A DNA stretch of 63,960 nt, the filler included, from Asterionella formosa (Eukaryota): NCBI GenBank assembly GCA_002256025.1. It is 4 parts of 4 records of this genome, joined end to end, with 100 filler letters (N's around TTAATTAATTAA, not from the genome) between each part and the next. Parts side by side here need not be neighbours in the genome. Positions count along the whole stretch, not along the records: positions 1 to 20,831 come from NKIB01003233.1; 3 more parts are not named here. The stretch is one strand, 5' to 3'. Positions 1-63,960 of the stretch are shown here, in pieces. The translations under genes were made by a program, and so were the position numbers. Below the pieces are notes generated by a model. That model saw only the letters and a program-made list of their open reading frames with translations. It was not told the DNA's origin and made no database searches. The number at the start of each line of letters is the position of its first letter. Position 1 is the stretch's first letter.

Positions 1-292
1 ACGAAATTTCGAAAAGTCAAATGAATTATTTGAAACATCAACTAATTCAGTCTCGCGTTCAAAATTCATTGTGAAAACTTCACATGAAACAGTTAAAACT
101 TCACATGAAACCGTTAAAAGTAATCTTTTTTACGTGAAGAGTGGCATTAATGCATGTGAAGTACCACATAATTAACACTCATACGTAGACGAAATTTCGA
201 AAAGTGGCGTATTTCGCGGCTTAGATGTTGCTTACCTTGCATTATTCTCTCCAAACTCAAAATCATTCTTCTTTTCCGGCCGAAGTGATGAA

Positions 293-733
293 ATTAAAGA
301 TGTCAATACTATAGTCAAGAATCCACAAGCAACTGCTATTTGTGAACGTTGACATGAATCAGTAACAGTCCTCTTGTCTTGCTAAAGGCTTATCCTCCCC
401 CAATCAATGAATTTCAAACTAAAAACATTGTGTATACATGTTTTGCTGCTGCATCCTATGCAGCTTGAGCTACTTTTTATCGTACGTTTCATATTTTCAT
501 CAGGAGCATCGATTTCACAACCTAATAAGGTATTAAGTATTCCTTTGATTATATATTTACAACAAATCATCAATGCAATACATCAATTTTTTGAGGTGAT
601 AAGGCTTCATCGTGATATCTTCCTTCATTGTTCTTGTGATGATTGCAACGTTGGATACGAGATTTTAATCCTATTGGACAATCCAACTACTTTGGATGAT
701 TCTGGCAATGGTCCTTATCCCATTAGTATTTAA
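293..733 (+). mobile_element. Degenerate Ty3/Gypsy integrase fragment
   Basis: 293-364 translates IKDVNTIVKNPQATAICER*HESV, resembling the integrase motif TTxKNPQANAICERxH with an in-frame stop. Downstream HRDIFL and EILILLDNPTTLDDSGNGPYPI resemble the GPY/F region. Confidence 0.6.
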
Positions 734-2662
734 GGCAGGGCATGCTCATATTAGCTACTGAACAAATTATGATTAGGTTGACTTACCTCAATCTCTACCA
801 TGATCTGAGTCGTAGAACTTACACAAACTATTACCATAGTGTTAATGAGTAAAAATGTGTACCTACTCTAGAAAAAACTATTAAAGCCCTGAAGAAACTC
901 AGGCGTGCGTGCCAGTGCACCAAAAATGGAAATTCAATTGATCGTAGAAACCGTTTGAAAATAAACAATAACTCTTTTAATGATGCTATTAATCTTTTAG
1001 ACTATGGAGATGATGGCGGTGGTGAAGTTTACTCCCTCCATAGAAAATCATTATCATGGCTATGTACATTGGCGCGACATGAGACTGTGTTTTACAGAAT
1101 GTATTTATCATGAGGCTGGTGTGTCAATGTTCCATGATGTAATCCCAAAATTTTGCAAGTAGTTCGTAAACATGTAAGTTTATGAGTTTGATTTACACCC
1201 AATTTAGAGATAGTGCATTGTCTCAATTATTGCAAAATGCATGTTTGACACGAGAGTTTGCTGTTCACAGATTTGCACTGCTTGAATAAATGAATAAATG
1301 TTCCAATGAGCTGTTGTATTTTTCATGACATTTGAGGTTTCTTCCGCATGCACTATAAATCATCCATTCAGACATCTGTATTGATCCTTATGACAGACAA
1401 GATTACTTCTATCTCACAACAATGGTTACATTTGACATTGCTTTCTTAGCTGTTGTTATTCCACCATGGACTGCACTGCATTGCTGCTATTCACCCATTT
1501 ACATCATTCTTCGTTCGACCATTCTTGATTGGTGAGGAACTATTCCTCAACTAGCCCTAATAGTAGCTACTAGCTTGCTTGAAGCCAAGCAAATGGCTAG
1601 ATTAGCTCACTTAATGTTTTGGTATACATAATCCTGGAATTTTGACTTGCATTTTTGTAAATGCCTCTATAGGGGAAGTACTGGCACTTGTATATCTAGA
1701 CAAAATACTGACTACCGGTAAAAATCGGAATAATGTATTCCTCACATTGTTTGTACTTGTGAGGGCGACGCTGTTTCAAATATCGGTATATTACCTGGTA
1801 CTCCTACCAGTGTTCACGGTCTTCAGTCTACTACCGGTACGCTTGCACGCACTCCCAGCAGAATCCACCTGGTACTTGTAGTCATCTAAAGAGTACTGGT
1901 ACCAGGTAGTCATCTACAGAGTACAGAGTACTAGGTACTCAGTACGAGGCGGTGTCAGACAGTACAGGAAGATATGTCAAACATGCAACCTTCGCCGTCG
2001 TAGTCAAGCTGATTACCGGTACCAGGTACCTGGTACTGTACATGCATATTTGCACACTGTGTCGTGTCGTGCTGAAATGCCAACTGCATGGTCATGCATG
2101 ATCAAGAGCGACGCACATGCATTTTATATATGTCGTGTGAAGTGAATCTTTATCATGGTGTCACAGCGGATCTGCGTCACTCTTGTGAAATTTCAACACG
2201 TTGTTACCGGTGCAACCATGAGTGTACACACCTGTATCATGCACGAACCAATCATGCATTCACTATTCGTACCATGTAGCGGAACGGTAATAGGATACGT
2301 AGAGCGCCAGTCGTCTCAGTACCTGGTACTTGATCGGAGTGTTCCGTTCCGCAATTGCGGTGAAACATCAGATCCATACTGCTGGGGAGTACATTCTTAC
2401 AGATAGTTACATACCGGTACATACATAGGAAGTCAGGAGATTGATGATGATGCAGCCTGTCAGAGATTCGTGACAGAGTGGCTACCGGTACAGTCGCGGA
2501 AAATGAGCCACTCATCTGGTTTCAACGCTCACGTCCACGCAGTTTCGTTTTTTAAAGTGGAGCGAAGACCCAGCATAATGAATCTCACTTTTTCGCGAAT
2601 CTCAATCGGCGAATCTACAGCTCTGTTGTCCCACTGATTAAATCAGTCCAGTCATTTAAATA

Positions 2663-4011
2663 ATGAAAAAAACTGTCCGAATCATGTCATCATCAGCACT
2701 TGTTACGTCTCCTTCCTGGCCGAATAGCCTCGCTGCAGCAGCATTTGTTGTCCCCAAACGACATCATATTAATCTAATGAATCCTGTGACTACTCGTCCC
2801 TTGACAACATCAGCATCAACTTCCTTCCTATCCAATACCGACCTGGTTGACAAATTCAACATGTTACATTTATCTTCTTTCAAGCTCAAGGGCTCCTTGA
2901 ACGATGATGCGCCCAGTTTGGCACCATCGAGTGCCGGGTCCGACGTGGACCCCGATGAACTGTTGCAATTGTTTCCCCACGACGAATTGCAAAGTAGCTC
3001 ATCCGATCTCGTCGAAGAAAAAAGTCTTCGATCAATGTTGGTACGTGCAATCGAACCTTGTGATTGTTCAAAATCGTTGTTATATTCGGTAACTTTCTAA
3101 TTTTATTATTTCTCATGTGCTCAATACAGCGACTCCCGATGCAACCTGCTTCGTCGGTCAGAACAAAATTTCGTCGTCCGTTTATTGTTGGGCATCGCGG
3201 CGCCCTCTATGATGAATTGGAGAATACTGTAGAGGGATTTCAACGATGTGCTGATTTGGGTTGTGACGCCGTCGAGTTGGATGTCTTTTTGCTCAAGGAT
3301 GGCACTTTGGTGGTCTTTCATGGGGGTGGATCCGATCAGTTCCCAGGGGACTTGACGGAGTACACTATCAATCACAAGCGCAAGGGAATTTTGAATCTCC
3401 ACACATTTGCAGAAACGCAACAAATACAATTCAATCCTGATTTTGAAGAATTTGCTTGTCCTCCGGAAAAGATTCGTCGAGGTCGGATACCAAAACTTTC
3501 TGAAGTCTTGGCGGATGCGAAAAAGAGTGGTATCATTGTCAAGATTGAACTCAAGGGACCGGGTGTAACAGAACCAGTCTTGAAACTGGTACAAGAGATG
3601 GAAATGGTAGACCAGTGCCACTTTTCATCGTTTGAGCATGATCGTATCGCACTCGTGAGAAAGTTGCACCCAGAGAGAAACGAAGATGGCACCTACAAAT
3701 ACAAGACAGGTGCCTTGTTTCATCACTTACCAGAAGATTTCGTGGAACAAGCGCAACGTGTGGGTGCCAGCGAGGTGCATGTCCGTTACGATGAATGCAC
3801 TCCGACTGTCATTGACGCCATTCACTCCAATGGAATGGATAGCATGGCGTGGTTTCGAGGTCCGATGAGGATGCGAACAGATGTTGCTAATAAATACTTG
3901 GATGTTGGCAATGAGGATTCTCGCATGTACGAAGCACTTCTGGAAACGGGAGTCCAACAAATGTGTGTTAATCGACCCGATGTATTGGTCGGCATGTTTC
4001 CTTTACAGTAA
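2663..4011 (+). CDS. Glycerophosphodiester phosphodiesterase (GDPD family), 2 exons: 2663-3040 and 3130-4011
   Basis: Motifs IVGHRG, ENT, VELDV, VVFH and IELK. A phase-0 intron at 3041-3129 (gtacgt...atacag) joins ORFs 2663 and 3064 in frame. The N-terminus has AAAAF-VVP, a possible plastid-type cleavage motif. Confidence 0.9.
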
Positions 4012-6148
4012 GGGAAACTTAAGGTGAGGCACGAGGCTGGAACAAAACTAGAGATTTATAAAGAATAAAATAGAATAGAGAATTCTTGAATAAATAGTTC
4101 ATTTCGAACCCTTTACAAGGGTGGTAGACTCGTTCGGAAGGTGCTGATGCAACAATACTAGTCGACGGATCCTGCCTTCTTCAATCTTAATCGGATTGTC
4201 GTTTCGAGGAAAGCCCCCCTAGATGCAGTCAACCTTGCTACTGCGACTATATTTGCTTTCGTATCGATCACTGCCTATACCTCATTTTAGAAAGCAAAAA
4301 CGTCAACAATGATAGCTAAGCTCCGTCTTTTGGGAAGATTTACCAATAATTCTTGTTAGTAGAAAGGCCATGCCACCCCTACCAATACCACAAGCAAGCC
4401 GTCGTTGACTCCCATCTGCAGTACCAGGGAACCTAGACTCATTCTACACTCCAAAGTTTTTCATTTGCTCTGCATCGTTTTCCTCAGTGATCTTGATATT
4501 TACTGGAAGAGGCACACTTGAGTGCCTCACTCTTTCTCATCAGCTATAACCATTAAGAATGGAATTATACTATCATGGCTTTTCGCTTTCATTGGAGTAT
4601 CGCGACCCTTCCTTGGTTGCTACTACCTGGTACTTCGTAACTTGGGAAATCTTTCTGGTTGTGAAGCAAAAATACCTATTTTTGGTTTTACAAAGCAAAA
4701 TATTGATTGATTGACAAACTATGCTGCTCTGGGGACATCGTCACTGCTGATTTCGATTGTAGTGTGTCGTACTCCCCCCCCCTCAACTGGTTGATCAAGC
4801 TCATAAGGGTGTCTTCACACATGGCGTAATCCTCATTCTTTACTTTTGGCTGGATGATAATGGCATTTACGGTGCTACACTCGCGTTGAATTTGAAAAGA
4901 GATGCGGCTCCTCACCTTTGTTGTCGCTCTACTGGGTTCATCAGAAGATGACATCCTAATTCTATCTTGGTCGGATCAAGCTAAATGAGAAAAGTTGTAC
5001 TTGACCTATCTTATTTGAAGAAGGAAAGTTTGAGAGTGGAATGCGAAGCAGTGGAAGAATCACACTGTTCTCGCGGCTATGTATATGTACCGGTATATCG
5101 GTAGTCAATTGTTCAATTCCAAAAAATCTTGCATGTTTTGCTCGAAATTGTTGTGAGCTGCCTTAGAAAGGCTGATGGTCATGCGACCCTCCGAATCTAA
5201 TCATTTGTCCTTTTGTATGATATAAATTCGGTCTCAGGTGTTGTGAAGTACGACCTGCTGGCACCACAGGTACACGATGGAGGGAGCACATACCTGGTAC
5301 CAGGTTTCTTGTCTCTCTGTGCAGGAATGACAAACAGCACAGTTGAAATTGTCCGCGTCTCCCTTCACAGTACATACTTAAATCCTTCAAATGCATACAC
5401 GAGATTTTTTTGTGCACCCGGATGACAAACTTTTACGCGATGCTTGATCGACTCTTATTGAAGATTTGCTGGGGACATTACGCTGACCAAAATTCTACTT
5501 CAATCTGTCAGTCGTAACATATCAGTTTTGTCAAAATGACCGCAACCTGCAGGTACGGGTACCAGGTACCGGTAACAGGGACCAACAAGTTGCGGTAAAT
5601 TTGCCGATATGACGATTTGGACATCGCGGATATTCACGCCTGCTGATCCAGTACTAAAATAATTACAATGGTTAACTCGGACAAGGGTTATCTTTCATTC
5701 ATGGCATGATTGTTTGGAACACTATTCTACAGGAATTCGATTTGGCTGGAACTAATTTAGAGTGAAGCTCATTCCCCCAATCTCAAACCACCCAGTCCAT
5801 TCTGTTGGGGTCAGAAAGGCGCACAGAACAATCAGGTTCATTATGTTGGGGCTGATAAAATGAAATATTTCTGATAAAAACATGTTCTAATAATATTCAA
5901 ACCTGGAGATAAGACATCCGAAAGTATCCAAGCATTTTTTTCTGATAAACAAATCAACAAAAGAGGCTAATTTTTTTCAGTACATTTGAATCTTGATTTT
6001 GTTGTTAAAATGTGATGTGCTTGTTGTGGAGCCAATCATAATTTTCGTTGAGTGCGGGCTATCATTGCTGTTTCCTGGGCTGGTGTGCTGTGTTGGTCCT
6101 CTGGTGTGTGTAATGATTGTGATTTATGAAATGGGGTGATTTATAATG

Positions 6149-6168
6149 TATATATATATATATATATA
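6149..6168. repeat. (TA)n microsatellite
   Basis: Direct reading of the tatatata run. Confidence 0.9.
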
Positions 6169-6404
6169 TTATGATTTTTAGCATCATCACCACATTTCTG
6201 TGAACAGTCGTCAATGTCGGCTGCTACTTCCAACAACCAACCACTCTTTCTTCCAAAAATGGTGGCTACAACCAACATGGAACAGTGGGACCAAGAACCA
6301 ACAAGACTATATGATCGTAGCTAACCATCATGTCAACTGAGGAGTGCACTCAATCTGGAGCGCCGCTTTTCGGCGTCATTCTTTGCCAATGCACCATCCA
6401 CAAA

Positions 6405-6635
6405 ATGTCAATTAAATTTTATAGTACATTAAAGCTATCCAATAATTGCACTCGGGCCCACCAAATAGATGGACACAATTAGTACTGGTTTTATTCGTCT
6501 GTACGGTACAACGGGACCTGTCTTTTCGTCAGCTGCACCCCTGGAACCCTAGGGACTACATGAAAAAGACAGGTAGAGAATGCAGGAATCGAACACGCCA
6601 CCACAGTGGGCGTGCTAACCACTAAGCCATTCCCC
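6405..6635 (-). mobile_element. tRNA-derived SINE-like element, copy A, with target-site duplication
   Basis: The minus strand starts GGGGAATGGCTTAGTGG (A box) and has GTTCGATTCC (B box). It is flanked by the direct repeat CAATGCACCATCCACAAA at 6387-6404 and 6636-6653. Confidence 0.75.
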
Positions 6636-7479
6636 CAATGCACCATCCACAAATATCACTACTATGGAAGATCAAGACACAAACCTATGCCAACATTCTA
6701 ATGACGGTTCTCCTTTGCGCAGATGATTGATCTGTCTCTTCCAACAGCGCAATTTGAACAGCCTCCAAAATGGAGGCTGACTTGGTTCTTTAGCTAGCAT
6801 GTACTTCGTTCATTTCCAGCCATGTCATTCGTGAAGATTTTGACCTGGTGGATGATGATTCATACTATGATGATGAAAAAAATGAAGAAATATCATGATT
6901 TTGCCAGGAAGTAACACAAGCATAGTAGGTGTAAGTTGGACCACAGTAAATTCGAAAGAGTGATGTTGTTTGGTAACTCATAAACAACGAAAATGCTCCC
7001 TGCAGATTCCTTGCAAGACAAGCAAACACATGTGATTTTGCAATAAACCAAGCAGTTTTGTGTTATATTTGTCAGCTTTAATGCTTTGTTGACCAATTTG
7101 ATTGATCGCACTTTGATAACGAAAGAAAGAAACAATGAAACTGTGCCAATAGCGTTGTTCCCTGCTAGGTCAATAAGTTGCGAATTCATTTTCAAATACC
7201 AGCACATTTTCTCTTGAAAACGGTCAAACAAGAACTCAAACAATGGACAACAACACTAAATGATTGCTTCTCCAAAATTATCTACCTAATTGGGGCACCT
7301 TGCCATGTCGACCACAATCATATTTATTCAACATAATATATATATAATTATTTAGTAAATTTTACAGTATGCTATTGTTAACGAACTCGACAATTGTGGA
7401 GGTTGTGAAGTCGCACTTGGCATCCTGGGAAAGTCTGTAATCGAGATATTTAGCTTACTCTTTTCATAAGTTAAAAACG

Positions 7480-7637
7480 TGTTTTATCGGACCTTCCAGA
7501 GGGCCTTAGACCTGGTTGTTGTCTCCCTCAACACCTAGAACCCAAGGGACTACATAAACAAAGCAGGCGGAGAATGCGGGAATCGAACCCGCAACCTCGG
7601 TAGATGAGCAAACTAATTACCCGGTAAGCTATTCCCC
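7480..7637 (-). mobile_element. tRNA-derived SINE-like element, copy B (3' end uncertain)
   Basis: Head GGGGAATAGCTTA...GCGGGTTCGATTCCCGCATTCTCC, then ATGTAGTCCCTTGGGTTCTAGG, which matches copy A's ATGTAGTCCCTAGGGTTCCAGG. Confidence 0.65.
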
Positions 7638-8318
7638 TATACATAGATACCAGTATACACTTGATTGACATCCATGACAAAAAGTAGAGCTGCAAGAAAA
7701 TAAATACCATACCCAGTACCCCTGGTAATATTTAGCCTGCCCATTGAAAACTTCTCAGATTGTAAATTAATTATCAATTTGATAAATGATTTATTCGATT
7801 AAAAGCCCTCGCTGTACTGTCCGTTTCAGAAGTACTAGTTCTCAAGAAGGCGAATCAGCTTAATATCCATCACTGCATAGAAATCACAGCTAATTGAAGG
7901 GAGATGGCAGGTTTGATCGATCAGGTTTGCCCATCCTTTGGAGGTAGCTCGTTAATTTTTCCTGGAAATCAGTTTGTAAATTGCTGCATTGCTTTAGTGT
8001 GTAGAGTTTTATCCGTACATGTTCATAACTGCCTTCGGATTAATCATATGCTGGATCAACCCACACTAAAACATGGTTGAACAGAAAAGTCTACTGTAAG
8101 TTCCTTTCAATTTATCTCGAGCACATAATTATGTGGCGAGCCGAACACTTGCTCTGAATTATGCGTACCTTGTTGCCACAGTAGCTAATACAAACCATAA
8201 TGGGAGTGTATGTTCCTGCCTAATTTGAGCAAGGCAATTGCAATATTTTACAACTCATGGTACAATATTTATTTTCAGTTTTTACCACTTATGTTATCGG
8301 GTCCTAGGATACTTTCGA

Positions 8319-9242
8319 CTACCACAAAGGTTCTGTCCCTTCCATGTGTTTGATGGACGATCGTATTCCATGGAGCGCCACCTCCATTCGCTCATTGGCT
8401 GTTGTTGCCATGAGTAGCGCCGGCCTGATTTCCATGGCAACACCCAAGGATGGCAACGGATTGATCAGAGCTCCGACCCAAAAAGCAAGATCGCTTGGGT
8501 GTGTGCTAAGCGGCATTTCTCCCAACTCTTTCAGGAGCTGGTCTATCTGACCTGGGTGCCTTTCATTTTCTCGGGCTAATTCAATCCATCGGTCAACGAG
8601 ACCTGCTTCACTCCCCCATTTCAATTCTCTTCCTTTCCCGATAGCTTGTAGCATATTCCAAGGGTCTGATCCCCTCATCTCCTCCTTCTCCTGTTGGTTC
8701 GAGTCCAGGAACTTCACACGCGCTTCCGTCCAACCTTCTTGCGATGTGGTCGCCTCCTCGGCAACTTCAAATCGTCGACCACCACGCAATTCCAGCATGA
8801 CTGTATTCTTTTCTGTCACCTTAGGTTTCCCTATGACCTGGACTTCTACGCCGTGCTTCATGAAAATGGTCCTGTGGCAGGTCTTGGTGATAGTCTGACA
8901 AAGCCCCACCATGCCAATCGTACTCCCATTCGCTGTTGGTCGCAGTACGGATTTAATGAGCTGCGCAAAGACTGGGTCATCTGACTCGACCGTTATGACT
9001 TGTCGAGGCAACATTGTGTCCATGACAACAATGGGAAGCTTGGTGGCTCGATCCTTGACTTTTCTGATGCGGGACCGGAGCGATGCCATCATGTCGCTGT
9101 CATTTCTAGTACTTCTCATTGCAGAACAGCGACGGCTGCTCGTGGTGGCGTGACATAAGTCCTGTCGAGGTGCCCATCCATTACAGATTCCCACGAGAAA
9201 TACAACGGTGAATAGGATAACAGTGATTGTTTGTGACGACAT
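8319..9242 (-). CDS. Stand-alone LON substrate-binding (Lon N-terminal)-like domain protein, predicted plastid-targeted, paralogue 1
   Basis: First ATG at 9242. Hydrophobic signal ends CNG-WAP. The segments LPIVVMDTMLPRQ, LRGGRRF and LAFWVGALINPLP...EIRPALL follow the LON_substr_bdg layout. No AAA+ or protease domain. Confidence 0.75.
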   Translation of the reverse strand: MSSQTITVILFTVVFLVGICNGWAPRQDLCHATTSSRRCSAMRSTRNDSDMMASLRSRIRKVKDRATKLPIVVMDTMLPRQVITVESDDPVFAQLIKSVLRPTANGSTIGMVGLCQTITKTCHRTIFMKHGVEVQVIGKPKVTEKNTVMLELRGGRRFEVAEEATTSQEGWTEARVKFLDSNQQEKEEMRGSDPWNMLQAIGKGRELKWGSEAGLVDRWIELARENERHPGQIDQLLKELGEMPLSTHPSDLAFWVGALINPLPSLGVAMEIRPALLMATTANERMEVALHGIRSSIKHMEGTEPLW

Positions 9243-11769
9243 TTTGTTCGCTCGCCTGTCCCCCTTGAAAATGGCGAATAAAGTAGGCGAAAGAAAGCAC
9301 GATTCTCGGTCTGCTCTCAACTCTCAAATAGGTCGACTGGGTGTGTCAGCCAAAGTGTAGACAATAGGCTCAATGTACAGGCGGATTAACAAAGCGAGTA
9401 CCGTACCGGTAGTTGAGCTTAACGACAACGATCACAAATCAAACGAGGACACAGGATCCTAATGTCCGATTTTTGTGACAACACTTACCAAAGCCTTCGA
9501 CGTCATGCTGTCCGGAAACAAGGAAGAAAGAAAACATCTGGTCATCAGTCTTGCTGAGCAGATGTCCGTCGTAGGCACCAAGGGTCTGGTGGTATGGTCG
9601 TACCTGGTACCAGGTACCTGGTACTAAGAATTGAGAAGTTTTGTTTCGTTATTCCCAGAGTGATAACCGTCTTTTACCGCACTTTGCCTCGACAAATATA
9701 CAATACCGGTAAACATACCGGTACCTGCCTGGCACTCCGGCATGTATGCATGTACCGGTACCAGTATGTAGCTACATTTATTTAATCATGTGCATAAATA
9801 ATACCATGGGAACTGGCTGGTATGTAGCCTCTTACCTTGCATTGGCAATTTTCAATGGGAACATGCAACCTTTTCTGCTCCAAATGTTTCTTGTTAAAAA
9901 GAGCAATAGAAAATCACTATAAAAAGAATATTAATCAGTCTTTTTTTAGCTAAATTAATATTGTTTCATGATGCTGATCAAGCGATGCGAAATGAACAGT
10001 CAATCCCTGTCATATCAATGTTCAACTTCTTGTTTATCTCTTCGCAAATATTGACTGCCAAGATTCACCAAAAGATAAAGTCGAAAATCACAAATTGCAG
10101 CGATTTCATAATTTCGGAGATTCATCACTCATATACCAAATAATTCATTTTCCTGCGCCCCCCCCCCTCCCACAATGTACACTGCCTGACTGAATTTGAC
10201 GGATTTTATAAGCAAGGGGGGACCAGGAAAATAAAGAGATTTCCTTTATAATAGACCTATGTAAATTTGTTTCGGTTCTACAGGATGGCGCACATTTTTC
10301 TATAATGTCTTAATAAGACAATTATTTCCATCCAGTGAAAAATGAGAGAGTTCTTCAGCTCACAAGAAAAACGCGACTTCATGTGGTTGCTATAGGCGAT
10401 CTCAATTTTCGTTATCATTATTAGTGTTATTACTTTACTTCTTTCATGATTAAATTTTCTATGTCGTGTTTAAAGTACGTAGCAAGCAGTAAAGCGTTGT
10501 TCGCAATTTTCGTGGAGACAATTCGTATTTTCGTCATGGTCAAGGTTCTTGCAACAACATGATGCAGGAGTATCCAGCTGCTCACAACCACTACCGTCCG
10601 TCTACTTTAGTGTTTAATATGTAAAAAGTAATCGCAACATTATAGCTAACTTATAATACTATAACAGTGTCTACAAGAAGGACCAACAGAATTATAGCAC
10701 GTAACTTTGTGTTTGTTTGTCTAAAAAATTATTGGGTGGGGGGGGGGGGGGCAGAACAACGAATTCTACGGTTATCTCACATAGAAACCTTCGAAGAATT
10801 TGTTCTTGCTCTGATAATAACACAGTAATCCTAGTAGCTACATATGAATACTAGAGAACAATTTAAGTTCACCAGCCATGGCTAAATATCAGATCGGCAC
10901 ACACCATCACCTGTTTCATCATCGTTGTCTTCCCTGTCACACTTGTTAGTTTGTATGTTAATTGTTGGATTTAGGTAGTAGCAGCTTGGAGATGAGGGAA
11001 TAATTTTTTTTTGTGGCAAGCAAAAGAAACAGGGAGACCTCCCCACAGTAAGTGACGAGCAGCAGACCGGATATTTTTATCACACATATTTTCCACGAGA
11101 ATCTCACTCAGTTGTCCATTTCATACCTCTTCTTTCTTGTGGAAGCAGTGATAACGATAAATGGTGAGCAAGAAGAAAACTGGCGTAATGTAATTCAGCA
11201 TACAGTTGTTAAGGTGGACATCAGCAATCTGACAAGGGAACAATTAGCGAAGATTTCAAGTAACACTAAAATCGACAGATCAGCAGGGAAATGGAAAGCA
11301 ACAAACGTGTTGTTCTATGGACAGGTGTAGCAATTCAGGAATGGCAAATTTGATTCGCAGATGAATTGTCAGGCATTGAATACCATTGCACACAAATGCT
11401 CTAGCAAACAGCTTACAGTTCCATCAGATTATGGAAGCGCCCAAAAAGATATAAAAGTATCTAATCATGAATTTCTATTACGTTTGATCATTATACAAAA
11501 GCACCACCATTGTTGATCAGCTGATTGATTTAACATTGCTGGGTTTTTCGTGCTGTATTGTGCTTGTGGCCGATTTTCAAAAATAACAAGCAAGGAGTGA
11601 CATAAAGTACTATATGCATTTGTTGAGAGACACCACTAAAATTTCGGCGAATTTCGAGGAAAACAATTTACCTGTAGGAAAACCACCAGGCTACAACAAC
11701 AACTCGGCTTTTACAAACATTTGACTATGGCGACGATTGCATGTTTGTTTTTGTTCTTCCAAATCCAGG

Positions 11770-12170
11770 CGTGCCTTGTATTGGGAGTCATAATGATTAC
11801 CAATACAAGGTATCGGTCAGTTGATTTTTTTCAAGACAAGGTAAATACCATTCCTATACAAGGTTCACCTTGTATTGGCGAAAGTCGGTATACAAGTCCA
11901 ATACAACAACAACGTGAAAACAACTCAAAATGTTCTTTATTTGGAGTGGAATTATCATCCAATACAAGGCATTCCCTGTTTGGTCTTTGTTTATTTTCCA
12001 GTATAAGGTCATGAGTTCCAATACAATGTGCCAATATTTTGCAATTCAAGGTTCCCCCTGTATTGGGTTTTGCTTGTAGTAGCTACATCTCGTCCCAATA
12101 CAGGGTCAGAAGTTCCAGAACAAGGTTACAATATTTTGCAATTCAAGGTTGGCAGACCCTGTATTTGTCA
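11770..12170. repeat. Array of CCAATACAAGG-like motifs in both orientations
   Basis: For example CCTTGTATTGG at 11774-11784 and CCAATACAAGG at 11800-11810, with further variants to about 12170. The same family occurs at 25880-26103. Confidence 0.65.
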
Positions 12171-13301
12171 ATAGGCAGTGTGTCTGGCTGGCATGAATCA
12201 TATCTTGTCACTCAAATTATTCTGTACTGATTGTTTACAGCATACATACTGGGACATCACTGAGCCAATGCTATTTATTGAAATCTCAAAAATATAACAT
12301 TCAAGTTGTTTCACATCCTTTACAATGATGTGTGTCAACCATTTTCTAGCTGTTTTACTCATCTCCAGCTGATCAGGTAATACGCATAATCATCGATAAG
12401 GTGACTTGTTTGAAGAATTGAAATTGTCTCACTCCATAGTAGGATGTAAGTCCTTCTTCCACTTTCTTGTACTTAATTAAGAATTCCTTGTGCCTTATTT
12501 CGCACCTGTCATCGTGATTCTATTCATTTCAGGAGTGCTCCAGAAACATTATGATGTAAACATAGTTTCATCACCATGAAGCTACATGTATACAAAGTAT
12601 TGTCACCATGATGACCTGATTCAAGCAACAATTACTCTACTGCTAACTGGTGGGGGAGGGGGGTTAGCTCCATTTTTCCATAGTACTATTGACCTCGAAG
12701 TATGCTAGTTAATATCATCATGACATGAGTGTGACTATTTTACAGAAATAAATCGAAGAGTTGTATCTGTAATTGAATGTAGCAATTCGAAAACAACACA
12801 AAAATCGCCAATCAACAGGTTGAGAGAGCGAACCCACTTCATCCAAAAACCAACAAGTGCCACAATGGAAATGTCGCCCAAAGCATCAAATGCCACCATA
12901 AAACAAGAGGTGTTGAATAATCACTATTGGTCCAACTTCTGACTTGAAGTCAATGGCCAACAACCCTAATATTCTGAATGATACTCGTAGTAAAGTGTCA
13001 GGACTCACCTGCGATCATAGGAGATCCTCTCAAAGATACTTAACGTTAGTTAATCGCGGTAACTCATAGTATTATAAGTAGTTCCTTGAACTCACAACTG
13101 ACCACCAACATCAATTTGTTTGTCATAAAAGAATGAAATTGTCTACTGCCCAGCATGACATGTTCGTTGAACTTGAAAATGTCATAATGTGGTATAAAAT
13201 AATAAGAACAAAGGCGAAACACATACATTTGATTTACTTGCCTTTCTCTCGCTCAAACGTCCTATTTTTACAAAACTCTCCAGGACGTATTTCATCTCAA
13301 T

Positions 13302-14123
13302 ATGAAGGCCGTGATCCAATGTAAATCTATGAACTCTATCAAAAGAGAAGCTGCTTCTCACAAAAAAAGCAATGGATCAATCAATGATGAACTTGCTGCT
13401 GATTCGTTACTCGAAGTACTGTACTCCCAAAGGGACGACCCGATGCAGGGCTCCAGACCATCATTTGACGACTTTGGTTACGAACTACTGCCATGTGATA
13501 CCTCACTGAATAATAGCCTTGGATATGATCAAAATCAAAAGGAAGTCCGAAAGAAGAAAACCAAGAAGCCAAGCAAGGGAAGAAAAAATACAAAGAAGCA
13601 CGAACAAATGAATTCATCCCAAAGTGTTGAAGAGCCAGCTTCATCAAGTCTTCCTATCACAACGGTAGAAAGCCTCAACTACTTTGGACATAACAAAACT
13701 GCAAAGGAGCCACAAAATATTAAAAGCAAGAAGCGAAGTAAGGTAAGCACCACTACCAAGAAACATGAGCATAAGAAATTGTCCAAAAGCATTGAAGTGC
13801 AAACTCCAAATGAAGACAACATACCAATAAAGGTAAAAGCTAGCTCGCAAAAGCCGCATCATGAAACGGTGCTTCGTGTTGATCATAGAGTCGCAATTTC
13901 TCATCTAATCGGGGAAATGAGAATGCAATGTGAGCAAGCAGAACGAAATCTTTTGGTTGCAATTCGCCTCCAACGCCAGCTCAAAGCCGTTGATGCCATT
14001 CTTGCCCATGAAGACTTGAAGGATCGACATTCATTCGCTTACTGTAAGGATACCATTGATGAAACGATGAGCTTGTTGTCGCAATTGCAGGCTTCTCAAC
14101 GAAGTGATTCCCAACCATCATGA
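13302..14123 (+). CDS. Hypothetical protein, Lys-rich middle and helical C-terminus
   Basis: 273-aa ATG-initiated ORF in otherwise AT-rich DNA. No family recognised. Confidence 0.55.
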   Translation: MKAVIQCKSMNSIKREAASHKKSNGSINDELAADSLLEVLYSQRDDPMQGSRPSFDDFGYELLPCDTSLNNSLGYDQNQKEVRKKKTKKPSKGRKNTKKHEQMNSSQSVEEPASSSLPITTVESLNYFGHNKTAKEPQNIKSKKRSKVSTTTKKHEHKKLSKSIEVQTPNEDNIPIKVKASSQKPHHETVLRVDHRVAISHLIGEMRMQCEQAERNLLVAIRLQRQLKAVDAILAHEDLKDRHSFAYCKDTIDETMSLLSQLQASQRSDSQPS

Positions 14124-14382
14124 TGGTCCAAAGCGACTTGATTGGTTATGTCTACGCTGTCTCAACATGTGTGTGCGTGATCCTTATGATTAAATCAATA
14201 GAATATTTATTGGTCGAAGAGACATTCTCAACGTAATGCTATTAGAAACAACGAACAATCATCTAGACTGAAGGAGGCATAACATTTAGGGGTTATTTCC
14301 AGGGTCATGGCGCATCCATCTTTAGTATGAGACTGGCCTTTAAGATATTCGACTCCCATAAAACTAGCTCTAGGATATTCGA

Positions 14383-15297
14383 CTACCATAATCGCTCTGT
14401 TCCTTCCATGTGCTTGATGGATGATCGTATTCCGTGAAGCGCCACCTCCATTCGGTCATTGGCTGTCTTTGCCATTAGAAGGGCGGGTCTAATTTCCAAG
14501 GCAACACCCATTCCTGGCAATGGATTGATCAAAGCTCCAACCCAAAATGCAAGCTCACTCGGATTCGTACTATGCGGTATTTCTCCCAAATCTCTTAGCA
14601 GCTGGTCTATCTGTCCTGGCTGTCTCTCATTTTGCCTAGCTAGTTCGACCCATCTGTCGACTAGAGTAGTCTCTCCTCGCTTCAATTCTCTTCCTTTCAT
14701 AATTGCATGTGCTAAAAGTATTGGATCTAAGCCCGCCTCCTCCTCCTGCTCTTGCTGCTTTGAATCCAGGAACTTTACACGAGCTTCCGTCCATCCTTCG
14801 TCCGCCGTGGACAATTCCCCCGCCAATTGGAACCGTCTCCCTCCCCGCAACTGCACCTGGACTGTATTCATTTCCGTCCGATTCGGCTTCCCCAGCACCT
14901 GTACTTCCACCCCGTGCTTCATATACACGGTTTGTCCTGTCGATGTACGTGCCATGCCCAACATTCCAAAGGTCGACCCATCGGTGGTTGGTAAAATCGT
15001 GGTGTAAAGGAGTTGGGCAAAGACTGGGTCGTCAGATTCGAGGCTCAAGACTTGACGAGGTAGCATTGAGTCGATGACAACAATAGGAAGTTTGGTAGCT
15101 CGATCGTTGATTTGTGTCATTCTGGAGCGGAGAGATGCCATCAAGGAGTCGTCGTCGTTGTTGTCACTGCTACTTTTGACAGCAATCGAGAGACGGCGGC
15201 TTGTCGTGGCATGCTGTTGCGGTGCCCATCCGTAACAAAGTCCCATAAGGAGGACCAATAGCATGGTGGTTGTTGCTGCCACGATGGTGACTCTCAT
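14383..15297 (-). CDS. LON substrate-binding-like domain protein, predicted plastid-targeted, paralogue 2
   Basis: ATG at 15297 and signal ending CYG-WAP. Colinear with and highly similar to the 8319-9242 protein (both end HGIRSSIKHMEGTExLW). Confidence 0.78.
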   Translation of the reverse strand: MRVTIVAATTTMLLVLLMGLCYGWAPQQHATTSRRLSIAVKSSSDNNDDDSLMASLRSRMTQINDRATKLPIVVIDSMLPRQVLSLESDDPVFAQLLYTTILPTTDGSTFGMLGMARTSTGQTVYMKHGVEVQVLGKPNRTEMNTVQVQLRGGRRFQLAGELSTADEGWTEARVKFLDSKQQEQEEEAGLDPILLAHAIMKGRELKRGETTLVDRWVELARQNERQPGQIDQLLRDLGEIPHSTNPSELAFWVGALINPLPGMGVALEIRPALLMAKTANDRMEVALHGIRSSIKHMEGTERLW

Positions 15298-16046
15298 GGT
15301 ATCCAAGTTGAGGACCAAATATACTCTATTATTACCTACTACCTTGGCACTTTCGTTATTATCTAAATGGATGTCTCTGCTGGCTGGTGTGTCGAATGAT
15401 GTTGAAATGTGCCACCTGGTACTACATGCATGTCTGCTTTGTATTCCAAGTGTACACCGAGTACCGGTATGTCATTAGAAACACGGCGAAGTAATACACC
15501 GTAGTAGTGTTTGTTCAAGATGAAGAACGTGTGAGACGATGGTTTCAAGTTTCGACCTGGCTGGTGGTACCTGGTACCACCAGTACCTTGCTCCTTGTGT
15601 CTGTCTTGATCCTTATCATCAGCAATACTATGTAGTGCATGATGGTCATCATATGTACTGCTGTACATACGACATTGGAAAGGAATCTCCATGTTTCTTA
15701 CATGCATGGTCTGTCGTTACTACGATATTTAATTATACTATGTACGGGCGGAATGTCCATACGTAGTAAAGGAATTCAAACATAATCATGAAAACATTCC
15801 CTGTTCCAGTAGTTGGGTAAAAAGTCGGGACAATCATCCTAAGTAACTACCGGTACTACTGTACAGGTACATGTATGTAGGAAACATACACGTTGCTTGG
15901 GATCGAGGAGCATGCATGCAGGTGGTTGTCGTTTGGTATATCATTTCACTCAAGGCCAGCAGCACACAAACACATTAGTTCAGCCACCATTACAAGTTAA
16001 ACAACTCATCGGGAGACGATAACGAACGAGGACGACGATCAACAAA

Positions 16047-16562
16047 ATGTCCGTATCGTCTACATCATCCGCTGCTACTACTACAAAAGACCCCATCACG
16101 GGTCGCTACATTTTTTCATACGCAAATCAAGTCGTATATGAATGGGAACAATCCTTGGACGAAGTTACCATGTACATTCAAGCGCCACCAAATGTGCGTG
16201 CTTCAGATTTTAATGTTACTATACAATCCAAACGACTTGCAATTGGATTGAAAGGCAACGATCGGCGATATATTGATGAACCGACCTTTTCGATTGTCGA
16301 TACGACAGAAAGTAGTTGGTATTTGGACGACGACGGAATCATCACTATTGTTTTGATCAAGGCGCATCGAGGTGAAACGTGGGAGTCCGCCTTGCGAGGC
16401 AAGGAAGTGGCAGTCAATGCAGCCCTCAAGGAAGAAATCAAAAAGGATATGCTATTGGAACGATTTCAAGAAGAACATCCGGGCATGGATTTTCGTGGGG
16501 CTCAAGTCAACGGGTCGGTGCCAGATCCAAGAACATTTATGGGTGGAGTTGGATCTGGGTAA
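16047..16562 (+). CDS. NudC/CS (p23-like) domain protein, NUDCD2-like
   Basis: CS domain YEWEQSLDEV...ESSWYLDD, followed by the C-terminal LLERFQEEHPGMDFRGA motif of the NudC family. Confidence 0.88.
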   Translation: MSVSSTSSAATTTKDPITGRYIFSYANQVVYEWEQSLDEVTMYIQAPPNVRASDFNVTIQSKRLAIGLKGNDRRYIDEPTFSIVDTTESSWYLDDDGIITIVLIKAHRGETWESALRGKEVAVNAALKEEIKKDMLLERFQEEHPGMDFRGAQVNGSVPDPRTFMGGVGSG

Positions 16563-18028
16563 TAATGAAAAATATTTAGCACCGATGCCCCCAAAAAGAA
16601 TGTTTTCAAAGTGCCTAAGTTAATGAATTTCAAGGTCGTGAACCATATTGCAGATTAGACCACATTTCATGTACTCATTTTTCAATGCATATCAGGAAAG
16701 CTGGCAATACCCAGCAGCATTACTCTTCCTAACAATCACAACCTTTCCCTTGACCATTTCAATAAGGATCCCAAATCACAGAGAAATTTTGGGTTGTGAA
16801 AACTTCTGAATTGTAATTATCATACTATGTACAGAGATATTTGTAGTCTATCAATTACAACACGCTCATTATATTGCCTACTTGCTACTCCACCTGGTTG
16901 ACTACTGGTAGACTGTTGTGTTACTTGACAATTCAATCCATCCAGTGTGTGTCAAGCAGCAGGCTGAGTTGCACAACTATTCAGACAAAGTAGGTTAATG
17001 AATAAGAGGATGTACCTGATGCATGAGGGTACTTCGAAATGTGTATGTCGAAATCAAGCAACATATCCCAAAATATTATGAATGTCTCAAATTTTACTAT
17101 TTGCCATGTTTGCATTTTACTCCTCTCAATGATCATTGTTCTGTGACCCAAGTCTGGGAAATCCTCAACATGCTGGTGTCCAAAAATTTCTTTACTTTAC
17201 CACCATGTTAAAGTGAGCTCATCTACTGGTACAGAGTTATGACTCTCAGTCAAATGAGTCGACTTTGATGTACCAAGCTCTCTTCCATCACTCATTATTA
17301 CTCTGAATGTCACGAGCCAGACAATAAGCTATTCGGAAGAGTGATAGTTTGAATTGAATGATCAATGGTTATAAACCTATGATCAGTTAGGATGAGATAG
17401 ACATGAGTCTATCAATGAATGTATGTTCCTGTAAATACAAACAGCATTTGGAGATATAGATCATTTGATTATTCAAACTGAACAAACTAGTTTTAGTAAC
17501 TCACAATAAGAATATAGAAACAAAAGAGAAACAAACGTCTCTATCTATAGCTTTCTTTGACTATTGCTAGATCTATCTAAAAGTTTATACTGATACTTCA
17601 ACACCATCATGCATCAACTAGCATGTAACACAAGGTACTGGTACTTTCTAAGTTGTCTGTCGCTATTGATTTTGGTTCCCATTGGTGTCTGCGTTCCCTG
17701 CATCCTGGTACCAGGTACCTGGTTGTGCACCATTCTTCCTCGGCCTTACCATCAACCATCATGCGCGTCAAAAACAAGCTCTGATCCAGGGACTATTGTC
17801 TAGTAGGCAATTTACCACTGATAGACTAGACTATTGACGTCATAATATATGATAGACACACTTATTTTAATATATTCTTTCGTCCAGCCGTAGTATCAAA
17901 ATAATATATTTGTGATATTACGGTATGTATGATACGAATACTGTGGGGGTGTTGTGTTGCTGAAGACTCACATTTTGAAAAGACATTTGCCCTTTCGTTG
18001 TCGGTGTTAATACCCGCCGAATACAGCC

Positions 18029-19039
18029 ATGTCATCCAAACACTCTTCGGCGTCTCCCTTCACTCCTCTCCCTGCTTTTGGAGAGCACAAACGCGCTGTC
18101 AGCGCTGTTCAATGGTGTCCTTCCAAGCTGTCCGAGCATCCGCTTTGCGCCTCAGTTTCTGCAGATGGCAGCGCGAAACTCTGGAAGCCAATTAACGAAT
18201 CTGGGCTGATACAGCCCTCCCTGACCATGTCAGGGCATACTCGTGGAATTAACGATCTTGCATGGTCCAAAACCTCGCCGTATTTGGCAACCGCATCCGA
18301 TGACAAGACTCTGCGGTTGTGGGATTGTCACACTGGCGATGCTGTGGTGGATTTTAGAGGGCATTCCAATTTTTGCTTTTCCGTCCAGTTCAACGCTAGC
18401 GGCAATTTACTGGTGAGCGGTAGCTTTGATGAGACAGTCAAACTGTGGGATGTTCGAAGTGGAGATTGTATTTCAACCATCCCGGCACACTCGGATCCAG
18501 TCACTGGGGTCGATTTCAATCGAGACGGAACTTGCATCGTGTCGGGCAGTCATGACGGGTTGATTCGAATTTGGGACACGGCAACTGGGGAATGTTTAAA
18601 GACTATTTACGCTAATAATAACCCTCCAGTCTCGTTTGTGAAATACAGTCCGAACGGAAAGTTCATTTTGAGCGGCACTCTGGATGGGAAGTTACGACTC
18701 TGGAATACATCCAACAGCAAATGTGTCAAGACGTATTCTGGACACTCAAACAGCAAATACTGTTTGGCAACCTCGTTCATGACGTCGTTTCGGCAACATC
18801 CCTTGATCGTTACTTCGTCAGAGGATGGCAAGTTGTGGTGCTACGACTTGAATACGAAAGAGTGCATCCAAAAGGTGGACGCACATAGTGATGTAATCCT
18901 GGGGGTTGATTGCCATGACTCTCTTCCGTTAATTGCTACAGGAGGCATGACGAACGACAGAACTGTGCGTTTTTTTGGGATAGGAACGAGCGATGGGGAG
19001 AGCAATACAAAGAAGCAAAAGGTGAAAGCTGAAAGCTAA
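18029..19039 (+). CDS. WDR5: WD40-repeat protein WDR5 (COMPASS/H3K4 methyltransferase subunit)
   Basis: WD40 repeats with WDR5-type segments: GHSNFCFSVQFN, SGSFDETVKLWDV, PAHSDPVTGVDFNRDG, PPVSFVKYSPNGKFIL, GHSNSKYC. Confidence 0.9.
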   Translation: MSSKHSSASPFTPLPAFGEHKRAVSAVQWCPSKLSEHPLCASVSADGSAKLWKPINESGLIQPSLTMSGHTRGINDLAWSKTSPYLATASDDKTLRLWDCHTGDAVVDFRGHSNFCFSVQFNASGNLLVSGSFDETVKLWDVRSGDCISTIPAHSDPVTGVDFNRDGTCIVSGSHDGLIRIWDTATGECLKTIYANNNPPVSFVKYSPNGKFILSGTLDGKLRLWNTSNSKCVKTYSGHSNSKYCLATSFMTSFRQHPLIVTSSEDGKLWCYDLNTKECIQKVDAHSDVILGVDCHDSLPLIATGGMTNDRTVRFFGIGTSDGESNTKKQKVKAES

Positions 19040-19267
19040 ATGCTAAAGGCTTTAGCGTGACCAAGGACAGTTTATTGGCAAGGTGTAGTAGCTGCAAACC
19101 TAAACAGTGCAGTGCCAAAAATCACGCACTCTATGCATTAAGAGTTGTTCTCAAGTCCCGAATCAAACTGGAGTCATCTTTGGCGACCACAGTACCTGGT
19201 ACCTGTACATAGGAATAGTATATTCATGATAATCTACACAATTACCTAATAATATACCGTTATTAGA

Positions 19268-19340
19268 AGGGAATGGCTTAGTGGCTTAGCACGTTTCCTT
19301 TGATCTGAGGTCGCGAGGTTTGATTCCTGTAATTTTTTGA
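19268..19340 (+). mobile_element. tRNA-derived SINE-like head, copy C (degenerate)
   Basis: GGGAATGGCTTAGTGGCTTAGCACG is nearly identical to the copy A head. Degenerate B box GTTTGATTCC. Confidence 0.55.
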
Positions 19341-19874
19341 GAGGCAATTGTGTTAGATTCGACTCCCACACTCCTTACCATCTTGCATGGTCTTTTCTGG
19401 TGTGCAAGAAAAAGTGGGTTGCCCCCCTACAAGCAGCTTGTGCCGCCTTCCTAGGTGGTAAGAGTTTCCCCTAACACTGCAGCTAAGACAATCACCTTTG
19501 TGAAAGGTGGTTGGGGACTCACCTAGACTAACAAAACTACGGAAGCACAGGTCTTGTTGTCAGGCAGCACAATGAAAAACTTGCCTATAGAAATAGGGGC
19601 TATAGAAATAGGGGAGTACCAATGGGCTATAAATAAAACATACGATCCTTTATACCGGTGTTACATCAAGTGTTCAGAAAAAAATATGTACACAACTACA
19701 GTAATTTTGCTGAATTACCGGTTAAGGGGTTCATGAAATGATGTACCAGTAGATATAGAATTGTTGAACTCCGTACATAGTTGCGATTAAAATAAACGCT
19801 ACAGTCCACAAAAACTGCATACTCGTAGCAGAATGTGTTTTCAAGACTGTAACGTCGAAATGTTTTACAAAAAA

Positions 19875-19948
19875 TACAAACGTCGAGAATCGAACTCGAG
19901 ACCTACTGCGTGTGAAGCAGTCGTCATAACCAACTAGACCACGTCTGC
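19875..19948 (-). tRNA. tRNA-Val(CAC)
   Basis: Cloverleaf with acceptor GCAGACG/CGTTTGT, anticodon arm ACTGC-TTCACAC-GCAGT and T loop TTCGATT. An oligo-T terminator follows. Confidence 0.92.
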
Positions 19949-20831
19949 GGGATAAAAATTGATGAAATGCTTTATTTTTCAACTCTGAAAAGACTTTCGC
20001 AATCCTTTTTCAAATCATGAGGCCGTTGCTAACGGTGGACCAAAACCCAAACCAAACAGTGTTTTGGTTTCGGTAACCCTAAAAAACGATGCTAACGGGA
20101 GTGAAAAACCCAACGCAAACGCATTACGTTCAGGGGATTCCGTGCCCATATCCCAATAAGTTACCCAAACGCATTACGTTTAGGTTTTTTTTTCCCAAAG
20201 TTACCTAAACGTAGGATTCCATATTGACTACTTTGAATGTAGTCACTAGAAACCCAATTATTATCATCGTAGAATCAGTAGATATAGGACGCATCATTTA
20301 CCAGTATATCATACATAGATAGCTAGACGGTACTCTGGTACCTGGTACCAGGGGACCACACTGTCAAGAACAACAACAACAAATCATCTCGGATTTCACC
20401 ACAATCAACATGTCATCATCAAACCCACATTTCACCAACATGGCACACATATGTACCATATCAACGATATTGTGGAACTTGTCCAACCAACTCGCCAAGA
20501 TCATCTACTCCAAGGCAAGTGCCCTATGTTCCATGGTTTTACTCCATCTGCCTGGCGTACCAAGGTTTGATATTCAATTGCTACTTTTTATATAGAAACT
20601 TCCTTTATTTAAACTCCTTCAATTTGCAATTCGTACTTGTAACTGTATCGGGCGTCATCACTTATCAAAAAGCCAACTCGATCCACCAGATAATCAATTT
20701 GCTTGTCATCACAGTCCGCAGGTCCAGTCCAGCCGCTTGTACCTGTCGTCGCTCGCTTCTTGGAATGCAACAGCTCCACGTCATATGACTCAATCCAGAC
20801 TTCAAACACATTATCTTCCTCTCTTGCATGA

Positions 20832-20931
20832 NNNNNNNNNNNNNNNNNNNNNNNNNNNNNNNNNNNNNNNNNNNNTTAATTAATTAANNNNNNNNNNNNN
20901 NNNNNNNNNNNNNNNNNNNNNNNNNNNNNNN
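20832..20931. other. Assembly gap with artificial TTAATTAATTAA spacer
   Basis: 100-nt N run with a central six-frame stop linker. The gaps at 41733-41832 and 43113-43212 have the same layout. Confidence 0.95.
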
Positions 20932-21256
20932 ACCACAACCGGTATTGTCGCAAAGAATAGCTTTGTGCACTGTACTGGAGTAGTAGTAAACTACTAGTGC
21001 TAGCTTCCACTACGGGTTTAACTGGGAGTTTAATTTTTTACGACTACGTTCCCGGTATACTACTTTCAGTCTACACATAGAAGACATAGAGCTTAGTAAC
21101 TACTGGTAACTGGTACCAGGGTACCAGGTACCATACTGCCGGTATGTACCTGGTAGCGGTATGTCCAGTAAAATACCATGGGAGAAGGGGATTCATGATG
21201 CTTGCCCGTCATTCTTGCATGGCCGAAGAAGATTGGCACTGTATAATTCGATCACA

Positions 21257-22291
21257 ATGGAACCTAACTACAACACGAAAAACGATCGAGTGAGACTGAA
21301 ATGCATTGTCTTAGGGGCAGCGGGAGCCGGGAAGACATCCATACTTAGGCGATACTTTTCCGGCACCTTTCAGGAACGACGAGTGCCCACGCTAGGATCA
21401 GATTTCTACACGGGACGCGTAAGGAATCCCCTCTGCCAAGGATTGGAAGAAAAGAAAGACGAGAGTTGGGTGGAGAAGATATCGTCGCGAGAATTTGTCA
21501 GCTTGCAAATGTGGGATACCGCCGGCCGAGAGCGAAAGGCGAAATTCACGGCCGCTCTGAGCGACTCGTTTTTCAGACACGCTGACGCTGCTATGCTGGT
21601 TTACGATGCAACATCGAGCACTTCCTTTACACAACTCCTTCGATGGTACACTGACTTGATGGAACGAATGAGAAAACTGGACGGGGAAATGAGACAGCGG
21701 CCCTTCCCAGTTTTAATTGTTGCAAACAAGATGGATATCATTGAAAAGACCACGTACCAACCTAACAAACAAATGACGATTGTACCGCAACGGAGTGTTC
21801 TGGGCGTCAAAGAAGGATTCACAGGGAAAGATAGTCGTTATGAATACCGCGCCAGTGTTCCTTTGAAGCCGAAGGGAAAAGGCGAGCGAGAGGAAATATC
21901 AACCTATATGGCAACTGGTGATACTCCATGGACAACCGATGGATCGTATCTTGACTCCGTTTTAAATACTGAAGATAGGTCTCATCCAGACATGGAAATG
22001 GTTAGGCTCTGGTGCATCAGAAACGGCCTTAAAATTGTGGAAGTATCAGCATTGAATGGTTCTGGTATTGACGCCGCTATAGTGGCGTTGGTAGAGCTTG
22101 CCCTTGTATCGTACAACGAGCGAACGATGGAAAGCCAACAGCATGACAAGCCACAATTTTTACTCAAGGGTCCTTCTCACTTTCCAAGTTTTCGAAGGAA
22201 TGACGAGCTTGATCTACTGAAACGCTATTCACCTGAGGAAACAAGGTGGTGCTTCGGTCGTCTCCGTCCTTTCCATTGCTGCAAACGATGA
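21257..22291 (+). CDS. Atypical Rab-family small GTPase with large insertion
   Basis: G1 GAAGAGKTS, G2 PTLGSDF, G3 WDTAGRE, G4 NKMD, G5 EVSAL. C-terminal CCKR fits a prenylation motif. ATG 21257 is preferred over 21161, which overlaps the upstream motif array. Confidence 0.85.
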   Translation: MEPNYNTKNDRVRLKCIVLGAAGAGKTSILRRYFSGTFQERRVPTLGSDFYTGRVRNPLCQGLEEKKDESWVEKISSREFVSLQMWDTAGRERKAKFTAALSDSFFRHADAAMLVYDATSSTSFTQLLRWYTDLMERMRKLDGEMRQRPFPVLIVANKMDIIEKTTYQPNKQMTIVPQRSVLGVKEGFTGKDSRYEYRASVPLKPKGKGEREEISTYMATGDTPWTTDGSYLDSVLNTEDRSHPDMEMVRLWCIRNGLKIVEVSALNGSGIDAAIVALVELALVSYNERTMESQQHDKPQFLLKGPSHFPSFRRNDELDLLKRYSPEETRWCFGRLRPFHCCKR

Positions 22292-22773
22292 AAATTTCAT
22301 GACCTTGAACATGAAAGGATGACAGCGAAATAGTGATCTCTTGACACCGATGTATTTTAAATACCCTTCTTGTATGTATTGGTCACTTGCCTCGAGATCC
22401 CCTCCGACAATTATGAACAAGCTCTTTTCGAAATACTATTCCATGCAGTTCAGTTTGGTGTTCCCACCTTTAAGATGCGAATATCGTCCCTGAATTCTAC
22501 TCCTTGATGGCTATCAAAAAGTCGATTTTCCTCAACACACAATCATTCTGGGGTTCCTGGACATGTTTTGTAGCGACGTTATATATGCACGACTAATTGG
22601 TGAAGGCCGGCTTTTTCTTGGAACTAGGACATGGTCAAGAATTATTCTGATAACATTTTCACGAATAGACTTAAACCCACATCAAACATAATTTAACCCC
22701 ACATCAAACAACTAAACTCTTTCTCCAATAATTTTGGAGAGATTTCAAATCTGTCAAAATTAGCATGATGCAT

Positions 22774-25014
22774 TTATCCTCTCACACTCGCATCCGTGTC
22801 GTCATCAGGTCCTTCGCCAAAGTCGCCCTTTCTCTCGCTAAGGGTTGCCGTCGCTGGATTTTTTAGAACAATTTTGCGACCTTCAATATTTGCATTTTCC
22901 TTCATAATCTTAACAAGTTCCCTAGGGCTCATACCCGCGTAGGACTTGGCCTCTGCGTCACTTTCCCCTGGAATATCCAAAGTGTCAACAACCATACCAA
23001 GTCGGAATATGCCCTTCACAGGAGAGGAATCGATCAAACGGGAAACCATGGGGGGCGTCCCCTTAAAGCTTACACCAATACTACCAGTAGGAAGGACCAC
23101 CGTCTTTTCATCAGGAAGGATCGTGTTTTTTTCGCTTGGTGTTTTCGTGGCAGGATTTTTGAGGAGGATCGTGCGCCCCTCCGAGTCCGCACTTTCCTTG
23201 AGGACAGCTACGAGCTCAGATGCCGAGAGACCAGAGAGGACGGTACCATCGCTAAGAGTTACCATATCCACAAAGAGTCCTACGGTCAACTCCTTCTTCA
23301 CTGGACAAGAAGCGTTTAATTTTACAACAATAGGAGGGGTTCCCTTGAACACAACGTCGAGTCGTCCAGCAGGAATAGCCACTTCCTTGGAGTCAGGCTT
23401 TTTGGTCATATTGCCCAAAGCAGGGTTCTTCAACAGTAAGACTATGCCCTCAGATTTGTTCTCGTTGACAAGGCGAACAAACCCAGCAGAGTTCAGCTCC
23501 ATGAACACTTGACCATCTGGAAGAGTGAGAGTGTCGATAGCGAGTCCGGCCATAATTTCACCTTTTAGAGGGGATTCGTCTTTGACTTTAGATATAATAG
23601 CAGGTGGTCCCTTCATTAACATGAAACCAAGTTTCTGACCGGCAGGGAGAGTTACTTCTTGTTCGTCCGGTAAAGGCATATCTTCCATCTTTGACATAAC
23701 AGCAGTAGCAGGATTCTTGAGAAGCACGACACGACTATTGCTTTCCATATTCTTGGTGAGAATTTGAGCAAGCGATTGCGTGTCTAGTTCGCATACTTTC
23801 ATTCCACCCTCCAGAGTAAGGACATCCACCACCATACCAGGTTTAAAAAATCCCTTCACTGGTGAGTCATCACTGACTGCGCCCACAATTGGAGGTTGTC
23901 CCGCGAGTCCCTTGAATGCCACCCCGACCTTTCCCGCTGGCAATCTCACCTCGATTTCGTCGGGAAGCGCATCATTCGAAAGCAGAATCCAGCCACCCTC
24001 CATCTCGGCGTTCTTGATGAGATCCATGGCTTCTTCAGATTCCAAACCGTCAAACTCAGAGCTGTCAGCAAGACAAATGGTTTGTACAACGAGTCCTGGG
24101 GATACTTTTCCTGCCAATGGAGAATCTTCAGCAACAGCAAAAACAGTTGCAGGGGTTCCAGCAAACGTCAAACCAAGCTCGCCAGCAGGAAGCATCACTT
24201 TAGTCGTGGGTTTTTTGGATAGGTTTTTAGATGAAGGGTTCTTGAGCACCATGGAGCGGCCTTTGGTTTCTGCGGTCTTGGCGAGAATAGAGGTAAGATC
24301 AGCTGGATCAAGGCCGAAACATGTTGTACCATCTGGAAAAGTCAATGAGTCCGCTACGAGACCCTCGCGGAATGCTCCCCGCATCGGCGAATCAGCCGTC
24401 ATCTCCCCAACAATGGTAAAAGGTTTTCCATTGAACGTTGTTCCAAGTTCTCCAGTGGGAAGCATGACTTCCTTGGATTGAGGGAGAGTGGTCGACCTAG
24501 GACTGAGGGTGGAGGAAGCGATTTTCTTTAAAGCAAGAACACGACCTTCGCTGGCGAAATCATCTTTGAGATATGCATGAAGCTCCTCCGTAGATAGTCC
24601 AGTATACTTGGTTCCATCTTCGAGGATGAGGGCGTCAACCACAAGACCCGGTCGGATCTTGGCGAGTAAAGACTCGTCGTGAATTTTCACGATCGTTGGA
24701 GGAGTTCCTTGGATAAGCAGGCCAATGTCACCAGCAGGGAGAGTCACTTGAGTGGCATCAGGAAGGACCATTTTGAGCTTCATCTTACGACCCTCCTCCC
24801 CCATGTGCTGGTTGAGCGTCTTGACCAACTCGGCAGTAGTTAAGTCCACAAACTCAGTTCCATCTTTGAGGTACAATCCATCGAACACGTAACCTTCCTT
24901 GATTTTTCCAACCAAGGGTGAGAACTCGGTGACAGCCACCACCACAGGTGGCGTACCCTTAAAAGTTACGCCAATTTTTCCGGGTGGAAGGGGGACTTTG
25001 CAAGCGGATACCAT
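22774..25014 (-). CDS. Protein made of 8 tandem PDZ-like domains (746 aa)
   Basis: Eight 80-95 aa units with consensus V.LP.G.LG..F.GTPP.V..V...SP..G....G.VVD.L...DG....GL...EL...L......GR.L.LKNP. First ATG at 25014. Confidence 0.8.
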   Translation of the reverse strand: MVSACKVPLPPGKIGVTFKGTPPVVVAVTEFSPLVGKIKEGYVFDGLYLKDGTEFVDLTTAELVKTLNQHMGEEGRKMKLKMVLPDATQVTLPAGDIGLLIQGTPPTIVKIHDESLLAKIRPGLVVDALILEDGTKYTGLSTEELHAYLKDDFASEGRVLALKKIASSTLSPRSTTLPQSKEVMLPTGELGTTFNGKPFTIVGEMTADSPMRGAFREGLVADSLTFPDGTTCFGLDPADLTSILAKTAETKGRSMVLKNPSSKNLSKKPTTKVMLPAGELGLTFAGTPATVFAVAEDSPLAGKVSPGLVVQTICLADSSEFDGLESEEAMDLIKNAEMEGGWILLSNDALPDEIEVRLPAGKVGVAFKGLAGQPPIVGAVSDDSPVKGFFKPGMVVDVLTLEGGMKVCELDTQSLAQILTKNMESNSRVVLLKNPATAVMSKMEDMPLPDEQEVTLPAGQKLGFMLMKGPPAIISKVKDESPLKGEIMAGLAIDTLTLPDGQVFMELNSAGFVRLVNENKSEGIVLLLKNPALGNMTKKPDSKEVAIPAGRLDVVFKGTPPIVVKLNASCPVKKELTVGLFVDMVTLSDGTVLSGLSASELVAVLKESADSEGRTILLKNPATKTPSEKNTILPDEKTVVLPTGSIGVSFKGTPPMVSRLIDSSPVKGIFRLGMVVDTLDIPGESDAEAKSYAGMSPRELVKIMKENANIEGRKIVLKNPATATLSERKGDFGEGPDDDTDASVRG

Positions 25015-25879
25015 GGCTCGACCGCGGACGCAACAAAAACAGTTTATTGTGATCGGTTGCTTATAAAGTGCACAACAGAATCCGGTATGTACAGGTGACT
25101 GACTACCCTGGTCCCTGGTACCAGGTACCCTGGTACCTGGTACCCTGTGCTGTCCCAAAGCTATACATACAAGCCAACAAAGCAATAACAACCAACACTC
25201 TACGTAAGTGTGTAATCGTAATGCTAACAATAAGCATCCTTTGCTATATCATACATACAATAATTGCCCACAGTACACCGTTTGTGTGGTACCTGGTGCC
25301 AGTCTAGGTACACATAATACCACGTGACGCACCCGCCACGCCGAACACATCTTCCAGCATGTTCATATGTTATGTGTCCTCAGGGGTGGTACCTGGTACG
25401 CTGGTCGATCAGCCGCCGATTCACCATGTCCAGAATATTTGGTAGAGTATATAGATACCGGTAGCAATATTGTGAATACCGGTATATACCGGTAATAGAT
25501 TTAAATTGTTGCATTACTCAATAAAGACCCCATAAAAAGTACACATTCACAAATGCTGCTGATTGCCATAATTGACCATCCTCATGAACATCCGCACGTA
25601 GCCTGTGTGTATGGATTCTAGAAATACCGGTGTGTACTGCCCTGGGGAGGCACGGGAAACTCCGTACTTCCTCACAACGTAAAAAATTCCGTAGGTGTAT
25701 CGTGCACAGGCCTCGCCTCATTTTTTCCAAATCTCTTGCTTGTGAAATTCTAGTCACACATTCTTCTGCGAAGTTAACATACTTCTTGAAAAGTACCCAC
25801 AACTGTGCGAGTTTGAGCTCTGACATGGCATGAAACAGCCGTGAGAAACAAAAATACCTTTTACAGTGTATTGGTGGGA

Positions 25880-26103
25880 TCCATTACAAGGTGAAAAAGT
25901 AATTTACCAAAACCAGGTTGACCTTGAATTGGCTAGTTTCGTTGTAAGGGTTGCACATCTGTGCTCTCGCCAATACAAGGAAATATTCTATTTTTTCAAA
26001 TACAACGCATTTCACGAAATTACCGGAATTTTTTTCAATACAAGGTATGAATAGTTTCTCCGAAATAGGGTTTATACCAGGTGAACCTTGCACCTTGTAT
26101 TGG
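25880..26103. repeat. Second CCAATACAAGG motif array
   Basis: CCAATACAAGG at 25970-25980, CAATACAAGG near 26036 and CCTTGTATTGG at 26093-26103. Confidence 0.6.
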
Positions 26104-26232
26104 TTTAATCATCAGCTATTTCTCCTGGTATCCTTGGCCTTTTGCATACGTCTGCAAATGAACGAATGATTCTGATTGCAATTTCTTTTTCATGTTGCTC
26201 GTTTCTGCATTTGGCATGCTGTACTTGTATTT

Positions 26233-26666
26233 ACTATTGAACTTGTCCGCATCTTTGATACCATCAAGAGAGCAAAAGCAAGTGGCTCTCTTCATCGTTG
26301 TTTGCTCGTAGGAAATATTTGATATCCGTATCGTCATTTGCTTGTTGGAACTGTCCGTTGCCTCAAACCTGCTTGGCGTGTGCGTACACACACTGCTGAA
26401 TTGTTTTCATTGGTATGTTGTTCTTGTATTCACTGTTGAACTTGTCCGCATCTTTGTTACAATCAATAGAGCGACAAGTGGCTCTCTTCATTGTTGTTTG
26501 CTCCTGGAAAGGTCGGTGTCCATGCCATCCTCATCAATAGAGGGACAAGTGTCCTTCATCATTGCGGTTTGCCGCTGGAAAAATTGGTACCCGTGGTATC
26601 GTTATTCGCTTGTTGGAACCACTGGCCGTTGCCTCAAACCTGATTAGCGTGTGTGTATGCGCACTG
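26233..26666. repeat. Diverged internal direct duplication (about 200-270 bp period)
   Basis: TTGAACTTGTCCGCATCTTTG...AAGTGGCTCTCTTCAT occurs near 26237 and 26436. CCGTTGCCTCAAACCTG occurs near 26355 and 26626. Confidence 0.8.
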
Positions 26667-26887
26667 TCGACTTGTTTACATTACAGGAGTGACTTAGCTA
26701 CTAAAGTGCGTGCTATAATATCATACTCCGTAGTACGATGCAGAATACTACAGTTCCCAATCATCTCATCATGATTGATAAGATGATAATGTGATATCAT
26801 GATAGGTTTACATCGATGCATACATCACCAAAGTATGATACATAATGATATTGAATAAAGTATATCACATAGCTATGATGCATTGAT

Positions 26888-27232
26888 ACTACTCCGACTG
26901 CTCTCTTTCAATTTTACGATCATAAAATCCTAAAACTGTGATGATTTACTGTCCCATGGCGGTAGCAACAGTCATGAACATATGGTGTTCTGTTGCTCGC
27001 TTACTACTACAACTATCTTTTTTCAATTTTATGATCTTATGCTCCTGAAACTATGATGATTTAATGTCCCGCTGCAGTAGCAGCAGTCATGAACATATGG
27101 TGCTCTGTTGCTTGCTCACTACTCCGACTATTCTTTTTCAATTTTATGATCATACGATCCTAAAACTATGATGATTTACTGTCCTACTGCAGTAGCAACA
27201 GTCATAAACATATGGTGTTCTGTTGCTTGCTT
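26888..27232. repeat. Tandem repeat, 3 x 115 bp
   Basis: Units start at 26888, 27003 and 27118 (ACTACT...TTTCAATTTTA.GATC...CATATGGTG.TCTGTTGCT.GCT). Confidence 0.92.
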
Positions 27233-29699
27233 ACTACCTGGTACCCCCAGTATATCACTTCCTACCTGCTACTGGTACTCTGTAAATATATGATAAAATG
27301 TTATTGTCATATGATGTACCGGTACACATGAAGAACTCCCGCCCAAAAAGGGGCTTAAACAATTTGAAACCAAAATCCTTACGTTTAAATAATGATACAA
27401 ATGGGTTATGACTTAGTAAACCAATTGAATGGTCTAAATAATAAGTTCCAACGGACGTAGAAAATATTGATGCAAAAAAATTTCAAGAAAACAGTACCGG
27501 CAGTCATGGAAAACAATGGACATAGCTATCGTGCATTGAATATTTTCGAATTATCTATTTACAAATGTGATCATCTCAACAATACCAGACGTTCCATATT
27601 GAGAGTGCCTTTGATTTTTATAAATGTACGACACTTGGTATATTTATAAACATACAAATTTTATAACTATATACATGGCAAATATATTTGAAATCGTTCT
27701 GTCATGTTAACAAACAATGCCTGCTTCATGAAAAGAAATATTGTAGTAAAGCACATGACAAGAAAGGAAAGTTTACGCAATAACGAAAAGCATTGTGGCT
27801 TCGACACATTGCGCCTTCGAAGGATTGAGTATGTTTAAGGTAATGAAGCCATCAATGTGGTACTTGGATGACAATCGTTGGGAGGCAGGACAAAAACAAA
27901 TTGTAAACTAAACGCACATTTCCTTTTTTCTCAGTTGATTCAACAGCTCGTTTTGCTTGTTGGGGCGGAGCACCAATGTAAAACAAAAAAATTGGTAAGT
28001 GCTCTTGTCGTTGGACTTATTCACTTCTGATGGAACATAATTGACGGACACGCCACTTTACCTTCTCTCAAAGTTATGCTAACGAAAATGAATCGATAAG
28101 TTTTATTTGGCATTATTGGAAACCTGAAACTTACTTATTCAAGAATTTACTGACAATTTACTATTACAGACTTATGCATCACTTGCTTTGATTTGGCTGT
28201 GGTAAGTGAAGCAAGCAAGAGGATACGATGGAATGGCGTGATGTTGTGTCAGTGTAACACGTGTAGCTAACAAGTTGTTCCTTCTCATTGTTACTGTAGT
28301 AACTGCATAGGACAATAGAACCGATCAAACAACAGAATAGTCGGCGAGTTCAGAATGACACTAACAGCAGGGAGAGAGACGCAACATTAGAAAGGCATTG
28401 CTTGGCACAAGATTCAGAAAAGAGGAAGAAAAGGGCGAGACAGGAACAATATACATTGAGCCGAGTAGAGAGAGAAATATTGGTTCGCTGGCATGCAGAA
28501 TAATAGATAGCATTGCTAAATTTGATAGTTAAATTACGATCCATTTCAATCTATTTTGAACAATGCTTGTGATTAGAATTATGATCATGTTTATGATAGA
28601 TTTACGATGAAACAATTCACATGATAGCATAGAGTTGAGCTGATTTTAGGATGCATTGTAGTAATAATTTACATCAAGTAATCACGAGAATTGAAAATTA
28701 TATGAGAAGGTTTATGATGTTGATGAGTAATGTTGTTGATCAGTTGATATACATTGTGTGATGATAATGTTCTTATTATCATTATACATCAAGGTCGGTA
28801 AAATATTAATAAATCATCATGGTTATAGGATACCTTGATCATAGTTTTGATCCAAAAATTATCATAAATACGCAAATCCGGTGCCACTTAGCGTACGATA
28901 CCCTTGATCCTATATGCATGATACTTTTTATTTGCAGACATACTTTTGTGAACTTCATGTTCGTTTCCGTTCATTTTAGAAAACATGATGCAATGTCAAG
29001 TTTAGATAAAACACAATTTTTGTATGTGTCTATGTGTGCTTCAGAGTTTCTGGCACCTCCCAAATGCCGAAATTTTGTCCTGGAAGAAAACTCTGAATTT
29101 CGCTGCTGCTGTGCTTCTTGAAAATAATAAGTTGAACAAACTGTTGCATAGCTAGCATTCTCTAAACACAACTTCAAAGTACACTCAGCACATTACTCCT
29201 AGTATGATTTCACAGCATAAATGGCAGGGTGGAGCACCAATCTATTGATCAGAATATGATAGATGTGAAGGAACATTTAGACTTCATGCAAGTTTTGCTA
29301 ATACTTTCTTACCATTTTGCAAAATGGCAATAACCATTGGATCACCATCAATTTATGGAATAAAATTTCCAGTACTAGTGCCACAACTGCTTGAAACCAT
29401 TGTCTCAGTATACATTTTTCAAAAAGCAGTGTTCCACTTCATACTATGAATCTCTTCCCCCCTTTAAAAGTCACAGCAAGTTTAAATACCAAGATAGTAG
29501 TCCTTGCATTGCTCAAGAGCAACAAGGACGTTTTCTTTTGAAATCAGAGGTGCATGCAGGAGCCCTTGAATTTTGCTCTGGTACCAAAAGTCTTTTCATA
29601 ATCTTCTTGAATTAATCTAACACCACTCATGCCATCCTTTCCTTACAAGAACTTGCTATCCTTTCCTTACAAGAGTATCTTGCTCCTCACCATTGGCAT

Positions 29700-30760
29700 C
29701 ATCAGCACCATTCTCCATTATGACAGACCCAGTCTCAGCAAAACTAAGCGAGATCATGGTTATCTGAAAAATTTATCGGACCAATTTATTCCTTTCATCT
29801 CCCATATGCCATAAAAACAGTAAGCAAAAGCTACAGTGCAAAGTGGGAACTACCTTTCAACTGGAACCCTCCAGAATAAGCCATCATGAGGATTCAAAAA
29901 CATTTGGGAGGATGATTTCTGATTGGTTGGAGTTGTTATGTTTGATGCTGTATAATCTTGTTGCTAATTGGTCTAGTCGCTCAGTCAATCTAAGGAGCTT
30001 TTGACCAGCCAAAAATTAATTCCATGTTTGCCTCTAATCAACATTCAAAATTCCTAAGCAATGAAGGACCAAGTCGGAGAAAGTCATCTCTTATTTGCCT
30101 TATGGCAGAAAGGTGAGCATTGTGTGGAGGAATGCCTGTCAACATAATTGCAAAAAATCTTTGTCTTAAAGTGTTTATCAAAGAACAACAACCTGATCTG
30201 AAAGTGCTGCAATATCATTTGATTCTCTATACACTTCTGTTAATAACATTGATGATGATTTCTCCTTCTCACTTTTGTAGATTCTCCATATGATTCAACA
30301 CACAAGCAAGACCCATTTGTAGAAATGGGATAAGAACAACTTGTCGACAATTCACATCATTAATTAAGGGGGCCCATAATCTAGTAAGAACCTTTCCATC
30401 AAGTATCAGCTGGTCATTGATGGCATTATCATCATTACATCGGGATTTCACCCAAAAATCTGGTGCAGAAACAGCAAACCATGTTGAGAGTATAGGTAAA
30501 CCAGCGAAAATGCGACCAACAAAATGGTCAAATGCTTTTTCATACATCATGTACTTATGTCTGACAGTGCCTAGCTAGTGTCCAACCCCCATGGTTGTTT
30601 ATGCATGGCATCACTTGATGGGCTTGTTGTTGATCCCCCGCCTCTGTAGGCATAAGTTTTGCACCTTTGGGGCATAGGCTGTGGGTGCCTAGTTCATCAA
30701 TGTCATAGCCATCCAAATTACCCTCATGATTCTAAAATAGTTTTCTTTTGGATAGTCCAT
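29700..30760 (-). mobile_element. Degenerate Crypton (CryptonS-like) tyrosine-recombinase transposon
   Basis: Across frameshifts the minus strand reads GYDIDELGTHSL..KGA, GGSTTSPS, GGWTL, KYMMYEKAFDHFVGRIFAGLPILSTWFAVSAPDF, and downstream FWRVP..WHMGD. This matches the stramenopile Crypton pattern GTHSxRKG...GWS.G....Y..YE.AGDQFVGR...GLP as I recall it. Confidence 0.7.
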
Positions 30761-31296
30761 TTGGGTTGATGACATTGATTGCCACACTGATTCTGTCTCA
30801 AAAATAGCTACATTAGTGGAGAGGTCACAATAGAAATTTTCATTTCTGAAGCAATTTCAAGTGCCGCAAATTCATACCTAAAAGTTGAGGACTAGCCATA
30901 TATTGTCATTTGGAATACTTTTTTTGATATGCCATTGAGAAATGAGATACTATCTCCATAGTAGTTGACATACTAGTTGCACACAGTTGCCTTGATAATT
31001 GGAAGGGCTCTGATAGTTACATCTTCCTGGACACTCGAATAGAATTCTTTCCGGTTTCCGAGGTCCATGCTACATAGGTGTGACCAATTCACATTCATGA
31101 TAGGCTGTGACGTTTAGAGATTTTCTTGGTATCTGTCATCATGCCAACAGAGGCCTCTGGAGCCATCTGCCAAAACAGTACCTCTACCAGTAGATGGGCA
31201 AAGCCTGAACACAAGGGGAACTATGAATCAAGTAAAAATGAACAATAAACCTGCTAAATATAGCAGCAAGTAGAAAGAGGGAATAATGGTCCAATT

Positions 31297-34200
31297 CTAT
31301 AGGTAAAGTGAACTACAAAAGACAATATCCCGTTTGATCAATTCGGATCCCTTTTCAAACTTGGCCTGTAACTCGTGATTTCCTATTGCTTTCGCTGCGG
31401 CAGCTATTTGGCGAACGAGTTCTTCTAACCGTCTCAACGTCCGGATTGTTGTTCCTTCAAATGAGTTTGTCATTTTCTGGACTTCAATAAATTTAGCCCC
31501 TTTGCACCATGCAAACACTGCCTCCATCCTATGTGAAGGGCAACAAGAAATGTTAGAAATTAAAACGCAGCTTGGCAAAGCATATGTAACAAGGAATGCT
31601 TAGAGAGTATGGTCGCGTTGTGTTCTTCAATGAATTCAGATCGCCCCCGTAATGCATCCTGCAAGCTCCAATGCAGAACATCGCGGCTCGAACAAAATGC
31701 TGAGAACGACGAAAAAAGTATAATCATTGCATTCTGATGACAACGAAAATGTTCCAGGCAGACTCTACTTACATTCCAGGGTTGAATTGGTTGACAAACG
31801 CATCCTCGTCCAATTCAATTTTGCATGCAATAACAGCCTTTGCAACATTTCGGCCAACTTCCTGCAGCTTGTAAAATGGGTTTGATAGATAGGACTTCAA
31901 ATCCTTCGCTGGATCACCGTCATCATCATTTCGTTCATCATATGTCATGCATGACAGCAAGGCAACAGATTGCTCGACACTTAAATCATTGAACACTCCG
32001 GTGAAGATTAGCTCAACAACAACAAGTTCGTTGGCAGTGTTGACTTCGCATGCGGTTCGACCCTTGGTTTGAATAACACCATTCGCATCCACGTGTCCTA
32101 GACGGCGAAGAACTTTCTTCATCTTTTTTAAGTCGTCCTTCATGGCCACTGTTTGGCAGGACCGAGCTTCTTCTCGGACAGCTTTTGCCTGGTTGGTATA
32201 CTCGGCGCGTTTCTCAAATGCTTGAACACGCGCCAGTTTCTCGTGCTCCTCAATGTCAGTAGAGAGCGAATGAGCCGCCATTCGCTTGGTCAAATCTTCT
32301 GCACGCGCTAATAATGGTACAAACTCTTCGTCAGAGATTTTCATGTCCTTGATAGGATCTAGATGAGGAATTTCACCTTTAAGTCGAACTTTCACTTCCT
32401 TGAATATTAAACCAATGGATTTGCGCTTCTCGGGGGAATTCACATCACTGGGAACAAATATTTTGACTGCTGAAATTCCCTCAATGTGATCAAAATCAAT
32501 TGTGAAGATTCGAGTTGAAATCAGGCCCTCGTCATCACTATCGTTCACTGGGCGGCAGTGCCTAGCAGATCCTCGCCACAGGAGGTTGGAATTGTCGGCA
32601 TCTTCGGACTTTTCCTCGCCTATCACATTGTCAAAGTGCCTGTCTATGCACGGCAGCAAGACATCCAAAGAGTAGAGCGGAACAGAGGATGCCAATGCAA
32701 GCTTGCCAGCTGCTCCTGCACTTCCAGTTCCTGACTTCTTTTTGCATGAGACCAACGCTCCCCAGCCAAAGTTCTCGCCGTCAATCGTCACATTTAAATA
32801 CCGACCAGAAGTGAGGAACTTGAGAATATTCTCCGGTTTTCGAACTATCTTCATCAGCTTCCGCCGAGTCACAAGTAGTTGCTGATCCATTGTATAGTAC
32901 TCTGATATGGCCTTCAGTTGGTCAGAGGGCCCAACGTCAATTGTAGCCGCTTTGGCTTCTAATTCTTCTGCCTGCATAATGAGTCCAGGAACCTCCTTTT
33001 CGCGCTGAAACTGATGAAAGCTCGCTCTCAACAAGTACTCAGGGTCAACGTCTTCCACTCTCATCATATTTAACAACATGTTGTAGGATATTCTGTAGCT
33101 TGAATTCAAGGGATCAGGGTCGCCGTACAAAATGCCCTTACAAATAGCAGGTTCCATCTTTTCATCGAGCATCTGAATGACGATACCACGATCATCTTTT
33201 CCACGACGACCCGCTCGACCAGACATTTGAATGTATTCTCCAGATGTCACCCACCGAAAGTCCTTTCCATCCCACTTGCGAGTGTTCGTGAATACAACCG
33301 TCTTGGCTGGCATGTTGATACCAATAGAAAATGTTTCAGTTGCAAACAAGGCCTTGATGAGACCCTCACTGAATAAGATCTCCACGATTTCCTTCAGAAT
33401 GGGAAGAAGGCCACCATGATGAATTCCGATCCCCCTCTTCAACAATGGCAAGAGTGCAACAACTTGCGGAAGGTTTCTGTCGTCCTCACTTAGTGACTCA
33501 ATTGCATTTGTGTATACTTGCGATATCAAATCCTTCTCGATATCATCTGTGTAGTCCTCCTTGTGGAGATCTAAGGCATACTTCTCACAGTCCTTCTTGG
33601 AGAAAGAAAAGATAATAACTGGATTAAGATTGCGATCCATGATAAGCTTAACAATCCGAAACAAATCTGATCCACCCGACTTAGTTCCATTAGGTCCTCG
33701 CTTCCTCTTTTTTCCCTGTTTCGCATTGCCGCTTCCCAGCATGGCATCTGCAGTCGCAGCGTCAACGCTTGACCCTTGCAAGGTTGCCATGGCCTGTTGA
33801 AAGTTCTTCTCTCGAAACTTGCCCCTCTCATCCACTACCAAATGTAGACCATCTCCTCCCTGTGGGTATATATAATGTTGCAAGGGTGTTGGTCGGTAGT
33901 TCGTGTACAACACATGACAAGGTTGATGGTGGATCTCAGCGATCCAATCGGCAAATTGTGAAGCGTTTGGAATCGTCGCGGACAGAAAGACAAAGCGGAC
34001 TTTGTGGGGCAACAGAATGATACTTTCTTCCCAGACAACCCCACGCTCACTGTCGCGCATGTAATGAACTTCATCGTAAATGACCCATGCAACTTCTCGC
34101 ATCAATTCACTGCCCCGATACAACATGGAACGCAAAATCTCTGTGGTCATTACCAGCGCTGTGGCAGTGGGGTTGATGGTAATATCCCCCGTCATTAGGC

Positions 34201-34816
34201 CAACATCACTAAACTCTTCTTGCAGATCCCGAAACTTCTGATTCGAAAGCGCCTTAATGGGTGAGGTGTAGACAACCCGCTTTCCCTCGCGAAGGGATTT
34301 AGCCACGGCATACTCCGCGACAGCGGTCTTTCCTGCGGACGTGTGAGCTGCAACCAAAACAGATTCTTCTCTGTCAATGTATTCGATCGCTTGCTGCTGA
34401 AATGGATCAAGCGGAAACTTGTAAGTCTTTGCAGGTTCTGTCGGGGGTTCCACCTTGGGCAGAGTCATGCCAGGAGGAAGGTTGTGAGGGTAGGCCGAGT
34501 AGCTGCGAACAGACTTGTCGTGAGAAGTTCCAGTGGCGATCTCCTTCGTGACCTCTTTGTCTTCATCCTCCTTCCTTTCAGCAGCGACCCCCGTTTCTTT
34601 CTCATCTTCTTTCATTTGCGATGCTATCGGTCTGGACATGACGCTGGTGTAAACAGACGATTTGGAATCGCCAGTTTCCGCGTTGATAGCCTCGTCATTT
34701 TCAGCTTCTGATTCATCATGTGCTGCTGTCTGGTCAACATTCTTCTCCTCTTCCTCGTCGTTTTCGGCAACGCTGTCGTCGAAGGCCCCGAAAAGATCGT
34801 CGAGATCTTCTGACAT
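31297..34816 (-). CDS. MTR4: Ski2-like RNA helicase MTR4 (exosome cofactor), 2 exons: 34816-31773 and 31528-31297
   Basis: Motifs AHTSAGKT, DEVH, LSATIPN and QMSGRAGRRG, plus the arch region and C-terminal DSHCT. Removing the intron 31529-31772 (gtaagt...catag) gives NPGMMEAVFAWCKGAKF. Confidence 0.95.
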
Positions 34817-35514
34817 GATGGAAATAAAAATAAAAATACTCCTGAAATCAGATTTGGATAAAAGCAAAACGGAAATAATATCCACCTTATGCTTCACGGA
34901 GTTTTCGGCTGAGTGGTGATAGACGAGTGAGGCCACCGCATCCAATCGCCGCGCGCAGGACAAGAATGGCTGTGGTAAATGGCAGCAGAAGTACGACACG
35001 TACCTGGTACCTGGTATATTGTAGGACGTACCAGTATGTACCGGTAAGTAGGTGCTGGCTTGGTGGCGTCCAGTTCAATCTGAAACATCCCGGTACCAGG
35101 TAGTAGCAATTGAATCACGTGTGCCCATATAATGAAAACTTACTGTATATACCGTGTATGGGTTATGTACAGTATATGCCGGTAGCAGGCAGAAGAAGCA
35201 ACGATGGACGAAGCCGTACTAATTACGCTATAGATTATAATAGTATGTAGCTCGCAAGAAGAGAGCAATACATGCAGATAAGCATAGGCCCTCTGCTACC
35301 GGATTATAGTACCTGGTACCGGGGTCGTATGTCATAACTTTTGCTTTGTTGGGTCGAATACGAAGGCCATCACAGTGTCAGTCAGCGCCTGTGTTCTTGT
35401 CAACTCTACAATATATTTGCACTTGACTGTGTCATTCACCAGTCCATACTTTGCCAAAATACCTGGTACCAGGTAGTCATCGTCTATGGTCTTGTCTTCG
35501 AGCAATGGGCAAGC

Positions 35515-37050
35515 ATGAGTCAGACAAATCCAGAACACCATGCCAACATGACTCGCTCCTTCATGAGATTTTCAACGAGATTAAAAAGCCCACAAGCCAA
35601 TCAAACAGATCATGACAATGGCGACGGCAACGACGACATCCTCCTCGTGCGCAATGAAAATCCCGACAACAAGGACGAGAATGATTCGACGATAGCGCAA
35701 AGCTCTCTGCCAGTAGTTCCGTCTTTAGAGCAAGCTCCACAGCACTCGTTGCATACGATGCATTCAACGCGGTCGATACGATCTCCCCTCGGCACTCTCA
35801 TTCAGAAGATTGGTAAATCATTGTCCACCGTATTGTTCGGTAAAGTGGAGCCGTTGGTGCCTCCGGAGCGGAAAGTACGAGGGGGTGTGTTGCTGTATGG
35901 TTGCGCAACGGTAAGAGAGCATTGGGAGAAACATGACATGCTGGTGGATGGACTCTCAGAATTAAAGGGTTGCGAAGGTTTGCTAGCTGCTGGATTGGAA
36001 TCTCGATTAGTTCCGTGTGACAAGCACAGAGGGATTGAAGAAGAGGAGAAGAAAGATGGAATGATTTATGCAGCTGAAAACCCCTATTCGAATCAATCTG
36101 AAACTACTGCCATTTCTCAATCAGACGACCTTCATTTGTTTTGTGAAGAATGTCGGACGAAACTCTTTCACATTGCAACGAACACACCAGTCACAGCGGA
36201 AAATCGGAAGCAGTTTATTGCCGATGGATGCATGTACGATGAAATTTCCAGATGCTGTCAGGACATTGCTCACGATAGAATGATATTCGCCGGTGATTTG
36301 GAGTGGATCGACATTGGTCATGTTGACGAGAATAATGAAGCAATATGTGCTCTAGTCTCGAAAGACTTTAAGGAACATCCGACTAAACCTACACTCCTTA
36401 TAGTCACTGGAAAAGGTAAGGTGAGAGCTGGTATCTTTTCGCGTCAACACATTTTGACAACTGGATTGGAGCCAAGTTGTGCGATCTATCAAGTCATTGA
36501 AGCAAGGAAACGGGGATGGACTGTGGTAGTGCTAGATCCCAATGCAAGAGGTGAACGGATGGCCATGATAACACTTGAGCAATCCATGGCGAGCTTATTT
36601 AGCTTTATTGAACGAAGAGACCCTGCCCCTTGTGAGATGCCACTGTACATTCAGGCCCATTCGGCGTCCGGCTCATACGTTGTTCGCTATTTGATGGACA
36701 AGGGTCAATTTTACTTGAATCAAATTCGAGGAGTTGTCTTTACTGACTCCACGCACAATATTCAGTGGTGCCGTACTCAGAATCAGCCCGACCTTCACAC
36801 ATTCTTAGAGTCACCAAAATGTATGTACTTTCGATCGTCAAACCCAGCACGAGACTTTGATTGGAGAAAGCATACTGCAGGCGAAGCTTGCAACTCTTTT
36901 GATGAGTATTGGGAACGTCGCTTTGGAAAGATTCAAACCTACTGGGCTGGCACTACAGAGCATTCATTAAGCGATTGGCATGCTCGGCACTTTATATGGC
37001 GCCACTTTGATAGCCGTAGCGAAGATTACGAGAACTTTGAAAATGAATAA
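35515..37050 (+). CDS. Arb2-domain / FAM172A (ARB2A)-like protein
   Basis: LLIVTGKGKVRAGIFSR, VVVLDPN, AHSASG, FTDSTH and AGTTEH parallel FAM172 family motifs. First ATG at 35515. Confidence 0.75.
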   Translation: MSQTNPEHHANMTRSFMRFSTRLKSPQANQTDHDNGDGNDDILLVRNENPDNKDENDSTIAQSSLPVVPSLEQAPQHSLHTMHSTRSIRSPLGTLIQKIGKSLSTVLFGKVEPLVPPERKVRGGVLLYGCATVREHWEKHDMLVDGLSELKGCEGLLAAGLESRLVPCDKHRGIEEEEKKDGMIYAAENPYSNQSETTAISQSDDLHLFCEECRTKLFHIATNTPVTAENRKQFIADGCMYDEISRCCQDIAHDRMIFAGDLEWIDIGHVDENNEAICALVSKDFKEHPTKPTLLIVTGKGKVRAGIFSRQHILTTGLEPSCAIYQVIEARKRGWTVVVLDPNARGERMAMITLEQSMASLFSFIERRDPAPCEMPLYIQAHSASGSYVVRYLMDKGQFYLNQIRGVVFTDSTHNIQWCRTQNQPDLHTFLESPKCMYFRSSNPARDFDWRKHTAGEACNSFDEYWERRFGKIQTYWAGTTEHSLSDWHARHFIWRHFDSRSEDYENFENE

Positions 37051-37354
37051 CTCTTTATAGTCTGTATATTTTGACCGAAGCCGAATCACTGTATGCGACT
37101 ACTTTTGGTGACGTTAGAGTAGCCACGCAAGTAGAAACAAAAAGATAGTTAGATTTCTCCGATTATTGGGTGGTGCATGAGGCAGTTATTGCCATTTTTG
37201 AATCAAGCTTGTTTCAGCACCACTTCAGCTTACTGTCTCGCTAGACAATGCTAAGGGCATCAGCTGAAATTCATCTTTTTAATGTAAGAAGGACAAGCCA
37301 AGTACGAGGGATAAACCAAAGGAAACCTGCATCGCCCCACTTGGTCGTTCTGGA

Positions 37355-38602
37355 TCACACGCGAGGCGGGTTCCAAAGAGAAAAGTCAGCATCCACTTGA
37401 GGTAACGGCTGATCCCGATTTCTTGGGAGCTCGTGCGGCTCGTCGACAGACTGGAAGTGCTGATTATAATTTAGTGAGAAAGGGAAAGGATAATTTGAAT
37501 TAGAGTTCTGATGATCAATGTTCCCCTCGTGACCAAACCCTTGATTGTGCACTTGCTGTGTGCGATGGTAAGGTGGGTGGAATTCGTTGGCTAATCGATA
37601 GTGATTGTGATGTGCGTTTGGAGACACCGAAGGATTGGTGTGAAGTATCTTGGCAGTATCTCCTTCAGCATTTGAACACTTCCTATCATTCTGTTTGTTA
37701 GTTGGATCGGGGTGGAAGTGAGTGTAGTTAGTGTAGTTTGCAGATGTTTGGGAATGAATGGGGCTTTCCATAGAATCTGCTACATGAGAAGACTGATGAT
37801 TCAACGCAGTGGATGTTTCAGGTATTTTACCAAGCACATTGAGGCCAGCCAAATTTGGAACTTCGTGATGATTGCCTTGGTAGTCGCTATTTGAGGAATT
37901 GTCCTGACTGTCGCTGTCAACCTGCTCTCCTCGCATTTTGCATAAATGTTCAGTCATATTAACAAATAATGCCAAGACGTAACACATGCCTTTGCCAAGC
38001 GTGGACACCTTCTCTTCTTCAGAAAGACTGGGAAATGTGATAGGCGTGCCGTTGAACTGATGCAGGTAGTTGCTTTCTTCATAGGCAACTTCACATTCCT
38101 CCTGACTCATCCATTTCTTCGCAGTAGCAGGGTCGGAGGCACACTTCGTTTCCATCATGATAGAAAAGCTAATGAATGCTGCAAGATCACCAGGAACCGG
38201 CAAAGTCGAGCTCATCATGTCGAGTATGAACTCCGGGTTGGCCGCAAACCTGCTGCCTTTACTAGATTCTGTCTTTTCGGACAAACTGAGAGCCTTTGTC
38301 ATCCAGTTATCGTACCCAGACATGAACTCATCCTTGCCCTTACCACGGTTCAATCTGTACTTTTGCAGATGCGACTTGACTCGCTCACTCGTTATAGAGC
38401 TGGGTCTGCTTTGCATGTTTTCCAAAATGATGGCTGGCGACGCGTGCTTCATGCCAACGTCGTAAACAGCGGAAACAAAAGATCTGTGAGTCGTCTCGTC
38501 CCAAGATGGTCCTGAACCTGTTCTCGAAGCCTTGTCGGTGCCTTCCGTTCCGTCAGGGCCTCCATGTGGGCGCTTCTTCGCCTCGCTGGGGCCACTGTTC
38601 AT
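37355..38602 (-). CDS. Myb-like (SHAQKYF/GARP class) transcription factor
   Basis: WDETTHRSFVSAVYDVG...ASPAIILENM...ITSERVKSHLQKYR, followed by a His/Asn/Gln-rich C-terminus. First ATG at 38602. Confidence 0.85.
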   Translation of the reverse strand: MNSGPSEAKKRPHGGPDGTEGTDKASRTGSGPSWDETTHRSFVSAVYDVGMKHASPAIILENMQSRPSSITSERVKSHLQKYRLNRGKGKDEFMSGYDNWMTKALSLSEKTESSKGSRFAANPEFILDMMSSTLPVPGDLAAFISFSIMMETKCASDPATAKKWMSQEECEVAYEESNYLHQFNGTPITFPSLSEEEKVSTLGKGMCYVLALFVNMTEHLCKMRGEQVDSDSQDNSSNSDYQGNHHEVPNLAGLNVLGKIPETSTALNHQSSHVADSMESPIHSQTSANYTNYTHFHPDPTNKQNDRKCSNAEGDTAKILHTNPSVSPNAHHNHYRLANEFHPPYHRTQQVHNQGFGHEGNIDHQNSNSNYPFPFSLNYNQHFQSVDEPHELPRNRDQPLPQVDADFSLWNPPRV

Positions 38603-39749
38603 GCCTTGAATTGGAGTGTACTGGTATTTCTCGTTGTCACTTACACGAGATTCTGACCTTCTCAAGCCTGCTTTCGACTTTAATGCTTCGCAACGTTGAT
38701 GATCCACGATAAAGTTTCGATTGATGATCTGTGGACTTGTGCTGCCAAACTGGGCAACAATCCGGTCAGGAACGGGTTCTTGAAGAGTTAATTAATTAAA
38801 TTCCCGGTACGCAACGTCACCCATAAATATTGACATAAATATACATGGGCCAAAAAGGCCCTCAAGAGAGGAATCTCCATTGTTCGCTCCTCGGTAGGTG
38901 GCGCATCTGACAAAGCGGTACTGGGACCGTCCGCACAGATCCAGCAGCCTGTGACTAGGAGTTAGTGAACCTGGTCCCAGGTACCTGGTATAAAAACATA
39001 AAATTAGTTGATAGCTGGTACCAGGGTATATGTCTTTAGGTAAACAGAATTACGTAAAAAGTTCACTCAACATATGATGTAGATATAAATCGAGTTCTGA
39101 CACACGTAACATAACCCTAACCAGATAGAATTCGAAATAGTTACGTGGGATCGTTGCAAGTAGTCAGGTACCAGGTACCTGGTACCCTGATGTAATCCTA
39201 CTCTACCTACTGCTGTGATTCATGTGCGTAGTATTATTTTACTACCGGGAATACAGTCTCTTTCTAGGCGCCTTTATCCAAAATCCAAAATCACGCACAC
39301 AAAATGCTTACCTTCAAGTCATTAGATTGAGAAAGTTCGTAAATTGGCTGCTCTGAGCAATCCAGCAATGATTAAAGAAAAGGAAACAGTAAAATCCTAT
39401 TTAAATTGACAAAACCATGGTGAATTTTTTGATCTCAAGTAGTAATAATGAACATGATGATTGGCAAGCTGTGAACTGTGGAGTAAATTGCATCTTGCTG
39501 GTATGTGCGTTTGTGCTAGGTTTTACTGATTACAATTTGTCTGCAACAAAAAGAAAACATCTTATTTGTGTGATGCATCATCTCATGATGACAATCATAT
39601 GATCATATAATTTCAACATATATATATATATGTATTATAATTATTGTCATAAAGAATATTGTTAAGTATAAATAAATACATACATGCATTTATGTAATGT
39701 TTAACATCACACTACAACAATCAGCAATCGCTCAATCGATTGAAATCCA

Positions 39750-40400
39750 TTACAAGCTTGTAATCGATGTCCAAGGCACATCAATGCACATGAGACTTCA
39801 TCTTCTTTACATGGTGTTCGATTGCCGCTGGACCATGTTGATGGCACTGCTGCTATAGGGCTGGATTGAATTGGCCAGAGTCAGCAACAATGGAATGACA
39901 TGATCATGGTAAGCAAACATCATGTTCTGATGAGCTTGTCTACAAAAATTTCGTTCCTCTGATAGATATGATCTATCACTTGCCCTTGCCCCCTTCATTT
40001 CTCCTTCATTGAAAGGTTGCGCTCGCTCAGTATTCCCCTTTGGCAAAGGCGTTACACATAAATGCAACTCCCTCTCTGCAACCAATTTCTGCATGGCACC
40101 TCTGTGTAAATATGACCTCAAGGCAACTAACTCAAAGCTTGGTCCCAGCCAATGTGCTTATCATTCCTTTGTTCTCTTTCGATAAGTCAGTACTACACAT
40201 TGACATGATGTGTCTCAATCTTGAATAATGGTTGACGATTTCAAGTGCATCTTGCCATCCATTTAAAGTGGTACAGTAAGGTAAGGTCTTGCCATCAATC
40301 AACTCTCTTCCCCACAATAGTTGCATTAACCCCTTTGCCTTGCCTTCCCAGCCTTCCTTGACTTAGCTATATTCCTTGTCTTGTAGTTTCAATTTTATAC
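39750..40400 (-). mobile_element. Degenerate Tc1/IS630-like DDE transposase fragment
   Basis: Frameshifted minus-strand segments EGWEGKAKGLMQLLWGRELID, VIFTQRCHAEI..EG and CALDIDY resemble the KG..QVL.ERG / TPK.H.E...IEYSW / HRCALD pattern. Confidence 0.55.
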
Positions 40401-41000
40401 TACGAATAAATATACTGAAGCTTGCATTTATTTTTACCTTTGGCGTTAGTTCCTCTTGAAGCAAGGTCAGCAATCAATTCCGACCAAGTTTGAGATTTTT
40501 TCACTGCTAGGGAAATCATGTTAGTATGAATGTCGCTCACCAGGAGTCATCCAGAATGGACCAATTTAAACAGGCTGGACTAGAAGATGTTGTGTTTGTC
40601 CCAGCAACTTGCAGTTTTGGGGGTCATAGATTCCGAGAAATCAAGGTCCCTGTTCAAGGATGGTTGAGTGTATCATTGAATTCTTGTTACCAAATTAGCG
40701 AATTCAATCCATCAGGTTGCTGCTTGGAATGCCCAGATGACTTATCAAATAGGTAAACAAATTTTTAAGTTGGAGACATTGTTTAAAATATCAATTTTGT
40801 CTTCGAATTGACAGATCATATGATTGTAGTTCCAGTGTCTCGAAAGTGTCAGCAGGATATGCATTCTACCATTTAAAGATTTCATTGTTATCACCATAAT
40901 TAAATCCAGTCTTGACATCTAAAGCAAGCAACCTTGTGATTCTATAAATTTAGATTGTTCTGTGTTAAAAGTGTTTTATTTTCAAGCGGGGCTTTCTTTC

Positions 41001-41732
41001 GTCTGCAAATAAAAAGTATCATGCATATAGGATCAAGGGTATCGTACGCTAAGTGGCACAGGATTTTCGTACATATGATAATTTTTGGATCAAAAATATG
41101 ATCAAGGTATCTTGTAACTATGATGATTTATTAATATTTTACCGACCTTGAAGTATAATGATAATAAGAACATTATCATCACACAATGTATATAAACTGA
41201 TCAACAACATTTCCCATCAATATCATAAACCTTCTCATATTATTTTCACTTCTCGTGATCGCCCGATGTAAATTATAACTACAACGTATCCTAAAACCAG
41301 CTCAACTCTATGCTATCATGTGAATTGTTTCATCGTAAATCTATCATAAACATGATCATAATTCTAATCACAAGGATTGTTCAAAATAGATTGAAATGGA
41401 TCGTAATTTAACTATCAAAATAAGCAATGCTATCTATTAATCTACATGCCAGTGACCCAACGTTTCTCTCTCTACTTGGCTCAATGTATATTGTTCCTGT
41501 CTCGCCCTTTTCTTCCTCTTTTCTGCATCTTGTGCAAAGCAATGCCTTACTAATGTTTCGTCTCTCTCCCTGCTGTTAGTGTCATTGTGAACTCGCCGGC
41601 TATTCCGTTTGATCGGTTTTATTTTCCTATGCATGCAGTTACAGTAACAATGAGAAGGAATGATTTGTTAGCTAGTCATGTTACATTGACACAAGAACAC
41701 GCAATTCCATCGTATCCTCTTGCTTCACTTAC
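41001..41732 (-). repeat. Inverted second copy of 28202-28939 (end of the TIR element), truncated by a contig gap
   Basis: Reverse complement aligns colinearly with scattered substitutions. It starts exactly at GTCTGCAAAT. Confidence 0.92.
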
Positions 41733-41983
41733 NNNNNNNNNNNNNNNNNNNNNNNNNNNNNNNNNNNNNNNNNNNNTTAATTAATTAANNNNNNNNNNNN
41801 NNNNNNNNNNNNNNNNNNNNNNNNNNNNNNNNAGTTGGTAGATGCTACGTATCTGTAGCTCTCACGCAGTAAAAATTGCTAGAAAAATGTTTCTACACAA
41901 TTTGTTTGTTTTACTTTGTTTGCTAATAATTGTTTTTATAAAAGAGAGAGCTTAATGTAAATGTAAATTTGAATGTATGATTT

Positions 41984-42489
41984 TGAAACTTCCAAGCTCA
42001 TGCATGTTTCAAAATAGAGGTGATCTTCGGAGGCGAGGTTCATTTGTGTTCCCAACTTGAACTGAGAATAAACTACATCCTCTTCCTAAATACACATTTG
42101 TCTTAATCTTGACCTGTCTCAACTTAGGTCAGATGCTGTTTGATCGAAGACTGCTTACAGAATGATCCTGTTAATCATAACTAGATCATATCTAGTTTGC
42201 TTCTTTAATGTTCCTTGATGTTGCGGACATATCTGTAATTGTCTAGTCAATCATTTATTGATTTGGCTTCTAGGTCTGATCGTCTTCTAGAGTCCAATTA
42301 ACAGGTTAGAGAGAACTTCTCCTGAAAGTTCCTCTCTCGACTGTGGCATTTTACACGCGATATTTAACCATTTGATCTTGAATCAATCATCTAGTGGATT
42401 GTGGTACATGTTCCTAATCAGGTCACTAGAGGCGAAAATATATTGACACTCATAACCTGATCAGGAATCAGGAATCTCTATGTGTTTCA
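41984..42489 (-). mobile_element. 3' LTR of the Copia element (about 506 bp)
   Basis: Follows the polypurine tract GAGAGGGAGAG (42501-42491, minus). Begins TGAAAC and ends GTTTCA. Confidence 0.7.
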
Positions 42490-42516
42490 ACTCTCCCTCT
42501 CAGCAAAAGCATGTTG

Positions 42517-43112
42517 CTACCATCCACATAGTAATTTGCGTATTGCTGTAAATTTCTCTGCTACTAAACCCTTTGTGAAAATGTCCCCAAGTTGTTTTGT
42601 AGTTTCAATCTTTAAGATTTCAATATCACCTGATGACACATACTCTCTAAACCAATGATATGCCACTGCAATATGTTTTGTACGCGGCGTCATTTTCGGC
42701 ATCGTTGCTTGAGACAAACATGCACTATTGTCTTCGTATATCTTTGAATGTGACCGTACTATGAACCGCTCAGTAATCTCTAGAGCTTCAGATGCCTCCT
42801 TGCAAATCTGTCTTAATGGAATAAGATCCCGACAACTTGCTGACAAGGCCTGGTACTCAGCTTCCATAGTAGATAGGGCTATAGTGGTCTGTAGTTTGGA
42901 TACCCATAGTAGAGGACATCCAGCTAACGTTATGACATACCCTGTCCTTGATTTAGCACAAACTGGATCATGTGAATCTTCACTACCATATAATCCTGCA
43001 AAGTCTGAATCCACATAGCAATCAATTGCGAATTCCTTGGATGGTGTAAATACGATCCCTTCGGTTGCTGTTCCTTTTAGATACCGACAAATTTTCTTAA
43101 TTGCCCCTTCAT
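42517..43112 (-). mobile_element. Ty1/Copia pol C-terminus (end of RT plus RNase H), truncated by gap
   Basis: Uninterrupted frame: KKICRYLKGT, YVDSDFAG, SRTGY, WVSKLQTTIALSTMEAEY, YEDNSAC, RTKHI, QLGDIFTKGL. Confidence 0.93.
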
Positions 43113-43212
43113 NNNNNNNNNNNNNNNNNNNNNNNNNNNNNNNNNNNNNNNNNNNNTTAATTAATTAANNNNNNNNNNNNNNNNNNNNNNNNNNNNNNNN
43201 NNNNNNNNNNNN

Positions 43213-44032
43213 TGAATGCTGCAACTCGATCGAAAATGGAAGTTCGTTCAAAAGCTACTTGGTCACTGCATTTTCCCGGTGCAATTACACCAAAATAAAT
43301 AAATCTTGAGTCAGCATCACAAACAGCCTGGACATTGATTCCATAAGTCATGTAGTGACCGGAAAAAAATGAACCAGGGTTGTTGCCACTTTCAACTATA
43401 GTCGGGCGGTTGATGGTGGCTAGGAAGCCGTCAATAGCACCAACACATCCTCTCATCATGCCCTCTGAGCTTTTGCATTCAAAGCTGGAAGCCAATTTGA
43501 TAAATTCTTCTTTTTCTTTTGGAAAAACAATTTCGAGTTCTCCACAGTTTAGTACAGCAGCATCAATGAACAAATCACGACATCGATAAAGTGAAGCAAT
43601 GCTACAACCGTAGGCATGACGAATGTCGATGTAACTGCCACCAGCCAGCCATCGCAAACCAATGGCTACCACAATTTCGGGAATTATGGGCTCAGAAGTG
43701 CCACATTTGGAATAATTCCCTGCAATCTAAATTTCCAGCATGGAGGTGAGTTTTTTGAATGCTCTGTGTGACATTCTGTTTGTCTTCTCGAAAGCAATCT
43801 CGTGATTGAGTTTCTTGACATGTGATTGCCAGGAGATTCTTTCGTGGTGCCACTTGTGCCTTCGTTGTCGTCGTCGTTCAGATGACTGAAGCTGCCGTTT
43901 ACAGCGTCGCCTTTGTCGTTTGGATGAGTGTTCTTTTTCCTCTGCTTCCTTAGCTAAATGACAGAGGAAGAAGAAATCAAGATCACTACTGTCATCGTCA
44001 TTATCATCAAGTAAATCAAATGGCGACGACAT
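43213..44032 (-). mobile_element. PIF/Harbinger-type (DDE_Tnp_4) transposase with in-frame stop, truncated by gap
   Basis: LRWLAGGSY, GCVGAIDG, FFSGHY..YGINVQAVCDADSRF and PGKCSD. ORFs 44032 and 43672 are in the same frame, separated by a stop at 43727-43729. Confidence 0.85.
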
Positions 44033-44363
44033 GATTCATGCAAATGTGTGTTTTTAATATTATATTTAGTTTCCCGGTAATTATATTTTATGTTGTTGCT
44101 TGATATCAAGACCATCATTATATTCTGGAGTGATATACACATGATCTTCGCCAGCCAGTTGCCGTTGAAGATCCATGTTACTCCATGATACAATGTGATC
44201 ACAAATTAGTGATACAGTGACACTTTTGGAATGAATGAAATTCAGTTCAAATCGAGTTACCGTTGCTGATACATTTTCAAAAGAATTCAAATTCCGTGAT
44301 ACACGAAAAAAAATGATAAGAACGGCCCTGAATGATTTTGCAGTATTCCGTCTAGTTACAATC

Positions 44364-44611
44364 TCCATCATCTATAGAAACCAATGTCACCTTTTTTTAC
44401 GAGAACGTGTTCTTGTGTATCATCCATCACCTATAGATACCAATGTCAACTTGTTCATACAAGAACATGTTCTTGTGTATCATCCATCACTTATAGATAC
44501 CAATTTCAACTAGTTTGTACGAGAATGTTTCTAGCCTCAAGCTCCATCACCTGTAGGTACCAATCTTTGTACGAGAACGTGTTCTTGCATTTCATCCATT
44601 GCCTATAGATA
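44364..44611. repeat. Tandem repeat, about 4 x 60 bp
   Basis: TCCATCAC.TATAGATACCAAT...GAGAAC.TGTTCTTG units start at 44364, 44423, 44483 and 44543, with a partial unit at 44595. Confidence 0.85.
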
Positions 44612-47600
44612 GCTCCTATTCCAAGGGGACTCACAAGGGATTTGATGAGAAGCGTATGTACTAGGTGTAGAGTGGTGTCAAGAGTCCATGCTAGTAGCTA
44701 GGTGTCATGTTTTAGCCTAGCATTGGCTGGTATGTCTATTCTAGAGGTACATCTATACCAAGGACTTCTGCCATCTAATGATTTAGTATATCGAACGTGG
44801 AACATACTGTTCCATAGATCAGTTTGTATGATAACAGGTGTTCAAGCGTTAGTTGTTTCCATATCAATATTATCGTCGCATCATTGGTGTTTGGTTCATG
44901 AATTGTCATGAAATAATTTTTTTTGAACATCAAAGCGACACGAGATGGAAATTTTTTTTGTGTCAAATGTGTTCCGACAGGTAACATGGAACTATTGTTA
45001 CTATGTTCGCAATTGAAGACTATGATTTGCATTGAACCGTAATCGTACGAACAAGTACAGAAAAACAATTCGTTTTTTTCTTCATGTGAATGTCGAAAAT
45101 ACATCGACACTTTCACAGATGGAAGTGGATGTACTGATTTTGGATGGTATTGATCGGGTTAAGTCTGTCATGGAAACAGGCTTCTTCGAACCCCTAACCT
45201 GCCTGAAACTAAATAAGAAACGCATTGTCGAAGCTCTGAAAAACAAAGAGGACGAGTCACCATGGAAAGAATGGTATTCTTTTCATAACTTCTTGTTCCA
45301 TATTTAAGGAATTGAAAAAAGGAAGAAGTTCCAACTTGATTTTACATTGGATGTCAAAGTTTTATTCATTCGTTATGTTCATTAGAAGGGAATGGAAGTG
45401 ATACAGGGGATTCTGCCCAACAACTTCATTAACAGCATTGAAACTGTGTCAATCGAAAAAAATTCTTTGACTTGGAAATCCCTCCAGATAATTGCTTCTC
45501 GGCTGCATTGCAAGAAGATCCAAGCATTGACATGGCAAAGTCGATTTCGTGTTGAAGGAGACAGGTACAAGCCCCCTTCTTCTGAACATCGAATTTTTTG
45601 GAAATCAATTTTTTCCAATTTCAAAGAGCATTTTCTGACATCGTTTGGGCCAAAGACAAAATAGAGTGGAGGAAACTATTTGTGGGTAACGGTATTAATA
45701 GAGCAGATATAAAGTACAAATGAAGAACTGTACTACCTTTTTTGTAAATAAATTTACGCCTATACATTCAATCATGCATCATGTGGTACATACAAAACAC
45801 TGTAATCCTATAGAATGTTCATCTTTTTAAAATTAGATTGTATCTAATCTGCAAGCCTTTATCAAACGCGTTGATAAATAGAGCGGATTTCTCATTGATA
45901 GCAACGTCACTTGAAATTCCTAAGGAAAATGACTCCCAATTGGAAGGGGAATTAACTGATGTGACTTCATGACGCTGATTGTAAGCAACTACTTCCTTGT
46001 TATTTTATGAAGTCACACGGGATTCTTCCAAATGACAGCTTGATAACTTTCACAATATTCTGAACAGAAGTTTGATTAATGAACAATGAAAATTTTTTTA
46101 AAGCAGGTTTCTCTACAGCAGGATGAAGAAACATTTCTTCATTGTCATCAGGATTTTCCTCTCTACTATGATCAATCCTAGACGAACTATTCTTGTGTAG
46201 GATCATTGCATTTGTCGATATTGTCGCCTTCGTTGGTAGACCAACAGATTCTATCAGAACAGAACCTGAGTCATCATCTCCATCAATCAGAAAATCTGGG
46301 TTAGAATTGTTGATATTTTCTGGATTAGCAACGTTGCCCTTGCCTCAAAATGTCGAAGTAACATTGACAATGTATCATCACAAGAGATATCGTGCATTGT
46401 CATCAAAGAAGATCTACTGGCTTCTTCTCGATTTTGTGAACGATCTATATGATGGGCCTGTTGGCTGCTTTTAATTGGAATAAAAATGATTCAATTGTTT
46501 TAGCTTCACTTTCGAAAATAATCGCTCTAATAAGTGCATTTGCCTAGCTAATTTTGGAGTTGACATAAGAACTCTTTTTTCCGGAGAATTGTAGACCTTA
46601 TCGAAATCATCAGATTTGGAAGGTGAGATAGAAAGATTAAAATTTGCGACTACATCCCAAAAAAACCTTTTTATGGGCTTTTTCGATTTTCACTTGTGCC
46701 TATCTTGAGCCACATGCAGCTTCATGATGTCCCTTTTTCTTCAAACAGCCTATTCTCAACATACACATGAAGTAGGATACAACAGTAGAAGAATGGACAC
46801 ATGACTTTGATTGTAGATTGCGCAACCACGAAAGTAGCAATGATGCAAAGGGAAAAAACAATGGTCTGCTTGTTTTGATGATCGGAACCATTAAATACCC
46901 AATGGTATGATGGTCGATGTAAATGTAAAACCGTACAAAGAGTATGAATCGACTGTTATTCTATCGACAGAAAAATTTTGATAGTGAATTGTGTTATTCC
47001 GTTTCCTGCACAGAATTGAATGGCCATCCGCTGTAGTAAAACAGCATGTGGTGATTTGTAGATGGATTAAATGAATATTTATTTAGTATGATAAATTGGT
47101 TTCAAATATTTTATTTAGATGCTAATAATTCAATAAGTGATTGTGAGTTTAAACTCAGATCTAAAAAACGTATATTTTCGAGTAATCCGACCCTCATGTC
47201 AAGCGATGATGGTATGTACCGGTAGTCCACTAAATCCCTCCTAAAATAAGGTGCTCGACATTGAGTGTTCCGATAATTAATGCAACTTACATTGGACAGA
47301 GGGAGTACCTGATACCACTTTTGAGGTGTGGGGACTTGGATTGTTGTAAAGTCTCCTGTTGCCTCTTCATTGTAACGACTAGCAACCACCAAGATTTATT
47401 CACTATCAATTCACACATGATATGAAACATTATACCGGTAATAGCCTTTGCTCTTAGTACCCCCTGGTACCATATCAACGACCAAGATGTACTTTGGATC
47501 AATTCACACATGCACATACCAAAAAGTCACTATGACCATTCTGTATGTAATGCATGGCTTTAGTATAGGGGTGGGACAAATGATCTTCGAAGGATGATGG

Positions 47601-48546
47601 AACTTGTAAACCATACCGAGATTTTAGCATGCCCACATCTATTTGTGCTTGGAATGGGACGAAATCATTACCGGTATATAGTCCGAGTCCCGAACCCCTT
47701 TCATTTTGCCAGCAGTGCCGTGTCGCATGCATTTTATCTTGCGAGCAAGCCTTTTGTGTGATGACGATGACCAAAAGTACACCCTATATGTGTATTTTAT
47801 AGTATTCACAAAGTCTCAACGACATGCGAGCCAGCCATCAGCGATTGATTCCTTCCTCGCTTACACCAAGCGAGCCTGCAGTAATAATTAATTCTTAAAA
47901 AATAGGGAATTGAGTTGTTCTGTACTGCAGAAGCCATTTCCGACTACCAGGTACAACAAATATGCTCTTTTGCTTAGTGGAAGTGTCATTGATGTGTCAC
48001 GCCCCTACGTATATATATACAGTAGAGGTATTGTTAAATGGTCTGATTGCATGCAAAGTGATGTGAAATACAAGTGTGGAACAATAAATGATGATGAAAC
48101 TCGTTGATATTTTACGTACATATTATACATAGCCACATCTGTTGACGACCAGTGGTATACTGCAAAATAAAAAATGAACAACAAGGAAGCAATATATTTT
48201 AGCGTGCGTTGGCATCGCATTTTGGGTCACAAAATGACAATAACAAAAAATATAAATATTGACGAAATCCTTCATATATATAAACTCTACGACATTCATC
48301 ATGGCTGGTAGACGAATAACACAAATATTTTTATGTAGGAGATTTGAACATGTCAGCGTTGTGCTCCAAGTGTTATAGTGGCCAAGCAATGACTGCAAAT
48401 GTCAGAAAGTTTTTACTTTCCATATTCCTTTTGCGTTCTCTGCACCTTCGCGTGGAAATTTCAATCCTTGCTTGATCTTCTCACTTTTTAGCCTCGATTT
48501 GTCCAAAAGCTGAAACCAATACCAATAACAGCATTACCTCATTATC

Positions 48547-49416
48547 ATGACCATTACTCGTAGCAAGGCACCATCAACCAAGACGACCAACAGGATCATG
48601 ATGTTGACGAAGGAAGGACGAAGGCTAGTTGGAAAGGATGGGAGGAGGACCAACGGACACCGGAGAATGCTCCCCGAAGGATACGATCCAAGCACGTTTG
48701 ATGTACTCTGTGGTAAAGGGAAAAGTCCTTTCAAGCATGCGGGCAACGTGCGTTTTCGGGCCCTTGTGAGTGAAAACGCGTTTGCGTATTACGGAGCTAC
48801 AAGCAAAGATGCCAAGAGCGCCATCGTCCTTTCCTTGGTGAAACACGTTCGAACCATGTGCCTTCAGGAAGGTAGCAATGGAGGCTTCATTCGATTTGAC
48901 GAAATGACTTGTCGTTGGTACGAGATTGGTGACGCAGCTGCTAGAGAAAAGACAGGCCAAACGCTTCGAGAATATTTCATCAGTAACAACCCCATTCGAG
49001 CTCAAGCGAGGCGCTGTCAGCGCAAGCTTGCCCGCATGAGCAAAGCTCAGCACGCTGCCTTCGTTGCCCAGACCATCCGTATGCCAAACTCGAAAAAGCC
49101 CAGAATTCAGGAAAACATTACATCCGCCCCGATCAAAACAAAAGCGTCCTTTCGAATCTACGCCAACGCCAAAGAAACGTTCCATCCTATTCACTTCGAG
49201 GTAGGAGGAACACAAGACAAAGATCATCCTGATAGCTGCTTCCGAAATGAACCTTCTGATCTATTACTTATTAATCTTGAGAGTTGTGCTCCGCCTCCAG
49301 CACTGTCCTATTTGACGTCAAGCGATTGGTTCTCCGAGAACGAAGATTTTTCGGATTTCTCATGTGGAGATTTTGCCCCTTTCAAATTCTTTGAGGGAGG
49401 CCTGCCGAAAATCTAA
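48547..49416 (+). CDS. DUF6824-like domain protein, paralogue 1
   Basis: DVLCGKG...HAGNVRFRALV...KSAIV..LV..VR...GGFIR...WYEIGDAAAREKTGQTLR is the pattern of this diatom-expanded domain. Confidence 0.82.
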   Translation: MTITRSKAPSTKTTNRIMMLTKEGRRLVGKDGRRTNGHRRMLPEGYDPSTFDVLCGKGKSPFKHAGNVRFRALVSENAFAYYGATSKDAKSAIVLSLVKHVRTMCLQEGSNGGFIRFDEMTCRWYEIGDAAAREKTGQTLREYFISNNPIRAQARRCQRKLARMSKAQHAAFVAQTIRMPNSKKPRIQENITSAPIKTKASFRIYANAKETFHPIHFEVGGTQDKDHPDSCFRNEPSDLLLINLESCAPPPALSYLTSSDWFSENEDFSDFSCGDFAPFKFFEGGLPKI

Positions 49417-50204
49417 GGTCACAAGTTGCTTAGAGAAACAAAAAGTAAGGACGAGTATGGGCTTGGAAAGCGTTGCTAATATTAGTCAGTACTGCCTACA
49501 ATTGCAAAATAACAAATAAACAGTCATCGATTTTACAATTCCAGATGAAGTTGCATTTTTGACAGCATCAGAAAAGAATTGGAGGAGCGGCTGTTTTCGT
49601 ATGAGTTGCTATCAATTCCGTTGCTATCGCAAGTCAGCAGAGCGAACAAGGCTGTACTACGATCCAGGTTCCTCTCCTTGCTTATTTGTTTTAATCACAC
49701 ATGCATGGTGTTCAAAACTTCGGCAGCGCATATTGGTGACCTGCCAATAAATGAGCGTCGTTTTATTTCGAATATCAGGCCAAACTGGGAGTGATGTGGG
49801 GAAGAAATAAAGTTGCTCACGGTGGCGAGAATTCAGATTTTGAAACAATAATTCTGATACATAATTACTAGTTAATATGAATACATCCCTGTACTACATT
49901 TATTCAAGTTTTTGTAGAGGAAGCATTCGCATGATAGGTACGTAATAATAGCAAATGATTTGACATGTCCTTACATTAAAATTATTGGCAAACAACTTAA
50001 AGTAGGATTAATTCAAATTGAGAGCCCTAGCGAATCAACAATGCATTATATCAGCCAAGGGATGATCGGACTTTCCACGAACGAAAAAATTACAGTAAGA
50101 AATGCACATTTGCACATTGCTCCTCAAACCAGCAAATGTCTCGCTCTCACAAATTTACAAATTGCGCAATGGAAAGGACGCACACACTCAAGTAACAACA
50201 CACC

Positions 50205-50948
50205 ATGCTGCCTGCTGAAAAAAAGGAAAGGAAATGTACACAACTCCCTGCCGACTTCTTTCCCGATGTAAACCATGTAATTTGTGGAAAAGGCGAAGCA
50301 GTTTACAGTCACATTGGCAACCAGCGCTTCCGAGTCACCATCGCCATGAATGTAGAGAAGTATGTCTCTGCTCCTGACAGACCAACCAGATCAAAGATAG
50401 TGACAAAGATTGCTCATGCAGTCGGTTTTGATTTTGTTCGCAAGGATCAAGTTACCAATTTTTGGATGGAAGTGCGCGGCGTGGCAGCCAGGGACAAAGT
50501 CAGCCAGACAATGCGTACGCTGGTCAAAAGGATTGACCCTCCTGTCAAGCATTATTTTGTACATTCGCAACAACTGCAATTAAAAAAAATGCTCCTAGAC
50601 CATTCTACAAGACAATCTCTACCAGAGGGAAAAACTTCGGTTAACTCCCTTCTATTGGCAGCGTCGATGACACGAAGCACAAGCGTCTTGAAAACGGTGA
50701 AGCAAAACATTGCGAGTATTGGTGCAAGGACGAAGCCTGATAGTAGTACTTCTGGTACCCCTATCAAAGGACAGAACGCCAGCAGCATAGAAGACGTTTT
50801 GGACGATTTTGATCATGCTGTGGAAATCATTCGAGCATTGCATCCCCCTTTGCTGACGCAACAATCGTCAACCGACTGGTTCGATGGTGACGACATAGAT
50901 ACTAGCCTCGCCGAATTTTCTGATGCACAAATAGGGGATTTCTTTTGA
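50205..50948 (+). CDS. DUF6824-like domain protein, paralogue 2
   Basis: HVICGKG...HIGNQRFRVTI...RSKIV..I...FVRKD...WMEV...AARDKVSQTMR. Confidence 0.8.
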   Translation: MLPAEKKERKCTQLPADFFPDVNHVICGKGEAVYSHIGNQRFRVTIAMNVEKYVSAPDRPTRSKIVTKIAHAVGFDFVRKDQVTNFWMEVRGVAARDKVSQTMRTLVKRIDPPVKHYFVHSQQLQLKKMLLDHSTRQSLPEGKTSVNSLLLAASMTRSTSVLKTVKQNIASIGARTKPDSSTSGTPIKGQNASSIEDVLDDFDHAVEIIRALHPPLLTQQSSTDWFDGDDIDTSLAEFSDAQIGDFF

Positions 50949-51956
50949 CACCTTTGCTTTGACTATATAGGAGCATTTGATGATGTTTCAGGACAACAAA
51001 TATTCCCTTACTAGTTCATTTCAATAATTTTCTCTATAATCCGATCAACAATGAGCTTTCATCCAAAGAAAAGCACAGTGACGTTTATAGATCTTGGATC
51101 GACATAATTGAATGCTTTATCTTTCTTGTAAATGATTTTTTCGTTATATTTAAGAAATGAGGTGCACGCTTATTGCCATGCTGTACTATTCTTACTTAGA
51201 TCGTTACGAAGAATTCGGAAGACCTGGGATAGGCCTGAAAAGGAGAACACAATATCGAGACCAACTCGAATCTACAGTTCGTGTGCCTTGGATAAGTGGC
51301 ATATAGTTAAGTTTTACCGGTAATAGTTAGGTGGCATTAACAATTGTATACGGCAAAGCTTGAGAACGAGAAAAAGGAGGCGGGGTTTCGAATGGAATCA
51401 AGTCAGAGTATAGCAATTGCTGACAGGCGTGAGCGATACTTGACAAGAACAGAAAGGGCGTTGAGATCATACCTACATAAAATATGAGGGAGCAAATGGA
51501 AATGAAAGGAAAGCATGAAATATTAACAGTGAAGACCAAACCAGAAAAAATATTATTTCTGATTTTTAAAGCAAGAATCAATTGCTATAGTACAGGTACC
51601 GTCAATCATAAAAATGTTACACTGCATGATTGCTTTGCTTTTTTCAAATTTGAATCGGCACGTGTGACATCAAAGAATTCTTGTTACCTGGTACTATGTG
51701 GTACCAGGTACAGTGAATTATTGTCATGGCGCTGTAAATTTGTTTTATTTCATTTCAATATCGAGACTACTCCGCTGAAATGCTGCAACGTGCCTCACGT
51801 GCACCTCTCCAAAAACTGTGTGATGATAACCTTTTTGACACCATATTTTAGCAGCCACGGGGGACTCTAAATTAACCAAGATTGTTTTCTTGTCCCACTG
51901 CAATGATTGTTCTGACGGTGGACCCATAATTTCAAGGTTAGCTCCCAAATTCCAGG

Positions 51957-53544
51957 ATGAGATTGCTTGCGGTGCTCCTTCTCCATCATGTCGTCATTGG
52001 CACGCTAGCAGAACGAGTATGGACAGAGATTGTTCCTTTTCACCTTCTGATTCCTTTGGATTTGAATATTGGCCGAAACATATTAGAACATGATCCATTG
52101 CGCTTTACGATGATGCCATCGAATCGTCCTTCAACGTCGCCCAGCGTTTTCCCTTCTATTGTCCCGTCTCATGAACCTTCAATCAAACCTTCTGTTTCTC
52201 CTTCCTTTTCGGCAAAGCCAACAGAAACGCATCCTTCGATCTCTCCGTCTGGTCGTCCTATTGCTGTGCCAAGCCGAGACCCCACGTTACCACCAAGCAC
52301 ATCTCCAACACCAGATCAATACCCTGAAAGCGATCTCCCAGGAACAATCCCTTCATCTTATTTTAACTATGATACTTTGTCAAGTTATGGACCTGGATAT
52401 CCTGAACGAGTTCGACACAATGCTACAATGACGAAAATCATATATCAAAATAACGGATGGCAAAATGCTATGAACCGTAAGGGAAAGGACTTTTATTGGG
52501 ACGAGTTCGATACTCCGGGCAGTGGTGCTTGGGCTGGCGTCTTGGGGAATAAACAGCTAGGTTTGAACCAGTGCGAAAAAGTTGGAAAGCAAAGTCCAAT
52601 TGATGTTAGAGACAGTGGTGCCGAGTGCATCGAACATCATCAGATTCGAACAAGAGTAAGCTAATTAATGTTTTAACTGCGACTGTCGCGGCTGCGTATT
52701 CGTGTGTCGAACTCACACTTATCCTTTACAGAATGGGAACATGGTGTTAGGCAGTGACATGATTGAACCGCGAATCGAAAGCAACAAGCTTCGACTCTAC
52801 TTCAAACGTCGTGCTTGCGCAAATCTTACGGCGCTTGAATGTGCAGAAACTAATCCCCCACATGCAGACTTTCCAAACAACTGGGGCGGCTACGCAGATT
52901 TAATGAATGTTGATTTTAAGATTCCAAGTGAGCATACTATTTATGGGGAGCGTTTTGACGCCGAAATGCAAATCTTTCACTTGCATCCGTCGCGACGTCG
53001 AACACCTACTGTAGCAGTGGTGATACGAGCATCTAGAAGTGGATACAACCCTATCTTTCAGGACATCCTAGATCAATTTCAGTACGCTTTTAATGATCAT
53101 GGCGCCCAGTGTTTGACCCGGTTTCAGCGTCAACGTCGCCAAACCAAAATGGTTCACGTTCCAACTGAACACGAGGATCGTATTGCTAACGCTATCCCTG
53201 GCCGAAGAAAGCTCCAATCCACTTTCAATCCTCACCATGAATTGTTGGTTCCTAGTCTTCACTTTTTCGGTTATGAAGGTTCCATTACGGAGCCACCGTG
53301 CAGTGAATTTGTTTCATGGTTCGTTTCTGACACGCCCATGCAAGTTGGGTTTTCTCAGTTGGAGCAAATGAAGATAATCCTTTTCCAGCACGTGTCCCCG
53401 ACCTGTGAAAAGACGAGCGTTCACTCCAACAGGAGCGTTGCCCGTCCTATTCAAGATTCATTTGGTCGACCTGTGTGGCGGTGCACTGACAAAAACTTTC
53501 TTGGCGACGACGTGCGATTTAGGAACGATGACGTAATAGTCTAG
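51957..53544 (+). CDS. Secreted alpha-carbonic anhydrase-like protein, 2 exons: 51957-52655 and 52732-53544
   Basis: Signal peptide, PS-rich linker, and motifs QSPID, PSEHT..GERFDAE, YEGSITEPPCSE.V.W and ARPIQ. Phase-0 intron at 52656-52731 (gtaagc...ttacag). Confidence 0.85.
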
Positions 53545-54125
53545 TACTAGCAAGACGAGATGAATACGGATCTTAAGTGTTTTATTGGGCAAACACGGTA
53601 CAACGAACAATTAGGCTAGATCATCTATTTTAGCTATTCCATTACGAGCTCATTCGTTTTACCATTGTCACGTCTGCATAGAAATGTTTACCATGCTTTG
53701 GGAGCAGTAATCATGCAATCTAATGTCAACGCATTTGCGTTTCGTTCCTATACAGGAGAGGAGCTAATATTGGGACCAGGAATGTCGAGAATTCGCTCAC
53801 TATAGATTTGGGTGCCGAGCGACATTTCCGCGTTTCTCTCCTTTAGTTTAAAAACCGTTCTCACTCTTATGTTGTTTTTATGTGATACTGTAACTCTTTT
53901 TTCTCGTAATTGACAAGTTCTGGATATTTGAAGATTGAAAAGAAGGGGTATGTATCTACATACTCCTTCCTGGTTGATGAAGAACAGCTAGACCTGTAGT
54001 ATAATCATATCGTCTAGACGTAAAGAGTCCGCAATCGAAATGGAATCAAAGAGTCAACCTCAGTGAAAAATTGTATGCAATAGGTAGTAGTTCCCTCTCT
54101 TCAAAAAAGCTCTGAGTTACACTGA

Positions 54126-55406
54126 TTAAACTTCCGTCTGACATGTAAAATTGTTTTCCAGCCGGCGACAAGCCTCTGTGATGTCTTGATTCGAGCGACA
54201 AGCTGCGAAACGTAAATACTCCTGCCCACTGTCACTGGTTCCATAAAAATTGTCTCCGGGTACTGTCGCCACACCAACATATTCCATCAAGTACATGGCA
54301 GCTTCCATGGGTGTCAGACTCGAAAGCTGTGGCACGCTCGTATATTTCACAAACAGATAGTAAGCACCTTCTGGTGCGGATACTTTGAATCCAACCCTTT
54401 TGAGACACGAGACCAAAGTCTCGATCCGTTCCACGTATCTCAATCTCAAATCAATCATAAAATAACTATCAGGCAACTTCAAATAAGAAATGGACGCATA
54501 TTGCATAGGATGCGGCGCCATGACGACCATTTGATCATGAATGGCACGAAAAGTACCCCGAACGGCCTTGGGGTGAATACACCAACCAACTCGCCACCCA
54601 GTTGCAGATGCGGACTTGCCAATTGAGTTGCACATAAGAGTGCGTTCGGAAATGGATGGAACAAGCAACGGAAGAATGTAGTGAGGTGTATCAATATACC
54701 TCATGTGTTCGTATATTTCATCCGTGATGATATACACGTCATGCTGGATACAAAGCCGGGCAATCGTTTCCAACTCAAGTTGCTTGAAGACTTTTCCTGT
54801 CGGATTATGTGGTGAATTCAGCAGCAAAATCTTGCTTTCCATCAAGGCGCACTCCAACTTTTCCATATCAAGTTCCCACCCACAATCAGTTTCCGTCAAG
54901 TTTACAAAAAGTGGTTCGAGATAAAATATTTTGCATTGCGACGGATAGAGTTCATGAAAGGGTTCAATAATCACCACTTTGTCCCCCGGTTTTCCAAGAG
55001 TGCGAAGTGCAGATCCTACTGCCTCGGTGGCTCCTAGAGTGACCGTCACGTCATCGGGAGAGATTTTCCAGTCATAGAGTCGCTTATAGTAGTCTGCAAT
55101 GGCTTCCCTCAGGTCCAATCGTCCCATCGGTGGAGAGTATTGATTTATCACATCAGGAGTAGTGATAGTGCTCGAATTTATTCTCTCTAGGACTTGTTCC
55201 AAAGATTCATGGGCCGTGTCACCTCCACTCAATACACTGGCAGCTAAAGACTTCCTCACCTCCAAGGGCGGAGCTTCGTTGGGAAAGCCTTGCGATAGAT
55301 TGACCGCATTGAATTCGTGTGATAATCGGGTCATTCGTCGAATCACTGATTCGCCAATCTTACCCTTGCTGTTATCGTCTTTGTTGTCGTTAGTGAAAGA
55401 TGACAT
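54126..55406 (-). CDS. PLP-dependent class I aminotransferase (kynurenine/methionine aminotransferase-like)
   Basis: AVNLSQGFP, TLGATEA, NSPHNPTGKVF, DEIYE, SIGKSASATGWRVGW (PLP lysine) and YLRFAAC. Likely ATG at 55406. Confidence 0.9.
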   Translation of the reverse strand: MSSFTNDNKDDNSKGKIGESVIRRMTRLSHEFNAVNLSQGFPNEAPPLEVRKSLAASVLSGGDTAHESLEQVLERINSSTITTPDVINQYSPPMGRLDLREAIADYYKRLYDWKISPDDVTVTLGATEAVGSALRTLGKPGDKVVIIEPFHELYPSQCKIFYLEPLFVNLTETDCGWELDMEKLECALMESKILLLNSPHNPTGKVFKQLELETIARLCIQHDVYIITDEIYEHMRYIDTPHYILPLLVPSISERTLMCNSIGKSASATGWRVGWCIHPKAVRGTFRAIHDQMVVMAPHPMQYASISYLKLPDSYFMIDLRLRYVERIETLVSCLKRVGFKVSAPEGAYYLFVKYTSVPQLSSLTPMEAAMYLMEYVGVATVPGDNFYGTSDSGQEYLRFAACRSNQDITEACRRLENNFTCQTEV

Positions 55407-55542
55407 GGTGATAATTTTAACAGTAAACGGAAGACAGTTAGGAGAACACCAACAAGTGGAATGGCAATGATGAGGCAGAGGGTGTTTCCTCTTGTTTTTC
55501 TGAGCGATTATGAAGATAAAAATATGGCTGCCTCCATACAAT

Positions 55543-55845
55543 GGTACCGGTACCGGTATCGGTATTCAGGTTTGTACACGGTAATACATACAAATCTTTC
55601 TGGTATTAAGTTTTGTACTATGTACCGGGAATCATTTCGAGGTACCTGGTACTGGTACCAGGTACAGGTACCTACCCTGGTACTAACTTACCAGTTGGAG
55701 TACCACTAGTATTTGTACTCGCATTAGCTTGACACCATCATTCTACATTCCTCGTCCACATTATGATACCCAGTACGTACCGGTAGTACACTGGTACACT
55801 GGTACAAGGTACCAGGTAGTGCATCACTATTACCGGGGTACATAC
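55543..55845. promoter_or_regulatory. Representative GGTACCW / TACCGGTA motif array in a divergent promoter region
   Basis: For example GGTACCTGGTACTGGTACCAGGTACAGGTACC from 55641, between the divergent aminotransferase and USP genes. The regulatory role is inferred from position only. Confidence 0.5.
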
Positions 55846-55957
55846 CAGTTGATTTCATATCGGGAATACATGATACATGATTAGCGGTGACAATCTTACT
55901 CTATATTTTTCCTGATTCCAACCTTCGCCTTACTGACAACTTTGCTGCACAGCAACC

Positions 55958-57100
55958 ATGATGGTAGTCCCTGAATATCGCTCGAGAGCACCACGAGTGG
56001 CTGCTTTATTAGTTGTCACGTCCGCTCTGGCCCTAGCCAGTACGCCAATAGTTGTCAGCACAGGACTCCGCAATCTCGGTAACACTTGCTACATGAATGC
56101 CCAACTGCAATGCCATTTTCATATTCCTCGAGTTAGAGAAATAATCAAGGAAGGACTGCTGGGCGCTGAAGACAATTCACGAAATCAAGAAACCGTTGGA
56201 TTGCAAGCCCTCCGAATCGTCCTAGATGAAATGCAACGTGTAGCTACCGCTAAGGGCGGCGTGACTACCAAGGCGTCCCCTGTTATTCTTTGTCAAGCAC
56301 TGGCGATTCGTACCATGGAACAGCAAGACTCACAAGAGTTTTGGAAGCTGCTGCTACCAGCTTTGGAACTCCCAGCACTAACAGACTTGTATCAAGGTGC
56401 TTTTGAAGATTACATAACATCTATTGACGGAATCCATGAACGGCGACGGGAAGAAGCCTTTTTGGACTTGTCGTTGGACGTTACACATAAGAGCGTCGAA
56501 AGATCTCTGAAAAACTTGTTTGGGGAGCCAGAGCTTTTGTCCGAGAAGGAAGGAAATGGATGGAGACCAGAAAAAGGCATGCCGAAAGTGGATGCGCTGA
56601 AGGGATCGCTGCTGCCAATTAAGGGACTGCCGACTCTTCTTTCTCTTCACCTTAAAAGATTTCAATATGACTGGCAATCCGATCAAACTTCGAAAACACA
56701 TGTGCAGTTCCAGTTTGACAACGTGTTAGATTTACGACAAATTTGTACTGATATGCGAAAGGAAGACGAGGACTCTGCCATATACTACCTACAATCAATC
56801 GTCGTTCATTCCGGGGAATTTGGAGGAGGTCATTACTATGCATATGTCAGACCCGATATTCGGTCGGAAGAATGGTATCGATTCAATGATCAGCATGTAG
56901 ATTTAGTCAGTTTTAAAGATGTTACATCGGACGCCTTTGGGGGAAAGACGAGTGGACCGAAAAAACCGGGGATCCTGCGAAGATTATTTGGAGGGGGTGG
57001 CGGATATGGTTGGGGAGGTCGAACGGCCTCGGCTTACGTGCTTCAATACGTAAGACGATCCGAGATTGATGAATTATATGGACACGAGGATATGTATTAA
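55958..57100 (+). CDS. Ubiquitin-specific protease (C19/USP) with hydrophobic N-terminal leader
   Basis: Cys box GLRNLGNTCYMNAQLQ, QQDSQEF, LHLKRF, and His box VVHSG..GGGHYYAY...WYRFND. Confidence 0.9.
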   Translation: MMVVPEYRSRAPRVAALLVVTSALALASTPIVVSTGLRNLGNTCYMNAQLQCHFHIPRVREIIKEGLLGAEDNSRNQETVGLQALRIVLDEMQRVATAKGGVTTKASPVILCQALAIRTMEQQDSQEFWKLLLPALELPALTDLYQGAFEDYITSIDGIHERRREEAFLDLSLDVTHKSVERSLKNLFGEPELLSEKEGNGWRPEKGMPKVDALKGSLLPIKGLPTLLSLHLKRFQYDWQSDQTSKTHVQFQFDNVLDLRQICTDMRKEDEDSAIYYLQSIVVHSGEFGGGHYYAYVRPDIRSEEWYRFNDQHVDLVSFKDVTSDAFGGKTSGPKKPGILRRLFGGGGGYGWGGRTASAYVLQYVRRSEIDELYGHEDMY

Positions 57101-57200
57101 AATTCCTTGAAAACAAAGGCTATTACAATATCCAAGTTCTGTCTGAAAACCTAGCTGCGCTTTTCGTCGTTTAGAGCAGCAATCCTGCCTAGTCCTTATT

Positions 57201-58574
57201 TTAAAGCGCGAACAAATCAGGTCTCTCGTTATCACCTTGCGGCCAACTTGCCTTGGCTATTCTTCGCATGTCTTCTGCCATTGGTGCACGGAATTTCATA
57301 CGCTCGCCAGTCGTCGGATGATCAATCTCCAATTGGTACGCATGCAACAACGGCCGATCAATCTGATGTGTCCTGGCCAATTTCTTGTTCCAATCGCTCA
57401 AACCGTACACGTCGTCGCCATACACTGGTGTATGCCGATCTTGCAAATGTACGCGAATTTGATGGGTCCGGCCAGTTTCAATCCGAACTTGCACCAAACT
57501 AAGTTTGCCGTCAAAATTAATTGCATCAACATATGACAACGACCGCCTCCCAGCTTGGCTAGGCGATCGCGTATCCACCATGCGGTCCTTTGGAGCAAAT
57601 CCTCCAGAATTCTTCCTGTGCGGATCAGGGACTACTCGCATACGTTGTCGATGTATTGGGTGGCGTCCGATGGGTTTGTCGATGACTACGCGCTTGCCGG
57701 GGTTTCCTACCGTAATGGCCAAATAAGTCTTTTGTACCTTGCGTTCCTTGAAAGAGCTAGAGAGAGCAGCCAGGGCAGCTCGTGTTTTGGCTACCACCAA
57801 TACACCAGTCGTACCCTTGTCGAGGCGATGGACAATACCTGGTCGAAACGAGATGGCTTCGCCATCGGTGCCGTCAATGGAAATGCCTTCCGCTTCACTT
57901 CCATCCCCACCGATAAAATCCCCACGTGAATAAGGGGAATCGTTGGCAAGATAATAGGCGAGTGCGTTCACAACCGTCCCGTCCAAATTACCAGCGGCAG
58001 GATGAACCACCATATCAGCAGCCTTATTCAAAACAATCATGCAGTCGTCTTCAAAAATAATTGAAAGGGGCAACTTCTGAGGGGTGATTTCAGTAGGCGT
58101 CTCACCGGTGGGTAAAGTGAGGTGCAACATTGTACCGGCTTCGATTTTTTCTGCTTTGCGAGTGCAAACCTCTGTCAATCCATCTGGTGTAGTGATTTTG
58201 ACAAGTCCGTCCGAAATCAAGTTACCACAAAGCGATCGAGATAATTTCGGCTCCAAGGAAGCAACGATGGCATCAAGCCGCTTGTTGCCTAGTTCCTCCG
58301 GGACCACATGCATGTGTGTATAAGCAGTATCTTCGTCGTCATCGTCATCTTCAATATCATCGTCATCCGATAGATTGAGAGACTGTGATGGGGTATTCAC
58401 CTTGTCCATTTCAACTTCAGCTGCCAGAATGGAATCCAAATCAAAATTCGAGGTTGGTGGAGGTCGAGCAAAGCATTCCCGACGAGCATTGGACTCTTTT
58501 CTTGGCACAATGAATGCTACAGTCAAGCGACTGAAACAGAAAGCCGTCACCACTAATAGCACACGCAGTTTCAT
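57201..58574 (-). CDS. rluD: RluA/RluD-family pseudouridine synthase with S4 domain, predicted plastid-targeted
   Basis: S4 segment RLDAIVA...SRS, NKAADMVVHPA, catalytic RPGIVHRLDKGTTG, TGRTHQIRVH and LHAY.L. Signal peptide ends TVA-FIVP. Confidence 0.88.
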   Translation of the reverse strand: MKLRVLLVVTAFCFSRLTVAFIVPRKESNARRECFARPPPTSNFDLDSILAAEVEMDKVNTPSQSLNLSDDDDIEDDDDDEDTAYTHMHVVPEELGNKRLDAIVASLEPKLSRSLCGNLISDGLVKITTPDGLTEVCTRKAEKIEAGTMLHLTLPTGETPTEITPQKLPLSIIFEDDCMIVLNKAADMVVHPAAGNLDGTVVNALAYYLANDSPYSRGDFIGGDGSEAEGISIDGTDGEAISFRPGIVHRLDKGTTGVLVVAKTRAALAALSSSFKERKVQKTYLAITVGNPGKRVVIDKPIGRHPIHRQRMRVVPDPHRKNSGGFAPKDRMVDTRSPSQAGRRSLSYVDAINFDGKLSLVQVRIETGRTHQIRVHLQDRHTPVYGDDVYGLSDWNKKLARTHQIDRPLLHAYQLEIDHPTTGERMKFRAPMAEDMRRIAKASWPQGDNERPDLFAL

Positions 58575-59344
58575 TTCGGTTTTTCTGGTTGGTGGCGAAT
58601 GACAAACTGACCCTTTCTTCAGTAAAGGAAAAGTGACAAGGATTATCGAGTTTTGCAGCTCCAAGACTTGATTTGCGAGGCTTTCAAATGCTTCGGTTAA
58701 CAGTACAGCCTGAAAAAATCAAGGATGTTGGGCCTGCAAACTAACGATGGATCTGTTCGCTCACAGGGAGCATCCAAAGAACAAAAACAAATAAATGATT
58801 CTCGTGCTTGCTGTCATTCTACGAAAAATTTGTACAGTTTTGATGGTTGCTGCTGTTGACATTGTATATGGGGAGCTGGACGGACGCACGCTTCCTACAA
58901 TCATGCGCAGTACATACCGGTACTCTTTGTGCAATACATGTACACCAGACCGGTACCAGGTACCTTGTACCGGAGTAGACTACCACCAAGCACTAGGTCT
59001 TACGATGTACCGGTAATTGGAGAACTACCTTATCTCTTCCTGGCTCTCCAGATTCCTGTCCCCCTCGCCCTTTTTCGGCACTGTTGATCACCCTGGGAAA
59101 ACATATAACATCAACTGAAAATACTACGAACTCAAAGAAATGGCATGACAGGTAAATAGGACAAAGTACTTCGCTTTTTCAACCATTTGTCGCCCGTTGG
59201 TACTCTCGTCCAACTTTTTTAATAAGCTAAATAAATGTGAAATTACAAAATATGATGTATCGAAGATGGAGGAGCCAGTCACTAGGGGACTAAGAAATAC
59301 AAATTCATTCCAGGTGCACTTCATGAAAAATCCAAAAAAACTAC

Positions 59345-59415
59345 TGCACCAACCGGGAATCGAACCCAGGGCAAACGCTTGGAAGGCGTTTATGTTACCA
59401 CTACACCATTGGTGC
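59345..59415 (-). tRNA. tRNA-Gly(TCC)
   Basis: Acceptor GCACCAA/TTGGTGC, anticodon arm AACGC-CTTCCAA-GCGTT and T loop TTCGATT. A T-run terminator lies downstream. Confidence 0.93.
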
Positions 59416-59745
59416 CCCGCTGATGTCCTAATGGTGGGTAAAATGGGTTATAAAATCTGTCATTTTACTATGTTACAGTATGTATAATTTAATTTAGGCA
59501 ATGATAATACAATAGTACATTTATATCAAACTTTTAGAATTCTGGTATTCCCGGTAAGACGACCTGAAAAACAACGATGTAACTTCATACACAATAAAAT
59601 ATGCCGTGAGACATGAGACTACCGGTACATGAATGATAAACGGTATCATGGTCTTCTGCTATGAATGTAGGCTTTTGGTCCTGATCAGTTAGTTATAAAG
59701 GTGATCCGTTCCACCCTCAAGGAGGCCCACTCAACTAGCCAAAAC

Positions 59746-60516
59746 TCAAAGTTCGTCGATTGTCCTCGGTTCGTCCTCTTCTTCTTCCTCACTATTGTCA
59801 CCTTCACCTTCACCCTCATCGTCTTCCAAAAAGAAATCATCATCCCAGTCCGCATCGTCCATATCATCAAAGTCAATACCTGCTACCAACCCACTAGGCA
59901 TAGCATCATCGTCACCGCCAAACGCACCAACCGATTCTCGTTTGTATCCAGCCGCCACCTTATCAATCAAATACATAACATCCACAGCTGCCGAGACATC
60001 TGCTTGCACAAAGGATAGATTCGGAATAGTCTTCATGTGTGACAGATTCTGAGCCAAGCTGTGTCGAATATACTTGGTATTCTCCACCAACCATGCGTAC
60101 GCCCGCCGGCGATCCACAGCCGCGTTTGTTCCTTCGCGTGCCTCGTTTTCGCCTCCCTTTCTGATAGAAACCACGATTCTTGCCTGTCTTAAATCCGGCG
60201 AGACGTCGGCATTGATGATACTGATTCTCCGCCGAAGTTCGTCGTCCAAGTAGTCAACGTCGCCTTTGATGACGCCGCGGTGGATAATGGTGGATAGTTC
60301 GGTGCGAACGAGGTGACCGACGCGTTCTTGACGCTTGGATCGCTCCTTTCCGCCACGAGGTGTGGATCTGCCTTGTGTAGGCTTGTGGAAGTTCGCAAAG
60401 AGTTGAGTAGAAAGTATTCTGGTGGAGGTGGGGCCGATTGCAAACGCAGTGGCAACGTCCACTACGCCAATCATTAAAAGCGCCATTGCAGCAATGAGAA
60501 CATGCAATCTCTGCAT
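59746..60516 (-). CDS. rbfA: Ribosome-binding factor A, predicted plastid-targeted
   Basis: RQERVGHLVRTELSTII, DVSPDLRQARI and IRHSLAQ...IPNLSF. Signal ends ATA-FAI. Acidic tail. Confidence 0.88.
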   Translation of the reverse strand: MQRLHVLIAAMALLMIGVVDVATAFAIGPTSTRILSTQLFANFHKPTQGRSTPRGGKERSKRQERVGHLVRTELSTIIHRGVIKGDVDYLDDELRRRISIINADVSPDLRQARIVVSIRKGGENEAREGTNAAVDRRRAYAWLVENTKYIRHSLAQNLSHMKTIPNLSFVQADVSAAVDVMYLIDKVAAGYKRESVGAFGGDDDAMPSGLVAGIDFDDMDDADWDDDFFLEDDEGEGEGDNSEEEEEDEPRTIDEL

Positions 60517-61091
60517 TCTTGTTGCGGGGGTGTGAAGCGTGAGAACAAAGGAGAACTGAGCTTGGGACGTCGATGCAATAGTGATCTGTTGGGAACAGTC
60601 GTACCGGTAACATCAATGTTCTTTGAGAGTGGTCCAGTTCGTCTGTCCCTCCCCCTACGTGCATAATTTTTTTTTCACATCAAGCAAAGAAATTCAGGTA
60701 GGCCCCGATGATCATTATATTTTAGATGGCTGCTGATGATGCATGACTCCTCGCTCAGCTATGTACGTATACATACGGTATTTGGGTGCTACGGTACTGG
60801 TACCAGGTACGAGGTACCAGGTACCCTGGTACTTACTAGGGTATAGAATGGATGTGGTCTGCATCCTATGTTTTTGATTACCGTTTTTTTCCCTTTTCAT
60901 GCTCATGATCAGCCAGCTATCATACCAAATTGTGATACTGTACTGTACTGTTCTCTACTCTACTGTCCTGTACCCATGTACCAGGGTACCTGGTACCTGG
61001 TACCCTGATATTGTCCTAAGAAAAATGTGTTGCAAATGATTTTGATGATATGATAGATCATCCTATTTCTGTTTTTTTTGTGACTACGACC

Positions 61092-62147
61092 ATGCGAACG
61101 GCCGCCTTCGCCTGTTTTGTTTCCTTTTTGTGTACAGCCAATCATGCAATAGCGTTCATAAGAATGCATTCTAGACGAAGACTAGAAGTATCAACTACGC
61201 CTTGCGCTGATTCGACTTTGCATTCGTTGTCATACGAATCATTACCATGCTTCTACCTGAGCAGAACAAATTCAAGAACACGAGCCAATCAGATTATGCA
61301 ATCACCAGGACCAAGGCCACTATCACACCTCTTTACAAATCGTGACAACAACAACAATAACAGCGAAAAAAACAATAACAGCAACTCAATAGAAAGAGAA
61401 TCAAGAATTAAAGACAAGGCCTTCCTGCAACGAGCCAAACACTGGGTAGTTATCGTTGACGACGAAGAAGCCATTCGCTTGGCCGTCGGCGACTACCTCT
61501 TCGAAAATGGTTACAAAGTCACTGCTTGTGCCGACGCCGATGCCATGATACATGTGGTTTCAACGCCACCGTCAGAAGAAGCCCTTCCCATTGTCCCGGA
61601 CGCTATCATCTCGGACATTCGCATGCCAGGGACGAACGGACTGCAACTCTTGCAAATCATTCGAAGTAATGAGAGATTGGAGCGGGTGCCCGTCATTTTG
61701 TTGACCGCCAAGGCCATGACACAAGATCGTATTTCTGGGTATAAGGCAGGCGCCGATGTCTATTTGCCAAAGCCATTTGATCCTGACGAATTACTCACGA
61801 TTGTGGACAATTGTATACTGAGGCGGAAGCAAATGACAGGAGAAAAGGCAAAGTTGGTGGATTTGAAGCAGGATATGAATAACATCAAAGAAATTTTGAG
61901 GCAAAACGGAAGTAAAGTTGTCAAGAGCACTGACGTGTACTTGACTACAACGGAGCGAGAGGTTCTGGACTTTCTGGCAAGAGGATTTACAAACAAAGAG
62001 ATCGCGGAAAAGAGAGGGACGACACCTTTTGTGGTTGGCCGGACGGTACAAAAAATGTACGTCATGACAGATACTAGAACAAAAACGGAGTTGGTTCGTT
62101 GGGCCCTTCAAACGGGATACTTAAATCCGCGAGGAAGACCAGATTGA
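61092..62147 (+). CDS. NarL/LuxR-type response regulator (Ycf29-like), predicted plastid-targeted
   Basis: REC domain (IVDDE, ISDIRMPG, LTAK, YLPKPFD) plus LuxR-type HTH (LTTTEREVL..LARGFTNKEIA). Signal ends AIA-FIR. Confidence 0.85.
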   Translation: MRTAAFACFVSFLCTANHAIAFIRMHSRRRLEVSTTPCADSTLHSLSYESLPCFYLSRTNSRTRANQIMQSPGPRPLSHLFTNRDNNNNNSEKNNNSNSIERESRIKDKAFLQRAKHWVVIVDDEEAIRLAVGDYLFENGYKVTACADADAMIHVVSTPPSEEALPIVPDAIISDIRMPGTNGLQLLQIIRSNERLERVPVILLTAKAMTQDRISGYKAGADVYLPKPFDPDELLTIVDNCILRRKQMTGEKAKLVDLKQDMNNIKEILRQNGSKVVKSTDVYLTTTEREVLDFLARGFTNKEIAEKRGTTPFVVGRTVQKMYVMTDTRTKTELVRWALQTGYLNPRGRPD

Positions 62148-62430
62148 GCAATTCGTGATCCCAACTGAAAATCAACGAAACGATATCCTTGATAGACATT
62201 AGAACATGCACAACCTTATAAGGTGCTAGAAGCAAGGCTTCAAGGGAAATATTTGATACTTTCATGTTTTTGTCTATCACTTTCCTATTCGTTAGTTTAT
62301 GAATATGATACAGGCGTAAGATATCATCCGAGTGCAAGATGTGTTCCCTTCGGGCGACCCAATTCTATACTGGTTTATTGATTGAGTACGCATTCAAATG
62401 TTGATGTGGAATATACCGAAAGTTGTATGA

Positions 62431-63758
62431 TTACCCAAAGACTCTAAAGTAGAATTCCCTCACAAACCACTTAATACCATGACGTTCTTCAATGTCTTCG
62501 TCAAAAACTTCCTGACCTTCCTTGGTACCTGCTTGAAATTCCTCCAAAGTCCATCCAAAGCTTTTGAGCGCCTTTTCATGTCGCTCGTCATCAATATGAT
62601 GAATCATGCGATATTTGTTGAGCTCTTCGCGTCGCTTTGCCATGTAACGAGGATGCTCCAGCATATTGTGCAAAATCGCTGCATACCGATGATCATTTTG
62701 CTCGTTTCGTTTCAGAGTCCACAGTTCAGGGTCGTCAATCACACCGGACGCTAGCAACTGCCGCTGTGACTTTAATTTTCTCACAATATCCCAACTCAGG
62801 GCTGCCTTAATGGCTCGTCGGAGACCCTTCTCTCGGTGTAGCAAGTCCATCAAGTCGTTGCGCTCCCAGCACAGGCAGTGAGACTCGCGGGTTGCGATAA
62901 TGCTGCAACAAGATTCCACCTTACCGGGAAGTAAGAGACCGGCATGAAGACCACATTCCGAGACAAAGTTTCCCTCTTGAAGCTTGTAGGTGGCTTGATT
63001 GTCACGATGGACTTCCAATTCACCATCTAGAACCAGCCTGACGCGTGAGTTCATTTCTCCCTAAAAGGCTGCGTCGTGAGAAAGATGACAAATCAAGGGA
63101 TGTAATTCAACGCGTACATCCCAACCAGTATACTTACTTGAGATACCAAAATATCGCCAGCTTTGAAGGTCTCCAGATTTCCACATCTCACCAATCTTGC
63201 AAAATCAGGTGGATCCATTATGTAGAAATGGTCATTTCTGAGTTGGATCATTTGTGGACTCAGTTGCTCCGCCAAGTATCGATCCAAAAAAACTTTTCCA
63301 ATTCGATATGAGTTGATCAAAATGAATAGAACATTCCATTTGAAGGGCAGCCACAAGACACGACCGTGAGGATGAAAGTAGGTGAAGAAAAGCATGACTG
63401 AACTTCCTGCAACAGCAATGATACGGAGATGCAAAAAGTCGTCAACTGCATAGGAGATAGCCACCAAGATAAAGGATGAGTGGCCAAAAACTTCCGACAG
63501 ATTCGCAGTGTAGTGTCGAGGACTTATCCATCGCGGGACTGGCACAGTCCTAGGCTTCAGCATGACATCGCGAAGGAACGATTCCCGAAAGAGGGGAGGC
63601 AGCTGTCGTTTTTCACCAGCTCCTACGTTGGCAAAGGTCGACTTTCTTCGACGAATCGTTGATTTGAGGCGAATCTGCTGAAACTGAGTCGCCATGTTCA
63701 AGGCGCGAAGGTGCGATCTCGTGCGTTGCACCACGGCTGGAAGGCGAGCTGACAACAT
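62431..63758 (-). CDS. Popeye-like membrane domain plus cyclic-nucleotide-binding-like domain protein, 2 exons: 63758-63138 and 63060-62431
   Basis: Three hydrophobic helices (SYAVDDFLHLRIIAV...WNVLFILIN), then GDILVSQGE..SRVRLVLDGELEV...LQEGNFVSE. Phase-0 intron at 63061-63137. Confidence 0.75.
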
Positions 63759-63960
63759 CCCCTCTACCGATTGCTTCGACACATAAATGTTTTTGTTCTG
63801 ATTGGTGCAATGGCAGCAACTTCTGTGATGCCAAACAATTGGTTTTAACTAGACCTCTGTATTCAAGTCAGTGGTTGGCGGTGCTAGATTCTAAAGCTGC
63901 TGATCTGGCAGACGCACCATTGCCGCCACGACACTTGTTTTCAGGTTGTCGAACAGAACG

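Follow-up and report, generated by a model that had tools for sequence, protein, structure and literature searches.

A tRNA-derived head joined to a LINE-derived tail is a familiar SINE design in animals and plants. To our knowledge, the long-standing view has been that most unicellular eukaryotes lack SINEs. Stringent SINE–LINE pairs are described for eel, for maize (SINE/L1) and for Chlamydomonas (SINEX-3/L1-1) (PMC3747384). In the excerpts of that paper, these pairs have the same layout as the element described here, which we call SINE family A: a tRNA head with A and B boxes, a unique body, a 3′ end that is shared with a LINE and holds a stem, and long duplications of variable length. What sets A apart, as far as those excerpts go, is its diatom host and an RNase H-bearing partner LINE of ~1900 aa, its short terminal T run where the stringent pairs have poly(A) or a microsatellite, and the correspondence of three SINE families with as many lineages of a single LINE group.

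SINEs have been counted in diatoms before. Phaeodactylum tricornutum has 13 putative copies (1,454 bp; PMC5859163), and SINEs from repeat annotation are given for Cyclotella cryptica (PMC7466962) and Pleurosigma pacificum (PMC12803021). These counts have the class label and the organism group in common with A; in the excerpted text of the three papers they come without a parent tRNA, a duplication or a partner LINE, and A is set apart from them by descriptions, not by sequences. None of the papers listed in our literature search describes a SINE family or a SINE–LINE pair from a diatom, diatom SINEs being mentioned only as annotation counts. That A is undescribed is plausible; it is unproven because SINEs have already been counted in three diatom genome papers and the comparison was one with the literature, with Repbase, Dfam and SINEBase lying outside it. 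Further afield, the mollusc Vhc and Snail SINEs have internal T4–T5 runs followed by C, as A does (PMC4758252, in part); unlike theirs, the T5 of A sits at the terminator position of the parent tRNA gene, and the likeness is one of description only. The most abundant Ectocarpus family is described, in the portion of text available, as having a LINE tail and a head that was not identified (PMC12477816).

The window (the whole stretch of Asterionella formosa DNA that was analysed, 63,960 nucleotides with filler) had been read from sequence only as holding a ~230-bp minus-strand unit with an ~18-bp duplication. The unit proved to be 234 bp long, at 6402–6635, and lies between exact 19-bp repeats; the A box, the B box and the 11-bp inverted pair are as that reading had placed them. 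The features are as follows.

6402–6635, minus strand: copy of SINE family A, terminal T run included (from genome matches, the consensus and contig loose ends).
6386–6404: target-site duplication on the 3′ side of the element, its first T's overlapping the element's T tail.
6635–6653: target-site duplication on the 5′ side of the element (exact-repeat comparison).
6574–6635, minus strand: tRNA-Ala(AGC)-derived head with a shortened anticodon arm (tRNA alignment).
6619–6629, minus strand: A box, within the tRNA-derived head.
6585–6594, minus strand: B box, within the tRNA-derived head.
6563–6567, minus strand: internal T5 run, then C, aligned with the terminator position of the parent tRNA gene.
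6516–6574, minus strand: body helix with arms 6564–6574 and 6516–6526, an 11-bp inverted pair common to family B.
6405–6476, minus strand: LINE-like 3′ tail with terminal stem arms 6447–6452 and 6423–6428 (LINE-end comparison).
7346–7637, minus strand: family B copy with a 76-bp insert at 7421–7496 (genome search; consensus ~219 bp).
19269–19645, plus strand: family C copy (genome search; consensus ~360 bp).

The family A copy differs from the 235-base consensus by seven substitutions and one deletion. Its flanking repeats (6386–6404 and 6635–6653) are identical over 19 bp; the first G of the element coincides with the outer C, and the duplication is therefore 18–19 bp long. Loose ends of public contigs accumulate at 6402–6403, 6410 and 6635, and those at 6402–6403 and 6635 mark the boundaries of the copy. 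It is intergenic, between a glycerophosphodiesterase frame (3064–4011) and a LON-domain frame (8319–9323). Runs X2, X4 and X7 all contain both junctions of the element, the flanks in some cases being clearly different, and the insertion is therefore old or widespread. No empty site at the locus was seen in four runs: none of the joints listed, 15 of 60, runs across the element. Contigs show presence, not absence. We take this intergenic copy to be an old insertion; it shows no sign of function.

Several other features of the window were recorded. Contig depth in the flanks is raised at 5600–5860, 6035–6121 and 6209–6295, which suggests that more short repeats adjoin the element. Two LON-domain paralogues (8304–9193 and 14370–15245) have 72% DNA identity, a 740-bp repeat occurs in inverted orientation at 28202–28939 and 41001–41732 (91%), and a DDE_Tnp_4 transposase fragment at 43160–43726 adjoins an assembly gap. 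The aminotransferase gene of the window lies on a different contig from the family A copy, beyond N gaps, and the species-named relatives among its best 120 matches are diatoms.

A search of the genome returned 651 candidates for family A. Forty were scored, and the 39 besides the 6402–6635 copy show 90–95% identity across 224 or more of 231 bases. Copies are thus not few and homology is not limited to the head, contrary to what tRNA pseudogenes with a local duplication would show. Moreover, a 20-base motif from the A tail has 64 exact occurrences in the genome and its reversed control none. Among 36 copies, divergence from the consensus ranges from 1 to 16% (mean 5%). Summed contig depth over the element against its flanks is ~600–1000x in X1 and 200–400x in X4 and X7; such depth is not a copy number and is taken only as consistent with hundreds of copies. 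We infer that family A comprises several hundred copies. Of four metagenome loci with the head motif, three are longer relatives at 82–85% and one (L310) consists of bases 1–75 only.

Individual copies also have their own target-site duplications, as the retroposition reading had anticipated: these were found at 25 of 29 distinct full-length A copies (13–23 bp, median 18), compared with 0.12% of 812 mismatched flank pairs. The tested copies were mostly the best-scoring ones, and the rate is therefore an upper estimate. The first base of the duplication is T in 18/25 cases for A, 13/15 for B and 14/15 for C. Like other SINE2/tRNA elements, A is short (below ~600 bp), non-coding, multi-copy and interspersed, with common ends and with duplications that vary in length and differ at each copy.

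Small insertions and deletions in the SINE copies show a pattern of their own. In 91 copies (L001–L309, 23.8 kb aligned; a few of them near-duplicates), counted against the consensus, 3-bp insertions make up 46 of 97 insertions and 1-bp deletions 42 of 58 deletions. Thirty-five of the 46 can be read as a 2-bp duplication around C or G, a reading that also fits 9% of random insertions and 80% of plain 3-bp tandem duplications; imperfect cases and longer TA-flanked forms are included. Such insertions occur about once every 500 bp and may have been left behind on excision by a DNA transposon with C...G ends that makes 2-bp duplications.

The heads related to that of A that had been noticed at 7637 (minus) and 19269 (plus) do exist, the first matching at 82% along 66 bp and the second at 96% along 25 bp. 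They had been taken, with A, as three diverged copies of one abundant family. The abundance stands, and the single family does not: A, B and C are three separate abundant families with a common head. The genome search gave 492 candidates for B and 705 for C, 40 of each being scored, and duplications were found at 15/19 copies of B (control 0%) and 15/23 copies of C (control 0.6%). For the copies in the window themselves, no clear duplication was seen at 7346–7637, and that at 19269–19645 is weak (score 7, threshold 10). The 76-bp insert in the B copy (7421–7496) has no other match among the compared loci. B has the head and the body helix in common with A, in agreement with the earlier proposal that the 7637 element shares the post-tRNA core; differences between the two fall on both strands of the helix with pairing kept, and against mononucleotide shuffles the helix scores z −2.95 for A and −1.97 for B. 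C has only the head in common with A. Bases 65–105 of the C consensus hold a T6–T7 run and, behind it, another stretch resembling a B box, so that the head of C may be dimeric.

The parent of the head was sought among 24 host tRNA genes (22 from genome loci and two from the window; Rfam matches in the genome number 62). tRNA-Ala(AGC) comes top for the A head (60.5, next 48) and for the B head (71.5, next 53). For the C head the top score is that of an organellar-looking Ala-TGC gene (54.5 vs 48.5), and C is therefore assigned via its likeness to A and B. The A consensus matches the last 22 bases of tRNA-Ala(AGC) at 21 positions, which upholds the tRNA-Ala origin proposed from the sequence. The G3:U70 pair on which that proposal was based did not hold except in a refolded register, because the stretch that precedes the A box has one base fewer in the SINE than in the tRNA. 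The anticodon arm, described as broken, is indeed short of ~10 bases relative to host tRNA-Ala(AGC), and the head lacks the complete cloverleaf of a tRNA gene. Neither ARAGORN nor Rfam calls it a tRNA; each reports just two real tRNAs, located in other parts of the window.

The 3′ tail of A matches LINE 3′ ends of the same genome, a comparison that the sequence-only reading had called for. The best match, to a third lineage of one LINE group, is 81% over 52 bp (E 1.7e-8). In 40 further LINE-end stretches the A consensus has five matches at E ≤ 0.056, from base 179 on, and a profile of the A tail has six at E ≤ 0.011. The A-like LINE tails directly follow the stop that closes a homologous LINE C-terminus. 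A thus has one mark of a stringent pair, a 3′ end homologous to that of a resident LINE. Contig C13971 ends in an A-like tail (L301) and matches residues 186–1269 and 1503–1845 of a 1879-aa endonuclease–RT protein, with 11 stops in the main match; among the six LINE ends with A-like tails, the link to RT is through this contig only. No intact LINE of the third lineage was seen, the stretches with A-like tails being fragments or carrying stops. The B tail corresponds to the second lineage (L193 type; 79% over 70 bp, E 3.6e-14) and the C tail to the first (L132 type; E 1.5e-4). As direct donors of the A tail these two lineages gave only weak, non-significant matches (E 0.04–0.075).

The LINE group as a whole carries RNase H and is large and decayed: it is poorly found by Pfam RT and RNase H searches (one RNase H match), and protein searches with its own C-terminus gave 100 and 137 matches. 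Full-length relatives are ~1900 aa long, with endonuclease, RT and zinc-finger domains. A young lineage (L192–L194, L241–L262) has open frames of 625–743 aa and a B-type 3′ end. We take it that the partner LINE possibly belongs to the Ambal clade. Ambal LINEs have an endonuclease–RT–RNase H layout and a diatom origin, and the clade is listed in Repbase. The likeness is drawn through the endonuclease, RT, RNase H and zinc-finger domains of the partner LINE; no named Ambal sequence occurred among the best 120 of 669 relatives listed, and no solved relative was found. 'LINE/Ambal' is annotated in a diatom genome (PMC12803021, in part).

Other reverse transcriptases were also noted. A poly(A)-tailed endonuclease–RT–CCHC LINE (L081–L094, L111–L123, L114) has copies 97–99.9% alike across many small contigs and open frames of up to 1008 aa; judging by these sequences it was probably active recently. 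As a tail donor it was rejected, having no match to the A, B or C tail. The frame of L126 (G000:C9266, 642 bp), a small contig, resembles a fragment of mammalian LINE-1 ORF2, and L126 is likely a contamination of the assembly. A 1058-aa open frame in L115 (G000:C10287) resembles, in its motifs, a telomerase reverse transcriptase.

The shared tails hold a stem. Across two A copies and six LINE ends of the third lineage, a 9-pair 3′ stem has 97% of cells paired, compared with 22–51% in slid registers. Two pairs are changed on both sides, and 9 of 500 shuffles score as high, a value that related sequences can reach without structure. Its 6-pair core is 90% paired over 27 LINE and SINE ends of all lineages; covariation over these ends is not above shuffles (194/500), in an alignment where one row is too short and one lineage is aligned in another register. 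Folded as a whole, the A consensus does not exceed its shuffles in stability (z −1.2). The 3′ stem is therefore conserved, and these data hint at selection to keep it paired.

Taken together, the many full-length copies with their own duplications, the tRNA-Ala head and the LINE-matching tail bear out SINE retroposition, and we hold it highly probable that A is a non-autonomous retroposon of the SINE2/tRNA type that moves by the mechanism set out here, the transcription route and the exact partner being the weaker steps. RNA polymerase III would start from the A and B boxes, sometimes read past the internal T5, and stop at the terminal T run. A LINE protein would then recognise the 3′ stem, nick the target and reverse-transcribe the RNA in place, with the U-rich RNA end pairing to the nicked strand; the prevalence of T as first base of the duplications fits such pairing. 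Cleavage of the second strand ~18 bp away would give the target-site duplication. A, B and C would have kept a common head and acquired different tails, each from its own lineage within one LINE group. The SINE biology that underlies this scheme is established (PMC3747384, in part). Five RNA runs contain 8–31% of words, which is not evidence of expression.

The transcription step is where the internal T5 has to be weighed. It aligns with the T5 behind the host tRNA-Ala(AGC) gene, and is the longest internal run in 28 of 36 A copies; it is broken in B, and 19 of 27 C copies have T6–T7. Behind 20 host nuclear tRNA genes the longest T run is T4 or T5 in 12 (range T4–T8), and the T5 of A could therefore terminate transcription. 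Lying at the parent terminator position, it would require read-through for a full-length RNA. If the run stopped polymerase III right behind the head, A would have to be copied from read-through or polymerase II transcripts, and its retention in most A copies, the longer runs of C, the runs behind host tRNA genes and the metagenome copy that consists of bases 1–75 only all suit that account. We nevertheless consider it unlikely: the sharp 5′ ends at the tRNA start, the intact A and B boxes and the T-run 3′ end fit polymerase III, and A has a C directly after its T5, as do the mollusc SINEs whose internal T4–T5 runs their authors, in the excerpted text, link to read-through (PMC4758252).

The choice of partner is open to a similar objection. 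The SINE might instead be mobilised, without recognition of its tail, by a different LINE, for instance the young endonuclease–RT–CCHC family with poly(A) tails, the likeness to LINE ends then being a relic; that family is very young (97–99.9% alike, frames of up to 1008 aa), and the LINEs with A-like tails look decayed. However, A ends in T and not in poly(A), no match links the A tail to that family, and copies that lie 1–16% from their consensus (mean 5%) need not depend on today's youngest LINE, all of which makes such mobilisation quite improbable. The 11-bp inverted repeat inside the body might recall a MITE-like DNA element, or the locus might hold tRNA pseudogenes and a chance local duplication. 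This is refuted by the full-length genome copies and the per-copy duplications, and we give it virtually no weight: homology extends over the whole A unit in unrelated flanks, the inverted repeat is internal, the ends of the copies are not inverted, and duplications vary in length where a MITE or DNA transposon would have terminal inverted repeats and a fixed short duplication.

This analysis contributes the parent tRNA gene of A, the assignment of each of the three families to its own LINE lineage, and the position of the terminator. Three abundant families with their parent tRNA and matched LINE lineages constitute a worked SINE–LINE system in stramenopiles. Their tails point to the RNA signal used by a little-studied LINE group, and the SINE copies supply insertion markers for strains. 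More speculatively, and with considerable doubt, A, B and C may form a diatom SINE superfamily that arose from a read-through tRNA-Ala(AGC) transcript and kept the gene's terminator. The leaky stop would then set the ratio of short tRNA-like RNA to full mobile RNA and so limit jumping, and the superfamily would have been re-tailed on three lineages of the RNase H LINE group (possibly Ambal) with one common 3′ stem. If so, these would be the first SINE partners, and the stem the first recognition signal, for that LINE clade.
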